DNA of 63,708 nt, the filler included, from Basidiobolus ranarum (taxonomy: Eukaryota): the NCBI GenBank assembly GCA_040143965.1. It is 19 parts of 19 records of this genome, joined end to end, with 100 filler letters (N's around TTAATTAATTAA, not from the genome) between each part and the next. Parts side by side here need not be neighbours in the genome. Positions count along the whole stretch, not along the records: positions 47,068 to 50,318 come from JASJQH010002614.1; 18 more parts are not named here. One strand, 5' to 3'. The notes beneath the pieces are model-generated. The model searched no databases, had not been told where the DNA came from, and worked only from the letters and a program-made list of their open reading frames with translations. This document shows, piece after piece, positions 1-63,708 of this stretch. The translations under genes were made by a program, and so were the position numbers. Numbering within the stretch: the stretch's first letter is position 1; each line of letters begins with the position of its first letter.

Positions 1-51
1 ATGGATATGGCCATTACTGCCATGAAGTCAGTCATTGCCGAGTGCAACTAA
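1..51 (+). CDS. Possible 3' end of a truncated gene (…MDMAITAMKSVIAECN*)
   Basis: Codon-like open stretch to TAA at 49-51, followed by an AT-rich 3'UTR-like region. Too short to assign. Confidence 0.3.
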   Translation: MDMAITAMKSVIAECN

Positions 52-1240
52 ACACCTTGTCAAGGATCATGTTTGTAATGCTGATCACTTGAATTATACA
101 TATATATATATTTACGAGGACAATTTCGTACATAATAATACCCAACGACTAAATTATAATTATTGATAGTAAATTAATACCGATGGATTGAATAAAAACC
201 ACTAAACATACACTTTTGAGACCTATTTCTGAATTGAACGAGTAATACCCTTACCGGAGTCGAACCACTCCGTAGAAATGATTTTGCAAGCTACAACTGA
301 ATAAGCAACGGCAGATTAAATTTCCATAAAGGAATAATGAATGACTTTATGTAATTCTGTTTATGGTTATCTATTAGTTTCAATCGAGTTAGAGAAGTTC
401 AGGCTTAAAAATGGTGTCTAACATGGGCAACAGAAGAAATATAAAGCAGGATAAATGTAAACTATGCACGTATGTGACAACCCTACGCCAATTACCTGTT
501 ATTATCAATCGAATGATGATCTTTACTCTTCTAATATCGATACATGTTTATCAGAGTGCTTGCAAGTCATTGGAGGTACATAGTTGTTCAAATGATTGAG
601 AGTAACACAGCACTCTAGGATACTTGGACGGAGCGACCAATACTAATAAGTGAAATATCCTTTTGAGATTCAACAAACTTGTAGTTCAATTTTGCTCAGC
701 AGTATTGATTAGCGGATAATAGTAGAGTTGAAAATTTTAATTCTTTAGCAAGGACAGCAGCATTAGCCAGCTAACTTGGCCTCTGCAACTTAAAGTAGGC
801 GATTGTATTGTTCTGGATTATTTGTGCGATGTAAACGTGAGCTGATTATTTACATATTTCTCATATGTTTCATAATTCTTATTTGAGCTTCAGTTTTCAA
901 ATTTGGAGCTTCTCATTGATAAATGGTAACTCAAAATCCTCTCCTGATCAACCATCCTCCATACAGATCTGAATTTATGTTAAACAAAAGATGAATTCAC
1001 ATGTATTTGCATGCTAAAATCAGAAGCGGTGAGCTTGGGAAACATGAGCTCAGAACAGGTTTCCACAAATTTCTTAATCAATACTCAAATCAACGCGCCT
1101 CAACTAGGAATCTTTGATGGGAAGAAAATAGAGCAGGGTAAAATGTTGTCGATAAATATAGGTTATGGAACATGGCTTGTTGGTATAAATATCCACTTAC
1201 TCCCAACTGTTATGTATCAGTATACTTTTTAGCATCTTCA

Positions 1241-2320
1241 ATGAGACTCATTTCTGCCTTGACTTTCTGCTGTGCAGCGATCTCCATGACATCTGCAGTT
1301 CCTCTGACTAAACGTGGAGGATCTGAAGTCGAATCAGCAACAAAGGAAATGCTAATTCGCCATGGCAACTATGCGGCCGCCAGTTACTGCTTGAAGTCAA
1401 GTGTAGTCAAATGGAACTGCGGTAGCCGATGTGTAGGAGATGTCCAAATCACCTCATATTTCGACGATTTGCTATCTGGACTTGCCGGCTACGTAGGTGT
1501 AAATCATAAAGAAAAGACCATCATCGTAGCATTTAGAGGGTAAGTCACTGTGTAACATCTCCGCAGTCTTGTACATGGATAAACTGATAATCTTGCGTTT
1601 AAAAGATCAGCTAATATCCGTAACTGGCTTCACGATTTCGATTTTCTTCCCTTGGACTTTGCGTATCCTAACGCTGAAAAAGGCACCTTGGTTCATGGCG
1701 GGTTTTTGAAAGCATTTAACAGTGTATCACAAGATGTTATTTCTGGGTTAAAGCAAGTTGTTGATCAACTTCCAAACAATCCTGACGATTATGAGCTATT
1801 AGTGACTGGTCATTCACTCGTAGGGCATCTTTACATTATCGGTTTGAAAGAGTGCTGCTAACAAAGTTAATTGATATAGGGAGGTGCCGTTGCAGTCCTT
1901 GGTGCCATGGAGATAAAGAATCACTTATTGAATCCAAATAGTCCCCGTTGTATTACGCCCCCAGCAAAAACCATCAATCCTGCCAAGATTCTTCTGCATA
2001 CCTACGGACAACCCAGAGTGGGAAATGACAAGTTTGCTAAACTAGCCTATCAAACCATGTCCAACTCTACTGTTGGCACTAACATGATTCGCGTCACATC
2101 CAAAAACGATCCTGTCCCTCATCTTCCACCTGATGCTATTGGATTCAAGCATTCACCTCATGAAGTATACATCCATTGGTTCACTGGTAAAACCGTTAAT
2201 TGCAATGATGGATCTAGTAATCCAATAACTGAAGATGAGGACTGTATTCGTGGTTACTTGCCAGTAGATATCATCTCTCATATGACATATTGGGATCTCA
2301 AATTTGGCCCTTGGTGTTAA
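1241..2320 (+). CDS. Secreted class 3 (fungal triacylglycerol) lipase, 3 exons (1241-1539, 1606-1819, 1880-2320)
   Basis: Signal peptide MRLISALTFCCAAISMTSA followed by KR. Splicing two GT-AG introns restores IIVAFRGSANIRNW and the nucleophile elbow GHSLGG. Also VHGGF, TYGQPRVGN, NDPVPHLPP, and the catalytic His in SHMTY. Confidence 0.93.
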
Positions 2321-2970
2321 ATGAATCAACGCCTATTTATATTACCATTAGTATAATTAATTTATTATCTCAATAAAACGGAAGTTCAGCTTTTGAGTGC
2401 CAAGGAACAGCGAGGTAACCAAGTGTGCGAAGAATTTCCGAATATGCGGGGGGTAATACCAGTGACTACAATTGGTTCTACTGTAAGGCTTGACCTTCTG
2501 TCCTACACTTAAAGTCAGAATTACTCAATATGGCCTGGTTTTTCGTATCACATGCTGGAATGTATACCATGTTCTCTGTTGTAACATATTTTTCAATATG
2601 GTTATTAAATATTCAACCATTGAGACAGGTGTTGTGAGTTGGTATCTCGGCTATTACATGCTTGTATAACTGATTCGCAATGATCAAGTGGGATATCAAC
2701 GCATTAAAAGATATATAATAAATATCAAAGTATTTCTTCATACTTGCAGTTTAGTCGCTCATCACGATATTTGATGTACGCATTGCTTGATACATTAAAT
2801 TTTTATGGGATACAACTGTGTTTATTTCATAAAATTGGAGTTATTCTGTAGAAATTCAAATATTTATCACTAATTAAGAATGATTTTAATAAATACACTA
2901 GTAAACAATATACATAATACTAAAATGCTTCAATATGTAGTAGCCAGGCTGGTAAGCACGCATAGTTCGT

Positions 2971-3271
2971 TTAGTCTGACATGGCTACTTGCTTGGGATC
3001 AATATGTAGAGTAAATTCTTCGTTCATTACATTGATATAGACAACGGCATGATCCATGAGTTCACCTGATAAGATAGCACGGCTTAATTGCGTAACCAAA
3101 TGTTTCTCCAGGAATCTACGAACAGGTCGAGCACCATATGTAGGATCATATGAAAGTCGAAGAACGAGATCTGACGCTTCATCCGACATCACCAACTCTA
3201 TGTCTTTGTCCACCAGACGCTTAGCAATCCGGTCCACCTGGATCTTGACAATCTCCCGCAAATTGTCTTGC
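2971..3271 (-). CDS. C-terminal fragment of ClpB/Hsp100 (Hsp104/Hsp101-like) disaggregase
   Basis: D2-small domain motif YDPTYGARPVRRFLEK. Truncated by the contig end. Confidence 0.88.
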
Positions 3272-3371
3272 NNNNNNNNNNNNNNNNNNNNNNNNNNNNN
3301 NNNNNNNNNNNNNNNTTAATTAATTAANNNNNNNNNNNNNNNNNNNNNNNNNNNNNNNNNNNNNNNNNNNN
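3272..3371. other. Artificial contig-joining spacer (N44-TTAATTAATTAA-N44), first of 18
   Basis: Identical 100-nt spacers start at 3272, 6641, 10009, 13376, 16741, 20105, 23468, 26829, 30189, 33548, 36906, 40262, 43615, 46968, 50319, 53669, 57017 and 60364. The core has stops in all six frames, and contig lengths never increase along the window. Confidence 0.98.
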
Positions 3372-4092
3372 GTCATGGTGTCTCCCTGGATGTAGCCCAC
3401 TGAACCAAATGATGTTTGCTTCCAAATCTGTCAAAGCCTGGAGCTTTAGACGGTGATCTTTGTGCTTGCCAGAGTAGAATAGTGTTTGGTTGCTTTTGGG
3501 CCTGTTAATTTGGACAGGAAATGTGTCAAGAATACACCTGATATGAACTCTATTGGGAAATTCTCCCGGAAATGGAAGGAAATTTGAGTCTCTAAATCTT
3601 TTGTTCCAGGCACCATCAACAGCATTCATGACTGAAGCTAGATAATACTCACTTACTAGAAGCCTGATATGGAAGCTTCTCCCACCTTTACTACCATTAA
3701 CAGTGCACTGAAGTTGGATTGAACAATAGTTTTTGTAGTAACAAAGCAAAATTTGCTAGCTGCTTTTTGAAGTGTTCTGGAGTATATGAGCCATAGTATT
3801 TCTCAAACATAGCTTCTAGGGTGGTACAGGAAAGCAAGTAGTTGTTTTTTGATTAATGCGGAATGACCATTTAGAGTAGATAGAGAGCATGATATAAATC
3901 TTGTATTGAGCTGGCATGATACTGAGTGATCTGATGCATGTGAGTTAATTTTCCAACAACTCCAATTATCATGGTAAAATTCCCTACATTCCATATAATA
4001 AGATCTCTGTTTGCATTTATTATTCTAATTATTTCATTTGTGTCTAAGTGCATGGAAATTATATAATAAATAGCATCAGCAAAGTTAAACAT
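3372..4092 (-). mobile_element. Degenerate PIF/Harbinger-ISL2EU-type DDE_Tnp_4 transposase
   Basis: ILDTFPVQINRP…FYSGKHKDH…QALTD…G…HD. Frameshifted upstream. Homologous copy at about 11870-12370. Confidence 0.75.
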
Positions 4093-4859
4093 AATTTGAT
4101 CTAAATCAATTCATTTTGCATACATATCAAAATGGATCAAAGCAGAATGCATTAAGCTTAATGATGCTATAAGAAATTAATTTTGACATTTTAACCAATT
4201 ATATAAAATAGTCCCTAATTCTGTTTGAACCCAATAAAGTCTAACATCATAGATATATATGGAAGTTATGTATCATGTCAAAACAGATTCCTCCCAATTC
4301 AAAACCTACTTTGATATATGAAACTACCACTTCCAACATTTTGTGCATTCAGTCAAATGAAGATGTAGATGGTACAAAGCAGTGCTTGTATCATGATTTT
4401 ACAGATACCCATGTATCCACTATGAATTCTTGCTTGGATATATGGGAGTTGTTGATAAACTTGATAGAAGCTGGGAAAGGGGGCATTAGACAAAAGTGGA
4501 AGCAACTTTCAACTCTGCTTTGGAGAGAATATTAAATCTTCATGCTTTCATGAGGATAGAAAGTGAGAATTGAGAAATAGGAATTTTGATTTTGAGTCTG
4601 CAATGACACAATTCCAATTGCTTTTTTGCTTGTTTGGACCAGAAGCAAACATTGCAGCCTCAACTCAAGAGACAAAAGATGTTCCAGAAAGATATCCACC
4701 ACTACTCAATGAGGCTCTACAGCAATTGTTGATGAAGGTTGCAGAGTTCAAAATAACATCTCAGGGCACTATGCCAAGAGTGATCAACATAGATGTAAAC
4801 AAAGCAAGACAATTTATTGAATTAGAAGATATTCCTGAAGGTTAATTGGAGCAGTCTAA

Positions 4860-6640
4860 ACCATAGCACTGATGTACTACATCACTCCAAGTCAAGGAGA
4901 TAGCAATCCACTAAGATAGCACCATTTTCAAGCTCTGGAGAAATAAAACCTACTCAGAATTTAGCCCTAATTCATTCTGACCTATGTGGGCCCATAAAAA
5001 ATTGTCAAACTAGGTGGCAAAAGGCACTTTATCACCTTTATTGATGACTATACCAGACATACTTAGGTATTCTTTCTCAAGTCAAAATCTGAAGCCTTAG
5101 CTACATTTAATGATTACAAAGCAATAGCAGAGAAAAAATCAGCTCAAAAAATAAAGGTATTAAGGATTGATGATGGTGGAAAATACTGCTCCATAGACTT
5201 TCCCTAGTTTCTATTCTAAACATGGAAATAAGCTACAAACTACCATACCTTTTACTACACAGCAAAATGGAGTTGCAGAATGTGCTTATAGAACCATGAT
5301 GGAGATGGCGAGATCAATGCTACATGATCAAAAGTTAGATTGCCAATATTGGACTTGATCTTTCACCACTGCAGTCTATATCAAAAACAGCTGCTTAAAA
5401 AGATTGCTACAAAATTCTACTCCATTTGAAGCCCTGTGTGGATCAAAACCAAGTGTGGATCATCTCAGTATATTTGGTTGCACAGCATATTTCCTAATTC
5501 CAGCTCAAAAATGCCCTAAATTGCATGCATAGGCACAAAATGCATTTTTCTTGGTTACTGTGTTGGATCTAAGGCCCATACAATATTTGATTCCAAAAAT
5601 CAGAAGTTGATTAAGTGCAGAGATGTGATTTTTGCTGAAAAAGCAAATTTTTCATCTCCAATCACAGTTCTTGATCAAGAAAACACACGCATTGCTATTC
5701 TGGGAGTGTCTGACAAAATCCCAGCTTTATCTGAGCCCTAGTTAACCAAAATTCCAGTCTCAACTACATCAGAGGATGATTCAGCACCCAGAAGACCATC
5801 CAGAAGGAGAAATAAGCCAGGAAACTGGTGGAACACTTCCAATGATGATGTATATGCTTATCCAGCATACTGTGACAAGCCACAGACTCTATATCAATCT
5901 ATGGAATCTCCAGAATCAAAATTTTGGGAAAAGCAATGTCAAATGAGTTTTCTTCACTTCTGGACAATACAACATGGATTTTAAGTCCTCTTCCATCAGG
6001 GAGAAAGCCAATATATTGCAAATGGGTCCACAAAGTCAAAAACCAAGTTGAAGGAACCATAGTAAGGTACAAAGCAACATTAGTTGCAAAAGGCTATTCC
6101 CACACTCCCGGAGTTGATTTTAATGAAATGTTTGCTCTGGTAGCTAAGTTTAGCTCCATTAGATCAATTCTGGTACTCTCAGCTCTCCATAAACTTGATC
6201 CACATCAAATGGATGTAAAAACAGCCTTGCTGAATGGAAATCACACTATTTACATCAAAACAACCGGAAATAGGATCCTTCTTTTTTAGACAAAAAGCAG
6301 CTTATCAAACCAATTTCAGATAACCAATATGGGTGAATTAAGTTGTTTGCTTGTAATCCTAATCAAGACAGATAAACCCAATCAGATAATCTTGCTGAAT
6401 GAGTCTAGATAAGTCTTAGACATCCTTAAACACTTCAACATGGAGAATGGCAAGCCTGTATTAACACCAATGGATCCTAATGAGAAAATAATCAAAATTT
6501 TATCCAATTTGGCCCAAAATGACTAAAATCAAAGCCATGAGTTCCCTTATGAATCCATGGTGGTTAATTTAATGTATACAATGGTTGGAACATGTCCAGA
6601 CATTGCTGCAGCAGTGGAAACTGCCAGCCAATATCTCAAC
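4860..6640 (+). mobile_element. Degenerate Ty1/copia pol (integrase then RT)
   Basis: IHSDLCGP, FITFIDDYTR, QQNGVAE, LPSGRKPIYCKWVHKVK, LVAKGYS, HQMDVKTA. Many stops and frameshifts. Confidence 0.92.
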
Positions 6641-7130
6641 NNNNNNNNNNNNNNNNNNNNNNNNNNNNNNNNNNNNNNNNNNNNTTAATTAATTAANNNN
6701 NNNNNNNNNNNNNNNNNNNNNNNNNNNNNNNNNNNNNNNNAGTATTGTCACAATATCTTAAAAGATTGATTTCTTGATTGTCACTTTGTTTAGATTAGTA
6801 TTTAAGCTAAATAAAGTCTACACCATCTGGTGCTTTTCATCCCCCCTAACCCTAAGTGTGTGAGATCTGACCTTTGGAAGATTTCGGCATGCCAATCACT
6901 TCCTCTATACTATTGACTTGGATTTATAGTGTGAGAAGAATGTACATGGGAGATTGCATCCTGTAAACCCCCTGCTTCTTTTTATACTGCAGGACTATAT
7001 CCCTCAGGTCCCTTCTTTTTATCTGTACCATCCTTGATCATTAGCTTAAAAGAAAAAAGCCCTAACTGTGAGTTCACATTGCTGCACTTGCGTTGTCATC
7101 ATTTGTGTTTAAAGCTTCACTGGCAGTAAC

Positions 7131-7390
7131 TGTTGAAATAAACATAGCTTAAACACTACATAGTATAGTATTTAGGTAATCAATATATCACTAAGATATC
7201 ACCAATATTCTCAGTTGGAATTTACTTAGAATATTATTACCAACTTCGTTAACACATTCTATATGTTCGTTGGTTTACACCTTGACAACTGAATATGTAA
7301 AGTTTTCAACTCAAGAAATTAAAGAATGGAAACCACCAACTCTTCTAGTTCCCAAAACAACTTTGAACAAACTCCCCAAACACTTTAACA
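7131..7390 (+). mobile_element. Solo LTR, copia family A (internally deleted), perfect 5-bp TSD GTAAC
   Basis: TGTTG…TTAACA termini. GTAAC at 7126-7130 and 7391-7395. Homologous to the LTR at 39202-39547. Confidence 0.85.
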
Positions 7391-7511
7391 GTAACTTTAT
7401 TAACTCCTAGGCATGTGCTACCATTGCAACAAAAAAATCACAAAATCTGGTGACATGTTTATAAAATAAGAGTGTATTTTTCTATTACGGACCCCAAGCT
7501 TTTCATAGTAC

Positions 7512-8838
7512 CTAATTCAACCCACTATAATGGCGTCTATCAATAAAACGCTTCATCTTAGCGCCAGTCCGCCCTTTTTCCACTTGATCATAAGTAACCG
7601 GTTCGATCAGAACATCCTCATGGTGTTCCACCTCTAACAGCTCCACCATTTTTTGATGTAACAACTGTGGTATATTATCAAAGACTACCCTAAATATAAT
7701 TCGAAAGACAACGGTATCTCGTTTCCCCATGACACCTTCGAATACAGCTTGCCAGTCCAATATATTCCACTCTGCTTTTTGCAGTTCTTGTTCCAACTCT
7801 AGAGGGTTAAAGTATTCACCTTGGAAATTGACAGATTTTACGGGGTTTCTCCCATACAATCGTAGTACAGCCAAACTTCGCCCATTTGCCAATGGATCAC
7901 CGCGGTAAGCGTGTAGTGAACCTAAGTCACCAGTACAGTATCGGATGAGTGGATTACGTAATCTCATCAATGAAGTTAATACGATTTCCCCCTTCTCACC
8001 CTCTGTAGCATGAGTACCATCTTCTTTAAGAATCTCAACTATCATCATTTTTTTGTCATAGACAAAATTGGATCCCTGAGCAGCTCCTTGACCAAGTTTA
8101 GCTGGCCCACATGCTGCCCAAACTCCCCCCTCAGCTGACCCATATACGGATGTAATGACACTAGCTCCAAAAGTGGTCCTGAGATAATATTCTTGATGAA
8201 CTGGTAGCACCTCTGATGTATAAAAAATCTTGTCAAATTTTACCAACGATTGCAATCCATTTGCCTCTATGTACTGTGCAAAGTTAATCATTTGCGTGCA
8301 CGTGCCTGATATGGCATTAGCACCAAATTGTATAGCAAGGCTTGCGAGAATATCTGAAGATGTACTTGCACCAGCTGCGAGAGCTGTACCATGAGAGTTA
8401 TCAATTAATTCGCATATTAAATCCAAGGACCTGGGGATATTGAGTAGATTAGAAGTTAATCTTTCTCGTCCTTTCAAATTAAAGGTAGACTTACCTGTAC
8501 ATGTACTTCCCACCTTGTAGCACCAGTACGATATCTTCTTTGGTAATCACACTTTGTTCATTCATCAATCTGCCCATTTCTTCCCTTTGAGCTCTATTTT
8601 CATCAGTATCTGTGATGAAATATAACAATGGACCGTCGGAAGTCCCACCGGTAGGGCTGAGATAAGCAGATTGTAGAATAGACTTGTCGGAATTAATGGC
8701 ATATTGGAGTTGATTGTAGAGAGTGACTTTATCTAGAAGAGGAATAGCTGCCAAGTCCAACTTGCTTGGGTACCGGAGCGAAGCATATAGCGGATGCCTA
8801 ACCCCCGCAGAAAGCACTTCTTCCAAAGAATACAGCAT
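7512..8838 (-). CDS. Phenylacetate-CoA ligase/F390-synthetase-like adenylate-forming enzyme, 2 exons (8838-8495, 8430-7512), about 420 aa
   Basis: A GTAAG…CAG intron (8494-8431) joins the two ORFs in frame. ANL motifs: SPTGGTSDGP (A3-like), YGSAEGG (A5), GEIVLTSL…PLIRYCTGDLG (A7), and C-terminal GAKMKRFID (A10 Lys). Confidence 0.85.
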
Positions 8839-9329
8839 TGATAATAATAGTAAGTGAATAGTTGGGTGGTGGTATCGCTCGTGAAGGCTTTTTAAGTCAT
8901 CGATGATCATTTTCCTCTTACTAGCAATGAAATCACTAGGAGATCATATACATTTACAGTACTAAGACCTGTTGCACAGATTGCACAGCATAAAGCTGGG
9001 CTAAGCAAGTTTTAGAATGTCAAAATGAGCATATTTTGTTCATTCAATTTCCTCGGATTCCCGCCAATAAAACTGACTCTCCAATCGTAATCTTGCCACA
9101 TTGTAACAAGTGCTTTTTCAACAGCATGTATTTCTATTGTCTACTTGGTGCTGATTTGGCTTGAATATGGATAAAAAAACTAACTGGCTCGTTGCTGATG
9201 ACTACAAAAGTAACAAAAATACTCTCTGACATGTGACTTAAGGGGCTTGTATTTATTATTTACTGTCTTCGTACAAACATTCATGATTGGAAGATCAATG
9301 CTATATGTGGCATTAACACTTTTCATGCT

Positions 9330-9960
9330 TATAAATTTACATCCTAAAGCACTAAATCTTACAGCCAAGATTAGTGAAGCCTCGATTGCAGACTTGGATT
9401 GAAATGTCATTTCACCAAATGAAAAACATGTAAACTGCCATCCATAAGGGGTTACATCTTATTGTCGATTCGTGGTGGAACGAGCCGGAATTTTATAACG
9501 CAATACCAGTGCCCGCAAGGTTAGAAACCGTAATAAAGCGGCCGGCCATTCACCGTATGAAGGTAGGATCTTACCAGCAAGAGTTCCTTGTACCGCAAGA
9601 CAACAACACGCCTATACAAGTATGTGAAATCAACTGTCTATTCATGTCCAATGAGTTTCTTATGGCGCAATATATTCAGAAATTCATAGAACCATGGATT
9701 GATGGCTAAAATTTGGAACAGTTGAAGGAAGCTCTAGTGATAATGTAAATTTTGAAATCAACATAGTTCAAATAAGAGACTCTTTGTAGCATTTCTAAAG
9801 ATTCCGTTACAGTTTCTACAGATATTTGACCCTGCTAAGCCTTTGGTTCTTATTAAGAAACATGAATAAGGATACAGTATACACCTTTTCCAAAGTTGGT
9901 TTCGAAATTCACGGTCCTTCTAAGTTGGCTATAATTCCTGATCCTACCTCAGCATTACTC
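9330..9960 (+). pseudogene. Decayed ATP-grasp/glutathione-synthetase-like gene fragment
   Basis: IVDSWWNEP…GSYQQEFLV…IQVCEINCLF and later FDPAKPLVLIK, resembling the GSxRPDFL…QICEINARF family. Multiple stops. Confidence 0.5.
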
Positions 9961-10108
9961 TAGAGCGACAGGCTTTAGGGGGAGGGGGGAAGCACAGGGG
10001 GGGGGAATNNNNNNNNNNNNNNNNNNNNNNNNNNNNNNNNNNNNNNNNNNNNTTAATTAATTAANNNNNNNNNNNNNNNNNNNNNNNNNNNNNNNNNNNN
10101 NNNNNNNN

Positions 10109-11353
10109 CTCTAGATCAAGCTCTAGAGTGTGCTGACTAAATTATAGGAAAAAGCATTGTCTGATGAGTTTTCTTTACATCAGGACATTAAAGCATGTGT
10201 GCTAAATACTCTTTTATCACGGTGAAAGCCAATGAGTGAACACTGGTGGAACACTTCCAATGATGATTCATATGCTTATGCAGCATTCTGTGACAAGCCA
10301 CAGACTTTAGATCAAGCTCTGGAGTGTCCAGAATCCAAATTATGAGAAAAAGCAATGTCAGGTGAGTTTTCTTCACTTCAGGACAGTAAAATGTGGGTTT
10401 TAAGTCCTCTTCCATTAGGCAGAAAGCCAATAGGTTGCAAATGGGTCTGCAAAGTCAAAAACCAAGTTGATTGAACCATAAAAGGTACAAAGTACAATTA
10501 GTTGCTAAAGGTTATTTGCAGACTCCTGGAGTTGATGTTAATGAAGCTCTGCCTCTAGTAGCTAAGTATAGCTTCAGAATATCTATCCTGACACTTATGG
10601 CTATCATAACCTTGATTACATTTAATGGATGTAAAAACAGCATTTTAAATGTAACTCTAGAAGAAGTGATATATGTAGAGCAACCAGATGGATTTGCACC
10701 CTAAAACATTCAGATATAGGCTCTGAGCTGCAAAAATTGCTATATGGACTTAAGCAAACACTCAGGGCATGGTACAATCAGCTAGTTACCTATTTGTAAT
10801 CACAGGACTTCCAAAAATGAATTGCAGACTACAGCATTTGCTTAATAATAGACAGAAATAGGATCCTTTGGTTGGCACTACATGTGGCTAACATGAATAT
10901 AGCTATAAATGAGCTAGAAGCACTTAATCAGACAAACAAAATCTTATCAAACCAAATTCAGATGACTGATATGGTTGAAATAAATATTATCATGCAATCC
11001 AAAGCAAGAGAGATAGACCTAGTCAGAAAATCAAGCTGAATCATTCTAGATACATTCTAGGCACCTGAAGATGCTTCAACAAGGAGAATAACAAGTCTGC
11101 ATCAACATCAATGGATCCTAATGTGTAATTAATCAAAATTTCATTCAATTTGGCCCAAAATGACTCAATTCAAAACCAAGAGTTCTCTTATCAATTCATG
11201 GTGGGTAGTTTAGTATCTACAATGGCTGGAACACTTCCAGACATTGCTGTGGCAGTGAGAAGTTTCAGCTCATATCTAAAAAATCAAGGATCTGAGCTCA
11301 AAACAGCAGTAAAACAAAGTTTCAGGTATTTGAGAGAAACTGTAGATCTATGA
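10109..11353 (+). mobile_element. Degenerate Ty1/copia RT, same family as 5810-6640
   Basis: LVAKGYLQTPGVD, IYVEQPDGF, LYGLKQ, MVGSLV…TLPDIAVAV. Direct nucleotide similarity to the contig-2 copy. Confidence 0.9.
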
Positions 11354-11869
11354 TGATAGATCCCATAAGTTTCCATCAGGGTTGCTGATCTTTTTGTATC
11401 ATTGGTGAAAGTGAGAAAATTAATTTTATAGTGTGATCAAGCATTATGCATTTTGCATTGAGCTATTTCAATATAAATCTCTAAGAATTTCATTCAGTTT
11501 GGTCTGTGATTAACTTGGTTGATGCAGCTTATTGTATAATATATATGCAATTGCATACAATTAAAATAATTGGAACATCCAATGCAGGCAAAATTTTAGT
11601 AGCCTTGTTCCATTTTATTGAGCCAGGTCAGGCCAGCTGAAAAGTGTGCCAGCACAATGTGGGACAATTGGGTAATATCTGGCATGATATTATTTACCAA
11701 TTCAGAAACAGTAGTTTTATTTGTGGGGTATATTTAGGAAAAGGGCTTTTAGACATGATTACACATTCCAAAATGATGAAAGCTTTATTCATAGTGTCTT
11801 AAGTCTAGAGCTCCCAATAGATATCTTTGAGTATGAATGTATTGAGAATTAATCAAGATTTTGACTTCT

Positions 11870-12370
11870 TTGCCTTACCTTGATTGAGGCCCACAAAATG
11901 ATTTTCCTCTATACTTTCCTATTACATTGCTATATCTCTTTAGGAAACCAAAGCTACATTCTACTCTTGTTCTTAAATGGGAAAAATGGTCATTATAAAG
12001 CTTTTGCCTCTCTGTGACTATCTCTCCTTTGGGCCTCTTGTTTGCTGTGGCACACCTTAGCCTTCTGCATTCTTCCCAACATATGCCAACTCAGCCATAG
12101 TCTTCTCATATCTGACAAATGGTGCACACTTTTCAACCCAAAGCCTTTTGTCAAGATGTTGCCATGGATGTGGCCCACTAAACAAAAGATGTTTCCTTCA
12201 ATATCTGTGAAAGCCTGGAACTTTACACAGTGAGCTTGGTACTTGCTAGAATAGAATAGCTTTTGGTTGTTAATGGGTCTGTTGATTGTCATAGGAAATA
12301 TGTCAAGAATACTTCTGATGTGAACTCAATTGGGTAATACTCCAGGAAATGGAAGGAAATGAGAGTCTCT
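11870..12370 (-). mobile_element. Degenerate PIF/Harbinger-ISL2EU-type transposase (second copy)
   Basis: INRPINNQKLFYSSKYQAHCVKFQAFTDIEGNI, and downstream RTRVECSFGFLK. Confidence 0.75.
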
Positions 12371-12842
12371 TTTTTATGATTGTGATCTTGGCATACTCAT
12401 CTACTGGAAATAGAACTCTTTTATTATTAGCTTGTGACATCATATTTGCTGAGCCATCCCTTCTCAGCAATATTGTGTTGGTTCATCCAGGTTTCTTATG
12501 TGGAAGTCATGTTCTTTCGAACATTGCATGAAACCTAACCAATCATGTCATCCCACATATAGTATATTTCTGGCAAGACCTTCCATGGAAGGTCACCTGA
12601 ACATCCTTACATCATCCTTACTTCATTCCTCTTTGTGTTAGTCTGTGTAGTCATCAACATCCCAACACTGGAACTTGCCACAGTATATTCACTATTCAAT
12701 ATATTATGTTTCATCCTGCAATATCTATATAAGCTCCATGTATTCCATGATCAGACGGAGGTCTCAGTAATCAACAAAGATTGTTGCCAAAGTATCTTCC
12801 CTATCCAGTCTTGTCTTATGATCTACACCCAGGTCCCAAACT

Positions 12843-13256
12843 GAAATTTGAGGATTATTATTGTAGAAAAACCATCTCAATTTTTATCCATATGGGTTTG
12901 ACCATTTACTTACCATCATAAAATCATCAAGTTAGATTTGATTTTAATCAATTTTTTCAGTTTCAGGAATGAAATTTCAAGATTTGGCAAAATAGTTGCG
13001 CATGATTGGCTACAATATCAGAGAACTATGGATCAACACATGTGCAAAATATGTAACTCAAATTTTACACAATTACCACTTGAATGATAATTTGTCACCT
13101 TTGAAATCCCTAGTCTCTATGATATATTCTCCTAAATACTTTTATAGAGTTTGTCATACCCAAGGTTTAGCTCATACCCAACACAAGTTTGTATCAATAT
13201 CTCCATCAAAGCCCACCATTGTATTAACATTGCTGAATCAACATTCATCCAGCTAT
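12843..13256. repeat. Dispersed repeat of about 410 bp, inverted copy at 23568-23980
   Basis: Direct nucleotide similarity. The ORF-track peptides 12996-13295 and 23516-23827 are near-identical. Confidence 0.85.
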
Positions 13257-15141
13257 CTAGTGGATGCCCAGCAATATTGTGCCACTCTGTATTAAGTTCT
13301 TCCCAGATATCTGCACAGTCAATACCAGACTGAATGTCATGTTAAATGTTTTTCTTCTGAAGCCACTTTCTGCATNNNNNNNNNNNNNNNNNNNNNNNNN
13401 NNNNNNNNNNNNNNNNNNNTTAATTAATTAANNNNNNNNNNNNNNNNNNNNNNNNNNNNNNNNNNNNNNNNNNNNGGCACAAGGTGTAGAAGCTGTGATT
13501 GAAAATATAATACGTCACTTACTAATACATTTGCCCTCACCTAATGGTTACTTTGTAGTCATTAATATCCAATATGAAGCAATAAAGTATTTAGAGCCCC
13601 AAATTATGAGTAATTCTATTGCTTCCTTCTACAAAGGCACTAGTAAGTTTTACAAGTAGTGAGATTAATGCACATTTTGTCCAAACATGTTATCTATATA
13701 TTCAAAGGACAGCAAGCTACTCTGAGTGCTACAATATAATACAACAGTCAGACAAAGTGCAATGGCATTCAGTAAATGCTTTAGAAAATCATAGCATTTC
13801 TCTCACTTATCATACAAATTTTATATAAAAACATATGCAATATATTACATCAAGCAGACAAAGCAACACGGCATGCAATAAATACTTCAATAAATAATAA
13901 AACACAAGCATTTCTTGTACCTATGATCCATAGTGTATATAACAATGCAGCCTAATGTACAGCCAGATTTCTTGCATAGGTATAGCTGAATTCTCCATGT
14001 ATATGATAATTTTAAGCAACTGACCATCCATTTATATCAAGGTATGCATTTCTACAGACACAAAAATAGTCTCTGCTTGAAGTACTATACTTGGAAAAGC
14101 ATAAGATGAGTTATTTGTCAATCCTACCATGAGTTCCACATCAGCTCACAATAATATTTAAAAATCAAAGAACTTAGTAAGTGAGTGAATGATATATCTC
14201 AATTCCAATAAATTAATAGATGACAAAGCATTGATCAATAGCTCAGTGTTATCAGTGTGAAATACTCCATTTTGTTCTACATTAGCATTGATATCTAATT
14301 AACAAACAGGGTTTCTTCAATCTCTCATGTACAATTGATAACTACAATTTTACTGAATGCACACAATTATTGCACAATATTGATCACTTGTCACTGATAA
14401 AATACTATGGTTCAATGCGAATATAATGATAACATCCTGATTACCTGTATCCATGTAACCAGTCATTAATATCTGGATGGAATCTTGGCTATAACCAATA
14501 ATATCAATTGATTTGTAACACATTGCTGGAAATCCAGGGAATTCTTGTTGAGAATCCTCTTCTCCAACAAGGGAACTTTTTGCTGAAATTGGGCTTGAAA
14601 TCAAATCCTATTCTTTATCTAACCCACAAAATCAAGTGTGTATTTGTGTCATTACAAATCATAAGCAGCATTGCTTGGTGACTTCTTGGTATATTTTTGG
14701 GCATTGTGTTTCCTGTATGTGTTCAATAAGCAGGTCATCATATAAAGCTTGGAGAGGTTTATGTTTTGATTGTAATAGAAAAGGTTACATTATTTTTGGC
14801 TCTATACACCTTATTATTTGCTAGTAGTGTTTGGGGCTTTATATATTCCATTTCAAGAATTTCCAATACTCATTGTCATTTGTCAGTAATATTTAGCACT
14901 GTGTAGAATTTGTTTTGAGTGTTTCCCAAACTAATTACTTCTTAGCACCATTCCTGCTAACACTGGTTTGTGAGCTCAGCCCTTTGTAAACATTAAGTAA
15001 TGTTACAGCTTATAAGATCCCCCATTTCAGCTTGGGCTCTGATGCCTTAGTCTTAGTAACCATGTAGCTTATGCATATCATCTCTTGGTTCAACACCCTT
15101 TATTATTTATAGTAGGCTTACCTGTTGTTAAGTGTGGTTAT

Positions 15142-15500
15142 TGTAAAAGTACTTGAGAGCCTGTCAGATGTTAAAGTACTTGGGTTAGGAGAATTAGAGA
15201 ACTTGATAGTTTTCACATATTGATCTATTGAGTGGAAAGTTGACATTTATAGTTTTGTCAAGATGTAAGCAAACTAATGTGTAGAATGTGTTCACAAATT
15301 TCTTAGGAATGTGTGTGCAAAGTTTGGGGCTTTGAGCATAAGTTTGAAAAATCTCTATATCAGAGAACTTCCAAGTTGGTGTCAATATTCTAAGTAAATT
15401 TCAATTGAGAATAATGCATATTTTCTTAGTAAAATATAAGATAACCAAGTAATAAGCTATATATGACTATAAAGTTGTTTAAGCAAAGCTAATATTAATA
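15142..15500 (-). mobile_element. Degraded LTR, copia family A
   Basis: Aligns by eye along its length with 19310-19658. Confidence 0.75.
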
Positions 15501-16840
15501 GTTATGGTGTGCAAGTTCAAAAGGAAATCAAGAGAATGCACTATGCTGGATATCTGGGCTTCATACAAACAACTTAGTCAAACAGATATCATGGTTGATG
15601 AAGAAGAATTTCTGAACATCTATATTTTATGAATCTCTACAATGAACTAAAACTTGGAAAGTTGATGCAAAAGATCAAGGTGACCAATTACACAAGTTAA
15701 TATTAAAGCAATGTATCCTAGTTTTAGATATGATCCCAATTCTGTGACATCTGTCCCTGCAGAGAAACTGTTGCTCACTATTGACATCAACAAACTCATT
15801 TAACCAGACTAGGGAAAACAACTCAACATTGTGAGGAAAAAATCAATCAATATTTATTCAGGCAAACATTCATAAATCCTTCTAGCCAAAAGAATCATTA
15901 TTCAAGGATTCATCCAGGGCACCACTGGTTGCATTTATCAATATATAATGACATGCAACTTTAATAACAGTAAGGAATTATGTGGTACCAATCCTTTTGC
16001 CAACACCATGCAGCTCCCTTCTGACAGACCTGTCTTCTGGAATATATGAGTAGACCCACTGGATGAATATCAACCAGAACTAGATATATAACTTGCAAAA
16101 ATTTACCCTTCTCCATCAGAATCCACTTTGGCAGCCACTTACATCTTTGTCTCCTCTTTGCTTGATGACATCACTGTGAAAGCCATGTTCCTTTTCTTCT
16201 TTTACCCAACCTTTACAAAGAACAAAAATGGGACCAATTGCATTGGCTAGTACCCCTCCAGAAGTACTGCTGTCAGCACCACACCTTACTACAAAGCATC
16301 TGTCTGATGGGAACTAGTAATAAACTTTTCAAATATTCTCACACATTCATTAAATCTGCCTTCCATACCAGCAGGTACAGTTTTCAAAGTGGCTGGAAAG
16401 AAGTGTCCACATGCTTTAGCATGTGCATGTACCTCCACATACTCTGGACTTGCAGCAATTCCATGATGATTTTTATGAATAGGACCAGCACTGGCTGGCA
16501 TGAGCAGAGAAACAGTGGCAACACTTATCAAGTAGAAATTGATCAAGAACAGGATGATAACTGAGAGTGTTCAAATGATACTGGATATATGCAAATACAA
16601 ACATCCAGGTCATGCTTCTTATACAGCATCAAGGAATTCATGATATTTCAAACCTTACTGCCAGTACCCAAATCAAGGCCATAGATAATTACTTATTTTG
16701 GTTAATATTTCCTTCTTGTTTTTTGTTAACTTCTGACTCTNNNNNNNNNNNNNNNNNNNNNNNNNNNNNNNNNNNNNNNNNNNNTTAATTAATTAANNNN
16801 NNNNNNNNNNNNNNNNNNNNNNNNNNNNNNNNNNNNNNNN

Positions 16841-17334
16841 CATGTGGAGAAGAGATAAGATTGGCAGGTAGGCTTCCTGAGCCGAGAATTTTACTCTGAT
16901 CAATAGCGGCGTTTCTCTTGTGTTGAGTCTAAAAAGATAAGCGCAAGTTAGATAAGAAAAGTTATGCATCGATAGATTGTACCAAGAAAACTTACAATTG
17001 GCCAGACGGCTTTAACACCCTGAACAGAGGCCAACAAATCAGCATGTTTAGAGTCAACATTCAAGGAAATGCCGCTGAAAGTGTCGGAGAAAGTAGCACG
17101 TTCTTGAAACACAATTCCTTGTTGCTTAAGATTGGCTAAAAGGTGTTCGCGGGCAGAGGACTTCAAACCTTCACCATCTTCATGGAATTCTACGATATAG
17201 GCATGAGGAACAACAGAGATAGTGTTACCACCAAAGCCAGCAGGAACACTCTTGAGCACCCCGATAGGCCTACTACCAAGGGCATATTCGGCCATTAAGA
17301 CGGCGGACAAAAGGAAAAGTTGTTGCAATCTCAT
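16841..17334 (-). CDS. 5' part of a large secreted subtilisin-like (S8) protease; exon 1 17334-16996, exon 2 from 16928
   Basis: Signal peptide and I9-type propeptide (AYIVEF…FSGISL…GVKAVWPI). GTAAG…TAG intron. Exon 2 ends …ISSPH, just before the catalytic domain. Confidence 0.8.
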
Positions 17335-18944
17335 TTTCAAAATAAGATTTGTACTAAAGAATGCAAAAGAGAGACGATAGCGAGAAGCTTGAGTTTAGAA
17401 CTGAAACTTAGGTACATATTTATAGTCATAAAAGAACCACTTTCTGATGGTTGCCTGAAAAATCAGAAGACCTCTCTCACTATACTAAGAATCGGTGTAG
17501 TATCTATGCAAAGTGAGTAGTACTACGAACAATATTCTCACATCTTGCGGTTTTCAAGAGCACGAGTTACTACATAACAGTTTCTGTAGTTACTATGAGT
17601 CACTCAGTGGGTACAAGGTTTCCCTTATACAAGGACTGACTTTCTTATTGCTATCTACAGCATACCATTCATAATGTACTGTGTAATGGCCAATTTTGTC
17701 CGGGTTTATCTCCACTCAACTTAACTTGGTAATTTCTATGATTATACCTGTGTATTACAAGCTAATTTTGAAACTATTAAGGTCGATCACCACATTTGGT
17801 AACTAGGTATTCAGTATGCCATATGGGAATATTCTAACAGTATGGTACAAATTTAGTTGGTGAAGCATTGATATTGAGCTATGAATTTTGGCGCTTTATT
17901 CTCTGTAGATACTTCATTCTATGTTGACATAGTCGTAATGGAATGAAACTCATCTAATGGATAAAATACTGGTGAGAAATTCACCCCGATAAGTGTGGTC
18001 TGCTTCTTCAATACCTAAAATGGGACGGAAAATTTGAACAGTATCTGTTAGTGATATGCAAAACCAACCACACATCTAGATGGTGTATTTATTTCTCCGA
18101 AACAACCAACGGAAACCTGAATTATGCTATTCGCCATTCATCAGTCCAAATCCTACTAATCGGATAAATGCGGGAATTCAGGGTATGATAACAAGGATAG
18201 CAAGCTACATTCCCAAGTATTGCAATTCATTCATTACAGCCCTACTATGTTGTGCAACTTTTCACTAAACAAATCCGGACCTTTGGTGAAAATTCGCAAT
18301 ATGGTCACTTGCGTCATATATTTACCAGATCACTCATTTTCACTGGAATATTGCCAGTTTTTTTTCGTAAAAGACGGATTTGTTTTGTACGATCACTTCT
18401 GTGAATATGTCCAGTATCTATTGCTGTTACATACCTCGAGTTTTCTTAAGTTTCATATTACTACGTGGCATGAGTATGTAGCAACTGGTCATTTCTTCGA
18501 ATATTAAAATTCCGAATGTTTGCTATATAGTGAATACTGTTAAGAAGAATCAATTGATCATATCCACACATTGTTAAGAATTGACTTGGGTTATGTTCAA
18601 TGAAATCAATCAAGACTGATTATATGCAAATTGAATCAAGTATAAATGCGCTACGTGTGTCAATCAATAATTGTATATATACTGTATGTACTTCTTAATA
18701 AATTGATCGATTTTCTTTTTACAAATCACTCTGCTAAATTCTAACAATACTACTGTAATAGGGGAAATGAGGAACCAGTTAGATAGGTTTCTAATGAGGT
18801 ATTTCCCGTGGGATGGTTGAACAGATCAGCAGATCTCCTGTAATAGCAAAAGATAGAGTAAGATTCCGAACATAATGTGCTCATCATATCTCCCCAATTA
18901 TATCGTTATTGGCATGTGGTTTTTTATATTTTTAGAACTCTAGC

Positions 18945-19084
18945 TCAACAGACACCGAAGAATGGGATATTGTTCTCACGTGGTCATTTAATGCCAAGTA
19001 TTTTACCCTCAATTCTGCAGATACCGAGACCACATGAGCTATATACCATTTGCATAGACTATTTTGTATGCTTGACATAGCAAA
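18945..19084 (-). pseudogene. Decayed CTP synthase glutaminase-domain fragment
   Basis: QAYKIVYANGI…GLGICRIEGKILGIK*PRENNIPFFGVC*, matching the ADGILVPGGFG-RG-EGKI-A-WARENxIPFLGVCLG motif. Contains stops and a frameshift. Confidence 0.55.
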
Positions 19085-19309
19085 CTACAATATTGAAATG
19101 AATTTGTTTGTTCAAACTTGCAGATGAAACTTATCTACCGGGAAATTGGTTATACAATGACATCCTATTACTAGAGCCACGGGTAAAAATTTGAGCATTC
19201 ATGGACAATCCAGCTTTACACAGGGACTTGACCATTGAGATCGTTAGCAATAATGGTAAAACATACTCTCAGAGGAATGAATTCAAAGTGTCAAATTTGG
19301 GCATATATC

Positions 19310-19658
19310 TGTTAAAGTATTTGGGAGCCTGTTGGAAATGGTTTGGAGAATTAGAGAAATTTGGTGGTTTTCAATTGTTGATTTATTGAGTAGAAAGTTA
19401 ACCTTTATAGTTTGGCCAAGGTGTAAGTAAACTAACATGTAGAATGTGTTAAGGAAGGTCCCAGGAACATGTTTGCAAGGTTTGGGGCTTCTAGCACAAG
19501 TTATCAAAATCTATATTTCACAGAACTTCTAAATTGGTGTCAATATTCCAAGTAAATTCCAATTGGGAATAATTAATAATATCTTAGTGAAATATACAAT
19601 AACTAAGTACTAAGCTATACATGACTATATAGGTGCTTAGGCAATGCTAATTTCAACA
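19310..19658 (-). mobile_element. Solo LTR, copia family A (349 bp), TSD ATATC/GTATC
   Basis: TGTT…AACA termini and a 4/5 matching flanking duplication. A partial copy lies at about 19824-19974. Confidence 0.85.
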
Positions 19659-22600
19659 GTATCTGTGGGCAGTACTCAAGGCAAAGTTCATCTAAATTCA
19701 AACTAGTTATTTCATGGAAGTGTATCAAAATATTTAAGTAGTGTTATTGTCAAGAATATAATCCATACAAAGCCTGATTATAAATACATACTACCTGACA
19801 TCCACTCACTTATCACTTGGAACTATCAAAGTATATTGGGAGCATGTTGGAAGTGGTTTGGAGAAAAATAGAGAAATTGCTGGTTTTTCTATATTGTTTA
19901 TTAATTATTCAGTTGACATTTTTAGTTTTGTCAAGATGTAGCCAAACTAACACATGGAATGTGTTAAGGAAGGTGTTGTGTCCAAGAGAAAAATGGATAA
20001 AAAGTCTTGAACTTTACTGAACCAAAGAAACAGTTAAGTGCAGAATCTTAGAACTGTTTAAGCAGGATATATAAGCAGAGCAGATCTAACTAATATATGT
20101 CTTGNNNNNNNNNNNNNNNNNNNNNNNNNNNNNNNNNNNNNNNNNNNNTTAATTAATTAANNNNNNNNNNNNNNNNNNNNNNNNNNNNNNNNNNNNNNNN
20201 NNNNTACTGGTGCACGGTAGTCCGGCTGTTGATGCCCCATTTGAATATCGCAAATGCATATCTAGATAAAGAACTCTGAGGATGTGATTAAGACTGGGTT
20301 TCACAGAAATCATGAGGATATTATTCCACATCTCATGCCAAACTTGGATCTCACATTTGTGAATTATATCCTAGTTCCTAAAAGAAATTCATCCACCAGC
20401 GATATTGATCTGCAAGTGCTTTGGGATATCACATCTAAATAAGGCTATCTAGCATGTACTAGATCTCGAGAAGAAAAACGAGCCGATGCATTTACTATCG
20501 CCAATTATCATCAACGCCTGCAAGTAAATGGGGACTATCGAACGTAACTTCAGAGCTGGGTCACAGTGGATGAAGGATTAAAAGTCCGATAGTTGTCCAG
20601 AATGGCCCTGGGCCTCAGCAGCACACTTACCAAGGGTTGTGTTTCCTTTTTGGAAATGATTCTGCCCAGTGCTATGTTGACCGATCCAAGATAACAATAA
20701 GTGCATTGTTCCCTCAGAATAACAAATATGGCCTACTCATCTCCCAGAATGGATCCCAGTGAATGTTTCACTTTGCTAGGAGTCAGAAGGTGTCGCGGTA
20801 ACCTGTTGATGCTCAAGGAAGTAAGCCTTATGGCTGATCCCAGGCTTGTCAACGCTTGTCTAATTATCTTTGTTCTGAGCAAAGAATAGACTTCTGTTCT
20901 GTTCCAATGGCGCTTATATGAAATAAGCCGGACAGAACCAGACTCCATACCAGCACCATCCAGATCCAATGGCAATAGAATCGAAGGAAGCTAGATCGGA
21001 TCCGGTCCTGAGCAGCCATGATCATTGGAGGTTCAGAGCAAGTGACTCACTAAAATGTCCCGTAGTACGCAGGTTATTTGCAGAGCCAGGGGAGCCCTTG
21101 GGGAGGCAGCCATTTATCGTTGCCAGGAATGTTGGATTTCTGTATTCCACATACCGAGAATGGCAGTTGATGGGTGTTGATGGTAACATAGCGCTGGTAT
21201 CTAGATTGGCGCACGTGATGCGCTACGAATGGAGCTCTTAAGTTCCAGCTTATTAGTCACATTCTCATTTCAACCACGTGCGTATTTGTTGCGCAGTCAC
21301 ATTGTCATTAGCGCAGCGGTTGGGTCATTTTGGCTTCAGAGATGATGATGGTCGCCGCACCCAAGTTTAGATAATCATCATTAATAAAGCTTCATTCCAC
21401 TAGGCTTGCGCCATCGGACCAGGAACAATCCATTCTTGCTTAAAACCTATCATGCCGAGTAAAATTCAATCAAGTCGCACCTTCAGTATATTACCCTCGA
21501 ATCAACGTCTAGCAAAGATTACATACACACTGTTCCGGATTCTTCTATCTCTGCAGGCTCTTGAACCAAATTATGTGACTCTAATCAGCTGTGTGATATC
21601 TGCAATAAATAATTGATGTCTAGATAAGCACACATATCTTAATTATCAAGCAAAAAGAAGCCAGTTCCAGAATCTAGCATTACCCTTTGTGACTCAAGTT
21701 CAGGCCACTTGGGCTGTGTGCACTTCGCACTGCTTACAAAGATATTCCGGATGATGTATTAAGTTGCTATATATATATGGTTATTTTTGTTGAGGGAAAC
21801 ATGAAACCCAATGATGACATATGTAATATTTGCAAGGTGGATCCATAACTGCCAAGAGAAAACGATTGTGATATACATTTGTTCATGCAGCAATGAAAGA
21901 GCAGTAATGTGTTGAAAGGCGCGATATATCGATTGCTTCAGTTTCAGGTGAATATTGTGATACACTACCGGCTATTTATGATAATCCATGGAACGCCACA
22001 CTGGTGTTTGTTAATAACGATGTAGCTATGATCTCAAAGTTAACTCAGTGCTGTTATGATAGACGTGGACAAAATATCTTAAATATATTTTTTTGGATAT
22101 TGACATCATAGAGTTGAAATTCCTCAATTGCTTCTTCCCAAGCTATACCATTATCTACAATAGTATCTATATCGTTGATAATCTTTTCTTTTAAGATATA
22201 GCGTTTCTTCATCATAGATCTGAACTCGACCATCTTTCAAACATGACGAGTACTATCTATCGTAGAATGCTATTTATAACAAACAGTTTAGAGCTCCGCT
22301 ATTAAATGTAGAATTAAAAGCTAGAATGATTATTCCTGAATGCATCAATCTAGACTATAATTACGAAACAATTATAATTCCATATTATAAGTCAGTATCC
22401 CATCTCATAGGTAACCTCATTTTGTTGTACATGTTACCTCCACAAAGTGCTAATAATTCTCAACAGTAATAGTATTTGTCGAAAGCAGCATATCTTCATC
22501 GAAGCCTATTAACATAAATGAGCACATATGCTTTCTATACGATCTCAATAGTGTATGAAGAGTACAAGTATGAAATTATCTGCCTATCAAGAGTTTTTAC

Positions 22601-23567
22601 TCAGTCATGCACAAAAAAGGTTAGGACATGTCAGACTTTTTGATATTAGGGCTGAAATGGACTTATATAAGCGACATATATTGGAAATATACATATGCAT
22701 CACTAAGAAAAAAGTTTGGTATGAAGAATCATAAATTGGCCATGGCTGTTGACAGGCTCATAAGTAGTCTATCCTTGAACAACTCTAATAGTTGCTGAAA
22801 AGTTTGGCTCCTGAGAAAATTGACTTGACCACAGATCTTGCAACTATATTTCAAAGATCGAACCAATAACTTTGGTGTTCTACCACCGGAATATTCGGTT
22901 AAAGGAAACTTTCATGTCCAGTAAGGATGTATTCATAGGTTGCTCTGAGGGGGGGGGGCTTTAGTTACTGTTAATAGTCCAAGAGATTCTTTAATGGCTG
23001 GTGTGAATATTACATATTTGATTACAATCACTACACTTGAATGAGAGACGCAATGCTCACCAGAGCTGTGATTGGTTTGCCACATGACAATCAGATAAGG
23101 ATTATCCAAATTGAAACTTTGGATATCAGTGTGTGAAGGGGAAATTCATGGAAATATCAATAATATGGAAATTGAAAATCTCCTGGAGCAGTTCTTGTAA
23201 TAGGTGATATTCAATGCTGGGAAAGCTCTCTGAAAATAGAGTATTTGTGGATAACTTCTATTAGCAACAAACATTAACATCTAGGCTTATCCAGGACCAT
23301 TCTAACCCTAAACTCTCAACAACCTTCCAACCCTTGATCCAAATGAATAACAAAGTATTAAAGCCAGAACAGAAAGAAATAATTTCGTAAGATATTTAAA
23401 AAGGTTTCGAGAAGAGAAAAGTTTAATTTAAATTAATTTTGGATGTCGGAAAAGTTTAAAGTTGGGGNNNNNNNNNNNNNNNNNNNNNNNNNNNNNNNNN
23501 NNNNNNNNNNNTTAATTAATTAANNNNNNNNNNNNNNNNNNNNNNNNNNNNNNNNNNNNNNNNNNNN

Positions 23568-23980
23568 TAGCTGGAAGAATGTTGATTCAGCAACATTAAT
23601 ACAATGGTGGGCTTTGATGGAGATATTGATACAAACTTGTGTTGGGTATGAGCTAAACCTTGGGTATGAAGAACTCTAAAAAAATATCCAGGAGAATATA
23701 TCAAAGAGACTAGGGATTTCAAAGGTGACAAATTAGCATTCAAGTGGTAATTGTGTAAAATTTGATTTATGTTTTTTGCACATGTGTTGATCCATAGTTC
23801 TCTGAGATTGTAGCCAGTCATGTGCAACTATTTTGTAAGATCTTCACATTTCACTCCTCAAACTGAAAAAAAAGATTAAAATCAAATCTAACTTGACAAT
23901 TTTATGATGGTAAGTAAATGGTCATTCCCAAATGGATTAAAATTATGACAGTTTTCCTACTATAACAATCCTCAAATTTC
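23568..23980. repeat. Inverted copy of the 12843-13256 repeat
   Basis: Direct nucleotide similarity. Confidence 0.85.
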
Positions 23981-24099
23981 TGCTAGGTCTTACTGACCAT
24001 ATTTTAACCGCTTGGACTTAGTTCATAAGCTACATAATAGCTGTAGATATCTAGGAATTGTAGGAATACTCAGCCAATTTAAGACAGAGCCTTGTAGCC

Positions 24100-24365
24100 T
24101 AAGTGGAAGAGTGACACAGAGAAACAGGCCAAAACTTGCCCTAGTTGTCAAATTAATCAGAGTCAAACCCAGAGACATGCACAATTAGTCCCTGCAGAGC
24201 CAGTGGGACCATTCAAATGATGGGGAATTGATTTCATAGGAAAACTACCCACCACTCAGAGAAGCAAAAGATGGATTCTTGTTGCTATCAAACATCCAAC
24301 TCAGAGGGTAGTTGCCAGAGTGGTATCAATTGCCAGTGAAGAGGAAGTTGCAAGAACCCTCAGAG
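24100..24365 (+). mobile_element. Ty3/gypsy integrase fragment
   Basis: GPFK*WGIDFIGKLPTTQRSKRWILVAI…EEEVARTL. Confidence 0.8.
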
Positions 24366-24369
24366 TAAT

Positions 24370-25300
24370 GCCTGGTCTTCAGTTTTGCCACAATTGGCTC
24401 AATCAATGTGATTTTGAGTAAGATACAGCCCAGTTTCCATAAGGTTATACATGCATCATCAGAGTAAGGTACAGCAGCCCTGACATTCTGGGTTATTTGG
24501 TATGCTGGTTCTCCCATGAGATTTCAACTTTCATACGCCCAAGCAACTTTAGGTTGTTTGTAGTCTTCATGGTCTAACGCATATTCTTTTATGCTAGACT
24601 TTCACAGTTATGTTCATATGTGTGGTGTGGGATTGATTCAAATCTAGTATGTGACTTGAGAAAGTCAGCATCATTTTGCTGTTTCTCAGGCAGAGCATTC
24701 TGATGGTCCAGTATCTATGTTGGGTGACACTTTAAATGATGACCAGCTGCTTTAGAGTATTGAATTAATTGCAAAAGTGCTGAATTATTGAATGTCATGG
24801 CCTGTGTAGCAACTTTGTAGTTTTTGCATATGATCTCATACAAATCATTACTGTTTGCTGCCAGAGATTACCTTGTGGTTACAATTCTATCCAAATCTTC
24901 TACAGCACAATGTTCAGCAGTTTATGAAGTAGGCATTTTAGAAGTTGTTGGTTTTGACAGTGTTACTATTGGACTTTGATTGACTATTGATTATACATGT
25001 AATTGAAGGATTGTGATCTTAGAACTTTTGCTACTGCTAGAATGGAATACAACTGGTAAATCAACTAATTCTTCATCATCACTTGAGTTGGTTCTTGGCA
25101 TATCAATGCCCTTAAAAGTGGGTAGTGCATTGCTGGACTGTCCTTAAATCAAGCCTTCTATAATTGCTGGTTTTTTCCTTTCCTGCCAGCAGGCTTCTGT
25201 ATAGATCTTGGATTAAATTGAGGAAGTTTTTTCAATTGCATTGGAACAATTAGATGTTAAATTGAAGTTATCAAATTGCCTAGTAACAACTTGCAATAAA
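24370..25300 (-). mobile_element. Decayed accessory ORF of the CACTA/EnSpm-like element (homolog of 28273-29425)
   Basis: Shares GCCTGCTGGCAGGAAAGGA and TTGAGCCAATTGTGG segments with 28273-29140. Confidence 0.6.
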
Positions 25301-25597
25301 CCAAGATTGCCATCCAGTACAGGGAATATCCTGTAAGTCCCATGATAATGCATCTGTGATGCCATCTCACATTCAGCAGATGACGTTGATTGTATATACC
25401 TAAAGTACTGCCCTTGTGTACCCAAAAATAAGGTGGTTTAACTAAAAATGAATCCACCCTTTGGGGGCACAAAACCATCAGAGAACTATTACAATATTGG
25501 GGACTTGCATTTTGCAAGAGATTTTGATGATTTCAAAAGGGCTTCTTAATTGCATTATGATAGTAATCACATAGGGTCAAATTTTTATCCTCATATT

Positions 25598-26828
25598 TGT
25601 TGAAATTAGGAAAATAGCAACTCATTATTTAGTAGTTAGTTTACTCATATTCTGATTATTTAGCACTCAATTCTGCCATTCAAAAATGTGTGTTTATTGA
25701 TCTAATTTATATTTCTATCAATTGGATCAATTTTTCCAATTTTCACCATTTTCTCAAAACTTCTCCAAATCACCTCAAATCTTCACCCATGCTTAACAGG
25801 TATGCTTGTTATGATCTAAGCATGTCTAATAGTCCTATTTCATAGTAAACTAAAAATCGGACATATCCAATTCAATCAATCTTAAGTGTGTAAATCACAA
25901 AACCAAATCTTGTCCAAAACACTGACAAGTCCCCTAAACACTTTTATCAGGAAATGAGCCCCAAGCTAGCTCTTAAAAGAATGTCTACCACTACTATTAC
26001 TAATATTTTTGCATCCACAGAGAAGTTTGATGGTGAAGAACTTCACCTTTGGAAGCTCATGATACAAATGGTGCTTGAAGAAAAGGACCTTTGGGGATTT
26101 GTTACAAGAGAAGAAATAGAGCCAAAGGGACCACCAGAAGCTATCCATGTCTTTCACAAGAAGCAGAGGAAAAACATCTAAAAAGCTTGGGAAACACTTG
26201 AGGGACTATATGAGACTAAAAGTCTGGCTAATAGACTATATCTTAGGTGAAAATTATTCTCAATTCAGATGAATTCTGATGATTCTATGCTTAACCATAT
26301 ACATTGGATAAAAACTATGGCAGATCAGCTCTCATCCATTGGAGCACCTCTAAATGAAGATGGCTTGGTAATGACACTACTTGGGAGCCTGCCAGACAAG
26401 TTTGGGAACCTCACAATTGTCCTGGAATTATGATCACAGCCATTAACAATGGAATATGTTGGTGCTAGGCTTATGAAAGAAGAATTAAGGAGATCTAATT
26501 CTCAGCAAAATAATTCAGAACAGGCATTTTTTGGAGCTGTAAAACATCCAACAGGCTTCATTAATGGTACCCCTAATGAGAAATCAATCATTTGCAAGTA
26601 TTTTAAGAAACCAGGCCATTAAATCTAAGATTGCAGAAAAAGGATATATGCCAAAAAGCTAAAATTGGAACAACCAACCAAGTAGGCACTGATAGAGATC
26701 AACTATTTGTGTCTGCCCTATCAGTAACCACTAAAGAAGCCTCAGAAACATGGTTCATTGATTCAGGAGCTTCTCAGCATAGATCAAACAGGAAAGTTTG
26801 AATTTACCAGCTTAAGACCAATCCAAAC
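25598..26828 (+). mobile_element. Ty1/copia 5' end: putative LTR (about 25598-25949), PBS-like 25950-25961, gag and protease remnants
   Basis: EKFDGEELHLWK…LEEKDLW, AWETLEGLYETKSLANRL, degenerate zinc knuckle CKYFKKPGH…DC, and protease WFIDSGASQH. Confidence 0.88.
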
Positions 26829-26928
26829 NNNNNNNNNNNNNNNNNNNNNNNNNNNNNNNNNNNNNNNNNNNNTTAATTAATTAANNNNNNNNNNNNNNNN
26901 NNNNNNNNNNNNNNNNNNNNNNNNNNNN

Positions 26929-28061
26929 GATAACTGTTCAAATTCCGCAATCAAAGGCTCCAAGAAGCTATCTATAAGCACTGGTGATTTAGGTCCAGAT
27001 ATGATGGATAGTATCAAAATATTATGACTCTTATACCGTTCAGAAGGAGGAAGATTTAAGTTGATTAAAATTATTGGCCAGCAAGCCTTTCCAATGGTAT
27101 ATTTGTTTAGTGAGAAACCATCCAGAACCAATGCAAATGCATGATCATACATGTTCTCAAAGAAACCTTGACTTTTCAGATTCTGGTAGTGCTATCCATC
27201 AATTATATAGGTAATACATCAGCTTTATGGTGAGTACTTTGGTATTGGATCAATGATTGAGATTTGGGTTATTTCATCAAAACCTTAAGATGGGGAATCA
27301 ATGATACATAAGCCATATATGAACAATATTTACCTGATTCAGTTATTGCTAATTGTGTGCAAACAATACATGACTTCATGTTTTTCAGATCACTAGTGAA
27401 AGCCAAACAACTATTTAGAAATGAAGGTAGTTAAATTACTGAAGGATTATAAGTCATATGATTGACAAGTGTTTTCCACTTGTACTAAGTCTGTGGCAAG
27501 CAACAGTTGCCAATCAACTCTGGTAAAAGTGTAAGCAAACCAATAAACACCTGGTTGCTAAGAATGGATTGAACTCTCCACTCCTCAATAATCAAAGCTG
27601 CTTCCTTTATTGTAAGTGTTATGACTGGACTAATGCTTGTCAATAACAAAGAGTTGGTAGCAAAATCATTGTCTTCATCTTCCACTTCTGATATACTACC
27701 ATCAGTACTGGAATAACCAAGGTCAACATCTAGTGGCATGTCCTCAAAGTTGTTGGGACTTACTGGTTTGACCAAAGTTGCATATCAATCTACATCATTG
27801 TGGTCATATAACTGTGGTAAGCATGACTTTTGCAGTGTTAACAAAACGTTGTGGCAAAGTAAAGTCAGTGGACTCAGTAAGCAAACCTAAAGTCAATTCT
27901 GTGAACTTATTACTGTTGATATTCACCAGGCTTTATGCAGCTGGTGGCTTTGTGCAGTTACTGTGCTTGTGATTATTTTTTCTATGAAGCCTTTGGCTTT
28001 CATAGCACAAGAATTTGGGACAACAGTAGCAGGGCTTCTTTAAACATTTGAGTTGCAGCAT
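26929..28061 (-). mobile_element. Degenerate CACTA/EnSpm Transposase_21 (TnpD-like)
   Basis: LVLDGF…CWPIILINLNLPPSERYK…IISGPKSP…DSFLEPLIAEF. Confidence 0.85.
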
Positions 28062-28272
28062 GACAAAGATATTGTGGAAAAAGAACACCTCCTATTTAAG
28101 GGTGGTATTTCAGTTACAGCCCATCAATATCATCAGCTGATTATGAGATGGTGTCACAGATGAGTCATCCGGGGATTTACAAAATATTTCCAGTAATGGA
28201 TGTCAATTTTGGTTTATTATAAGCTGTTTCTATGCTATTTCATTACAGCAAGTTTACCATCTGATAATTTCA

Positions 28273-29425
28273 ATGCCATTCAAAACGTATTCAAAATGTA
28301 AATCAACGTAGGATTCCAAGCCAAAGCCTGCTGGCAGGAAAGGAGAAAAACCAGCAAGAACAAAGGACTTGATGAGTAGCAGTCTAGTGATCCACTATCC
28401 ACTTTGGAAGGCATCAACATGCTGAAATTAACTCAAAAAATGATAAATTGTTAATCAATTTACCAGATGTTCTCCTTTCAGGCAATAGTGCAAGTGAAGA
28501 GATTTTAATCCCCCAATTACTTAGTAAATCAATAGTTGAGCAAGGTATAAGCAAAACACCATCAAGACCATCAACTTCCATAATGGCTATGTTGCCTACT
28601 ATTGAACAACCCTCCACAGAAAATTTGGATGGAATTATTGCAACCAGGATATTGCAGGCAGAACACCATAAGGATATGTTTGCAATCATAAGTAAAAGCT
28701 ACAAAGTTGGTATACAGGCCATGACAAGTAATAATGCTGCAATATTGCAGTTAATGCAGCATTTGGAAGCAACTAGTCAACAGTTAGAGAGTTATTCAAC
28801 AATGATACAAGACCTTCAGAATCCTGTACTTGAGCTATAGCAACATGCTGCTCCCTCCATCTATTGTCAAATGGGAATTCAATCAATCCCACACCATACA
28901 TGTGAGCATCTCTGTGACAATCTAGCAGAGCAGAATATGTGCTAGATCATTAAGTCTACACAACAACCTGAAATTGCATAGGCACATGTAAGTAGAATTC
29001 TTGTAGGAAAACCGGCAAACCAAAAGACACTGAATGTCAGTGCTGCCATCAGCTGCTCTGATGATGAGTGGCTTAACATTTTGGAAACCATGCAAAATCT
29101 TGCCCAAAATCAGCTGGATTTGAGCCAATTGTGGAAAAACCAAAAACCCGGTGTTATTCTGATGGTTCTTAACTTATTTCATGTCACTTATCCTGGGTTT
29201 TTGCAAGCAAATGGCAATTGGGCTAGTATAGGCCTATTCATGAAACATCTCAAAAATGTATGCAATTATCAACTTGGAAAAGAATGGAAAGCAGCTAAAG
29301 AAGTACTCAAGGAGCAGGTAGTTAGTAAACCCAAGGGAAAAGCAAAGGAGCCAATGAGTTTAGGCTCACCTGTCCCATTTACCAAATTCTTCACACTTTT
29401 ACAAAGATCTGTATTTCCAGAGTAA
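28273..29425 (+). mobile_element. Decayed accessory ORF divergent from the CACTA transposase
   Basis: Broken ORFs 28448-28840 and 29081-29425. The same arrangement recurs at 44014/44227. Confidence 0.6.
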
Positions 29426-29514
29426 GATGTACTTGCAAAAAAACTTAATTTCACCATGGAACCAAAAGCATTTATACTTTTTGGTGGAAATACAGAAAAC
29501 TAACACTGGGGTTG

Positions 29515-30188
29515 TGTTCAGAACTTCTGTGGGAGTAAAATGAGGTATATTTGGGGCAATTTGGATGAGTTTGAAATTTCCAATATGGAATTGCTAATTC
29601 TCACATTATTCACATATATATATAATATATGTTCCAATTTTCAGCTAAGTGATGTTAACTAACTTATATGTGATATATGAAATAGTTAGGTGTATAAAGA
29701 TAGAGATAACAAATATGATAAAGACAATAAACTTCAACACTCCCACTCAACTAAATATTCATATATCTTAATCCTAACTTAAATCTTAATTCTTCAAATT
29801 TTGGTTTTGGTAATGGTTTGGTAAGGATGTCAGCAATCATGTCCTCAGTTGGACAGTACTCCAGTTGGACGTGCTTATTCTCAATAGCTTCCCTAACAAA
29901 GTGATGTTGAATATCAATGTGCTTACTTCTAGCATGAAATTTGGGATTTTTAGCTAAAGAAATACAACTTTGATTATCCTTAAAAATTATGGTGGGTGAA
30001 CTTTGAGAAATGCCCAAGTCTTTAAAGAGTTTCCTTAGCCACATAGCCTCCTTTGTTGTGTGTGAAGCTGCCATGTACTCTGCTTCAGTTGTTGAAAGTG
30101 CTACGGTTGGTTGTTTCTTGCTATTCCAAGATATTGCTGCTTCACTATAGAGAAAGGTATATCCAGTTATTGATCTTCTGTCCTCAAT
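29515..30188 (-). mobile_element. Ty1/copia 3' end: RNase H (29751-30188), PPT GAGTGGGAG, 3' LTR about 29739-29515
   Basis: [42 protein letters not shown]. The PPT abuts TGTTG. Confidence 0.9.
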
Positions 30189-30336
30189 NNNNNNNNNNNN
30201 NNNNNNNNNNNNNNNNNNNNNNNNNNNNNNNNTTAATTAATTAANNNNNNNNNNNNNNNNNNNNNNNNNNNNNNNNNNNNNNNNNNNNCTGGCCTCTATC
30301 AAATCATCAACTCATTATAATCTCATCAACTTCACT

Positions 30337-31606
30337 ATGGTAAACATTCGCGTACTTGCTTTGGGGTCCCTTCTTGCTATCGTCTTGGCCATGCCACTCG
30401 CTGAAGCTCAGATTGTGGATGTCTCTAACCGCTATATCGTCAAGATCAAGGAAGGTGCTGATTCCAACAAAGGTATGAAGAAATGATAGGAATGACATGA
30501 ATAGGGGTGGAGGTCCGATTGATACTAACATCTTCACAATTATCATTGTAGTCGACCAATTTTTAAAGACTAAACTTGACCAATATAATCGTGGACGCAG
30601 CGGAAACAACTCTCTCAAGAATGAGCTCAAGAACAAGTTCAGCTTGGAAAACTTCAACGCTTACTCTGGTATCCTCAGCCAAGCACTAGTCGGTGAGCTC
30701 AAGACTAATGGTGATGTCGAGTATGTCGAAGCTGAGCAAGTGTTCACTGTCTCTGGTGTTCAGAATAGCCCACCCAGCTGGGGTCTCCCAAGAGTCTCTC
30801 AACGTGCATTGAATGCCAATGCCCCATACAACTACCCAGACTCGGCTGGTGAAGGTGTTGATGTGTACATCATTGATACCGGTATCAGTGTCACTCACTC
30901 TGATTTCGAGGGCAGAGCCACACTTCCAGTCAGCTTCATCAGTGGTGAAGCCACCGAAGATCTCAATGGTCACGGAACTCATGTCTCCGGAACTGTTGGA
31001 GGCGCCCGCTATGGTGTAGCCAAGAAGGTCAAGCTCATTGGTGTCAAGGTACTCAGTGGAAGTGGCAGTGGTACCACCTCAGGGGTCATCTCTGGAGTCA
31101 ACTGGGTAGCCCAGCAAGCCAAGGCCAGCGGTCGCAAGAGTGTTGCCAACATGTCCCTTGGTGGTGGTAACAGTGAGGCTTTGAAGCAAGCTGTCGATGC
31201 TGCAGTCAAGGCTGGAGTGACATTCATTGTCGCCGCTGGTAATGAGAGCCAAGATGCCTGCAATGTCTCACCAGCCAATGCTGGACTAGCATTCGCAGTT
31301 GGAGCTTCCACCATCACTGATGGTGCAGCCAGTTTCAGTAACTACGGCAAGTGTGTCAAGCTCTCAGCACCTGGTCAAGACATCACCTCTGCATGGATTG
31401 GAGGAACATCAGCCACCAAGAAGATCTCTGGTACCAGTATGGCCAGTCCCCATGTTGCTGGTGTTGCCGCTTTGTACCTATCCCAAGGAGGCTTGAACAC
31501 TCCAGCTGAGGTATACTCCGCACTTGTTTCCAAGGCTACCAAGGATTTAATCACTGGATTGAAGGGTACCACTCCTAACCTTTTGGTATTCAACTCAAAC
31601 CAGTAA
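30337..31606 (+). CDS. Secreted proteinase K-like subtilisin (S8A), 2 exons (30337-30472, 30552-31606), 396 aa
   Basis: Signal peptide, I9 propeptide, catalytic triad IIDTG / GHGTH / GTSMASPH, oxyanion AAGN. GT-AG intron. Confidence 0.96.
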
Positions 31607-32452
31607 AAGAATTAGTAAAGCTACACTGGATAAAACAACTTGTGACATCAATAAAGTTTGCTTATATGACTTAACCATTAATGAAATACAACTATTATAT
31701 GCAAATTACTGATAGAGTATCTTGAATAAGCGTAGAAGATTATAAACAACCTCCATTAGGTATCGACTTGTAGCACCGATAGATGTTCCGTTATCATGGC
31801 CGCCTAATTCAGGTGAAAGAATGATACAGTACTCAAGTTTAGCAGTAAGGGGCCGATGTGTGAAATAGCATTCACCAGGTTCCATATGTATCTGACAAAT
31901 CAAGTAGAATAGTGAAGATTATTTAAGTTTAATGCAGGTTGATCGTTATCAATAGTTTCGAGTCAACTTATGTATATCGTAGATTACACTGTATAAATAC
32001 TTTTTCAACGTAGTGACTTGGTCTCTAATTGGGATGCCAACCGAAAACTTCATCTAGATTGCGATAAATATTCCCATCTTAGATTTAGTTTCCTGAAGTA
32101 TGGTAAAGATCGACCGGATTTAAAAAGTATTGCGTGATGGATGCTTCGAAATCACTTTTATCATGCGCTCATCTTCAATTCCTTGGTCCAAAAATATCCG
32201 AATATCAGGATTCTGAAACGTTGGTGCGTTCTTGGTATGGGAGTTTTCCATATTTGGAATTCCATAACTTTTGAAAAATTGATATGCTAAACTGGTTTCA
32301 TTCCTAGAGTTCATCTAAAATTTACGAAATATCCATCGTTTCTAACGTATGTGACCTAGAGAGAGACGTAATTTATGCGAATGTGAAAGTATATAAATTA
32401 TTTTCTGAACTCTATCAAATCATCAACTCAATATATTTTCATCAACTTCACT

Positions 32453-33547
32453 ATGGTAAACATCCGCGTATTTGCTTTGGGGTCTCTTCTTGCTATCGTC
32501 TTGGCCATGCCACTCACTGAAGCCCAGATTGTGGATGTCTCTAACCGCTATATCGTCAAGATCAAGGAAGGTGCAGATTCCAACAAAGGTATGCAGAAAT
32601 GATAGGAATAATATGTATAGGGGTGAAAGTCAGATAGTTTATATATGATGAATTCAAACTAATGCTTTGATATTGCAAATTGTCATTATAGTCGACCTAT
32701 TTCTCAAGACCAAACTTGACCAGTACAACCGTGGACGCAGTGGAAACAACTCCCTAAAAAATGAGCTCAAGAATAAGTTCAGCTTGGAAAACTTCAATGC
32801 TTACTCTGGCATCCTCAGTCAAGCACTAGTCGGTGAGCTCAAGGCTAATGGTGATGTCGAGTATGTCGAAGCTGAACAAGTGTTCACTGTCTCTGGTGTT
32901 CAGAATAGCCCACCCAGCTGGGGTCTCCCAAGAGTCTCTCAACGTGCATTGAATGCCAATGCCCCATACAACTACCCAGACTCGGCTGGTGAAGGTGTTG
33001 ATGTGTACATCATTGATACCGGTATCAGTGTCACTCACTCTGATTTCGAGGGCAGAGCCACACTTCCAGTCAGCTTCATCAGTGGTGAAGCCACCGAAGA
33101 TCTCAATGGTCACGGAACTCATGTCTCCGGAACTGTTGGAGGCGCCCGCTATGGTGTAGCCAAGAAGGTCAAGCTCATTGGTGTCAAGGTACTCAGTGGA
33201 AGTGGCAGTGGTACCACCTCAGGGGTCATCTCTGGAGTCAACTGGGTAGCCCAGCAAGCCAAGGCTAGTGGTCGCAAGAGTGTTGCCAACATGTCCCTTG
33301 GTGGTGGTAACAGTGAGGCTTTGAAGCAAGCTGTCGATGCTGCAGTCAAGGCTGGAGTGACATTCATTGTCGCCGCGGGTAATGAGAGCCAAGATGCCTG
33401 CAATGTCTCACCAGCCAATGCTGGACTAGCATTCGCAGTTGGAGCTTCCACCATCACTGATGGTGCAGCCAGTTTCAGTAACTACGGCAAGTGTGTCAAG
33501 CTCTCAGCACCTGGTCAAGACATCACCTCTGCTTGGATTGGAGGAAC
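32453..33547 (+). CDS. Tandem paralog proteinase K-like subtilisin, 3'-truncated (exons 32453-32588, 32692->33547)
   Basis: Near-identical to 30337-31606. TATA-like ATATAAAT about 60 nt upstream. Confidence 0.95.
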
Positions 33548-34261
33548 NNNNNNNNNNNNNNNNNNNNNNNNNNNNNNNNNNNNNNNNNNNNTTAATTAAT
33601 TAANNNNNNNNNNNNNNNNNNNNNNNNNNNNNNNNNNNNNNNNNNNNGGACATCGGTATCGATTGAGTACAATTCTTTACGCTGTAAATAAAATATGCCA
33701 TTAAATCAGTTTCTGTGTACGGAGATGCTTGCTAACTTACGCCAGTATTAGTATATTTGGGTACATTGCTGATTTGTAAATAGCATGAGTCCGGTTCGAT
33801 TGCGTTTATGCTTAAAATCCCCATTGCATCGTTATATTTCTAAATCTCAATGGACTTTTCCAAGCGTACCAGTGAATATGTCCTCCATTGACAAAACTTA
33901 GGGACTTGTAAGTAGTGCCCCAATCTAGACATCTCAATCCTGGTCTTCCACGTTCAGTTGGATGATGCATTGTGAATAATGGTAAGGTTTTCTCGTGCAA
34001 TATTTGCCAGATAATATACTATACCAGAATTAATATGTTACTGTGTCCTTCTGGATATGGCTGATGACAACATCTCACTCGTAATGTTTCCCATATCTAC
34101 TAATTCCGTGGGAATTCCGCATACGTTTCCTAAGCTGGTTTTCCTTGTGTCAAATAACACGAATTTAGCCGTCCGTTTCTCTCAATTTCCATATTTCTCT
34201 ATTGCATATATCGTGACCTACTGCTGTCTAACGTTTGATCTACCCATTAAAAGTATATAAA

Positions 34262-34807
34262 GTACAGTATGATCCCATGGAAGGGCAGCTTCTCATCACA
34301 GCAACAACGATAGCAATGCCAAAGACATATTGTATTCCTGGTTCTACCAATGATATGTTAAGTGAGAGATTCGCCAGGATCGATCCCAATTTCAATTCTG
34401 AATACAAAGAGTCCCAGAGGAAAAGGATGGAAGAGACTATTGAAGAAAACAGGCAAACCCGGCTTCGACTGAAGAAGAGAATTGAAGCTTTGGGTCTTGA
34501 AAAGGCTATTGAAGAAGCGCAGGGATTTGTGCGCATGAGGCAGCTGCAGCATGACAATGCTTCGTACATGAGGAACGGAAAAATCTGGACAGTAAATGGA
34601 AATCAACCGGTTGAGCTATTGGATACTGAAGTTGTGGATGGAGTAATATACAAGATTAACCAAGAATTATTTGATTTGATGAAGAAATGTAAAGGGCTGG
34701 AGGATTTTAGCAGCTTGCTCAACGTGTCAGAGGGATTCGACGATCTGACGGACCCATCAAGCGGCCCCTCCATTGGCGGAGAATACCTTCAACCAATTTA
34801 TGATTGA
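34262..34807 (+). CDS. Hypothetical protein, probable terminal exon with a charged coiled-coil
   Basis: 190-codon ORF with CpG retained. Upstream exons unresolved and no family recognised. Confidence 0.55.
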   Translation, partial: VQYDPMEGQLLITATTIAMPKTYCIPGSTNDMLSERFARIDPNFNSEYKESQRKRMEETIEENRQTRLRLKKRIEALGLEKAIEEAQGFVRMRQLQHDNASYMRNGKIWTVNGNQPVELLDTEVVDGVIYKINQELFDLMKKCKGLEDFSSLLNVSEGFDDLTDPSSGPSIGGEYLQPIYD

Positions 34808-35664
34808 TTTATTACATAGCTCTTCGTTTGATGCAGCGGAGTTTGATATGGTAGACCTGGCATATTTATGGTAAGCAAGTTTGCTTGCTCTTGCCACATT
34901 ACAAATTCCTATGCAATAAATCCATATTGCACAGCCCAGAGTACTTTTTTCTGGCTACCTCTACACTCGAATATCTCACTACATTCTTGAGTTAAGAATT
35001 CCCCCTCTCTATTTCTTTCAATATGCCGATTATATTCTACAAAAGGACAAAATTTAATATTCTTACACAGAGAATCGCATGCTACTAAATATGTGCAAGG
35101 ATTTCTTTGCATTGCTGTGCGAACCCAATTACAGACTCATCTCTGTGTTATCTATCTCAAACAAACCAAACTCTTGATTGGCACACAAATATCGCGTTAC
35201 ACGGATCAACATTACGTATGCCCAACATACTCTCTAATACTTCAATTCCTAAATGTGGACAAACTCTCTAACGGAGTTGTCTGAAAAAAGATAAGATCAT
35301 GGTATATGGCAACTCTGTGCATCCTAAAACAAGATAGTTCTCAAGCTCCACAAAATGCGTAAATTAATTGATATCAGATATTTAAATGGTATCACCAGTG
35401 CATGATAGTAATGGTATCTATAAGAAGAGGATTAATCATTTATAAAGAAATTCATACAATATATACACAATTATTGAGTAACTCACGTAGTGCCCTTATA
35501 CTTGACTCTATTTGCATATAATCTGTGTGAAGAAATAAGATAACTTGGATCATGCCCGATGAAATTAATTAACACACTGACTTTGACAAGGATCCGGTTC
35601 ATTATGTAGATAGGTTCAGCTTGCTTACAGAGAAAACAGACTAGATATGTGTTGGTCCCATTTC

Positions 35665-35856
35665 TTATGCGTATTTCCAGAGTTTATCTCTAGGTGGAGG
35701 TTTAGCCATAATATCAGCTATTACATTGTTGCTAGATATGTGTGGACGTTCTAAAACTCCTTCATCAAGTCTCTCATAGAAGAGATCATGTTTGCTATTG
35801 ATATGTTTTACTAATGAACTTACCATTCCATTTTTGAAGGGATATACACTTTGCAT
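35665..35856 (-). mobile_element. Highly degenerate copia RNase H fragment
   Basis: KHINSKH…VIADIMAKP. Confidence 0.55.
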
Positions 35857-36089
35857 ATTTGCTCTAAATAAGATTTTTGGGATTTATTTCATAAGGAGGA
35901 AAAAAAGCACTATGGCTAGGGTTAGCCTTTTGGCCAATTTATTCAGCATCACTTATATCTAGTGTGCTTTAACATATTCTTGATAGGTATCAAATGAGAG
36001 AAATCAGCAAACTTGTAATGAAAATCAGGCTCACTGTAGGAAGGAAAATAGCAAAGAATATCTAGATCAATATTCATAGAAAAAAAAGC

Positions 36090-36905
36090 TTAGTGGGATG
36101 TAGTCACTAACTAGTGAATTCTTCATTTCAAACAAAACAAAGAAGCCACAACTACTTTTGTAGTATCTTAATTATAGTACTAAGTTCTGGAGTAATGGTG
36201 TAAATGTTGCAAATTAGATAGTTTAAGTCAGAAGAGTCCAAGATACTATTACATGGGGTGAGAGAGAGTAACAATGGTAAAAATGCTAAGTCAACAATGG
36301 AAATCAGTGGAATGAGACTAGGATTAACATAAAGTACAAACAGAGTGTGTTTCTGAATATATTGCTGCCAAAGATCAACCAAGTATTCCTTGCAAGTACA
36401 GTAGGGCTTCTCAGCTTGTTATATACAGAAAGCAAATTTTATTACTTCAGGATATCCTAGCAGTATTCTCCAGCAAAAAGAAGGTTCAGAGCAGTAGGAA
36501 GCTCTCCAGCATTCAATCAGAGACTTCTGACTCTTGCATATCCTGGAGAACAGTCTAGTTGTGATTTATATTATTCAAAGACCATATGGAAGTAATCTAA
36601 ATGCACCAAGAATGGCATATCTATGAGGACACTCAGGCTGATCGGAAACAAGAGAAGTGAGTTAGGGTTAGGGGGAGACAGTCACCAACAGGTGAAATCT
36701 TTGTTTAAACAAAACAATGAAGCCACAACTACTTTTGTAGTTTCTTAACTAATGTATGGAGATCAGGAGTATTGGTATGAATGTTGCAAAGCAGAAAAGT
36801 TAAGTCAGTAGATTCTAAGACACTATTAAGTGGAGTGGGAGGGAGTAACAAAGGCAAAAATGGTTAGTCAACAATGAAAATTAGTGGAATGAGACTAGGC
36901 TTAAC
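36090..36905. repeat. Diverged direct repeat, period about 578 bp (36130-36328 resembles 36708-36905)
   Basis: Shared GAAGCCACAACTACTTTTGTAGT and AGTGGAATGAGACTAGG blocks. Confidence 0.8.
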
Positions 36906-38273
36906 NNNNNNNNNNNNNNNNNNNNNNNNNNNNNNNNNNNNNNNNNNNNTTAATTAATTAANNNNNNNNNNNNNNNNNNNNNNNNNNNNNNNNNNNNNNN
37001 NNNNNTAATAATGAAAGTAGCAGTTATTTGAATCCTACATTTGTAGCAGTATCGCACTCATATGTGAACATAGAGACAGGGTCGAAAATCCCTCTCAGTA
37101 GTAGGCAAAACTTACTAGTTACAATGAAAATGGTGCTGCAGGTACTAGAGATGGACTGAAACTAGTTAGGATCATGGGAAGAGACATGGCCATTGTACCT
37201 ATTGATATATAACAATGAACATTGCGGTTCACACTGCAGTTCGTTGTAATTCCTCAATAAACTACTTATTGTTATATGAAAAATATTGCCATTCTACAGG
37301 AAATATTTCTTGTCCAACAGATAATCAACTGGTGATAATGTAAGCATGATTTGGAATATGGACTGGAACATATTTCCACTATATTAAACTTGACAAGAAT
37401 AATTTCAACTCCTTAAAAGTAGCAAATATATCGGCTATCGGCCAAATTGGTGTGCGTGACGTGTTTACTACCAATATAATTGTAGGAGGATGCTTTTGAT
37501 AACATGAGTGCAACTGGTGTGCCACTTGACCCAATATAAACTTGACAATGCTCTATCTTGGACGGCTCAAACAACAAGCTTCTCCCTTTATAATTCAAGT
37601 TGCGTGGAGGTTATACAGGGATGATACTCGGACCAGAAACTTCAAGTACAAAGGACAGCCTTCATAGGGCTGGACACCCTAATGTGCGAGTTTAGGCAAA
37701 GTATGTTAACACTTAATCGTATCATTTATCTTGTTGAGTTTGGCAAGAGTATATTGAAAAGCAAGTATGTCAAATAGTTCTTTAATATTAACAAGTTTCT
37801 ATTTAATGGTGCATTGAAAAACTAACCTCGGAAGAACAAGCAATTTTGAATACTAAAAGAAACAAGTACTATATGTCAATCTTAATAGCTCCATTCTACA
37901 AACTCTGAATATCTTGATATATTGGAGCTAATTAACATCTTTTAATCAAGTAACACTTACTATCAAGTCCCATATTTGATAGATGGGCGGATTTCCAGGA
38001 ATTAGCCCAATTGACTAAAAGATCTCGAAGTCATTCAATTAGTACTTTCATGAAGGTTCTGAACATAATCCTTTGAATTGCTTTGGTTGTTCTTTCAAAT
38101 TTATCAAATAGATATTCTTTGTATAACAAGTAAAAGGATTCATCAGTCATAAAGATACCATTTATGACAATAATGAATCCAAGCTCAATTGATTGAGAGT
38201 GTCATATTGACAAGTCCCAAACATCACATTAATATTTGTTCCACTCAGTTCTTTTGCTTTTCATATTAATATT

Positions 38274-38990
38274 TGTTTAAGTATTTTAGAAGTTTTATGG
38301 AAGTGGTTTGAGTAACTAGAGGAATTTGTGGTTTTCACTTTCTGATTAATTGATTAGAAAGTTGACATTTATACATGTGCCAGGATGTGAGCAAACTAAC
38401 ATGTAGAGTGTGTCAAAAAAGGTCCTAGTAGCATGTGTGCAAAGCTTGGGGCTTCTAACACAAGTTTGAAAAAATCAATATATCTGAGAACTCCAAAGTT
38501 GGTCCCAATATTTTAAATACGTTTGAATCAAAAATAATGGGTAATATCTTAGTGAGATATACAATAACTAAGAACTAAGCTATATATCACTGTATAGGTG
38601 CTTAGGCAATGCTAATTTCAATACTCTTCCTCAATTAAATATTCATTTAAACTAATACTGAGGAAGGTATAAATTTCTCAAATTTCTGTGTAGCTAATGG
38701 TTTGGTTAACATATCAGCAATCAAATCTTTGATAGAACAATAAGTTTAATCAATGAACTCATTCACTGAAACCCCTCTGATCAATGATGTCTAATATCTA
38801 TAAGTTTGCTTCTATGATGAAATATGGGACTTCTAACTAATATGATACAATTTTGATTATCTTGATATATTGTGGTTGGTGAATGTTGATAATGGCCCAA
38901 ACCTGTTAAGAGTTTTCTTAACCATATTGCCTCTTTGATTTCTTCACAAGCTGCCATGTATTTTGCTACTATTCTTCAAGGTACTGCTTA
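38274..38990 (-). mobile_element. Copia 3' end: RNase H remnant, PPT GAGGAAGAG, family-A 3' LTR (38623-38274)
   Basis: IYQDNQNCI…FHHRSKLIDIRHH. A purine tract directly abuts the LTR. Confidence 0.85.
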
Positions 38991-38993
38991 AGT

Positions 38994-40121
38994 TGTTTAA
39001 ATCAGAATTGCCTAAACACCTATAGAGTCATGTATAGCATAGTACTTAGTTATCCTATATTTTACAAAGATATTACACATTACTTTCAATTGGAACCTGT
39101 TGAATATAGCTTTGCCTAAACACCAATATAGTTGTCTATAGCTTAGTACCTAGTTATTGTATATCTCACTAAGATATTACACATTACTTTCAATTGGAAC
39201 CTGTTGAATATAGCTTTGCCTCAACACCTATATAGTCATATATAGCTTAGTACCTAGTTATCTTATATTTTACCAATATATTACCCATTACTTTCAATTG
39301 GAACCCACTGGGAATATTTTTACCAACTTAGAAGTTCTCAGATATATGGATTTTAAACTTATTCTAAAAGCCCCAAACTTGGCACACATATTCCTGGTAC
39401 CTACCTTAACGCATTCTAAACATTAGTCTGATTATATCTTGACAAAACCATAAAAGTTAACATTGCACTCAATAAGTCAATTGGTGAAAACCACCAATTT
39501 CCCTGATTCTCCAAACCACTTCCAACAGGCTCCCAAATACTCTAACATGCTATGAGCCCTAAGCTTGCACTCTCTGTAAAGTGTACTTCTCCAATTTATG
39601 GAACTTTTTCCTCTTCTGAAAAATTGATTGGAATCAATAATAAAGTTTGGAAATTTAAAACAAAGATGATGCTGCAAGAAAATGGACTTTGGGACACTGT
39701 TGTAGGAGAAGGAAGCAATGCAAAATTATCTGAGACCAAAGTTTTACACCAGGTTAAAAAATAACAAAGTGCCTTTACCACAATTTGTCTTCATGTCCAA
39801 GAAAAGTTGCTATTGCAATGTTCAAGAGCTAAAACTGCCAAGAAGGTATGGAAAGCCTTGGAAGATATCTACCAAACATCTGCTGCCAACAAGAAGCTTC
39901 TAAGAAGACAATTCTTCAACTTAAAGATGAAGCCAGGAGATGACAATAAATCACTAATTTATAGAGTGATTATTTTAGTGGATGAAATGGAATGCATTGG
40001 AGTACCTACTACTGATCAAGATATCATAGTAACAGTCCTGAATAGCCTGCCACATGAGTCTCAGAGCCTAGTAATGGCTCCAGAATCAAGAACTGAAAAT
40101 TTGATGTTAAATTATCGCTAA
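38994..40121 (+). mobile_element. Copia 5' end: family-A LTR (39202-39547, first 104 bp triplicated from 38994), PBS 39548-39560, gag remnant
   Basis: The LTR ends …CTAACA, then TGCTATGAGCCCT. Gag motifs WKFKTKMMLQENGLWDTV and TAKKVWKALEDIY…LLRRQFFNLKM. Confidence 0.88.
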
Positions 40122-40561
40122 CAAAAATAAAATCAATTTGATCCGGATCAGATCCACCCTCCAAAATAGCAAAACTGTCAGAGAACCATCACAATATCAT
40201 TGGCTTGCATTCTGCCAGGGATTTTGATGGTGTGACGGTGGTTTCTTGATGGTATCTTAATNNNNNNNNNNNNNNNNNNNNNNNNNNNNNNNNNNNNNNN
40301 NNNNNTTAATTAATTAANNNNNNNNNNNNNNNNNNNNNNNNNNNNNNNNNNNNNNNNNNNNAACCTGTAGATAAACGAGCCGAATCGAATCCACACGAGC
40401 ATCACTTTTATTACTAGCAAACATAGAATTCTCTGATAAAAGGTGAACTAATCTGATTACTCGCATATATGCTATTTTGATGAAATTCATAAATGAAGCC
40501 AAGTTGATTACATAGAAAGCGGTGTGTCCAATTCCTAGAACAACACACCTAAACTTTGCTC

Positions 40562-41531
40562 TCATGAAGGCGTATTATACGCAAGTGTCAACGTGTATTT
40601 CTCTTTCCCACGCTTATTTAAGTAGCTAATATCACCAAACCAATCGCAAAAGATATCATGCGGCTTTGGCAAATATACGCCAGTACGAATTGCGTGTGCC
40701 CACTCGTATCGTGCTTTGTCGGTGAAAAGACACATTGAACCAACCCGTACCAATACATCTAGGTCTCTATCTGTCCAAGAACGGGATACAATTTCTTGAG
40801 GATTTGTGCGCCATTTGATTGCTGCTTCGGAGGGGATAAATGTGACAACAGAATCGGAGAGAAAGTTAATAATAGCAATATTGGCCCCATCTTCTAGGGT
40901 CCATTTGAGGATCTAACTGGAAGAAGGATCCAGTCCGATAATCAAGAGTAATATCACGCAGAGTGCCCAACGAGAGTCCAGGGGTTTCGGGAAGTTTTTC
41001 TGTCGCAAATGCTTTCAAAAATGAAGGAATCCTATTCTGATCGAAAGTATCACCATATCCCCAAGGGGCAGTAGGCATATTTGTTCCATCCACTTGCTCA
41101 GGACGTCCTGTAACACGGTAAGAGTTGACTATGTCTTGGGGATTTTCCTTCTCACCTTTTTCGTTCAAAACAAATACTTTTGTTCCTTTTTGAACAGTTT
41201 GAGGCAAAGTGGAGAACCCATATTTTTTGAATAGCCCCCGGAATTCGGGAATCATTTGAAGTCCCTCCTTTTCAGTATAGATATTACGTTCAATTCGGAT
41301 ACCAGGGTTTTCACCATTCGTAATGGGTTGTCCTTTAGAAGAACGAGCATTGGCAACCCTACGAATTAGGGATGCATCAGTGGCATTGAATGGCCTATGT
41401 GAAATATTTCGGGGAACGGCAGTTTGAGTCTTTATAGCCGAAACTGGTTTATCTTTAGAGACGCTCTCAACCGTTGAATTACGGAAGACATTTAACCATG
41501 AACGAAATGTACCTGCTCCTCTGTTTGCCAT
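40562..41531 (-). CDS. AlkB-family 2OG-Fe(II) oxygenase-like gene with a single frameshift at about 40895
   Basis: DITLDYR…LDPQMDP(fs)EDGANIAIINFLSDSVVTF…GSMCLFTDKARYEWAHAIR…KYTLTL. The R/S-rich N-terminus resembles a mitochondrial presequence. Confidence 0.65.
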
Positions 41532-42505
41532 TTCGACTAGTATCTGAGTAATCCAAGTATGTTACCGCGTCTGATTTTTCGAAATATCAAGTCGTTGAAT
41601 TTGTCCATCAAATTTGATGGGTCGCCATTCATTGAGTAAAAGTTTCAATCGATTTGGTAAACCAGAATTATATATCATCCAATTAATAGAGTTGAGTGCT
41701 AAACAGCATATTTTCAGTGATTGCCATCTTTTAACTACTATATTAATTATCAAATGATCATCCATTTACCACAAAAGTTGGATAGTAGTTTGACTTACTC
41801 CTTTATAGCTTCTCTTATTACCGCAGATATCTTAAACATACAAGCATATTTCGGAATTGAGCTATACTGATGCTATATATTTAGATGCTTAATTTAGCAT
41901 TTCAACATCAAGAACACCTTAGGACTTAAATGACATATTGGTCATATGGATATAGAGATATTCCTAATTAGAATCCCCATGAAAAATACAAGTTGAAATC
42001 CTAGAGAGAAATTGGTAAAAATTTCATTTGATCCTGATTTGCCATTGAAGTCCCATCACAATTTGGGATGAAAACAGATTTCCAACTAGGAAAAATCAAT
42101 TTGCAGCTCACCCAATTTATAACTCTACTGGATTGTCCATCTATGATTGGCTAAGAATCGGCACCTGTAATTGGATGATCTTCATAGGGCATAATAAAAT
42201 ACTTTGGTTTTTATTTATTATATCCTGACCAGATTTAGCCACTCTTCTAAAATGCATTGCGTCATGGTGTGGAGAGTAATGTCTCCTATTAGTTGTTTAA
42301 TTCCTGATAAAAGTGTAAGTGTCAACTTACAACTCAATAAATCAATAAGTGAAAACCACCAATTGCTTTAATACTCCAAAACACTTCCAATAGGCTCCCA
42401 AATATTAAACAGGTACATTATATTAATAGCTCAAAAAGAATCCACCATTCATTTAGCATACACCTGCTGAGATTTTTTTCCAAAGCAGAGCAAATTCTAC
42501 ATTAA

Positions 42506-43080
42506 TGTTGTTGGAGGGTCTTGACATAATGGAGATACACTTTGCATATTAGAGGCAACTTATGAGGTATTTTAGTTACCTTATTCTTAAGACAATATGG
42601 TGACTTATATAGTAGAGAAGTCAATTGTTTGAGATACTCAGGAGTTGGTGTAATAAGATATACTTGTTATATAGTCATAGAGATATTCCTATCTAGAATA
42701 TAGGGGCTATACATACATTGCTTTCTATTTCTGATATATATATCATAATCAAAGTTAACTAAGATGTTGGATCAAGATAAATAATCCAACACCTTCCATT
42801 AATTCTTATTCTGCATTGTACTTATATTCACTAATGCCTATGCCTGCTCTTGACTTTTCAAAGCTTGAAGTTTTGAGTGGTTTTGTTAGTATATCTGCAA
42901 GCATGTTTTCAGTATTACAATAAATAAGGTTCACTTCCTTGTCTTGTACTATCTCTCTTGTAGAATGATGTCATATATGAGTATGTTGCATCCTTGAGTG
43001 ATGCTCAGAATCTTTTGTGATCTGAATACTACTTCTATTATCTTGATATATTGTGTTGTGCACCAACATACAAAGTTGTT
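42506..43080 (-). mobile_element. Copia RNase H remnant plus family-B LTR (about 42506-42791)
   Basis: [11 protein letters not shown]. The LTR is shared with 50419-50707, with a PPT next to TGTTGGA. A partial family-A LTR lies at about 42315-42411. Confidence 0.8.
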
Positions 43081-43714
43081 TAAACTTATATCATATTTAT
43101 GCAACTTGTTTGAATATCTGTTTAGTTTATCATTATTGCTAACTAGTCACCTGACTTTATCCAGTGACTTTATCATGTGATCTATCACCTGACTAACCAT
43201 CTATTTGCTTATCCCTTCTATCCAATCATATGACCAATCACTTGATCATTACCCAATCAGTATTAACCTCTGAGTCATCTGCCTAGACACAAGTCAATTT
43301 GAGTTACAAGATTCATAACCAATGATCTTTCACTGCCAAGACTTCAGCTGATGCATGACTCACTTATCTATCTATCTATCTATCCAATCATATTTTCTTC
43401 AATCAGAGTTAGTCATCTAATATCTTGGTGCTGACTAATTCACTTTGCTATCAAAAAGTATAAATAAAGCTAACTGAACCTTTTGGTTTTGCGTGTGTCT
43501 CAACAAATATAGGATCTCAACACTTCTCAGTGTTTCTCAACAAATTCAATATTCCCCTCTCATTTCTATCCAAGCATAGTTTCCACTAGCATCTACTGAC
43601 CACCAAGCCTAGCTNNNNNNNNNNNNNNNNNNNNNNNNNNNNNNNNNNNNNNNNNNNNTTAATTAATTAANNNNNNNNNNNNNNNNNNNNNNNNNNNNNN
43701 NNNNNNNNNNNNNN

Positions 43715-44014
43715 ATGGTCTTGAAAGTGTTTCTTTTGAACTTTGCTCAACTATTGATCTACTACATTAATGAGGGATTAAAATCTCTTCACTTGCACTA
43801 TTGCTGAAAAGGAACACATCTGGTAAATTGATTACTACTTCATCATTACTTAAGTTAGTTTCCGGCATGTTAATGCCTTCCAAAGTGGATAGTGGATTGC
43901 TAGACTGCTCATCAATCAAGTCCCCTGTTCTTGCTGGTTTCTTCCTTTTGTACCAGCAGGCTTTGGCTTGGAAGCCAATTTTTACTTATATTTTGAATGC
44001 TTTTTGAATGGCAT
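43715..44014 (-). mobile_element. 5' part of the accessory ORF of the CACTA-like element
   Basis: Reverse complement of 28273-28560. Confidence 0.7.
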
Positions 44015-44226
44015 TGAAATTTTCAGATGGTAAACTTGGTGTAATGAAATTGCTTAGAAACAGCTTATAATAAACCAAAATTGCCATCCATTACCGGAAA
44101 TATCTTGTAAATCCCCTGATGACTCATCTGTGACACCGTCTCAGAATCAGCTGATGATATTGATGGGCTATACCTAAAATACCACCCTTACGTGGGAGGT
44201 GTTCTTTTTTCTACAATATCCTTCTC

Positions 44227-46000
44227 ATGCCGCAACACAAACGTTTAAAGAAGCCCTGCTATTATTGTCACAAATTCTTGTGCTATGAAAGCCGGAGGCT
44301 TCATAGAAAAAACAATTACAAGCATGGTCACTATACAAAGCCAACAGCTGCACAAAGCCTGGTGTATAACAACAGTAATAAGTGCACTAAATCAACTTTC
44401 ATTTTGCGCACTGAGTCTACTGACTGTACTTTGCCTCAAAGTTCTGGTTACACTGCCTAAAGTCAAGATACCATGGAGTTACCACAGTTATATGACCAGA
44501 ACAATGTAGATAGAAATACAACTTTGGTCAAATCTGTAAGTTCAGACAACTTTGAGGACATGCTGCTAGATATTGACCTCAGTTATTCCAGTACTGATGG
44601 TAATATAGCAGAAGTTGAAGAAGAAGACAATGGATTTGTTACAGACTCTTTGTTATCAGCAAACATTAGTGGAAAACAACTGTCAATAGTATGACTTATA
44701 ATCCTTCAGTAATTAAACTAACTTCATGTCCAAATGGTTGTTTGGCTTTCACAGTGATCTGTAAACCTCAAGTCATGTACTGTTTGCACACAATTGGCAA
44801 TAGCTGAATCAAGTAAATATTGCTCACATATGGCTTACAAATGATTGACTCCCCATCTTAAAGTTTTGATGAAAACACCCTAATATAGATTATTGATCCA
44901 TTACCAAAGCACTCATCATAAAGCTGATGGTATTAGCAATATACTTGACAGATATCACTACCAGAGTCTGAAAAGTTAAGATTTCTTTGAGAACCTGAAT
45001 GATCATGCATTTGCATTGGCTCTTGATGGTTTCTTGCTAATCAAATACCACTTTGGAATGGCTTGCTTGCCAATAATTTTAATTAACTTAAATCTTCATC
45101 CTTCTGAATGGTATAAGAGTCATAATACTTGGATACTATCCATCATATCTCAACCTAAGTCATCAGTGCTTATAGATAGCTTGTTAGAGCCTTTGATTGA
45201 GGAATTTGAATGGTTATCTAATGGGGTTCAGATGGGTGAATATTTTATTGACACTAATATCATAGTATGTATTGGTGACATTCCTGCCATCAGTAAGCTT
45301 GGAACACAATGCACTATCTTTCTGTAGATTTTATTAAATCAATGGAGCCTACTCAATCAGGCACAAGCATGCCTACCATCCATATACAAAACTAAGCGCC
45401 ATGATTTTACCATCAAGAGCCAGGCCAGATTTCAACATGATCACTGATATAAATTCACCAAATAGTCAGTCTAACATCAAACTTGGTATTAGCTGTAAGC
45501 TTAAGATTATATTGTTAAAGGGGATCAGTTGGAGCCAGTGCTAACCATTAGGCACTATGCACTTACTATTCAACAACATTCCAATTCTACTTACTCAGCT
45601 ATACAATGGAAAATTCAATATGAATGAGCAATTTGAGATAGGATAAAAGCTTGAATGGTTAGGGAAAATGCTTGAAAATAATAAGACACCATCATATTTT
45701 ACCAGGACTCCAATCAATATCCACTCATCTAGGCATTATTCAATTTCAAAGACTGGAAGTATTGATTTTGTATATATTCATGTAGAATCTTGAAAAGATT
45801 TCTGCCTGATCAGTTTTGGCAACATTGGGAGTTGTTTGTGGATATTGTTAATACATTTCTAAGAAATCAATTCATATTGGCAGATATCAGGCAGATACAG
45901 CAACTGTGCAAAGACTCCAGAGCATATTAAACTTCCCACAAAGGCCTTTTTCAATGTGCTCATGGGTTTTTACATTGTTTGAGCACAATAATAGCAACAA
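44227..46000 (+). mobile_element. Degenerate CACTA/EnSpm Transposase_21
   Basis: ALDGF…PIILINLNLHPSE…DSLLEPLIEEF…CIGDIPAISKL. Homologous to 26929-28061. Confidence 0.85.
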
Positions 46001-46699
46001 TGCCCAATCCATGGACTCAGAGTAAGTACCACTATTATTTGGACTGATTTGTTTATGTAATAATCTGAATGTATTTCTAGGAAAGCTGCAAGACAGACTT
46101 CATGGTAAGATAGATGGAGATATGCAGTATTATTGTTTTAGCCATGGGGTACTCTATTCAAACAATGACACATCTACTTGTGGCAGGACATTTGGTGACT
46201 GCAAGTCAGAGGGATATGTTGGCTGAATTCTTTATGGAAATTTGCCAAAATCCAAGAGCTTATTCTCATTGTGAATGGTAACAAGAGTCAGCTATTTGCC
46301 AAGTGTCAGTGCTATTTGAAATTTCCAATGTTTATCAATTTTACCACCTTTAGTTTGTTGGTAAAGCATATTAATGTTGTTGAGTCATGTCTGATTAGGC
46401 AAGAATGTGCATATGTAGAGACTGAACACAGCAAGATTCTTGTATTTTTTGATTCTCATTATGGCTGGAATACAAAGGCTAAAATATCTAAATAAAGGCA
46501 TTCATATTGATTCCAATTCCTAAAGCAGTAAACCCATTAATTTGCAATTTGAAAATTATATTTGGCTAATATTGCTTGAAATTAATAGTGCATGCCAAAT
46601 ATATGGATCAATACTTTAATATGTATAAATACTATTGTAATTCCATGAAGAAACTGCCATCACACCATCATAATTTGTGGCAAAATGCAAGCGAGTAAA

Positions 46700-46967
46700 C
46701 TCCATTGATTTGACAAAATCTACAGCAAGATAGTGCATTGTGCCCACAAAAACCTCAAAGTTTGCAGATGGCAGGAGAGTCTCCAATACATACAATGATT
46801 TTAGCTTCAAGAAAATGTCCACCCATCTGAACTCCATCAGACAACCATTCAAATTCCACAATCAAAGGCTCCATGAAGCTATCTATAAGCAATGGTGATT
46901 TAGGCCCAGATATGATGGATAGTATCAAAGTATTATGACTCTTATACCATTCAGAAGGAGGAAAATT
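46700..46967 (-). mobile_element. Additional inverted Transposase_21 fragment
   Basis: LPPSEWYKSHN…SGPKSP…DSFMEPLIVEF, matching 26929-27060. Confidence 0.75.
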
Positions 46968-47067
46968 NNNNNNNNNNNNNNNNNNNNNNNNNNNNNNNNN
47001 NNNNNNNNNNNTTAATTAATTAANNNNNNNNNNNNNNNNNNNNNNNNNNNNNNNNNNNNNNNNNNNN

Positions 47068-47182
47068 GTTACTGCTTAGATAGGCAGAAACTTCCTTTTT
47101 AGAGACCTGTTACTGCTTAGATAGGCAGAAACTTCCTTTTTAGAGACCTGTTACGGGTTAGATAGGCAGAAACTTCCTTTTC
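47068..47182. repeat. Tandem 41-bp repeat, about 2.8 copies (GTTACTGCTTAGATAGGCAGAAACTTCCTTTTTAGAGACCT)
   Basis: Units start at 47068, 47109 and 47150, at the contig edge. Confidence 0.92.
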
Positions 47183-47740
47183 ATGTAGGTCCTTTATCTT
47201 ATGATCTGTTTTAGAATATCCCAGTTTGGAGTCTAGCCATAGGATTATTATTATTAGAAGCATGTTTATCAAACCTTTACCACCAACACTTGTGGTACAC
47301 TCTAACTATGGACAGAAGGTAAGATCTGTCACATGTGTGCCTTATTTTGAGCAATCAGACATTTATCAACATTTGGCTTGTTCCATGCAGCTACCGGTTG
47401 TCAGTTCTACCGAATCCATCGATTAGGCAACCTAGATTCCCATCTCTACTATCAAGAATATAGTCAGTGAACCACCATCTCCAATCACAAATATATATGG
47501 TTTGTGACGTGGGTTCAAATTCTCAAGGTTTAATTGTGCAACTTCATATGGAACTAACCTACCTAAAGGCACTTTGTAAATACGGTGGCATCTGATTTGT
47601 ACTCGTGGCTTGTATAGCCCGAATTCAATTATTGTATCTACGTATTTTGGGGCTAGTTATAAATTATACATACTAAGAGTACGTTGAATGCATGGAGTTC
47701 TATAAAAGCCTGGTTAAAGGTTTTCAAAATCATTATCAAA

Positions 47741-48741
47741 ATGTTCAGACATTTGTTATTATTTTGCATATTATACGTCAATGTGGTGCTAACTCTGGGT
47801 GCTTGGAATGAGATTCGCATGAAGGAGGCTTCGGATTTGTTTCAAGAGCCTCGTATGGAAAGTCCAAGTTCCATAAGAATAGAAAGCGGGACTATTGTAA
47901 AAGCTTTGTGTCAAACTTTAGATACAAAAAGTCTTGCTCGAGCTTCAAATGATAGTACTCCATTAGGACGAAGGTATGTGATCAATTCAATATTTACAAG
48001 GCCATTCTAATAACTAGGCGTAGTGTATGGACTCAAGTTATATTCAAAGAGTATACAGGCTATGTACCTTATGAGCGAATGGACCGGACAGAAAGCTGGC
48101 TACCAGGTGCCCCCTGGTGCTCCTGCAGAAAGGGACAAGGCTTGCTTTGTATAGATGATAATCAAAAGTTACAGCATCAGGAGGCAGAGCAATTTCTGAA
48201 TTCTCATAATATTCTAACCAGTTGCACTAACAATCCAGACGTTGCATGCCCTTCCTTTACTGGTATCAGAAATGAAACAATCGAGGGCCTCGTTAATTTT
48301 ATTGCTATAAGCAACTGTACAGGAGTTCAAGTGACTGGTGGAACTGAGGTATCGGATGCTGAGTCCTATTACTCTCATAAGCTTGGATTCAGAATCGACT
48401 TTGCATCTAGCTCATGCATCGATAATTACATCAAATTAAACTTTCATTATGTTGGTAATCGGAAATATGGCAGTCCTGATAAGCTCTATGTTGCATGTAG
48501 TGGGAATACACTTGCCCGGAAACAAGATCATTGGGAAATGAGTGGGTACATCAATGGAGGAAGTAGAGTTGTACTACCTAATGAAACCACGTGCTACGTT
48601 CCAAATAGAACTCCTACTTCTAGTATCCCAAATGTAACTCCTACTTCTAGTATCCCAAATGGAACTTCTACTTCTAGTATCACTTACTTGATCCCATTGC
48701 TAATACTATTTGTAAATTCATACTTCCACGAATACATGTGA
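47741..48741 (+). CDS. Secreted, probably GPI-anchored protein: SH3b-like domain + Hedgehog/DD-peptidase(M15)-like zinc domain + S/T stalk; exons 47741-47973, 48024-48741 (about 316 aa)
   Basis: TATAAAA at 47701 and a signal peptide. A GTATGT…TAG intron joins the frames. Motifs C..VW…GYVP and VTGGTE…SHKLGFRID…DHWE. Three PNxT(P/S)TSSI repeats and a hydrophobic tail. Confidence 0.75.
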
Positions 48742-49186
48742 TGAATAAAGAGCAATTACGCCTCTAACTAGCATTGGATTGTGTACCAATTCTGTCTCGA
48801 AGAATCCGTTTAGAGGTCTATCTATTAGTCAGGTTGTTGTAAACATTTGGATCTTTCCGGAAATAAACCTATGTGTAATCTAATTAAGGTGTTTTACATT
48901 ACTGTTAGTCCCATTTGAAGTGACACTATACCAGGAAAAGTAAAACGTTGTGTATCCTTTTACCAACAGAGATCTTGTTCTTCTCTAGAAGCATCCTTTG
49001 TCACGTCTTTTCGCAGCATCTTTTGGTAAACGGATTTAGCGTAAGATTGTGACCAAAGTGCAGTGTCTCACTTGATACAGGTATCTACCGTCAATATGTT
49101 CACAACGTCCATCTTTATCAATCCAGATGGGAGACCCATAAATCGGTATAAATATATCAGACACCTCTCTCCGAGGCTGTCCACTA

Positions 49187-50318
49187 ATGGTATATCATAC
49201 TTCTTGTAACGTTCTTACTTACAACGGGCAACAGGAGCTTGCGAGATGTCTGGTGCCAATCGGAACCATAACTATGGATGAGAAATGGGTCTGGATCTCC
49301 ACTACAGTGGTTCCCATAGCCAGAACTATACTTGTTACTGTAACATCATTGGCTATATGGCACTTGTGGTGGTGGAGCAGATACAGTTCTAGGGAAAACC
49401 AGAGTCACCATGGTAGTAGTTGGGCAATTGGAACTACAATGACACATATGTCAGGAGTCAGTACATCTATAAAGTCATTGCAGCGTGTTGCTAAGTATGG
49501 GATTGGAAAGGTAACGCCTACGTTACTGCTCTTACTAGCTATCACCGGCTTGATTATACCTTTGGCAAGCATCTACTGGGCTTCCCATGTATTTCAAGTA
49601 GGAGAAGTCAATTATGAATATGAGAAGTTCCATCAAGCAAAGTCAAACCTGATGGAAAGTATTAAGAACAGAACTGCTCTGGTATCATCCTTTGGGAAGG
49701 TAGCATATAGTGAAAAACCGTTGCTCACGTCAGATGTATTTAACGATGCCTCAACAGGAATGGGATCAGCAGTAATTATTTCACCAAAAGGAGCACCTTC
49801 GTGGTGGAAAGTCGATATTCTACCAAAAACTAAGGAATGCTATGTGCATTCAGTTGCTGTTCTATCAAGTAGCACGAATGTAGAATTTTCGGTAGATTAT
49901 GGAGATTCTGGTAACGACAAAGTAGCCGAATCATTGACTAGTCGTTGCACCCGAGTCAAGCCTTCAGTCAGCTTTCTTACTGCTCATAGTTACGTGAATA
50001 AGAACTCTACCATTGCTTCGTCTGAACTCCAACATATAACAAACACAAATCTTCCTCAACAGTGGTGTCAATTAAGCTATACCTGTGCCATTGATACAAG
50101 GGTTTCATACGGTAGTGTAAGTATAAATACCGAACAAAAAATGGTGTGGCAGAAAATTTCGGAAACGAATTCGAACGCAGACCTAAATAGTCTATTGAGT
50201 CAATTCCAAACTCTGGCACAGCTTGATAACCAGAAGCTGAATGTATGGCTTGAGACTGCGGACAACTGGAAAGAAAAAGCTATCAATATAATCAAGGAGG
50301 CAGCAACCATCAAATATG
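49187..50318 (+). CDS. Hypothetical membrane protein, 3'-truncated
   Basis: Intronless ORF of about 377 codons with two hydrophobic segments. TATAAA at about 49147. Confidence 0.7.
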
Positions 50319-50418
50319 NNNNNNNNNNNNNNNNNNNNNNNNNNNNNNNNNNNNNNNNNNNNTTAATTAATTAANNNNNNNNNNNNNNNNNNNNNNNNNN
50401 NNNNNNNNNNNNNNNNNN

Positions 50419-51740
50419 GGTAGACTTTGAATATTAGAGGCAACTTATGATAGTGCTTTAGTTACTTTATTCTTAAGAAAATATGGTAACTTATATAGTA
50501 TAGAAGTAAATCAATTGTTTGAGATATTCAGAAGATTGTGTAATAAGATATAATAGATAGTAGGGATAATAAGACATACTTGTTATATAGATATAGAAAT
50601 ATTCCTAATTGGAATATAGGGGCTATAGATATGTTGTTTTCTTTTTCTGATATGCATATCACAACTAAAGTTAACCAAGATGTTGAATAAAGATTAATTA
50701 TCCAACACCTCCCCTTAATTCTTATTTATTTACTTAATTAACTTCACAAAGCTTGAAGTTTTGAGTGGTTTTGTGAGTATAGCTGCAAGAATTTTTCAGT
50801 TTTACAATAAACAAAGTTCACTTCTTTGTCTTGAACTTTCTCTTATGTCAATATGCCTCATCCTTGAGTGATGTTCAGAATTTTTGGTGATCTGAATTCA
50901 ACCAGTATTCTCTTGATATATTAAGGTATGATTCACTTGATCATATCCTATTTCCTTGAGAAGACTCCTTAGCCATAAAACTTCTTGAATAGCCATAGAG
51001 CTTGCCATATATTCTGCTTCTGTATTTGAAAATATGACAGTTTGCTGTTTCTTATTAATCCAGCTTATTGGTCCATCAACTAGCTCAAGCACATATCCAG
51101 TTCTGGACTCACAATCTTCTGTATTGTTAACCTAGGCTGCATCAGTGTAACTTTCCAAAATGAGTGATATGCTATATTGCTTACTAAGTTGAGTTCCATG
51201 ATATCTTGTTCCTTTCAGATAGTATATTATCTGTTTCACAGCTATCCAATGTTCCATTGCAGGATTTTCCATATATTTGCTTATTATGCTTAGAGTAACA
51301 GCAATATCAGACCTAGTACCAGTTGTTGCATATATAAGACTTCCAACCATATTATAGTAAGGAATATGTTTTATTATTTCAATATGTTTAGAAGTTTTTG
51401 GTTCCATATCATTAGTGAGTTTTAGCATATGGACTTGAAGCTATTTATATTCTGATATAGAGAATCTGTTTAAAACATCTTCAATTTACTTTTCTTGTAT
51501 AATACAGAGTTTTCCAATATTGAAACTTTGATATAAGTGCATTCCAAGACACTATGTTAGTGATCCAATATTTTGCTTTTCAAACTTGGTAGATAGCTAG
51601 GTCTTAGTTTGTTTCATCAGATTTGAGCAATTACTACTTATTATGATGTCCTCAACATAGAGAGCAACTATAACTTGGTGACTTTGATGGTTTTGAATAT
51701 ATTCAGTGATCAGCATTAACCTAATACAGCTATGCAATCT
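50419..51740 (-). mobile_element. Degenerate copia RT-RNase H, PPT and family-B 3' LTR (50707-50419)
   Basis: PYYNMVGSLIY…TRSDIA, YTDAA, SNTEAEYMA. GGGGAGG precedes TGTTGGA. Confidence 0.9.
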
Positions 51741-51924
51741 GCAAAACCAATAACCTTGTAGGATCATTCTACCATGTAAAATTATTGGATTCTAAACTGC
51801 AAAGCACTAATCATTATGGTGTCTAATAAATTAGGAATAGACTATATAGGAAAGCTATATGAAATTAATCTCAGAAATATATATATTACTGTTTTCTATT
51901 TCATGGTGTAATACTTGGTGTTGC

Positions 51925-52235
51925 TGCTAAATTACTTTGGCACCTGTCAGAAGTGATTTGGAGAATATGAGATATTGGGGGTTTTACTTATTAATTTCTT
52001 GAGTTGACATTTATAGCACTGTCAGGATATAAGCAAACTAACATGTAGAATGTGTTAAGGAAGGTCTCAGGAACATGTGTGCAATATTTAGGGCTCTTTG
52101 AAAAATCTTTATATCTGAGAACTTCTAAGTAAATTCCTCTTGAGAATACTAGGTAATTTCTTGGTGAAATATTGGATAACTCAATAATAAGCTATATGTG
52201 ACTATATAGGTGTTTAGGCAATGCTTATTTCAACA
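51925..52235 (-). mobile_element. Solo LTR, copia family A, TSD GTTGC/GCTGC
   Basis: Aligns with 19310-19658, with a 4/5 flanking duplication. Confidence 0.8.
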
Positions 52236-53768
52236 GCTGCTTCAAATAAAGATAATTCAAAGTATTAATATGTATACATTCATAAAATTAGTGACTAGGG
52301 GTCATCTATAATTTTGTAATAATGAAGTACAAATTCATTAAGGTTATAAAAGTTTAAGTAGTATCAAAATTAAGAAAAGCCACTTTTCGATGAATGTTAT
52401 TACATCCAAATTATAATCACGACAAGCTATACTCGATATTTGTTAAGGGCACTTTCAAAAATCGAGGTGGTGAATAAAATTCTCTGATTGATTATGAATT
52501 GATGCGTTCAGCACTGTGAGAACACTCCTTGAAGTGTTTATATTGTGGTTCAAGTATATTCAGCCATGACTAAGTTAAGGTGGATTTGGTGAACAAAGAA
52601 TACATCAACTTGACTTACATATTCGTTAAATCTACACTATTAACGCTGACCAAATATAGTATACAAGTCACCAGCTATCCAGAACTCTCTAGCAAAGTAC
52701 TACAGCATGAAGCATATGGCACAGACTATAAGTCACATCAGATCGTTTTTGAAATCATATATCAATCCTTTCTATTAGGTACCAAAAGATCCCTTCCAGC
52801 CATTAAAACAAGAAAAGCATTTGTTTAATATTTAGGTGACATTGTGTACCGGGTTAAAAAAAGGTTGAGTTACATGTCTGTTGAGGAGCATTGAAAAGGA
52901 AATATGACATATCCCACTTGCTTTACAATCCGTTATTATCCTAAATAATCATCAACTTTTATAGAGCAACCTTGCTGATCATCACATTGTTTGGATTGGA
53001 ATGGCTTTATATCTTATTTATATACTCAGTTTTATCATATTTACTCTTTGAGTAAGTAGGTTTATTTATAGATTATCAACGCTTCAATTCTTAGTACTTT
53101 CCGGTTGATGGGTATTAAATTCTCCTTACTACCATTCTACTTGCTTTAAATGTTAGTTACCTAGAATGATGATGATTTTATTCATAACAAACAGGGGGAG
53201 GGAAATATCCTTAACTTAACTTAGTCTAGATGACTCTAAATGGTTTCAACTTTCGAACTGGACTGTTGTACGACTCTTCTTCAAGAACCTCCTTTTTAAG
53301 TCATGACAAAGTCATTGTTGTTTCTTTCATTTAAGCCTGAATTCTTGATATCAAATCAGGAACTAATCTATGAACGGTGAGTGAATTCAGCTATTGGAGG
53401 AAGAAGAAAGAATCCGATGGTAATACAAATAAGTTCTAGAAAATAATCGTTCATTCCAAATTAGTCAAACCGATGACTCTAATGCATATTCAATGATAAA
53501 TACACACGCGATGTTTACGCGATTGGCTACAAATTAGGTACCATGAAAGATTATCAAAATTAAAATAATCATCAAAATAAATTCGGGAGATATTTATGCC
53601 ATTGGACAAGTCTCTAGATATCTCGGAAAAAAATCCAGCATGGGAGGGGGTATAGAAATTACTATAAANNNNNNNNNNNNNNNNNNNNNNNNNNNNNNNN
53701 NNNNNNNNNNNNTTAATTAATTAANNNNNNNNNNNNNNNNNNNNNNNNNNNNNNNNNNNNNNNNNNNN

Positions 53769-53965
53769 CGAATGCATCTACCGAATGGACCGACATTCCC
53801 CAACCAGGAATCACTGGACCTTTGGCTTCTCCAGCTGCTAGTGTCCAAACTGTCGCCAAACCCGCTACTGATGCTAAGGGAACCACCAATGGCGCTTCTT
53901 TCACTAGCGCTACTGGTTCCACAATGCTTTTAGCCATTACTTTGGTAGCTGCATTTGCTCTTTAA
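53769..53965 (+). CDS. 3' end of a GPI-anchored cell-surface protein
   Basis: …KGTTNGASFTSATGSTMLLAITLVAAFAL*: an A/T/P-rich stalk, an omega-like NGA and a hydrophobic tail. Confidence 0.75.
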
Positions 53966-55040
53966 ATCATATCATGTACTAAATTGAACATCTAGGTGGT
54001 GGCATTTTGTATTCCTCTACTAACAAATAATCGAGTTTAAAGTCTTGTAACCACTCCTTAATAAAATTCATGAAGGCTTGTGGCCTAATTTACTATACAG
54101 TCGAATGAGGAATCTTTTGAAACTCTAATTACCAAATAACATTATTTGAAGTAACATGGCGGATCACATTAATTTCTCATCATGATGATAGTAAATCGAT
54201 GGTACTGTCACTGGAAACTGTACCAGTCAAGTCTTACGCGATGGTTTCCTAAAACCAAATGAGTATAGTGTATGAGTTCATAATGTAAGACATTCATATT
54301 ATATGAATAATGATATTGTTGAAGAAAAGCTTATGGATTGTTAGGTGAAGATGTATCCGTGACATACTTTAAGTTAGACGATCCTATTCTGGCTTTATAG
54401 GTAACTCTCAATCACAATCCGGAAGCACCCATTCAATATGGAGATATTCTCGTTTATATAGTATTGAAAGAGAGATGTACGTGTTAAAAGAAATAGCTCA
54501 GGTCACTTTTAACTTGATTGATTTTATTATAGTGCTTGGCTAGGATTGAACCATTTTAGAGCGCTTTACTATATTTGTAGGACTTAATCAAGAATTGTAT
54601 TAAACCCCAAGGTCAAGGTTTCTCAGAAGTAACTAGTTTAAACTGCACCACCTATCAATAAGTTAGAGACTTTACCAACTCCTGCGTAAAACGTCATTTG
54701 GAATACAACTAGTAATATTTGCTGCTTTAAGCCTAGTATACAACATGGTAAAGTGGGTATACATGAATAGAGGTAATTTAATTACCCTACCAAATAATGA
54801 AGTAAAGAATAAGTATCGTTCCTTCTTGATAGATAAATACATCTAAAGTTCACATCTTTAATCAAGTGGACCATATTCCAATTATCAAGCATTATCTTCA
54901 GTCCAAGTGTTGGCTCTGTATACAAGCGTGGATTATAATATGTGTTAGTAGATAAGGAATTCATTCAACTTACCCTTTCTAAACTTGGATCTCTACTGAA
55001 AGAAGTCGATGATTGTTGAGTTCTAAAATGGACATATACG

Positions 55041-56959
55041 CTATCGCTCATAACTGATTAATTTTTTTCCATGCATTTTTTCAAATGACAATATCCCGTC
55101 ATTTACTCCATATTTTAACGTGCTATTTGTCACACTGCTTAAGCATAGCCCAAATGATAGTTCTTGATGTTATGAAGGTGATTCTATCAATCTTGGCAGA
55201 GTTATACACCCTAATATTCAGTGCATGAGTGTAACATGTTTTTTACACTAAAGTTATACACTATCAGCTATGTTTCTAAATTCTACATTATGTAGGAGCC
55301 AAAATTTTAGTGTTATGACTTTAACTATGGTCATTACATGTCCCATTTAAACCTTGATGGATAGCACCAAGTATACCTATCAAAACCAATGAATGTTGGA
55401 TAGGAGCTTTGTCAAGGTAGAAGAAGCTCAATATTGTAAAATTCTACATATTGACAACTATTTTAACTTCATATATATAAAGAAAATGCTGCTTTTCAGC
55501 CATCAATACATTATATGCTACTTTGGAAGCAATATTTTCCTGCAACATCTTCATAGTTTGCTAAATATGTTGGAATTAGCATTGTCTATACACCTATAGC
55601 GTCATATATAGCCCAGTACTTAGTTGTGGTATATTTCACCAAAATATCACCCATAATTCTCAATGGAATATACTCAGAAGTTCTCAGATATATAGATTTT
55701 AAACCTGTGCTAGAGGCCCCAAACTTCCCATACATGTTCCGGGGACCTTCCTTGAGACCTTTTACCCACTAGTAGGTTCTTATCTTGACAAAATTATAAA
55801 TGTCAACTTTCCAATTAATAAGTCAACAAGTCAACACCACTAATTTCTCTAATTCTCCAAACCACTTCCAACAGGCTCCCAAAATACTTTAACAAAATGT
55901 TGGAGAAAAAGAATGTCTGTATTAGAGATAAAGCTTGAAGGGGCCGTGTTCTGTATTCCTTATAGCTGCAAATAAATGCTCCAAAATGAACTCCATTCAA
56001 TGGACTGTATCCAATAACTTGACAAATTGTGTACAAGCCGATTGAATGGACAGAGGTGGTGCCAAAATCTTTGAAGTTGGGAGCAAAAATTAGTGGAACT
56101 ATTATGTCACACTCATACATTTGGGATCATTGGAACTTAAGAATAAGAGTCTGGTGTGTACTAGAACACTAAATTTTATGTTCAGCCTAATAGCTACATC
56201 CTCATTAATGTAACATTCGAGATTCAAAATTTAATAATTTAAACAAGTAGTGGCGACTTCTCAGAGTTTACTCCAGCACATTAAATGCAATCTTTCAGGC
56301 TGTCTGAGATATTCCACCAAATAGAGCTCTTTTTGATGCATACATTTGCTGCTATATCAGAAACAGAAGATATCCCCTCCAAGTTTTATTTCTGATATAG
56401 ACATTGTTTTACGCCCCATTGAGCAAATTATGAGGATGTTGAGGGAAAATATTGCTTCCAAAGTAGCATTTAATGTATTGATGGCTGAAAAGCAGCATTT
56501 TCTTTATGTATATGAAGTTAAAATAGTTGTCAATATGTAGAATTTTACAATATTGAGCTTCTTCTACCTTGATAAAACTCCTATCCAACATTCATTGGTT
56601 GTGATAGGTATACTTGATGCTATCCATCAAGGTTTAAATGGGACATGTAATGACCATGGTTACAGTCATAACATTGAAATTTTGGCTCTTATATAATGTA
56701 GAATTTAGAAACATAGCTGATAGTTTATAACTTGAGTGTAAAAGACATGTTGCACTCAAAACTGATTCACTAACTGCACTGAATATAAGTGTGTATAACA
56801 TCACCAAGATTGATGGAGTCACCTTCATAACATAAAGAACTACCATTTGGGCTATGCTTAAGGAGTGTGACAAAGAGCACGTTAAAACATGAAGTGAATG
56901 GCGAGATGCTGTCATGTGAAAAAATGCATGGCAAAAAATGAATCAGTTTTGAGCAATAG
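55041..56959. repeat. Large diverged inverted repeat: arms 55041-55567 and 56417-56959
   Basis: The arms are reverse complements. ORF-track peptides 55393-55599(+) and 56409-56591(-) are nearly identical. Confidence 0.9.
55568..55894 (+). mobile_element. Solo LTR, copia family A, TSD AAATA/AAATG
   Basis: TGTTG…TTAACA termini and a 4/5 flanking duplication. Confidence 0.82.
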
Positions 56960-57116
56960 TTTGCATACCAACATAGCAAGATTTCTGCTTTTAATAGGGC
57001 ATCATGAAGTACCAATNNNNNNNNNNNNNNNNNNNNNNNNNNNNNNNNNNNNNNNNNNNNTTAATTAATTAANNNNNNNNNNNNNNNNNNNNNNNNNNNN
57101 NNNNNNNNNNNNNNNN

Positions 57117-58092
57117 AAACAGTGATCATCTCAGGAAGAGGGTTCTTGGGTCCAATCTTACCTGAAGGAACCCAGTCCAACATAATCTTGACCTTGATAC
57201 CAACAACACCTTGACGAAGAAGAACGTGACGAACGGCAGTGGTGATGTAATCACGGACAGGTTGTCCGGAGTGGATCATGAAACCGTCAGAGAACTTCAT
57301 AGCCTTAGCACGGGCAGCACGAAGCTTACCAGAGATAACAACTTCGCAACCCTTAGCACCGGACTCCATAGCAAAACGAAGAACAGAGTAAGCGGCACGA
57401 CGAACGGCAAGACCAGCGATCAACTTGTAACGTACAGATTCGCATTGAGCAATAGCACAGAGACCACGGTTAGCAACACGTTCAGCGTAAAGTTCAACAG
57501 TGTTTTCAGGGAAGTTGAAACGTTTTTGAACAACTGAAGTCAATTCACGAATACGACGTCCTTTCTCTCCAAGAACATCTTGGGTGCGAGTGGCACGGAT
57601 AATGATCTCGGTACGAGCGGGGGTAACACGGACCTCAACACCGGCGTAACCCTCTTCGGCAAGTTCACGGGTGAAGAACTCATTGAGTTCGGCATAGAAA
57701 ACGCCATCAGCGACGAACTGTGTAAAAGTAATGAGGTCAGAACATATATAGTAGAAATGATGGGATTTTAAAAAGAAGCAAGATGGTCGCGGTTCATCAG
57801 TACTAAAACTAAGGTACGTGCATTATGCCACATTCCCGAAGGCAGGCATTCAAACAAGAGGTGTCAGAAATGCTATAGTATCATCAGTTGTAACCGCTTC
57901 CATAATCTTCAAATGTCCAGATTCATCCATCAAGTTTTAACAAAACCATCCATCAAGAATACACCATCACTGTTCATGAGGAGCCGACTGTTTAGTCGAC
58001 TGACGGTTTACTTCTGGACATTTTGAGCTATGTATTCTGTTATATGTGTAAATACAAGTTACCTTTCTCTTCTTAGAGATCTGAGCAGCCAT
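57117..58092 (-). CDS. RPS3: 40S ribosomal protein S3 (uS3), exons 58092-58063 and 57717->57117 (3'-truncated)
   Basis: [24 protein letters not shown]…GLCAIAQ…[19 protein letters not shown]. 345-nt GT-AG intron. Confidence 0.98.
57789..57897 (-). ncRNA. Candidate intronic box C/D snoRNA
   Basis: Terminal stem GCGGTT/AACCGC, C box TGATGA (57886-57881), D' CTGA (57867-57864), D box CTGA (57800-57797). Sits in a long ribosomal-protein intron. Confidence 0.7.
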
Positions 58093-58213
58093 GTTCGATG
58101 TAAAGAAGGACTACACCAAATGCAATTTTTTCGCAATTATACTCGACCGATACACTAACTGAAAACTATCCGATTGATCTCAAAAATCACCATATTGTAG
58201 GGGTAGATTATCC

Positions 58214-58291
58214 ATTGATTGGTCCATTAAATTGATTGGAATCACGTGAATGAATGAGGAGATCTTCACAACGAATTAACCCTAACCCTAA
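58214..58291. promoter_or_regulatory. Bidirectional promoter motifs: two ATTGATTGG (CCAAT boxes), ATCACGTGA (Cbf1-type), TAACCCTAACCCTAA (telo-box/Tbf1-type)
   Basis: Motifs read directly between the divergent RPS3 and 58518 genes. Confidence 0.5.
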
Positions 58292-58517
58292 TATCGTTCT
58301 ACGATGCTTGCTGATCATGCATATAATTCACTACTAATCCAATCGTTATAAATACTTCGTTGGCGAGATTGAACCAAATAGATATCAATTACCAGTGATT
58401 TGATCAGATTAGAGAGCTTACTTGAGGATAGCAAAAGCACGAGTGATGGACTATCCCCTATTTCACTTCCATAGTCTTTAGCATAGGCAATATCTTTAAC
58501 CTAATTAACCAATACAA

Positions 58518-59785
58518 ATGTCTGATATGGATGATGTGGTGCGTTCCATCGCAAATACCTCACTGAAGTTACTGCTTGGTTCGCGATATACGGAACTCTT
58601 GGGGATGTCAAGTGACGAGTTATTTCAGCGTGCACAATTACTATCTGAACCAAATCTTTCTAAACAACAAGAATTTCAACTTTTTCAGTGGAGTCATGGA
58701 ATTAAATACGAAGAATTGGCTAAATGTAAAAGTGAACTGGACTATTCCGTTCCTGTGAGATATAAGCGGTTCGACTCAAATGATTTAAGAGCCTATGTGG
58801 AGATCCAGAAGGAAAAGGAAGAAGAAAAGGAAGGTTTAGGGATTATGCTGAGGTTGGAGGAAGGATGGGTGTATTTCGATGTATGTAGAGACTTGAGTTC
58901 TCAAGATAAACTGGAGTGGACAGTTTCAATTGAAGAAGCTGAAGAGAAATTTCACAGCAACGACAAGGTAAGATTAATTGGATATCTGTACATATATATA
59001 CCATTAAGATTGATACAATTCTCACATAATTGTAATTGCTTTTCAAATCCGTTTAGAATACTGAACGTAATCAAACCATAGAAGAAGAGGAGGCTGATTA
59101 TTGGGCTCAGTATGGACAACTATCCGATAGTGAGGATAAAGAGCAAAAAGAAGATGGTAGCAAAAATGAAGAGCAGGATTACTGGTCACAGTATGATCAA
59201 GTTGATTCGGCATTAGATCAGACTGAAGTAGGCGCCGAGCCTTTCAAGAGCTTGAGTCAGCATGAGGACAAGTACGTGGAATTGGAGGTATCGGATGACT
59301 TTCTGAAGGAATTGGAAAGTATTGAGAAGGAGGAGTTGCTAAACAACGACAATCAATCTGTGTCCGTGAAAGAAAACGAAGACGAATTCATTCAAATATC
59401 TGCATCTACTCCTATTGAGTTAAAGAATGATACCGACTCTGAGGATGGGGCCTTTTCACCACCCCAACTCGTTTCACCGGTACTGCCATCAAACCAAAAG
59501 ACATTGGCGCAGTATTCCTCGCCACAAGCACCGCTCAATCCACCGCATCCACGCAACATCACAGTGCCAGATTCTGAAATGGCCTCACGCTTAGACCTTA
59601 CCACAATGCTAACGTTTGCGATGGGAAATATCAATAATTTACAAAGCCAGCAATCGCAGTGGAAACCATTAATCTCGCAGTTGTTAAAAACCAGCAAGGA
59701 CATGGCCAAGCTAGCTGGCCTCTCTGATATTGAAATCTCAGAACTGTTGCATGATGCATATGGAGATATACTTCCCAACCTGTAG
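58518..59785 (+). CDS. Acidic fungal hypothetical protein, 2 exons (58518-58967, 59057-59785), about 392 aa
   Basis: A GTAAG…TAG intron joins the frames. Repeated DYWxQY motifs in an acidic region. Confidence 0.75.
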
Positions 59786-59854
59786 CCTAGAAATGGCCAT
59801 TTGTCACTTGCCACTCGCCACCTGATCCACACTTTCTGTATTTGTGTATATACT

Positions 59855-59968
59855 CTAATCCTAATCCTAACCATAGCCCTAGCCCTAGCCCCTATATGGA
59901 TTAAACAGATTGGTGTGTAATTTTCTTATTCTGCCCAATAAATACTCAAATACGAAACCTAACCCTAA
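59855..59968. repeat. Degenerate telomere-like hexamers (CTAATC/CTAACC/CTAGCC) upstream of EFL
   Basis: CTAATCCTAATCCTAACCATAGCCCTAGCCCTAGCCC and AACCTAACCCTAA. Confidence 0.55.
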
Positions 59969-60204
59969 GATATGAAAACCCCACTCATATATGATCTTGA
60001 TCTGATGAGAAATTTTATTGATTCCGCAAGGCCAATCATCCACCTTTCCAAAAATTTGATGGTTTTGTGATTGGAGGCCCAATCAAAAGAGTTAGCACTA
60101 TTGATTTTTTTTTCATTTTTTTTCTTAAGGGGATTATCTTGATATAAATACATGTCATCCATACAGGCTATTCTTTGTCACATCGACTAAATCAATTTCA
60201 CGTC

Positions 60205-60363
60205 ATGTCATCTGCCACTGATAACAAGCAACATCTTTCCATCGTCATTTGCGGTCACGTCGATTCCGGTAAGTCTACCACTACCGGTCGTCTTCTCTTC
60301 GAACTCGGTGGTATCCCCGAGCGTGAGATGGACAAGTTGAAGCAAGAAGCCGAACGTCTTGGT
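60205..60363 (+). CDS. EFL: Elongation factor-like GTPase (EFL), 5' fragment
   Basis: [32 protein letters not shown] is EFL-type. Canonical eEF1A has [31 protein letters not shown]. Confidence 0.9.
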
Positions 60364-60463
60364 NNNNNNNNNNNNNNNNNNNNNNNNNNNNNNNNNNNNN
60401 NNNNNNNTTAATTAATTAANNNNNNNNNNNNNNNNNNNNNNNNNNNNNNNNNNNNNNNNNNNN

Positions 60464-61583
60464 CATTCCGGTGCAAGACAGAGACTCGGCTCCCTCCCCG
60501 AAATATTCCACAATATGACCAGTACCGCCCTATTATATATAGTAGTTGATTTCCGGTTAGTACAGTATAGCGCATTGGTGTCAAATCTGTAGTCGTACCC
60601 GAACTGTAAGTTGTCCAGCCAAATGTAAAATAACATCCTTGGGACTAGTCCAAGCATTAAGCTGGCCGTTTAACTTCACGCCAATAACCTTGGGTGCTTT
60701 CAATTCCCATGGAATATCTGCCATAGCATCTACTGCATCAGCACCTCCCACGCCAATTGCTAACATTCCTAATCCACCAGCATTTGGAGTGTGGGAATCA
60801 GTACCCAACATTAAAATACCTGGAGCAGCATAGTTTTCTAGCACGATCTGGTGGATAATTCCACTTCCAGGTCTCCAAAATTCAATGCCATACTTCTTTG
60901 CAGCACTCTCCAGAAAATCAAAGATTTCTTTGTTGGTAACTAAAGCACTTTCCACGTCCTTATCGGCCCCTTGGAAAGCTTCAATTAAATGATCGCAATG
61001 AATGGAACTGGGTACCGCAGTAGTCTTCATTCCAGAGAGCATGAATTGTAATATAGCCATTTGGGCGGAAGCATCTTATAAGGTATAGGTTGAGTATATC
61101 TGTTAAAATAATTACATTTCTAAAAAGCATTTTTTCAGTTACCTTGCATTGCCACACGGTCTACAAGATAAGAAAGAATCAGTAAGCTAGCTTTGGTATG
61201 AGCATTTCAAGCAACTACTAAGAACTAACCTGGCTTGAGTTTTAGATATGTTTCTCCCTTCTTAGGAAGACCTTCACTTGGATCGTTCAAATGAGAGTAC
61301 AGAATTTTTTCCGCCAAAGTAAGCTTCTGGCCATCAGAAGTCTTTCTAACTTGTTCCAAATTTTTGGTTAATCTATCATAGGCAGGTATCAGACGAGAAC
61401 AGTCTTTAGGAGTAGGTACAGTGACATGAGTTGCCAAAGTTCTGATGCTCTAGGAAAGTGCAAATAAAATGAACAGGTTTAGAGTCACATAACTTAGGTA
61501 CTCAGCATATAGGCGGTACACATAAATTCAAAGAGACTTACGCTTCCTAAAGGATTTCTAAGACTTAACAGCTTTGTTACCAT
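60464..61583 (-). CDS. ACO2: Mitochondrial ACO2-type aconitase/homocitrate dehydratase, 5' part; exons 61583-61542, 61449-61230, 61160-61143, 61074-60599, 60529->60464
   Basis: [61 protein letters not shown] and HLAG…TVR are ACO2-like. Confidence 0.9.
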
Positions 61584-63589
61584 GATAGATAGGGGGTATA
61601 GCTACAGAGCGAAAGAATAGTGTTTTGAGGAGAGCTTACAGACTAGTATTTAAATGGCTGCACTCAAAAACATGTGGAAATATATTTTTGTTTCAATGAA
61701 AATAAGTGCTTAGTTACCCCACAGAATTCGAACACTAATGATTGCTTTCAGCAAGACGTAATAGGTACTCATTCTCAGTCATTCCTGTAAAAATCACATA
61801 TAAGGTTACACGATCAACAATCTGTGCTTTTAATCGTGACTACTGGTTTATCGAACTCCTATTTCCAAAGATGGTACTTCGGGTATCGATATTTATCATG
61901 TGTGTGTTTTCAGATTACTCATATTACCGAATGCACGAGAAGTAACCCGGATGCCCAGCATGCGTAGAAGACTACAGCTGGTTTACTAGAGATACTGCAC
62001 ATCATTTGGGCATGTTCAGCCTCCAGTTCAAGGCATGCTATGCAGTCCCACCTGAAATCCGGGACAATAATCCATCCTTTGATAGGACCCGCATTGGCAT
62101 TAGGTGCTCTAGATTAAGATATCTGAGATGATACTGGATGATTCATCCATGGATCACGATGACTCCTTTTTGTGTACAGGCCAACCTCCAATTCATCCAT
62201 GCAATTTCTTATCCGCGACGTTTATTTTGAAACAAAATCATCACCGCATGTGCTCAGATTCACCCTAGTAACAATAAGCTAGTGAATATTACTGGTTGGT
62301 TATGATGCAAAAATTGTCAATGATTAATTTTATTCACAAGTGTAGGATTAGATTTAACTAAACCTCACAACTAGCATTTTCGTTGTGGAATTCATATATC
62401 ACGTGACATTGGAGTTAGCTTGGTTGAGAGTACTATTTGATTCGCCTGATGAAATGGCCAAGAGATCTTCAACCCTAACAATAACATATGACATTATACG
62501 GCTTCTTCAGATACTGCTTCCCGGCTGTCGTGATGAAAGGGTCGATTAAGATATAGCCGAATCTTACGCTCAGTTACAAGAACTAGTTGTGTGACTTGAC
62601 CTTTGTCAACAATGGGATTTGGCAGTATCGTTCAATGTGGTTTTTCCAATTGAGGTGAGAACATGTGTGAGGTCAGGAGACCACTCATCCAAAAGGTCAC
62701 GTCGGCTACTTATTCTCCAAAGGTAGTTCACTTCCACGATAAATGCCCACCTAAACTTTATTAGAAGCCTATGGCGCACAAGAGGAATTCTGAGTAGCCA
62801 TTCATCCAAGCAAAAGGCTACAGCTGATGAATGCTACGAGGAATTTCCTGAAGGCCAAACCTTTAATCTGGTACGTGACACTCCTTATCCTAAGTGGCTG
62901 CATATCTATAGTTTCAGAGCGCAAGCAAACAATATAACTCTATCATCTACCTCTCTAACTGTTGACTGCGATCATTAGACAGTGAGCATGGACCTTGGTA
63001 TAGTAGAATCTCGATGCATGTGGTGTAAAGAAAATCCGCAGCATCTCATATATATAGGACTTTTTTGTTGTTACTCTTTATGACCCTTAATAGATGGTGA
63101 GGTCCTTACATCTCCAGCTATGCTGGGTTTCTAGATCATCTGGGATATATCATTGATATATCGATCTGACCCAGGTATTTGTTTTCCAAACGTGAGAAAG
63201 TGGAAAAATTCCCAATAAATTTCGAATTTCTTAAAGATACAGTTAAACGCCAAAAGTTAATGAAAATTAGTATTGAGGTTAATAATTTTCCTTGGCATTT
63301 AAATCCTTAAGTCCACTATCCAACAATTTGTGGTTGAATCTCTGGATGTGAAATCGCATGACAGTCCAGTTTAAATAAATCTTTTCGCTGTTACTGATCA
63401 CATCAACATCACCATTAGTAGAATATTCTTATGTTAGTCTCTTGTGCAACGCCACCTATACTACTGGCTTCAACAGTGGGCAATTCACTATATAAGAGTG
63501 TCCAAACTTCAACTACTCTTCAGTAAGCTAACAGCAGACAGCAACTACTACAGCTATACCCCCTTCGAACACCTTGAGAAGCGAACACT

Positions 63590-63708
63590 ATGGCCAGCTA
63601 TACCCAACTTCCTATTGACAACTTCAAGAGCACCCCCCTTGCCAGTTACGTTGATCTTGCCAATTGCAAACTTGGTTCCAAGGTTATCGCCGTCTCCGAT
63701 GAATTCTT
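63590..63708 (+). CDS. DAL2: Allantoicase, 5' fragment
   Basis: MASYTQLP…YVDLANCKLGSKVIAVSDEF(F), the N-terminal allantoicase motif. TATA-like at about 63489. Confidence 0.78.
   Translation, partial: MASYTQLPIDNFKSTPLASYVDLANCKLGSKVIAVSDEF

Follow-up and report, generated by a model that had tools for sequence, protein, structure and literature searches.

An intact two-exon gene of Basidiobolus ranarum encodes a probable secreted protein in which a predicted SH3b-type domain is followed by a domain with the predicted fold of Hedgehog proteins and DD-peptidases. We propose that this protein is a surface-anchored binder of peptidoglycan that does not cut its ligand, a reading of the predicted SH3b and zinc-peptidase-fold domains to which we give about an even chance. 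Because two near-invariant residues of the peptidase-fold family are swapped, the protein likely holds bacteria or wall fragments and does not cleave them. A disarmed binder is in our view the likelier reading, ahead of an antibacterial hydrolase.

Gene model, predicted secretion and probable surface anchor

The window, i.e. the whole analysed stretch of 63,708 nucleotides, consists of ~19 pieces of ~3.3 kb joined by linkers of the form N44-TTAATTAATTAA-N44. The gene's own contig (3251 bp) occupies window positions 47068-50318, and since the pieces are joined by N linkers, nothing outside this interval is a true neighbour of the gene. On the + strand, exon 1 (47741-47973) begins with the ATG at 47741 and encodes residues 1-77 and two bases of codon 78; exon 2 (48024-48741, +) ends with the stop codon at 48739-48741. 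The predicted 50-nt GT-AG intron between them (47974-48023, +) shows a donor GTATGT at 47974, a branch-like CTAAT at 48007 and an acceptor TAG ending at 48023. The two open reading frames and the single intron of the original prediction were found in place, and the spliced product of 316 amino acids is identical to the annotated B. ranarum hypothetical protein P0001. Use of a second acceptor, in frame at 48017, would lengthen the product by two residues; the junction alignment with the paralogue P0156, itself a gene model, is gap-free for acceptor 48023 only. Reading through without splicing leads to an in-frame stop at 48008-48010, and as the predicted SH3 fold covers both exons, an intact SH3 domain would require removal of the intron. 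A count of short-intron patterns was rejected as evidence for the intron, with 6 observed versus 13.9 in shuffles, i.e. at chance level.

A putative TATA-like box, TATAAAA, lies at 47701-47707 (+), 33 nt upstream of the ATG. The motif is present as predicted, although matches of this type number 13 in the whole window versus 28 expected from shuffles, so that its role as a promoter element is suggestive only. A possible polyadenylation signal, AATAAA (48744-48749, +), follows directly after the stop codon.

Predicted signals for secretion and anchoring frame the protein on both sides. Hydropathy delineates two hydrophobic stretches, residues 1-21 and 295-312. The first contains a predicted signal peptide of about residues 1-18 (47741-47794, +; cleavage site by eye), and a signal-like start is found at the same place in P0002, P0004 and P0156. 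The second (48673-48726, +) resembles a GPI signal, and similar tails are present in P0002 and P0004; the C-terminus ends in NSYFHEYM, the last 7 residues being partly polar. Three 27-bp repeats (48601-48681, +; 92% matches) encode a Ser/Thr-rich stalk with N-glycosylation sequons, of which the 316-aa protein has seven. The pattern of signal peptide, small-residue site, spacer and hydrophobic tail recurs by hydropathy in 3/3 full-length proteins, i.e. in P0001 and two B. meristosporus paralogues. Signal peptide, repeats and hydrophobic C-terminus are therefore present as originally described, and secretion with a surface anchor is probable as judged from sequence.

The close family comprises eight Basidiobolus records: P0001 and a fragment come from B. 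ranarum, and B. meristosporus contributes the other six, of which three share a 102-kb contig and two a 15.7-kb contig. P0001 is 43-54% identical to its full-length paralogues, and ten cysteines stand in the same columns in 3/3 full-length Basidiobolus proteins. Five of the eight records are partial gene models and three are full length, which could point to gene decay or to an erroneous gene model. We consider this very improbable: the frame is open and uninterrupted, paralogue identity, cysteines, signal and tail are conserved, eight records exist in two species, and the predicted SH3 fold spans the intron. The gene is intact, has two exons and is real.

Several other features were observed along the window. 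The contig starts with a 41-bp tandem repeat of 2.8 copies (47068-47181). It also carries a long ORF (49142-50318, +) interrupted by the contig end, whose Atlas features resemble uncharacterised fungal membrane proteins (0.97), with DUF3176 in 23% of the second cluster; no connection of this ORF to the SH3b/peptidase-fold gene was seen. On another single piece, two long ORFs (30479-31603 and 32652-33596, both +) have a near-identical stretch in common, explained either by duplication in tandem in the recent past or by a repeat in the assembly. The flanking pieces (43774-46967 and 50898-51791) contain broken ORFs that look transposon-like by eye, with a stretch duplicated at 44980-45327 and 46755-46967. 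ORFs of other pieces at 57117-57822 (-) and 60584-61075 (-) resemble what we take, by eye, to be ribosomal protein S3 and aconitase.

Two predicted domains and an unnamed family

The SH3b-type domain covers residues ~22-110 (47804-48120, +) with the intron inside. In the model of the full-length protein (pLDDT 69.4), the predicted SH3 fold comprises residues 22-106 in structural matches and so spans the intron. The three best matches are 4krt, a phage endolysin (Z 8.6), 6bim, Trichomonas NlpC1 (Z 8.4), and 8b2s, the wall-binding domain of a Trichophaea GH24 muramidase (Z 8.4, rmsd 2.4, 66 aligned, 23% identity), with rmsd values of 1.6-2.4 over 63-66 aligned residues; the SH3-type first domain of the original prediction is thus recovered as an SH3b fold in the predicted model. 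By their titles, wall-acting or surface proteins from bacteria, phages or eukaryotes account for 20 of the 21 best structural matches, each through an SH3b-type domain, whereas eukaryotic SH3 domains match at Z about 6, ~2 Z units below the wall-binding SH3b domains. Atlas clusters of SH3_3 were matched at TM 0.63-0.73, and Pfam SH3_3 matches the paralogue P0156 with an E-value of 4.4e-4, below the cut-off. C57-C110 is the predicted disulfide of the domain. A PDB match of the Basidiobolus profile to the yeast Pex13 SH3 domain (E~1) was not counted as evidence. When run against 282 proteins and the ORFs of 80 loci, the Basidiobolus SH3 profile returned its 4 source proteins only, and no bacterial protein with the same SH3 domain was found in this set. 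Because the profile matched no further protein, the fusion may have arisen in the fungus.

Among the closest published architectures is that of the fungal CWBD of Moroz et al. (2023, PMC10394673), with which the Basidiobolus protein shares the order of signal peptide, SH3-like domain and wall-enzyme-type domain. The offsets of the alignment make C57 and C110 the counterparts of CWBD Cys33 and Cys72, whereas its Cys9-Cys53 pair is absent here and L33 stands at Cys9. The peptide-binding Arg10 of the CWBD corresponds to F34, and to Tyr in 3/3 paralogues, in a register taken from the alignment start; with Phe34 or Tyr at this position, the ligand of the Basidiobolus SH3b domain may differ. An LAS-fold partner is absent from the CWBD partners listed in the Fig. 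5 legend of the same paper (GH24, GH73, GH184, amidase, C40 and M23), and the Basidiobolus protein differs further from the CWBD proteins as described there in its GPI-like tail and substituted active site.

The second domain, residues ~125-256 (48163-48558, +), adopts the Hedgehog/DD-peptidase (LAS) fold in a model with a mean pLDDT of 88.6. Foldseek matches this model to Shh with E 0.014 (prob 0.97), and 11 of the 12 top rows of the structural search have the LAS fold (best Z 6.2, rmsd 4.6, 107 aligned), comprising Hedgehog N-domains, VldE, MepA, LdcB, VanXY, Streptomyces zinc DD-peptidase and VanX. These scores are moderate but consistent, and the models bear out the fold proposed from the sequence pattern. 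At the sequence level, identity to known LAS proteins is 10-20%, with no Pfam or PDB sequence match: P0001 has no Pfam match at E<=10 and no NCBIfam or PHROGs family, the family profile found no match among PDB sequences, and profile comparison with 9 phage M15/M15C endolysins was not significant (hhalign probability 0.1-0.3%).

The highest-scoring structural matches are Hedgehog domains (Z 6.2-6.4), which bind proteins through their zinc cleft, and a surface protein with a ligand other than peptidoglycan, i.e. a metal-binding adhesin or a protein-binding module, has to be weighed here. Many catalytic residues of Shh are dispensable for signalling and catalytic residues are lost in Drosophila Hh (PMC6027127), and the replaced SH3b arginine and the eukaryotic SH3 matches at Z about 6 would fit such a protein as well. 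We consider this reading distinctly unlikely, as the wall-binding SH3b domains score higher than eukaryotic SH3 domains by the margin given above, both domains independently point to bacterial walls, and no result suggests an alternative ligand.

The homology search confirms that the second domain belongs to the small GGTExGH...SHxxGxKxD...HWD family named in the original prediction. It is a direct homologue of this unnamed family (GGTExGH...SHxNGYKxD...ExxHWD; non-Basidiobolus E-values down to 5e-17), with two cysteine pairs in common. The family comprises 482 representatives at E<=0.001 and at least 1196 proteins by profile, and identity outside Basidiobolus is 28-45% among the best 150 representatives. 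It has no Pfam, NCBIfam, PHROG or PDB sequence match, and two family members compared with annotated phage genomes gave no match. Named members are mostly Actinobacteria, with other bacteria represented too; eukaryotic members come from Ceratobasidium, Verticillium, Owenia, Liolophura, Macrostomum and Rotaria.

Our Pfam scan covered 120 of the 150 representatives and close matches listed; 117 of the 120 are family members outside Basidiobolus, counted as such by name or by lack of a name. Most of the 120 proteins have no further Pfam domain; partners are T4SS_pilin (15), PG_binding_1 (3), and SH3_3, WXG100, eCIS_core, PAN_4 and Peptidase_C39 (one each). T4SS_pilin is fused to an intact peptidase-like domain in P0024, P0034, P0044, P0052 and 11 more. 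The pilin, WXG100 and eCIS_core fusions suggest that these members may be used as antibacterial effectors. P0075 and P0118 have an additional C-terminal domain that, by eye, we take to resemble a lytic transglycosylase; Pfam returned no lytic transglycosylase match for it. In P0011 from Owenia fusiformis, an intact family domain follows cysteine-rich repeats with a spacing like that of rusticalin repeats, and a weak beta-defensin match (Pfam E 0.37) is seen. Among the proteins examined, the Basidiobolus clade alone carries this SH3b domain and the GPI-like tail, and a metagenome scan for this clade found no relative among 151 pattern matches.

The predicted active site

We compared the Basidiobolus sequences with 269 non-Basidiobolus relatives, a set of best matches and a few cluster members that is weighted to Actinobacteria. 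The relatives carry H189 (269 of 269), H196 (268), K201 (265), D203 (267), E244 (260), H247 (261) and D249 (260), whereas the core Basidiobolus sequences have D189, H196, R201, D203, K244 and E249 in 5/5, together with E186 and R224 (also 5/5). The full set H189/H196/D203/E244/H247 is kept in 258 of 265 fully covered relatives and in 0/7 Basidiobolus sequences. D189 (48355-48357, +) replaces the histidine that is invariant in the relatives, and its column is secure since the spacing around it is gap-free in this gene. Neighbouring G188, kept in 266/269 relatives, is lost in the Basidiobolus gene. K244 (48520-48522, +) replaces the glutamate of 260/269 relatives. Position 247 reads H, R, H, Y, Y, R and R across the 7 Basidiobolus sequences (His in 2/7). 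Two outlier Basidiobolus sequences have T and G at 189 and R and R at 244, and have lost H196 and the acid at 249, as if the clade were drifting towards full loss.

The metal site itself appears to be retained. H196 (48376-48378, +) and D203 (48397-48399, +) are the predicted first and second ligands of an H-x6-D motif, according to the family and profile alignments; they align to Ply500 H80 and D87 in a local profile alignment that is not itself significant. ShhN, VldE MT3, MepA, VanX, VanXY, LdcB, Ply500, LysB4 and the Streptomyces zinc DD-peptidase share this H-x6-D motif, whereas the Basidiobolus domain differs from these LAS proteins in a predicted third ligand that is an acid, not His, and in a Lys at the candidate base position.

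For the third ligand, the sequence offers H247-W-E249 and two registers. E249 (48535-48537, +; Asp in 260/269 relatives) is residue 131 of the second-domain model. In the structural alignments, the ligand H375 of VldE falls on E249 in 5/5 rows, the ligand His of Shh falls within one residue of E249 in 16/17 rows, and LysB4 H132 falls on model residue 131 as well. The exceptional Shh row, 1vhh, ends in a low-confidence tail and would give H247. This register is read from range ends, not from residue pairs, and assumes a gap-free last strand. The Shh ligand His is H183 in mouse (PMC6027127). Human numbering is one lower. The covariation of 204-250 (z 5.7) fits the E249 register, but it is not independent of the model, and the D-x-x-H spacing of Ply500 favours H247 instead. 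On balance, we put the likelihood that E249 is the third metal ligand at about four in five; a triad with H247 (48529-48531, +), which is probably the first residue of the H-x-H equivalent, was judged less likely from the structural registers. Thus H196, D203 and H247 of the originally proposed H/D/H triad are all present, and H247 is probably not the third ligand. By the E249 column, the whole unnamed family has a predicted Asp as third ligand, with H-W-D replacing H-x-H; an Asp in this role would be unusual for LAS enzymes.

Two residues with predicted catalytic roles are replaced. Position 244 is the candidate base in either register, a role that follows from fold and spacing: 9/9 phage endolysins have an acid three residues before the ligand His, and here this position holds K244 in place of a water-activating Glu, Asp or His. 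Of the two candidates for the cationic stabilising residue, the family's invariant His is D189 here, and the family Lys is kept as R201; the GH His of the unnamed family presumably has its counterpart in Shh His135, taken to be the residue that stabilises the intermediate. In the E249 register, E-x-[NDS]-H-W-D of the family is spaced like H370-x-D372-H373-x-H375 of VldE. VldE H370A, D372A and H373A are inactive (PMC11667670), and LysB4 D129A (the base) and R50Q (the stabilising Arg) abolish activity (PMC6354061). Since the registers point to Glu249, the predicted metal site survives and the predicted water-activating residues do not. All catalytic roles in the parent family are read from fold and spacing.

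The original prediction inferred an active hydrolase from the retention of three ligands, and the exchange of the GH His for Asp and of the Glu for Lys in 5/5 core sequences speaks against it. A surface peptidoglycan hydrolase could nevertheless be built on this site, with zinc held by H196, D203 and E249, D189 as base, and K244 or R201 as stabilising residue, i.e. as a mirror image of the family arrangement. The predicted triad and D189, K244, R201, E186 and R224 are all conserved in 5/5 core sequences, fungal wall hydrolases usually combine SH3b with a catalytic domain (PMC10394673, Fig. 5 legend), and the base of LAS enzymes varies between Glu, Asp and His (PMC11667670, PMC6027127 and PMC6354061). 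Against such a hydrolase, the H189 swap occurs in 0/269 relatives and only a few lack E244, position 247 varies between H, Y and R, Gly188 is lost too, and two further paralogues have lost predicted ligands. We regard an active enzyme as unlikely, though it is the main rival of the binder reading.

The preferred reading, a non-cutting binder, has several points against it: (i) the predicted metal triad H196/D203/E249 is kept in 5/5 core sequences, (ii) the His-to-Asp and Glu-to-Lys exchanges are exactly reciprocal in charge, so that the site could be rewired and still active, (iii) H247 is kept in this gene, (iv) in most family members no wall-binding partner domain was recognised, (v) Phe34 stands where the fungal wall-binding domain has its peptide-binding Arg10, (vi) the catalytic roles come from fold and spacing, and profile similarity to M15C endolysins is not significant, and (vii) the GPI-like tail, judged by eye, ends in partly polar residues.

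Origin and proposed function

We computed quick trees of 85 and 42 rows chosen from the matches at hand, omitting P0156 as a fragment. The seven Basidiobolus domains form one clade (support 99*); its stem is long and no sister group is supported. Dikarya members are placed near Actinobacteria (support 94, unstarred). Basidiobolus and Dikarya as one clade is not rejected (p-AU 0.415). For the bacterial derivation put forward originally, and a transfer from Actinobacteria in particular, the trees show the Basidiobolus clade without supported nesting among bacteria; a bacterial origin of the peptidase-fold domain is plausible from the spread of the family.

Comparable domains exist in other eukaryotes. 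Rusticalin-like proteins (PMC6339383) and a Neocallimastix GH25-M15 protein (PMC7379824) are secreted and carry a Hedgehog/DD-peptidase or M15 domain; a bacterial origin is proposed for these domains, and rusticalin itself is predicted to be inactive. By description, they have cysteine-rich repeats where Basidiobolus has SH3b, and their domains match Pfam M15 models or Ply500, whereas the Basidiobolus domain does not. Both SH3-like domains attached to fungal wall hydrolases and fungal M15 domains have been published before. Our literature search, which covered few subscription journals, returned no description of the unnamed family or of the SH3b fusion; the transfer-candidate tables of PMC7466969 and of bioRxiv 10.1101/2021.12.02.471044 may contain the B. 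meristosporus paralogues as bare entries. The fusion of SH3b and LAS-fold domains is apparently undescribed.

In the mechanism that we propose, the protein would stand on a glycosylated stalk at the cell surface, held by a GPI anchor. The SH3b domain would take hold of stem peptides together with the retained cleft, which comprises the metal triad, E186, R201 and R224. Since the candidate base position 244 is Lys and Asp replaces the invariant His at 189, no water would be activated, and the ligand would therefore be held rather than cut. In gut or litter, the likely use of such a surface would be to capture bacteria or pieces of their walls, and separate secreted hydrolases could digest the captured material.

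Amphibians and reptiles harbour Basidiobolus among their gut bacteria, and its genes include many of bacterial type (PMC7466969). How fungi recognise and handle bacteria at their own surface is poorly known, and a disarmed wall peptidase turned surface binder would offer a concrete recognition molecule that can be put to the test. Animals possess non-catalytic peptidoglycan-recognition proteins, in which a wall-hydrolase fold has lost catalysis and binds peptidoglycan; the analogy concerns the mode of action only, since their fold differs (type 2 amidase) and no homology is claimed. A more far-reaching view, which we hold as a tentative possibility, is that Basidiobolus has built its own peptidoglycan-recognition family by joining a disarmed Hedgehog-like peptidase to SH3b, tethering or sensing gut bacteria; such a receptor family would be a fungal parallel to the animal proteins on an unrelated fold. 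Beyond Basidiobolus, the gene draws attention to a Hedgehog-like family that is large and unnamed and whose predicted metal site is His-Asp-Asp; the Basidiobolus clade provides natural substitutions to work out the chemistry of this family. If the protein were active after all, the swap of His and Glu to Asp and Lys would represent an unusual rewiring of the LAS site.
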